DNA from: the human T2T-CHM13v2.0 reference genome, Homo sapiens
DNA length: 64,000 nucleotides
Strand: one strand, 5' to 3'
NCBI RefSeq assembly: GCF_009914755.1
Contig: NC_060946.1
Under the pieces are notes generated by a model. It saw nothing but the letters and a program-made list of their open reading frames with translations, had not been told where the DNA came from and ran no database searches. Both the position numbers and the translations under genes were made by a program. Positions 1-64,000 of the stretch are shown one piece after another. The stretch's first letter is position 1. Each line of letters starts with the position of its first letter.

Positions 1-2257
1 TCAGTCCCCTCACCCCCTCACCATGGGCACCTGCAGTCTCATTCAGAGACACCCTCATCTTAGAGTCCCTGATAGTGGGGAGTTTGGCCCCTCAGAGGCC
101 TTGGTTGCTTTGGTCAATCCATAATGCCTGGGCCTGGGACCCCCACCATTTCTTGTTCATCAGGGACACAGCAGCTGTGAAGGCAGCTGCCTTCACCAGA
201 GCAGCGATGTAGCCCAGCAAGGGCAGGGACAGAGACGCAAGGTCTGGGGGATTTTTCCACAATGCTGCAGAAAGAAAGTCCCTGTGGAGCTCAGTCTCAG
301 CCATCCCTGCCCCAGCTGTGAGCTGAACTGAATTTCAGGCATCTCAGAGTCCCTTCACCTTTGCATGACCCATTTCCAGGACATGACAGGTCAAGCCCAT
401 GGGAGAGGGGATCACCCAGGTCTCCCTCATCTCCATGGACCTCCTGGGAACATTGCCAGGGTCCACTCCACCCCTGGACGCTGTCCCCAAGCTTCACCCT
501 CTTTTTATAAGTTGTACATTTTTATTATGAAGATCTTTGAACACAAAAATAGGGAGATGAAAGAATAATAATGTCCCCAAGGTTCCCATCACCGAGTCCC
601 CATAATTTTTGATTTTCAAATAATGTTGACTCACCCACAACAGAGTAAACGATTCCCTCAGACAATAGTCTGAAGCAGATGCGAAAGCCATCACAAACTT
701 AAATGGAGAGAATCAATGATTTCTTGACACGAAAAAACAGTTAACGAGGGTCTCACCAAATGTCTTGTGAATTTCATTGTGTATATTTTTAGTTGACTTC
801 GTGGTGCATTACGTATTTGTGGATTTAACTTTAGTTTCTATGTGGAGTAAATACTTGATGTTATCAGTGGTGAATGTGTTTTTAGACCCATTCTATCTAC
901 AGCTGTCTCCCAAATGGCTGTCAGGCTTTTCCTGGCAAGGCAGGAGTGGCAGGAGCAGAGAGCTGGTCCTGAGACCCTCCCACAGTCAGGATGCAGCCAC
1001 TGCCTCCCTGAGCAGGAACCCAGTGCTTCCTTTAGCTTCTCTTTTCCTGAAAAATTGTTCTAGCATCAAGAGGCTCAGTGGGGTTCAGGCTGGACATTGG
1101 CATAACTGCTTCCTAGGACATGTGGTTACTTCTAGCAAAGCCACCCATGTTCATCATTCTTTTAGTGACATTAGCTGTGTTTGATGATCGATAACTTTGT
1201 GCTTCAGATAAAAAGGAAGACAGAGGGTTGAGGCTTCCATTCACCTCCTCGTGAGAGCTGCAGTGTGTCGCTGAAGGGAGGGCCCAGCAGCTGTGCTATG
1301 AACCTAGGAGTGTGCTTCCTGCTTTGGAAAAAAGGAAGAAAAGTAGTTTCTTCCCTTTTATTCACCACTTTGATAATGGACGATCTGGTGCTCGGCCATA
1401 CTCGAGGGTGAACAGAACAACATAGAGCCAGAGTGAGCTCCAGCATGTGAGGACATCTGACATGTGGGATCCACTGCGGTTATATTGAATTGGTGATCAT
1501 GATGTGGCTACAAAACATAAACATTTGCCCACTGAGCACCTCCTCAGGGGGCACCTCATTTTCTTTCATTGCTCCGGAAGCTTCAGTGGCTCCTGATTTC
1601 GCAGAGGATGAGAGGTCCTGTCTTGTCATGTCCCTTTCCTGCCCCAGGCCTGGGATCCCCCACTGATCCCACTTCCCTTAGGAGGAGGAGGTATTTAAGG
1701 ACCACACCCTGGAGACTCTCTCATGTCCCCCATTTGAATAAGGAAATGGTAGCCATCACCCCACCTGACCTACCCAATGTAAAACCAGATTGAGGGGTCC
1801 AGGGATCAAGGATGGAGCTTCCATTTTGTTGAGGGGGACCAGCCGGGCCTCACTGGCCAGGGCCATCCCAACTGGGTCAAGACCTGGGAAGATGGGGCTG
1901 AAACTCCTGGAGTCAGGGCTAGGTTAATGGGAAGGTTCCCAGGACACTGCACTCTAGGGTAACCAGCTTCTCCCTGGAGGGAGAGGGTACTGTCTGCATC
2001 ACCCCATGGTATCACCAAGCAATCAGTGTTGAGTCAACTCCCCCAGGGAGACCAGGTATCCCTGTCCATGAAAATTCCTCCTAGTGGCATAAATGCCCTC
2101 TGATAAACTCATCCCCATGACTACATGATGGTTGGTGGGAAAACCAAACCCAAGACGCCGATGTCCTCCAGGGATCCTGCTGCTGGTCACAGGATGTCAC
2201 TTGTCCCCTTATCTGTGGGGGTGAGGGTGAGGGGTGTGTGGACTCAATGAGCAGATG

Positions 2258-2271
2258 CCACCAGGGGGAGT
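2258..2271 (+). promoter_or_regulatory. CTCF motif (forward)
   Basis: CCACCAGGGGGAGT vs consensus CCASYAGRKGGCRS. Confidence 0.55.
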
Positions 2272-2332
2272 GGCCAGAGCTTCCTTCCTCACAGCTGCAG
2301 TGGGGGCTGGGGGTAGGGGCATCCCAGGGAGG

Positions 2333-2360
2333 GGTTTTTGTATGAGCCTGTGTCACAATG
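2333..2360 (+). other. Ig lambda J-type recombination signal sequence (12-bp spacer), orphon, J coding segment absent
   Basis: GGTTTTTGT (2333-2341), ATGAGCCTGTGT (12 bp), CACAATG (2354-2360). Spacer and upstream flank match the IGLJ2/IGLJ3 RSS as I recall it, with one heptamer change. Confidence 0.85.
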
Positions 2361-3278
2361 TGGCGCTGGGTCTGCTGGCGGGCCTCCTGATGGTTCTTGC
2401 CTGTGCCCATGGCAGCAGGTGGGACAGAACAATCCTCAGGCTCCCAGGTGCTTGCCTGGAAGTGCAGCGGCGGCGAGTGGGGCAAGTCTTCCCTCAAGCC
2501 CTGGGACAGTATCTGGGTGGGCTGGTTCCCAGACACAATGAAGGTACGTGCAATTTTGTGTCAGCCCTGCTGCTGGGGGTGGGATGTGGGGTTGCTGTCA
2601 GTGGCAGCAGCCACAGGCAGATGGCTCTCAGGCTCATGCACTTGGGTTTCCTTTGTCATGGAGCTGGCCTCCTTGGTGCACTGCATTGCCCATTCCCTGG
2701 GGTGTAGGACTCTTGTGTGGGCTAGAGTGCTGGAGACGCGGTCAAACCGCTGGTCTAGCCGGCATCATGCTGCTGTAGCCCTCTAAGTGGATAAGGGGAG
2801 ATGTCAGGGGGGCTCTAGGGATGTGGAGATGCAGGGCTGTTGGGCCCCAGGGCAAGAGGCAATCCTCATGGGGTCTGGGCTCTCAAAATGGCACGTGCTG
2901 GAGCTTCTTGGATCTAAAGTGTGTGTGTGGTACCCAGCACGACTCCCTCTGGAACAATGCCATTGCGTGGACAAGTACAGGCAGCATCCTATGCTGTCTC
3001 AGGGCCCACAAGAGCTGAGGGGCTCTCCCATGGCCAGGGTTGCAGGAATCTGTGGTGGGAATGTGGACCCCTGGGAATCTCTCACTTACCTTTTCCCCTG
3101 CACTGGGGAGCTCATCTGGTCTTGCTTTTCTCTCCTTCCATATCTCGGATGGTTCTGTCACTTCCCCGCTGAATTCCAGCATTCTCTGTTAGATGCTCTA
3201 TTTGACATGTGATTATCTGTTTTGCTCCTTCTTTGTGGAGGAGACGAATGTTGGGCACCTCTAGTCAGTCACCTTGAA
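2361..3278 (-). mobile_element. Old L1 (L1M/L1MA-type) 5'UTR fragment
   Basis: GC-rich. The right end reads TTCAAGGTGACTGACTAG on the minus strand, like the L1 start CAAGATGGCTGACTAG. Truncated on the left at the RSS. Confidence 0.7.
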
Positions 3279-3289
3279 GCTCTTCTCCA

Positions 3290-3538
3290 AGTGTCATTTT
3301 TTTTTTTGAGTTTTAAAGTTGGCCTGTTGGTCTTTTTATTCCGGATACAACTCCTTTGTCAGACGTGTGCGTACTCTAAGTATTTTCAGTTATTTTGTGG
3401 GTTGTTTGGTCATTTCCTTTAAGGTGACTTTTGTTGGCTAGAAGTTTTCAATTTTGATGTAGTTCAATATATTGCTTTTTTCTCCTATGATTGGTAATTT
3501 TTGTGTCCTCTGTATGAAGACATTGTCTATTCCAAGGA
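3290..3538 (-). mobile_element. Old L1 fragment
   Basis: ggatacaactcctttgtcaga...aagttttcaattttgatgtagttcaa, typical of antisense L1 3' region. Confidence 0.65.
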
Positions 3539-3540
3539 GG

Positions 3541-3546
3541 TTATAT

Positions 3547-3587
<41 letters not shown>

Positions 3588-3918
3588 TATATATATATAC
3601 ACACACTATATATACACACTATATATACACACACTATATATATACACACTATATATGTATGTGTGTATATATATACATATATGTATACATATATATCTAT
3701 ATATGTATACATATATGTATACATATATATCTATACATATATGTATATATCTATATATGTATACATATATATCTATACATATATGTATATATCTATATAT
3801 GTATACATATATATCTATACATATATATGGATATATATCTATATATGTATACATATATATCTATACATATATATGGATATATATATCTATATATGTATAC
3901 ATATATATCTATATATAT
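3541..3918. repeat. Compound (TA)/(CA) microsatellite with higher-order units of about 32 bp
   Basis: Direct inspection. Confidence 0.95.
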
Positions 3919-4534
3919 AGCAGGGAAGCCCAAGTCTGTTTCTTCCTATCCAAATGCAGTTCAACAGTTAGGCTTACTTGTCTCTTTCTCATTTATTTAT
4001 GGGAGCTCTTTTTTTCCTGTTTTGTAATATCTTTTGGACTCCACATTTTCAATTTCATTTGCACTGCCTTTTGATATACAAAATGTGTTTATTATTTTTA
4101 GGTTTCCTGTTTTAAGAATGTTCCTCACCTTAAACCACTTGATAGAAAAATAGGAAAAGGTTATAAATAGGCAACTAATTGAAGTTAAAATAACTGATTA
4201 GTTAGCACTCCTGTGAGATTTTTCACCAAGGGAATTAGCAAGATATATATATTTTTTGAAAAAGCAACAACTTTTGTTGCTACTGAGCCTGCAGGGGAAA
4301 CGGTCCTCCTGCTTGTTCCCTGTTGATGGGAATGTGAATTGCTTCAACTTTTTGGAAAGTAACTAATCAGTATCTATTAAAAGTGTAAGTAAACATAGCT
4401 ATGGCTAAGTTATACCACTACAAAGATTCTGTCCTGTAGAAATGAAACCATCCAGTGTAAAAGATGATTGCTACAACACTATTTGTGGTGGCAAAGAGTA
4501 CTTAACTTGAATGTCCATCTGAAGGGGAATTGTT

Positions 4535-4880
4535 GGCTGGATGCAGTGGCTCATGCCTGTAATCCCAGCGCTTTGGGAGGCTGAGGTGAGTAACTTGAAG
4601 TCAGGAGTTCAAGACCAGCCTGGGCAACATGGCAAGATCCCATCTCTGAAAAAAATAGGGTGTGGTGGCATGTGCCTGTAGTCCCAGATACTTGGAAGGC
4701 AGAGGCAGGAGGATTTCTTTGGCCCAGAAGTTGTTCTTTTAATTTCTGGCCTTACTGAATCACTGGGCCCAGGAATTGCAGGCTGCAGCAAACCATGATA
4801 GTGCCACTGCATTTCAGCTTGGGTGACAGAGCAAGAACTTGTCTTAAAAAAAAAAAAGAAAGAAAGAAAGAAAAGAAAAA
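4535..4880 (+). mobile_element. AluJ with an internal insertion of about 45 bp
   Basis: Alu arms, A/GAAA tail, TSD-like gggaattg. Confidence 0.85.
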
Positions 4881-5049
4881 GCGGGAATTGCTAAGGAAAT
4901 AAAATACATTCAATATTATAAATTAGGCAGAAATTAAAATAAATACATTTGATCTACATTAGTTAGGCTTAGTAATGTCCACAATGCAGTATAAAGAGAA
5001 AAAAGTAAATTGCAATATAATGTAGGATTTCAGTATGTCATTTCAAACA

Positions 5050-6060
5050 AAACAGACAACAAAACCCTGAAAAGACAATTGAAAGTAAGTCACAAAACCC
5101 AGAAGTCATAAGAGAAAAAGAAACAATTTGACTAAATATAAATTAAAGCTTCTGTACAATAAAAGACAACATAAAGTTACAAGGCAAGACATAGACTTTA
5201 AGACAAAATACTTGCTATTCATATGCAAATAATAAATATATAGAATATGTAAAGAATATCTGTAAATGAATTAGAGAATTGGTAAAGGATATCAAGTAAT
5301 TCACAGAAAAAATATGAATAGCTAATAAATACATGCAAATATATACAATCTCACTAGTAAGTGGAGAAATACCAATTTAAAAAATGAAACTATTTTTCAA
5401 TCATCAAATTGACAAAAATTCACTATGATTGGTAATATACCCTGTAGTCAAGCATGTGAGTAAATAAAAACTCTCATATACTGATGAGAATATAAATTGG
5501 CAAATCCTTTTTGAAACATAATTTTTAATCAAAATATTAATGCTTGTACACTTTGCTCCAGTATTCCATTTCTAGGAAAATAAAGAAAATAAAACTAGCA
5601 AATATGTCAAAAGATGAATATACAGGTATGTCTATTTGAGTATTGTAGATAATAGCAAATAATTGAAACCAACATGAATGCTCCTTAGTAGAAAAGTGGC
5701 CAAATTATAGTGAACTATCCTATGGAACAATAGTGCAGCTATAAGAAGAATGAGGGAGATCTATTTGTACAGATAGGCAAAGATCTCCAAGATATATTTT
5801 ATGTGTAAAAGCCAGTCACAAAATAACACATAAAGGAAGATTGCATTTTGTAAATGTATGTGTATGTTTACATATGTATATAAATTAATAGAAAAATTAC
5901 TTACTAGAACATATGCTTTAACTTGTCAACACTTCTTTGGGAAGTTAGTGACAGTAGATGAGAGGATTAGGTTGTCAGTGAAGAGTATTATATTTAATTC
6001 TACAGACCCAAGGGCATTGTTTGAATTTTTATAACAATATGATGGATATGTTTCTTTAAT
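5050..6060 (+). mobile_element. Old L1 (L1ME-like) 3' region
   Basis: A-rich, L1 3' motifs. Confidence 0.6.
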
Positions 6061-6106
6061 TTTTATTATTTTTACCCAGGAAGAGACAGTCTCCAGCATG
6101 TGCTGA

Positions 6107-6416
<310 letters not shown>

Positions 6417-7020
6417 CTCTTCCATGTTTCTTACGTAATTTATTAAAACATATTTTAGTTTGTTGACTTGCTTACAAAAAGGTGTGTCTTAAACCTCTCT
6501 ACAATTCTACATAGAGATAATTGTCATTCACTGTGTTAAAACAGAAATAAAGACAGAGAAATACGTATATTCAAGGATGCCAATAAATGTTAATATCTAA
6601 AATTGGATTGTGATAATTGTTGCAAAACTCTGTGAATATATTAAAATACACTGAATTATATGCTTTAAATAGATACATTTTATAGTATGTGAATTATATT
6701 TTAATGAAGCAGTTAAAAATCAATGGTTTGATGTTTTAGTATTCAGTGACAAATGGCTTTAAGATGTAAGCAATAATTTCCAGTATATTTAAAAGATATT
6801 TACAATGGATATTTCTAGTTCACCCCCCTGTCAACTATTAGAAAACATTTTTATATTTTAAATCCTTGAAATAACTGAGTGAAGGTCGCTTCACAGGAGA
6901 AGTCACTGTGGTGTAGATGAGAAGGTTACTAGGTGAGGCAGAGTTGGAAGAGGCATTCTTTTCAAATGGAAATCTCTGGAAACTTCAGAAAGCAAGTATG
7001 AGGTAGGGAAATTTGCCTGG

Positions 7021-7405
7021 TGTATTAGTCTGTTCTCACACTGCTAATAAAGACATACCCAAGACTGGGTGATTTATAAAGGAAAGAGGTTTAATGGACC
7101 CGCAGTTCAGCATGGCTGAGGAGGCCTCAGGAAACTTACAAGCATGGTGGAAGGGGAAGTAAACACGTCCTTCTTCACAAGGCGGCGAGAGAAAGAAGTG
7201 CAAAGCGAAGTAGGGGGAAGCCCCTTATAAAACCATCAGAAACCATCAGATCTCATGAGAACTCACGATCACAACAGCAGCAGCACGGGGATAACCGCCC
7301 TCACAATTCAATTACCTCCCACCAGGTCCTTCCCACAACGCGTGGAGATTATGGGAACTACAATCCATGATGAGAGTTGGGTGGGGATACAGCCAAACCA
7401 TATCA
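7021..7405 (-). mobile_element. THE1 (MaLR) solo LTR
   Basis: tgtattagtctgttctcac...ccaaaccatatca, 5-bp TSD cctgg. Confidence 0.92.
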
Positions 7406-7410
7406 CCTGG

Positions 7411-8017
7411 TCATTTTCTTTTTAAGGCTTCACATATAAGTGAGATCCTATAGCATTTGTCTTTCTGTGTCTGGCTTATTTCACTTAGCATAATGTTCTG
7501 CAGGTTCATCCACATTGTTGCAAGTGGCAGGATTTCCTTCATTTTTAGTTCTGAATCGTATTCCATTATGTATATATACAACATTCTCATCATTCATCCA
7601 TCACAGCACACTTAAATTGTTTCTGTATCTTAGCTCTTGTGAACAGTGCTGCAATGAAAAGTTGAACTCATAGAAGCAGAGAGTAGATGATGGTTGCCTG
7701 GGGCGAAGGGGTAGGTAACTGGGGAGGTATTAGTCAGAGTACAAACATTCATAAGATGAATATATTCTGAGGGTGCAAAGGATAGCATGGTGACTGTAGC
7801 TAATGATACTGTATTGTGTGCTTGCAATTTACTAAGAGTCTATCAGTTGTTCTCACCACACACACAGAAAAGGTAAACATGTGAGGTGACAGATGTGTTA
7901 GTTAACTTGATTGTGGTTACTGTTTCAGAATGTATACATATATCAAATCATCACGTTGTACATCCTAAATATAAACCATTTTCATTTGTTTACTATACCT
8001 CAATAAAGCTGGAAAAA
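7411..8017 (+). mobile_element. L1MA/MB 3' end with inverted 5' segment (7411-7657 minus, 7658-8017 plus)
   Basis: Two consensus-adjacent pieces in opposite orientation; ends caataaagctggaaaaa. Confidence 0.75.
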
Positions 8018-8210
8018 TAGAATTTAGACCTGTGTGTCTTGTTTGCACACGTAGAGGTCACTTCACAGTTTTATAAATTATCAACTCTTAGTGACACAAA
8101 GGAGCAACAAAAGCAAAATATCAAGTCTGTAGTCATCTCATTAGATAAAATTACCAACTGCTCATTTTTTTTTTTTTTTTTTGCCACACAACATACTATA
8201 ACATGAAAAT

Positions 8211-8565
<355 letters not shown>

Positions 8566-8596
8566 TTATTCATTATTCTAATGGCTCAGATAGAGT

Positions 8597-45417
<36,821 letters not shown>

Positions 45418-45457
45418 GGCTGCAGGCAGTGCTATACCCATTCCACGCATGAGCCAT

Positions 45458-45506
45458 CTTTATATAAGTTCTGGGTTAATGATCAGCCTCAGGCAGGTGG
45501 GGCGAG
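45458..45506 (-). promoter_or_regulatory. SLC5A4 core promoter: TATA box, HNF1 site, GC-box-like element
   Basis: TATATAAAG at 45466-45458 (minus), GTTAATGATCAGC at 45475-45487 (HNF1 consensus GTTAATNATTAAC), GGGGCGAG at 45499-45506. Confidence 0.8.
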
Positions 45507-46123
45507 ATATCAGAGCCAGCTCCTGGATATGGAGACCTTTAAACCTCTTCTCCAAAGCTGTGGCACCCCAGCCCTCCACCAGTGAGTGCTAGCCTAGGTA
45601 GAGTGTGAGAATGAGGGATGCAGGGCCAGAAATGAGGGGAGAATTTGAGGTGGAGCATGGGGCGTTCTCTGAGTGCAAAGACAGGGTCTTTAAAGAGATT
45701 TGCCCAGGTGGAGGGGGGATTTGAGAGAAATGAAGACAGACAAGGAGGGGAGAAGGACAGACTAGAAGGTACCAGAAACCAGCCAGGAGGGACCGAATGC
45801 AATGGTCCTTCAGAGAACAGATACAGTTTCTGACCAATGAGCTATATCCCTTGACAGTGAAGTGAATTATGCCTTTCGTGGATTCCAAAGTCCCACATTT
45901 CTCTGAAGTGGGTTTCATGTGCCACAAAAAGACATTGGTGGCCTGTATAGGAAAGGAAGTGGCTCTTCAAGCACCATATGTGGTGAGTTGAGGGCAGAGC
46001 TGTGGAGAGCGCTGGGTCAGAGGGTTGTACAAAGAGTGAATCAACCTGGAAGCATGTGATGGGGATCATGAGGACTCAGGAAACAAGACTCCTGGACTAC
46101 AGCCAAGAAGAAGTTAGAAGTAA

Positions 46124-46440
46124 AGCCTATGCGGTGGCTGACACCTGTAATCCCAGCACTTTGGGAGGCCAAGGAGAGAGCATCACTTGAGGCCAGGAGT
46201 TCAAGACCAGCTTGGGCAACATAGGGAGTCTTTGTCTCTATAAAAATTAGCTGAGTGTGGTGATGCACACGTATGGTCCCAGCTACTTGGGAGGCTGAAG
46301 AGGGAGGATCACCTGTGACTGGGAGGTCAAAGCTATAGTGAGCCATGATCATGCCGCTGCACTCTAGCCTGGGCAACTGAGCAAGATCCTGTCTCAAAAA
46401 CAAACAAAAAAAACAACAACAAAAAAACAAAACCAAAAAC
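46124..46440 (+). mobile_element. AluJ
   Basis: Diverged Alu with CAAA tail. Confidence 0.85.
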
Positions 46441-46484
46441 ACACATGAAAAAACGGAAAGCCCAGAAATTCTTCTTTTATACTT

Positions 46485-49920
<3,436 letters not shown>

Positions 49921-50712
49921 AATTTTTTTGAGAATACACACCAAGTTTTATTGGGAGAAGGGAGTATTCACAGGAGTAGGTAAAAGAAAGGGAAGTCACA
50001 CAGGGTGGAGCGGTGGGATGATTGTGGGTACAAGGCAGACAGGGGAACACAGGGCGATGCCTGCCCCGACCCCAACCCCAGGAAGGGCAGGGGAGCAGCG
50101 AAGGCCCAGGAAGATTGAGGCTAGTGAAAGAAAGCAACAGGGTCCCTGGGCTGGGGGACTCAGGGGCTTGTAAACATTGACCACTCTCAGAAGGGGATGA
50201 GGGTGGGAGAGGGGTCCCCCTATACTTCCTCACAGGGTTAAGGCCTCTCCAGGTCCCTGGGCCCCCTAATTCCAAAGCTTCTTAGCTGGAGGTAAAGAGC
50301 AGAAAGAGACAGGAAGGGTGCCCCACTTCCTCTACATTGGCTGCAGCAGAGGTGGGGGTGCTTACATTCAGTCACAACAGGAATCTCCCCCACACCTGCC
50401 TAGGGGAAAGGAGGAGCTGGGGGCAGCAGCAGCAGTCACTCCCCCCAGCCGTCACCTCTTATCACTTTAGAGAAAAGATTGTATTTTCATGGACAAATGC
50501 TAACACTGTTGAAACCAGGGAGAAACGGTGGAGGAGTGCTTCCACCCAAGGCCAGCTGTATTCCCCCAACACCAACCCAGCTGCCATTTTGGTGACAAAA
50601 AAAAAAAACAAAACCAAAAACAAAAACAAAAACCCACAAATCATCTTTCTAGGATAGACAGGGAAAGAAACAAGCCACTCTCCATATCCCCAGGGCAGGA
50701 GGGAGAAATCTA

Positions 50713-51280
<568 letters not shown>

Positions 51281-51782
51281 TCAGTGGAGGGGTCAGCTGC
51301 AGAGCTGGGTGGTCCACACCCCAAGAGCTGGCTGCAGTTCAGGTCCTGGGTCAGAGCTCCCTCTGCCATTGCAACCTTAAGCTGCCCACTCCTTACCCTT
51401 TGAAAGTCTATCCTCCTGCCCCCTTCACAGGCCCCTACTCAGTCCACTTAGCTTTCTCTCTGCAGCCCCTAGAGCAATTGTCCACCTTCGTTGTTCCCAG
51501 GAGTGAGGCAGGAGCGAGGTGGGGGCTTGTGGCCCAAAGAACACATTCACATGGCAAGACAGAGAGCTGGAGCTTTCAGGCTCACACCCAGGGTGCCCCC
51601 TTCAATGGCACTGGTTGGGGAAGCCCCTTACCAGGGGCAGGGTCAGAGTCCTGCCACCCCGAACTTCCAGACAGATAAGGTTGGCATACCCTGGCCAGCA
51701 CAGGATGATCGCCCAGGGAGCTGGGCCACTAGTCCAATTTGTGCAACTCTCCCCCAAAGCAGCAAAGCCAAGGGGCAACTTT

Positions 51783-52392
51783 GTGTTTGTTTGTTTTTTA
51801 ATGTACAATTAATATTGACTGTAGTCACCCTGTTGTGCTATCAAATAGTATGTTTTATTCATTCTGTTTTTTTGTACCCATTAACCATCCTCACCTCCCT
51901 CCCAGCTCCACAATACCCTCCCCAGCCTCTCATAACCATCCTTCTGTTTCCTATGTCCATGAGTTCAACTGTTTTGATTTTTAGATCCCACAAATAAGTG
52001 AGAACATGTGATGTTTGTCTTTCTGTGACTAGCTTATTTCACTTGACATAATAATCTTCATTTCCATCCATGTTGTTGCAAATGACATGATCTCCTTTTT
52101 TATGCCTGAATAGTATTCCATTGTGCATATACATCACATTTGCTTTATCCATTCATTCGTTGATGGACACTTAGGTTGCTTCCACATCTTGGCTATTGTG
52201 ACTAGTGCTGCAATAAATACGAGAGTGCAAATATCTCTTCAATATAGTGATTTTCTTTCTTTTGGATATATGCCCAACAGTGGGATTGCTGGATCACATG
52301 GTGGCCCCAATTGTAGTTTTTTGAGGAGTCTTCACACTGTTCTCCATAGTGGTTGTACTAATTTACATTCCCATCAATAGTGTGTGAGGGCT
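51783..52392 (-). mobile_element. L1MA 3' end nested in the retrocopy
   Basis: ttgactgtagtcaccctgttgtgctatcaaata...ttacattcccatcaatagtgt. Confidence 0.85.
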
Positions 52393-52848
52393 CCAAGGGA
52401 CTACTTTGGCCCCACCCCAGACACCTCTGCCAGTCACAGCCACAGCCACAGCCACAGGTTGTTGCTCACAGCAGGTCTGATGGAAGGGGCTCGGAGGGGC
52501 CTCACTGTGCAAACTGATGGCTAGCAGCTTCTAGTTACCCTGATGGCCCACCTTCTAGGGGCAGGTGGGTAAATGCAGCCTCAGGGGCCAGGCAGGACAG
52601 GTCCATGTGGCCTGTGTCCCTGCTGAAGGGCTCTTCTTTATCGACAAGTTTTTGATTATTGATTCAGTCTTCTTACCAGTTCCAGGTCTGTTGTTTCCTT
52701 CCTCTTGACTCACAGTTGGTAGACTGCATGTTTCTTTTTTTTGTTTAGACTCTAAGTTCTGGGATACATGTACAGAACATCCAAGTGCAAAAAAGAAAAG
52801 AAAGTTCAAATTCCTACAGTCAGAAATAAAAGTGCGTACATCACTACA

Positions 52849-53386
52849 TTTTTATTTTTATTTTTATTTTTTTTTGAGACAGAGTCTCACTCTGTTGCCC
52901 AGGCTGGAGTGCAGTGGCGTGATCTCGGCTCACTGCAAGCTCTGACTCCCAGGTTCATGCCATTCTCCTGCCTCAGCCTCGCGAGTAGCTGGGACTACAG
53001 GTGGCCACCACCTCTCCCAGCTAATTTTTGTATTTTTAGTAGAGATGGGGTTTCACTGTGTTAGCCAGGATGGTCTCGATCTCCTGACTTTGTGATCCAC
53101 CCGCCTCGACCTCCCAAAGTGCTGGGATTACAGGCATGAGCCACCGTGCCCGGCCCTACATTTTTTTTTTGACAAGATACCACTGTCAACCAGGCTGGAG
53201 TGCATTCACTGCCTGCTGAGTAGCTACAAGCATACACCACCATGCCTGGCTAGTTTTTGTCTGTTTGTTGTTTTTGTTAGAGACAGGGTTTCACCATGTT
53301 GCGCAGGCTGGTCTCAAACACTGGGTTCAAGTGATTCAGCCTCCCAAAGTGCTGCGATTACAGGCATGAGCCACTGAGCCTTGCCT
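52849..53386 (-). mobile_element. AluY plus an adjacent internally deleted Alu
   Basis: Alu sequence. Confidence 0.85.
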
Positions 53387-53504
53387 CAATACTGGTTTTA
53401 TAAAAATTAAAAAGATTTTAAGAGAATACTATAAACATTTGTATGCCAACAAGTTGGTTAGCCCAGATAAAATGAAACAATTCCTTAGAAACATGCAGTC
53501 TACC

Positions 53505-54297
53505 CATTTATGCGGCCAAGAAACATATGAAAAAAAGCTCATCATCACTGGTCATTAGAGAAATGCAAACCAAAACCACAATGAGATACCATTTCACGCC
53601 AGTTAGAATGGCGATCATTAAAAAGTCAGGAAACAACAGATGCTGGGGAGGATGTGGAGAAATAGGAACACTTTTATACTGTTGGTGGGAGTGTAAATAA
53701 GTTCAGTCATTGTGGAAGACAGTGTGGCGAATCCTCAAGGATCTAGAACCAGAAATACTATTTGACCCAGCAATCCCATTACTGGGTATATACCTAAAGG
53801 ATTATAAATCATTCTACTATAAAGACACATGCACACGTATTTTTATTGCGGTACTATTCACAATAGCAAAGACTTGGAACCAACCCAAATGCCCATCAAT
53901 GGTAGACTGGATAAAGAAAATGTGGCACATACACACCATGGAATACTATGCAGTCATAAAAAAGGATGAGTTCATGTCCTTTGCAGGGACATGGATTAAG
54001 CTGGGAACCATCATTCTCAGTAAACTAACACAAGAACAGAAAACCAAACACTGCATGTTCTCGCTCATAAGGGGAGTTGAACAATAACACATGAACATAG
54101 AACATCATACACCGGGGCCTGTCATGGGGTTGGGGGCTGGGAGAGGGAGAGCATTAGGAGAAATACCCAATGTAGATGATGGATTGATGGGTGCAGCAAA
54201 CCACCATGGCACGCGTATACGTATGTAACAAACCTGCATGTTCTGCATATGTACCCCAGAACTTAAAGTATAATAAAAAAAAAATTAAAAAAAAAAG
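53505..54297 (+). mobile_element. L1PA 3' end (ORF2 C-terminus, 3'UTR, poly-A)
   Basis: ORF 53710-54087 matches the L1 ORF2 C-terminus ([10 protein letters not shown]...WIKKMWHI). Confidence 0.92.
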
Positions 54298-54380
54298 AAA
54301 TTGTCGTGAGACCACTTAAAACTGGACGATGACCTTTCTTTTTTTATATTAGAGAATATAATAGAACTAAGAAATCTCAA

Positions 54381-54690
54381 TCAGGTGTGGCAGCTCACAC
54401 CTGTAATCTCAGCACTTTGGGAGGCCAAGGCAGGAGGATCACTTGAGCCAGGGGTTCTAGACCAGCCAGGGCAACATGGTGAGACCCCCATCTCTACAAA
54501 AAATAGAAAAAGTTCGTTGGGCATGGTGGCATGTGCCTGTGGTCCCAGCTTCTTGGGAGGCTCAGGTGGATCACCTGAGCCCATGTAGTTAACGTTACAG
54601 TAAGCCATGATTATGCCACTGCATTCTAGCAGCAGTGGGCGACAGAGACCCAGTCTCAAAACAAAACAAAACGAAACAAGAAACCAGAAA
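54381..54690 (+). mobile_element. AluJ
   Basis: Diverged Alu. Confidence 0.82.
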
Positions 54691-55205
54691 AAAGAAGACA
54701 TCTATTAATCAGACCAAAGTCCTAAAAAAGAAATAACATTTAATCAGACCGAAGTCCTAAAAGAGAAATAACATTTAAAAAGAAGACATCTAAAGTTGTA
54801 ATCATACCCTGCATGTTTTATCCAAGCCTAGAATTCATATTAACACAAAATATATTACTGATAGCTGTTCCACACTTTTTTTGTAGCCCTTGTTAAGACT
54901 AAGAATGTATGTATTTTGAATCTGTTTTTGGCTGATAAATGTGTGAACCCCGCACGTTTATAGTCTGTTGAAAGAATATACCTCAAATATAGTCACTGTC
55001 TCATATTTTCTTTCTTTTTTTCATCTCAAGTTTGGAAATGTTTGAAAATGCCCATGTATAATGATAATTGTAGTCTCTTTCTTAGAAAGGAAATCACAAA
55101 TAATTTATATAGAATCTTAATATTTCCACTTATTGATGTACTACAACTCAGATATACTTCCTTTGTGTTACTCTTTGGATGATGTAAAATCAAATTTGCT
55201 TCCTT

Positions 55206-55486
55206 GCCAGGCATGGTGGCTCACACCTGTTATCCCAGCACTTTGGAAGGCCAAGGTGGGAAGATTGCTTAAGACCAGTTCTGGCAATATAGTGAGATCC
55301 TCATCTCTACAAAATAGTTAAAAAATTAGCCAGTCTTGGTAGCACACACTGGTAGTCCCAGCTACTGGGGAGGCTGAGGCAGGAGGATGGCTTCAGCCCA
55401 GGAGTTCGAGGCTACAGTGAGCCATAATTGTACCATTGCACTCCAGCCTGGGCAACAGAGCAAGACCCTGTCTCAAGAAAAAAAAA
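55206..55486 (+). mobile_element. AluJ
   Basis: TSD aaatttgcttcctt. Confidence 0.88.
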
Positions 55487-55658
55487 TTTGCTTCCTTAAA
55501 TTATATTATTGTTTTAGATGACCTCCAGAGAATCATGAAACTGCAAGGAGGATGAAAAGCAAGAGGAAATATGAAGGAAACCAGATTGATTAAATTATAT
55601 GTGGATCCAATAGTAATTATTTGTTGTCTACTTTTTGGTAAATATTTTTCATATTTCA

Positions 55659-55989
<331 letters not shown>

Positions 55990-56430
55990 CTAAGTTTGAC
56001 TCTTTTAAGACCACATCAATACAAATAAGAATAGTAACAGATTCTGTTACAAGTGTTTATAAATTGCCAGGGGAGGACAACAGAGAAAGGATTTGCCTTG
56101 GGGCAAAAGGAAAGGCCCCTACAGGAAGAAACACTTGATCAGGGCATTGGGTGCAGGAGAGCTTAGCCATTTAGCCATGTCATTCAGGGATAAAGGTTTC
56201 CAGGGAGCAGGAAGGGGGAAACTTTGCCTTTGAATTTAAACTAGTATAATTTATAATAATCTTGTGAAGAGCAAGTAGTCAGGATATCCTCAGCTATTAA
56301 AAAACAGAAATGATGACTAACTGAGTGGTTATGAGATGCCAGGGGCCCGTGTCTTTTGGTGGGCGTTTCAGAAAGTAGAACGGGGACAGAAAGCTTGGAT
56401 CCGGACCAGGTCTCTTCATAAACTTCCACA

Positions 56431-56449
56431 CAGCGCCACCTGGAGACAG
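56431..56449 (-). promoter_or_regulatory. CTCF motif (reverse)
   Basis: Minus strand CTGTCTCCAGGTGGCGCTG. Confidence 0.6.
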
Positions 56450-56701
56450 GGAAGAGGGAGGCAGCTGAGAGAAAACCCTAGGTAGTTTCACTATTACTTC
56501 ATTTATCAAACGTGGTTCAATATGTCTGCAATAGTCATGCAAAAACTAAAACCTGTTCACACTTTACAGATTAAGCACAAACTATTTACAAATACAGAGA
56601 GTAATATTAATGAAATTAAATGTACAGGAATGATTTTGTCTAAAAGCAAAGAAAAAATTATAAATACTGGCCACGGGCAATGTTCTTGAGATTTTTAGAT
56701 A

Positions 56702-56990
56702 CAGCTGACCCTTAAAAAATGTGGGGTTTAGGGGCACTGAGCCCCCGGCAGTCCAATACCTGTGCATAACTTTTGACTTCCCAATAACTTAAGGATGAAT
56801 GGCCCATTGTTGACTGGAAGCCTTACCCATAATATCAAGTCCGTTAACGCATATTTTGCATATGTGTTATGTACTGTGTTCTTACAGTAAAGTAAGCTAG
56901 ACCAAAGAAAATGTTCTTAAGAAAATCATAATGCAGAAAAAATATTTTTATGTGGAAGTGAATTCAACCTCTTCTAAATGTGGATCTTCA
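56702..56990 (+). mobile_element. Tigger2/MER8-like DNA transposon fragment
   Basis: cagctgaccctt...gtataacttttgact-like motif. Confidence 0.7.
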
Positions 56991-57307
56991 CAAGAGTAAG
57001 TCCTTTTTAATAAATGACTGGTCTAATGAGTGTGGTTTTAGGAAAGACCTGTGAGTAAGTTTGACTAATTTTCTTCATCAAACTGTGAGTTTTTATTTTC
57101 ATGATCAAAAACAATTTGAAATTAGCTCCATTCATAACAATTAATTTTGATGCCAAATGTTTTGTTTGAACAGTTTCAATCCTGATCCCAAATCTTACCA
57201 ACGCCCACAATATACAAGACCTAATTTAGAATGATGTGGCAATATTTGTCCATATTAACTGTGAAAACCCTTTAGTGAGGACGATCTCCTTTGTGGCAAT
57301 CTGCTTA

Positions 57308-57441
57308 TGACGTCAGTAAAAATCTAATATATAGCATAATTAAATCAAAATCTGATTGGATTAAGAATGATAAGCAGGATGTGAATAAGGTGGGAGGAGG
57401 GACACTCTACACAAAAACCCTTGTAAGTGGAGCTCACTCCA
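57308..57441 (+). promoter_or_regulatory. Candidate RFPL-type promoter: CRE, two DUX4-type motifs, decayed TATA, Inr
   Basis: TGACGTCA at 57308-57315; TAATTAAATCA at 57337-57347; TGATTGGATTA (reverse complement TAATCCAATCA) at 57353-57363; TACACAAAAA at 57408; CTCACTCC at 57433. Confidence 0.6.
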
Positions 57442-57496
57442 ACTGAGTTGTCAGTGGAAGCAATTGGAGGCCAGGGGAGAACCTAGTGGAGCAGAG
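57436..57496 (+). other. Candidate non-coding exon 1 of the RFPL-like remnant
   Basis: Follows the promoter motifs, has no ATG, and ends GAG|gtgaga. Confidence 0.5.
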
Positions 57497-57929
57497 GTGA
57501 GAATAAATTAAGAAAAAAATTAAAATTTTAATACAGAAAATGTTATCATTTCAGCATGAAATTAACTTTAAGATTGTTTTTAAGAAACAGGGTCTCCCTC
57601 CATCACCCAGGCTGGAGTGCAGTGGCACGATCATAGCTCACTGTAGCTTCAACTTCTTGGGCTCAGGCGATCCTCCCGACTCAGCCTCCCAGGGTGCTAG
57701 GACTACAGGCACATGCCACTGCACCCAGCCAACCTTTAAAAGTTCTTAACAACATCATTTACATTCTCTATTTCTCATTACATTTTCCAAATCCATTATG
57801 CATTTTACACTGAAAGCACATCTCAATTCTGATATGCCCCATTTCAGGTGCTCAAGAGCCACATGTGGCAGGACAGCCCAGTATAGACACTTTTATGACA
57901 TCAACTTCCCAAAGAAACAATCAAGTCCT

Positions 57930-58184
<255 letters not shown>

Positions 58185-58374
58185 AGCATTTAAAATATCA
58201 GAAGCTCAAGGCCCTGAGTCTTTTATATATGTATTTATATTGTGTTTCATTATGTTTCACTAGTAATTGTGCATAGTAGGCCCTGATATCTCTATGTATA
58301 TAAGGAGGAAAGATTTCCAAGGAGTGTTGTCCTTCAACTCGTGACACTCTAATAGCATGTACATTTTTCCATAG

Positions 58375-58666
58375 AGAGTGGTCACGGCTGAACAATTTCA
58401 AGAAGCGAGTCGATGTCTCATCTCCCTATCTTATCTTGAAAAACCCGTGTACCTAAGTCGTGGATGTGTCTGCTGCATCCGCTGCATCAGTTCACTTCTG
58501 AAGGAACCCCATGAGGAAGGTGTAATGTGCTCCTTTCGCTCTGTGGCTACTCAGAAGAATGACATCAGGCCCGATTTCCAGCTGGGAAAGATGGATTCTA
58601 AAATCAAGGAACTGGAGCCCCAGCTGACAATTCTATATCAGAACCCAAAGACGCTGAAGTTCCAAG
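58375..58666 (+). pseudogene. RFPL (ret finger protein-like) RING-encoding exon, unprocessed remnant with ATG changed to ACG
   Basis: TAEQFQEASRCLISLSYLEKP...KEPHEEG...SKIKELEPQL...NPKTLKFQ aligns with the RFPL1-4 N-terminus (FQEASSCPVC..YLEKP..KELEPKL..NPRMRKFQ). Acceptor ttttccatag, phase-1 donor G|gtaaga. Confidence 0.85.
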
Positions 58667-58859
58667 GTAAGAAATCTGTAAAATTTGCTCTCAGCCCATC
58701 AATGGCCCTGAGAAAGTAGCCATTCAAAATGTTCTCCATTAAATATGGGCATAGGCTGAATTCTGGCACCTGAAATATTTATGCCCCCAAACCATAGTTG
58801 AATATAGACTAGAGATGACTAGAGATTTTGAAGGTAATGTAATAGTTAGGTCGTGCTCT

Positions 58860-59365
58860 AGGCCTGTGCTGTCTAATGTGGTAGTCGCCATTGGCTGCAG
58901 AGCCCTTAAATGTGGTTAGTGTCCTCTGTGAAAATGATAATAATTTGGGATATACAGGCTTATAATATACTATTTAAAGTATTTTTTGCATTTTTTCTCT
59001 TGAGACAGAGTTTCGCTCTTTCGCCCAGGCTGAGTGCAGTGGTGTGATCTCGGCTTACTGCACGCTCTGCCTTCTGGGTTCAAGCGATTCTGCCTCAGCC
59101 TCCTGAGTAGCTGGGACTGCAGGAGCATGCCACCACACCGGGCTAATTTTTATATTTTTAGTAAACACAGGGTTTTGCCATGTTGGCCATGGCGGTCTCG
59201 AACTCCTCACCTTGTGATCTGCCCACCCTGGCCTCCCAAAGTGCTGGGATTACAGGCGTGAGCCACCACGAGCGGCTGCATGTTTTTTATTACTTTTTTA
59301 GCATGTCTACAGGAAAATTTAAAATTATACATGTGGCTGTCATATTTCTTTGGGTGTAGCACTGA
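58860..59365. mobile_element. MER33-like DNA element interrupted by a minus-strand AluS (58983-59278)
   Basis: gtgctgtctaatgtggtagtc...aaatttaaaattatacatgtggct. Confidence 0.7.
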
Positions 59366-59467
59366 CCTAAAACATAACTTCTCAAGCTTGTTTATATTAA
59401 ATCACCTGGAGATCTTTTAAAAATCCGTATTTTGATTCCATAGGAGTGGGCTGGCCTGTCCTGTAGA

Positions 59468-63279
<3,812 letters not shown>

Positions 63280-63280
<1 letters not shown>

Positions 63281-63550
63281 CTGGAAGACCATCTGATACT
63301 ATGTATCAAGAATCTCAAAAATATTCATATACTATAATGCAATAAGGCCATTTCTAAAAATTTACCCTGAGAAGATAATCCAGACCTGTGCTACAATTTC
63401 CATTACAGAGACATCTGTTGTAATATTGTTTACGGAAGGGGGAAACAGAAAACAGCCTCCATGTCCACAGAGGAATGATTAAATATGTGGTACACCTACA
63501 GGCTGGAGTGTAAAATGGACACAAAAACAAGAAGAAATGCTCATGAGAAA
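63280..63550 (+). mobile_element. Old L1 3' fragment
   Basis: Degenerate L1ME-like motifs. Confidence 0.5.
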
Positions 63551-63865
63551 ACACAGTGATAGACGCCTTTTCTAAACAGTTTCTGCTTTGTTTGGGGTAA
63601 GTGTTCCACCATTACCATCCCTAAATGCTCTAGTATAGTATAGTCTTAATCACATGTTTATTTGTATGCATCTATTATTACTTTATAAAATCTTTGAAAA
63701 CCAAGTCTGTATCTGTCTCATCACCACTGCTGGCACAGCTCACAAGTATTTGCTGAGTGAGTTATTTAATCAGAAGTTACAAAACCAAACCAAACCTTAT
63801 TTCCTTTTTGATTCTTTCAACTACCTAACTCTACAGCATACGGCACTATTTCCTAAACAAGAGAA

Positions 63866-63911
63866 AGCAAAACAAACAAACAAGCAAACAAAAACAAACA
63901 AACAAACAAAC
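63866..63911. repeat. (CAAA)n
   Basis: Direct inspection. Confidence 0.85.
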
Positions 63912-64000
63912 TCCAAATACTTTAAATGCTATTACAGATTATAAAATTACAACACTGCAGACTTGGCAGAAGGAAAGATTTAGATTTCAGAAAACATACA

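What the first reader, a model, noticed from the sequence alone, without database searches (positions are those of the whole stretch)
2250..2420. Ig-lambda J RSS whose homology stops at the heptamer and joins an L1: possible fossil germline RAG signal-end insertion
Seen: a perfect nonamer GGTTTTTGT, an exact 12-bp spacer and heptamer CACAATG. No FGxG J coding segment or GT donor follows. The next bases are the broken interior of an old L1 5'UTR (2361-3278). Recalled: the spacer and upstream flank match IGLJ2/3, and IGL orphons are annotated near RFPL2/3 on 22q12. Established: RAG cuts exactly at the heptamer/coding border, and signal ends can be transposed or joined elsewhere. Inference: a breakpoint within 0-2 nt of the cut site suggests the orphon arose by RAG cleavage in the germline or early embryo, not by random duplication. 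The CAC-to-CAT change (read from the coding side) should now inactivate this RSS.
Basis: partly seen in the sequence, partly recalled or inferred. Interest (0 to 1): 0.82.

Follow-up and report, generated by a model that had tools for sequence, protein, structure and literature searches.

The report
Immunoglobulin-lambda signal relic fused to L1
A dead, displaced copy of immunoglobulin-lambda DNA stops exactly where the antibody-gene cutting enzyme would cut and is joined there to a broken L1 element, which hints at, but does not prove, an ancient cut by that enzyme in the germ line.

Summary
Window 2333-2360 is a J-lambda-type 12-RSS: nonamer GGTTTTTGT, a 12-bp spacer identical to IGLJ2/3/5, and heptamer CACAATG. 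It closes a 2.83-kb unannotated orphon copy of the IGLC4-IGLJ5 intergenic region (K2P 0.172). This copy most resembles IGLJ5, not J2/3.

Homology to IGL ends at the heptamer, within 0 to +3 nt. No J, intron or C follows anywhere in the window. From 2361 to about 3290 lies the first ~930 nt of an old L1 5'UTR on the minus strand, truncated internally at the junction.

A J4-type J-C orphon sits 10 kb upstream. It is the native neighbour of this block and is equally diverged (K2P 0.175). One donor segment ending at the J5 heptamer is therefore likely, later split by other duplicons.

In 113 kb upstream plus the window I found no second RSS, no duplication of TGGCG and no remainder of the L1. Primate orthologues could not be examined.

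I put an ordinary breakpoint that falls at the RSS border by chance at about 0.5. End-joining capture of a RAG-made signal end gets about 0.3. True transposition gets about 0.03.

The parts
1..2360 (+). Block B: an orphon copy of the IGLC4-to-IGLJ5 intergenic region. It starts 465 bp before the window, at chr22:32673535, and is not annotated in RefSeq.
   Evidence: window -465..406 matches chr22:23334417-23335285 (79%) and 477-2357 matches 23335284-23337178 (81%). There is no other paralogue in the genome. K2P is 0.172 over 1846 and 841 aligned sites.
2333..2341 (+). RSS nonamer GGTTTTTGT
   Evidence: Aligned with the nonamers of IGLJ2, J3 and J5.
2342..2353 (+). 12-bp RSS spacer ATGAGCCTGTGT
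   Evidence: Identical to the spacers of IGLJ2, J3, J5 and of the upstream orphon.
2354..2360 (+). RSS heptamer CACAATG. It has one change from the CACAGTG of J2, J3 and unit A, at the third position counted from the coding side.
2360..2364 (.). Junction zone. G2360 and TGG 2361-2363 could come from either partner, and C2364 matches neither.
   Evidence: IGL alignments end at 2357-2362. The closest L1-type relative (L042) aligns from 2360 or 2365 (92 of 117 identities to 2480).
2361..3290 (-). The first ~930 nt of an old L1 5'UTR. Its 5' end is at about 3290 and it is cut off internally at the junction, inside the variable tandem-repeat part of the 5'UTR.
   Evidence: 655 candidates; copies align back to 2381-2415 at 63-65%; copies share a further ~1.1 kb to the left and nothing beyond the equivalent of 3290; that left part carries L1 ORF1 on the minus strand. 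L042 aligns in several registers with the repeat region of the 5'UTR copies.
2185..2686 (.). RefSeq 'H3K4me1 hESC enhancer' feature lying over the junction
   Evidence: chr22:32676185-32676686. Annotation only; not tested.

Best explanation
This is an inert fossil. It is the right-hand edge of an ancient displaced copy of immunoglobulin-lambda DNA, dated at roughly 40-90 Myr by K2P 0.17.

The donor was most likely one continuous piece of the J-C cluster. It ran from about 0.7 kb upstream of a J4-type segment, through J4-C4 and the C4-J5 spacer, to the J5 RSS. At 22q12.3 it is now split. One part is a J-C orphon in an RFPL2 intron. The other is this RSS-terminated block. About 7-9 kb of other duplicated DNA separates them.

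The copy is broken at the RSS/J border and end-joined, with 0-4 nt of overlap or filler, to a break inside the 5'UTR of an older antisense L1 near the 3' end of SLC5A4. The J5-C5 side and at least 5 kb of the L1 were lost.

I take the break to be an ordinary, RAG-independent breakpoint of segmental duplication or deletion that falls at the cut site by chance. The RSS does nothing now: it has no J or C partner and its heptamer has changed at the third position.

Shown: the anatomy, the homologies, the position of the breakpoint, and the absence of the other hallmarks. Inferred: the single donor segment, the order of events and the cause of the break.
For: - Breakpoint and partners.
- L1 identity and orientation.
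- Unit A at chr22:32661908-32666526 is J4-type. It shares the J4-specific upstream stretch and carries J, intron, C and downstream DNA.
- In native coordinates unit A ends at 23334167 and block B begins at 23334417. Their distances to the native locus are equal: 0.175 over 1914 sites and 0.172 over 1846 sites.
- The locus is a mosaic with several other junctions that are not at an RSS: the left end of B against a chr17 CCDC57-like piece, the left end of A against an L1P fragment, and a palindromic duplicon at 32666537-32671973.
- No second RSS: 12 of 12 RSS-like hits in 177 kb lie inside copies of the ~300-bp high-copy repeat (Alu by recall), none is at a block edge and none is flanked by TGGCG.
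- No remainder of the L1 in chr22:32561001-32738000.
- A chance edge within about 4 nt of the one RSS border in a ~5.5-kb unit has probability near 7e-4. Across the one to two hundred IG/TR orphon edges of a genome (my estimate, not counted) about 0.1 such cases are expected.
Against: - The coincidence is sharp: the whole heptamer is kept and at most 3 nt beyond it could be J-derived.
- The ancestral heptamer was probably the functional form. J2, J3 and unit A have CACAGTG, and the window keeps TG at positions 6-7.
- The retained side is the signal-end side.
- The inferred donor piece has the shape of the J-proximal end of a V-to-J5 excision product.
- A second IGL-derived edge in the same duplicon family also sits at a J border. 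L007 and L008 end at the J splice donor. So edges at J landmarks are more frequent here than a uniform model predicts.
- The count of orphon edges used for the chance estimate is my own guess.
Confidence: 0.5

Rival explanations
1. RAG-made signal end captured by end joining. In a germ-line or early embryonic cell, RAG1/2 cleaved at the then functional J5-type 12-RSS, possibly as part of a V-to-J5 excision. The blunt signal end, carrying J4-C4 and the C4-J5 spacer behind it, was ligated into an unrelated break in an L1 5'UTR at 22q12.3. There was no transposition and therefore no target duplication.
For: - The break is 0 to +3 nt from the cleavage site with the heptamer complete.
- Units A and B are native neighbours, equally diverged, and end at the J5 heptamer.
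- Somatic precedents exist. Of 48 TCR-beta RSS-end insertions, none of the 5 with both ends recovered had a target duplication, 14 of 36 J-beta RSS-12 ends kept the full heptamer, and only 13 of 36 were near cryptic heptamers (PMC2118463, abstract and sections 5 and 10 read).
- RAG-released antibody-gene fragments reinsert into independent breaks (PMC5339680, abstract read).
- RAG-like rearrangement in germ cells is documented in sharks (PMC2193156, abstract read).
Against: - I know of no RAG activity in the mammalian germ line (my knowledge, not tested).
- No second RSS end, no reciprocal coding-end product and no cryptic heptamer abutting the junction were found. The 7 nt after the heptamer are TGGCGCT.
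- The evidence is a single post hoc coincidence, in a locus with many RAG-independent junctions.
Confidence: 0.3
2. True RAG transposition. A fragment ended by two RSSs was inserted by transesterification into the GC-rich L1 5'UTR, leaving a 5-bp target duplication.
For: The heptamer abuts GC-rich target DNA. That RAG transposition prefers such targets is recalled, not tested.
Against: - Neither candidate left end shows a heptamer. These are chr22:32673535 for block B and 32661908 for unit A.
- There is no non-Alu 23-RSS in 113 kb upstream plus the window, and no TGGCG next to any RSS-like hit.
- The other half of the L1 is absent from chr22:32561001-32738000.
Confidence: 0.03
3. A break that is independent of RAG but not random. 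The alternating purine-pyrimidine run across the spacer, heptamer and J start (TGTGTCACAGTGTG in the J2 and unit A form) adopts a non-B structure and is fragile, so breaks cluster at the RSS without RAG.
For: The run is visible. Up to 4 nt (GTGG) of possible microhomology with the L1 partner lie at the junction, as in microhomology-guided repair.
Against: There is no direct evidence. The run is short. The other orphon copies with the same run (unit A, L007, L008) are not broken there.
Confidence: 0.07
4. The junction was made on proximal 22q and then moved. The L1 piece may be the same insertion as the L1 5'UTR fragment 9.5 kb upstream of RGL4 (chr22:24128738-24128856), 0.78 Mb distal of IGLJ5 and in the same orientation. 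A deletion in a duplicated copy would then have fused the J5 RSS to it before transfer to 22q12.3.
For: That fragment is the only good genome match to window 2360-2480, and the match is reciprocal. It is 79% identical, against 58-69% for the other L1 copies. An RGL4 pseudogene lies near RFPL3.
Against: Only about 120 bp are shared. The 7.1 kb around the RGL4-side fragment share nothing else with window 1-9000 apart from the high-copy 300-bp repeat. The window's L1 continues for 800 nt that the RGL4-side copy lacks. This reading also does not explain why the break is at the heptamer.
Confidence: 0.07
5. A degenerate J segment still follows the RSS, so nothing is broken.
For: A forced global alignment places about 21 of 36 aligned bases of window 2361-2399 on J3 (my hand count on the alignment).
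Against: The local score equals that of shuffled sequence, with 53% of 2000 shuffles as good. The same bases align at 79% to an L1 5'UTR fragment. No intron or C follows.
Confidence: 0.02

Closest known systems
Immunoglobulin-lambda orphons on 22q12 (the IGLC/OR22 type; segmental-duplication relics of the J-C cluster)
   Same: It is IGL J-C cluster DNA outside the locus. It sits in the RFPL duplicon region, is ancient and is non-functional. Sister pieces lie in RFPL2 (unit A), near RFPL3 and near RFPL1/AP1B1P.
   Different: This piece has no J and no C, only intergenic DNA plus an RSS. It is not annotated, it has no paralogue among the RFPL copies, and its edge is at the RSS cleavage site.
Somatic RSS-end (signal-end) insertions in lymphocytes (PMC2118463; PMC5339680)
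   Same: An RSS heptamer is joined to unrelated chromosomal DNA without a target duplication, with a few ambiguous or extra bases at the joint.
   Different: Those events are somatic, in RAG-expressing cells. This one is fixed in the germ line, tens of millions of years old, and only one end can be recognised.
RAG-mediated transposition of signal-ended fragments
   Same: A 12-RSS heptamer abuts GC-rich target DNA.
   Different: There is no second RSS terminus, no 5-bp duplication and no second half of the target.
Germline-joined Ig genes of cartilaginous fish (PMC2193156)
   Same: Under the RAG reading, both would be traces of RAG activity in germ cells.
   Different: The shark cases are coding joints (fused VJ) in working clusters. 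This would be a stray signal end in a mammal, with no coding joint known.
Internally truncated old L1 elements at rearrangement breakpoints
   Same: The L1 keeps its 5' end and lacks everything 3' of about nt 930. Retrotransposition does not produce that, but breakage after insertion does.
   Different: The partner is an immunoglobulin RSS rather than another repeat or unique DNA.

Membership tests
J-lambda 12-RSS | Nonamer, 12-bp spacer and heptamer in J orientation | tested here: met
   Window 2333-2360. One match against 0.03 expected.
J-lambda 12-RSS | Homology of the flank to the region upstream of a J-lambda segment | tested here: met
   81% over 1.9 kb to the IGLJ5 upstream region. The spacer is identical to J2, J3 and J5.
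J-lambda 12-RSS | J coding segment (F-G-x-G, splice donor) directly after the heptamer | tested here: not met
J-lambda 12-RSS | Heptamer with CAC next to the coding flank (cleavable) | tested here: not met
   Read from the coding side the third base is T. That this abolishes cleavage is established knowledge and was not assayed.
IGL orphon (segmental-duplication relic) | IGL-derived sequence outside chr22:22.44-23.35 Mb with no intact gene | tested here: met
RAG signal-end junction (end-joining capture) | Breakpoint at the heptamer/coding border with the heptamer retained | tested here: met
   Junction zone 2360-2364.
RAG signal-end junction (end-joining capture) | Event arose in a cell expressing RAG1/2 | not testable with these tools
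   A germ-line event of this age leaves no record of expression.
RAG signal-end junction (end-joining capture) | Reciprocal coding-end product, or a partner RSS or cryptic heptamer at the joint | tested here: not met
   The 7 nt after the heptamer are TGGCGCT. No J-first orphon appears among the 22 genome matches to a J2-C2 unit. No RSS lies at a block edge.
RAG transposition | Two RSS-ended termini | tested here: not met
RAG transposition | Short (about 5-bp) target-site duplication flanking the insert | tested here: not met
   No TGGCG at either candidate left end or beside any RSS-like hit. Later rearrangement could have removed it.
L1 (LINE-1) 5'UTR | Dispersed copies that continue, in the same orientation, into L1 ORF1 and ORF2 | tested here: met
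   - 655 candidates.
- Copies extend leftwards.
- A minus-strand ORF of L1-ORF1 N-terminal type by eye (Pfam silent).
- An ORF1 C-terminal piece, 25 of 37 identical to a fragment that scores 1.4e-43 on PF02994. Its own PF17490 score, 17.8 bits, is below the cut-off of 22.2.

The most novel reading that the evidence does not exclude
The junction is a fossil of RAG1/2 cleavage in the primate (or earlier) germ line. An excised J-proximal IGL fragment ending in the J5 signal end was captured at a break in an L1 at 22q12.3. It would be the first recognisable germ-line signal-end insertion in a mammal, and a sign that RAG has occasionally reshaped mammalian genomes outside lymphocytes.
Probability: 0.3. 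Interest if true: 0.8.

Novelty: new member of a known kind. Interest (0 to 1): 0.45.

Why it matters
As it stands, this adds one unannotated, RSS-terminated piece to the known IGL orphons of 22q12. It also shows that this piece and the J-C orphon in RFPL2 probably came from a single donor segment.

The wider interest lies in the edge. RAG activity in germ cells is documented for sharks, but I know of no case in mammals. A signal end fixed in the human genome would bear on how far the recombinase has acted as a genome-shaping force after its domestication.

The locus gives a concrete, cheap test. Orthologous sites in primate and outgroup assemblies will show whether the IGL block arrived already cut at the heptamer or lost its J later.

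Tried and rejected
- Signal joint: the bases after the heptamer are not a second heptamer, and no nonamer of the right orientation follows at 12 or 23 bp. Rejected.
- Hybrid joint with a V coding end: the partner is an L1 5'UTR, not V. Rejected.
- Retrocopy of an L1 antisense-promoter transcript, or L1 insertion at the RSS border: each would leave J-C beyond the L1. None is present in the window. Rejected.
- Splice-site origin of the edge: by eye there is no usable donor or acceptor at 2360/2361 on either strand. Rejected without a tool test.
- Rest of the L1: the 5'UTR remainder plus ORF1 of four copies, used as queries, found only a 24-nt hit in chr22:32561001-32738000, and nothing in 32654001-32686000. 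ORF2 and 3' parts were not used as queries, so an ORF2 or 3' remnant of this L1 could still be present.
- Paralogues of the junction: none. Window 2361-2580 gave 3 matches: the window itself, the RGL4-side L1 fragment, and one chr7 L1.
- Reciprocal product: the RefSeq IGLCOR22-2 interval was fetched and shows no blastn similarity to the J-C cluster at all. The RFPL3-side C orphon lacks its J region through a deletion relative to RFPL2.
- Pfam on two short N-terminal ORF1-like pieces gave nothing.
- The right flank, window 3291-8540, searched against the genome, returned only the high-copy 300-bp repeat and was uninformative.
- Literature: six searches found no description of this junction or of germ-line RAG events in mammals. 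The library covers only open papers. The 1999 Genome Research paper on the RFPL duplications was seen only as a citation and could not be read. No supplementary files were consulted; supplements of PMC2118463 and PMC5339680 may hold junction tables relevant to the comparison.
- Dating against primates and a census of orphon edges could not be run.
Full report
WHAT IS THERE. Window 2333-2360 reads nonamer GGTTTTTGT, a 12-bp spacer ATGAGCCTGTGT and heptamer CACAATG. With the spacer left free and one heptamer base free, the pattern occurs once in the 64-kb window, against 0.03 expected. It is not an isolated motif.

A genome search with window 1600-2420 gave 8 matches, all on chr22. They are the window itself, the regions just upstream of IGLJ5 (80%), J3 and J2 (72%) and J4 (77%), and three orphon copies. 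Every alignment stops at window 2356-2363 (gene places).

Local BLAST against the 40-kb J-C cluster gives two alignments:
- window -465..406 on chr22:23334417-23335285, at 79%;
- window 477-2357 on 23335284-23337178, at 81% over 1930 columns.

Block B is therefore a 2.83-kb copy of the spacer between IGLC4 and IGLJ5, ending at the J5 RSS. The flank as a whole, however, is J5-type. Block B has no other paralogue in the genome and is not annotated.

WHERE HOMOLOGY STOPS. In the multiple alignment of the seven native J regions, the upstream orphon and the window, the window follows the others through the heptamer and then departs. The next 40 nt score no better against any J than shuffled versions of themselves: 8.0 against 7.80 +/- 1.26, with 53% of 2000 shuffles as good, and 41% of 85 control windows taken from the L1 piece as good. 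No reading frame holds F-G-x-G. The seven J-to-C units find nothing else in the whole window except low-complexity hits. The native locus has J5 coding at the corresponding place, so the junction is not inherited from IGL.

WHAT FOLLOWS. Window 2361-3290 is a dispersed repeat, with 655 first-look candidates and 40 scored at 67-77% identity.
- The copies share a further ~1.1 kb to the left of the window-equivalent part, and nothing beyond the equivalent of 3290.
- That left part carries L1 ORF1 on the minus strand. One piece is an N-terminal-type ORF, recognised by eye; Pfam was silent on two such pieces.
- Another is a C-terminal piece, 25 of 37 identical (E 2e-17) to an ORF1 fragment that scores 1.4e-43 on PF02994. 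Its own PF17490 match, at 17.8 bits, is below the cut-off of 22.2.

It lies on the minus strand with its 5' end at about 3290, and only its first ~930 nt remain. Retrotransposition does not make 3'-truncated copies, so the L1 was broken after it inserted.

Ordinary copies align back only to 2381-2415, at 63-65%, because this stretch is a variable tandem-repeat part of the 5'UTR. One fragment, 9.5 kb upstream of RGL4 (chr22:24128738-24128856), matches window 2360/2365-2480 at 79%, with 92 of 117 identities. It is itself made of those L1 repeat units. L1-type sequence therefore reaches the junction.

G2360 and TGG 2361-2363 could belong to either partner, and C2364 to neither. The break is therefore 0 to +3 nt from the RAG cleavage site.

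THE WIDER LOCUS. Ten kb upstream, in an RFPL2 intron, lies unit A (chr22:32661908-32666526). It runs J-upstream, RSS with CACAGTG, a J-like segment, intron, a C-like exon and about 2 kb of C7-downstream-like DNA. Its upstream stretch and its J are J4-type.

In native coordinates unit A ends at 23334167 and block B begins at 23334417. Their distances to the native cluster are the same: K2P 0.175 over 1914 sites and 0.172 over 1846 sites. I infer one donor segment, running from about 0.7 kb upstream of J4 to the J5 heptamer, that left IGL roughly 40-90 Myr ago. That range uses rates of 2.2e-9 to 1.0e-9 per site per year, which are recalled figures.

Between A and B now lie a palindromic duplicon (32666537-32671973), with many pericentromeric relatives, and pieces like a CCDC57 intron on chr17. 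The order of these events is not resolved. The duplicon's local paralogues are only 76-78% identical, so A and B may never have been adjacent at this site.

Smaller relatives of unit A lie near AP1B1P2 and in RFPL1. A C-only relative lies beside RFPL3.

TESTS OF THE RAG READING.
- The left end of B (chr22:32673535) and the left end of A (32661908, abutting a 5'-truncated L1P fragment) show no heptamer, either in the orphon or at the native counterpart.
- A scan of chr22:32561001-32738000 for heptamer-spacer-nonamer gave 12 hits. It required CAC and allowed at most 1 heptamer and 2 nonamer mismatches, with spacers of 11-13 and 22-24 bp. All 12 lie inside copies of the ~300-bp high-copy repeat (Alu by recall), none is at a block edge and none is flanked by TGGCG.
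- The remainder of this L1's 5'UTR and its ORF1 are absent from the same 177 kb.
- The bases after the heptamer are not a second heptamer, so this is not a signal joint.
- No J-first orphon that could be the reciprocal coding end appeared among the 22 genome matches to a J2-C2 unit.

True transposition is thus unsupported.

The absence of a target duplication does not exclude RAG. In thymocytes, none of the 5 RSS-end insertions with both ends recovered had one. Of 36 J-beta RSS-12 ends, 14 kept the full heptamer, and most joints carried a few extra bases (PMC2118463, abstract and sections 5 and 10). RAG-released antibody-gene fragments are also captured at unrelated breaks (PMC5339680, abstract). 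Germ-cell rearrangement by RAG-like activity is documented in sharks (PMC2193156, abstract).

WEIGHING. Several points favour RAG:
- the break is within 4 nt of the only cleavage site in a ~5.5-kb unit, about 7e-4 per edge under a uniform model;
- the whole heptamer is kept;
- the ancestral heptamer was probably functional;
- the donor piece looks like the J-proximal end of a V-to-J5 excision product.

Several points count against it:
- I know of no RAG activity in the mammalian germ line;
- only one recognisable end exists;
- the same locus holds at least four other junctions with no RSS;
- the case was picked out after the fact. With perhaps one to two hundred IG/TR orphon edges per genome (my estimate), about 0.1 chance cases are expected.

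My probabilities are as follows:
- ordinary breakpoint at the RSS border by chance: about 0.5;
- captured RAG signal end: about 0.3;
- structure-dependent fragility of the alternating purine-pyrimidine run: about 0.07;
- a junction formed on proximal 22q with the RGL4-side L1: about 0.07;
- transposition: about 0.03;
- a hidden J: about 0.02.

PRESENT FUNCTION. None as a recombination signal. There is no J or C. The heptamer's third base, read from the coding side, is T, and by established knowledge that blocks cleavage. RefSeq places an H3K4me1 hESC enhancer feature over window 2185-2686. I did not test it.

NOVELTY. The piece is a new, unannotated member of the known IGL orphons of 22q12. 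Six literature searches found no description of the junction. The key paper on the RFPL duplications could not be read. The RAG reading would be novel for mammals, but it is unproven. Primate orthologues would settle it.

Noticed in passing
chr22:32661908-32666526 (window -12092 to -7474; loci L023, L028): An unannotated J4-type IGL J-C orphon inside an RFPL2 intron. It has J-upstream, an RSS with an intact CACAGTG heptamer, a J-like segment, a full-length intron, a C-like exon and about 2 kb like the DNA downstream of IGLC7. It is 81% identical to J5-C5.
   Followed up: partly
L007 (chr22:32600953-32601501, minus) and L008 (chr22:29879295-29879843, plus): Two 550-bp paralogous fragments consist of J4-type upstream DNA, an RSS and a J-like segment. 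Their homology to unit A and to IGL stops at the last bases of J, which is the splice-donor border, and unrelated sequence follows. This is a second IGL-derived edge at a J landmark.
   Followed up: partly
L042, chr22:24128738-24128856 (9.5 kb upstream of RGL4): This is the only good genome match to window 2360-2480 and the match is reciprocal (79%). It is an L1 5'UTR repeat-region fragment. An RGL4 pseudogene lies near RFPL3. No further shared sequence was found in 7.1 kb.
   Followed up: partly
L045, chr22:32840605-32841058: The interval that RefSeq calls IGLCOR22-2 has no detectable blastn similarity to the IGL J-C cluster; the best E-value was 0.27. The real C-like copies found by search lie at chr22:32663922-32664414, 32820514-32821003, 24085674-24086115 and chr18:3554375-3554787.
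   Followed up: partly
chr22:32666537-32671973 (window -7463 to -2027): A palindromic, internally repetitive duplicon is centred on the RFPL2 / SLC5A4-AS1 divergent start sites. It has 72-78% identical copies at chr22:32583428-32588796 and 32815815-32819258, and many pericentromeric relatives on chromosomes 2, 9, 10, 14, 15, 16, 18, 20, 21 and 22.
   Followed up: no
chr22:32671986-32673532 (window -2014 to -468): Two pieces are 72-78% identical to an intron of CCDC57 on chr17 (82973732-82975221, minus). They directly abut the left end of the IGL-derived block.
   Followed up: no
chr22:32661473-32661909 (L023 7473-7909): A 5'-truncated L1P-type 3' fragment with a poly-T on the plus strand, 89-91% identical to many copies. 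It marks the end of the 94% RFPL1-RFPL2 paralogy and abuts unit A.
   Followed up: no
window 3297-3540: A poly-T run is followed by what looks, by eye and recall, like the antisense 3' end of a second, separate L1. The 5' end of the first L1 therefore sits against the tail of another. A CA repeat follows at about 3552-3585, inside a masked inverted-repeat stretch at 3538-3922. None of this was tested.
   Followed up: no
window 2185-2686: A RefSeq functional-element row, 'H3K4me1 hESC enhancer', lies over the RSS-L1 junction.
   Followed up: no
window 406-477: About 70 bp are present in the orphon block but absent from the native IGLC4-J5 spacer, where the two alignments meet at 23335284/5.
   Followed up: no
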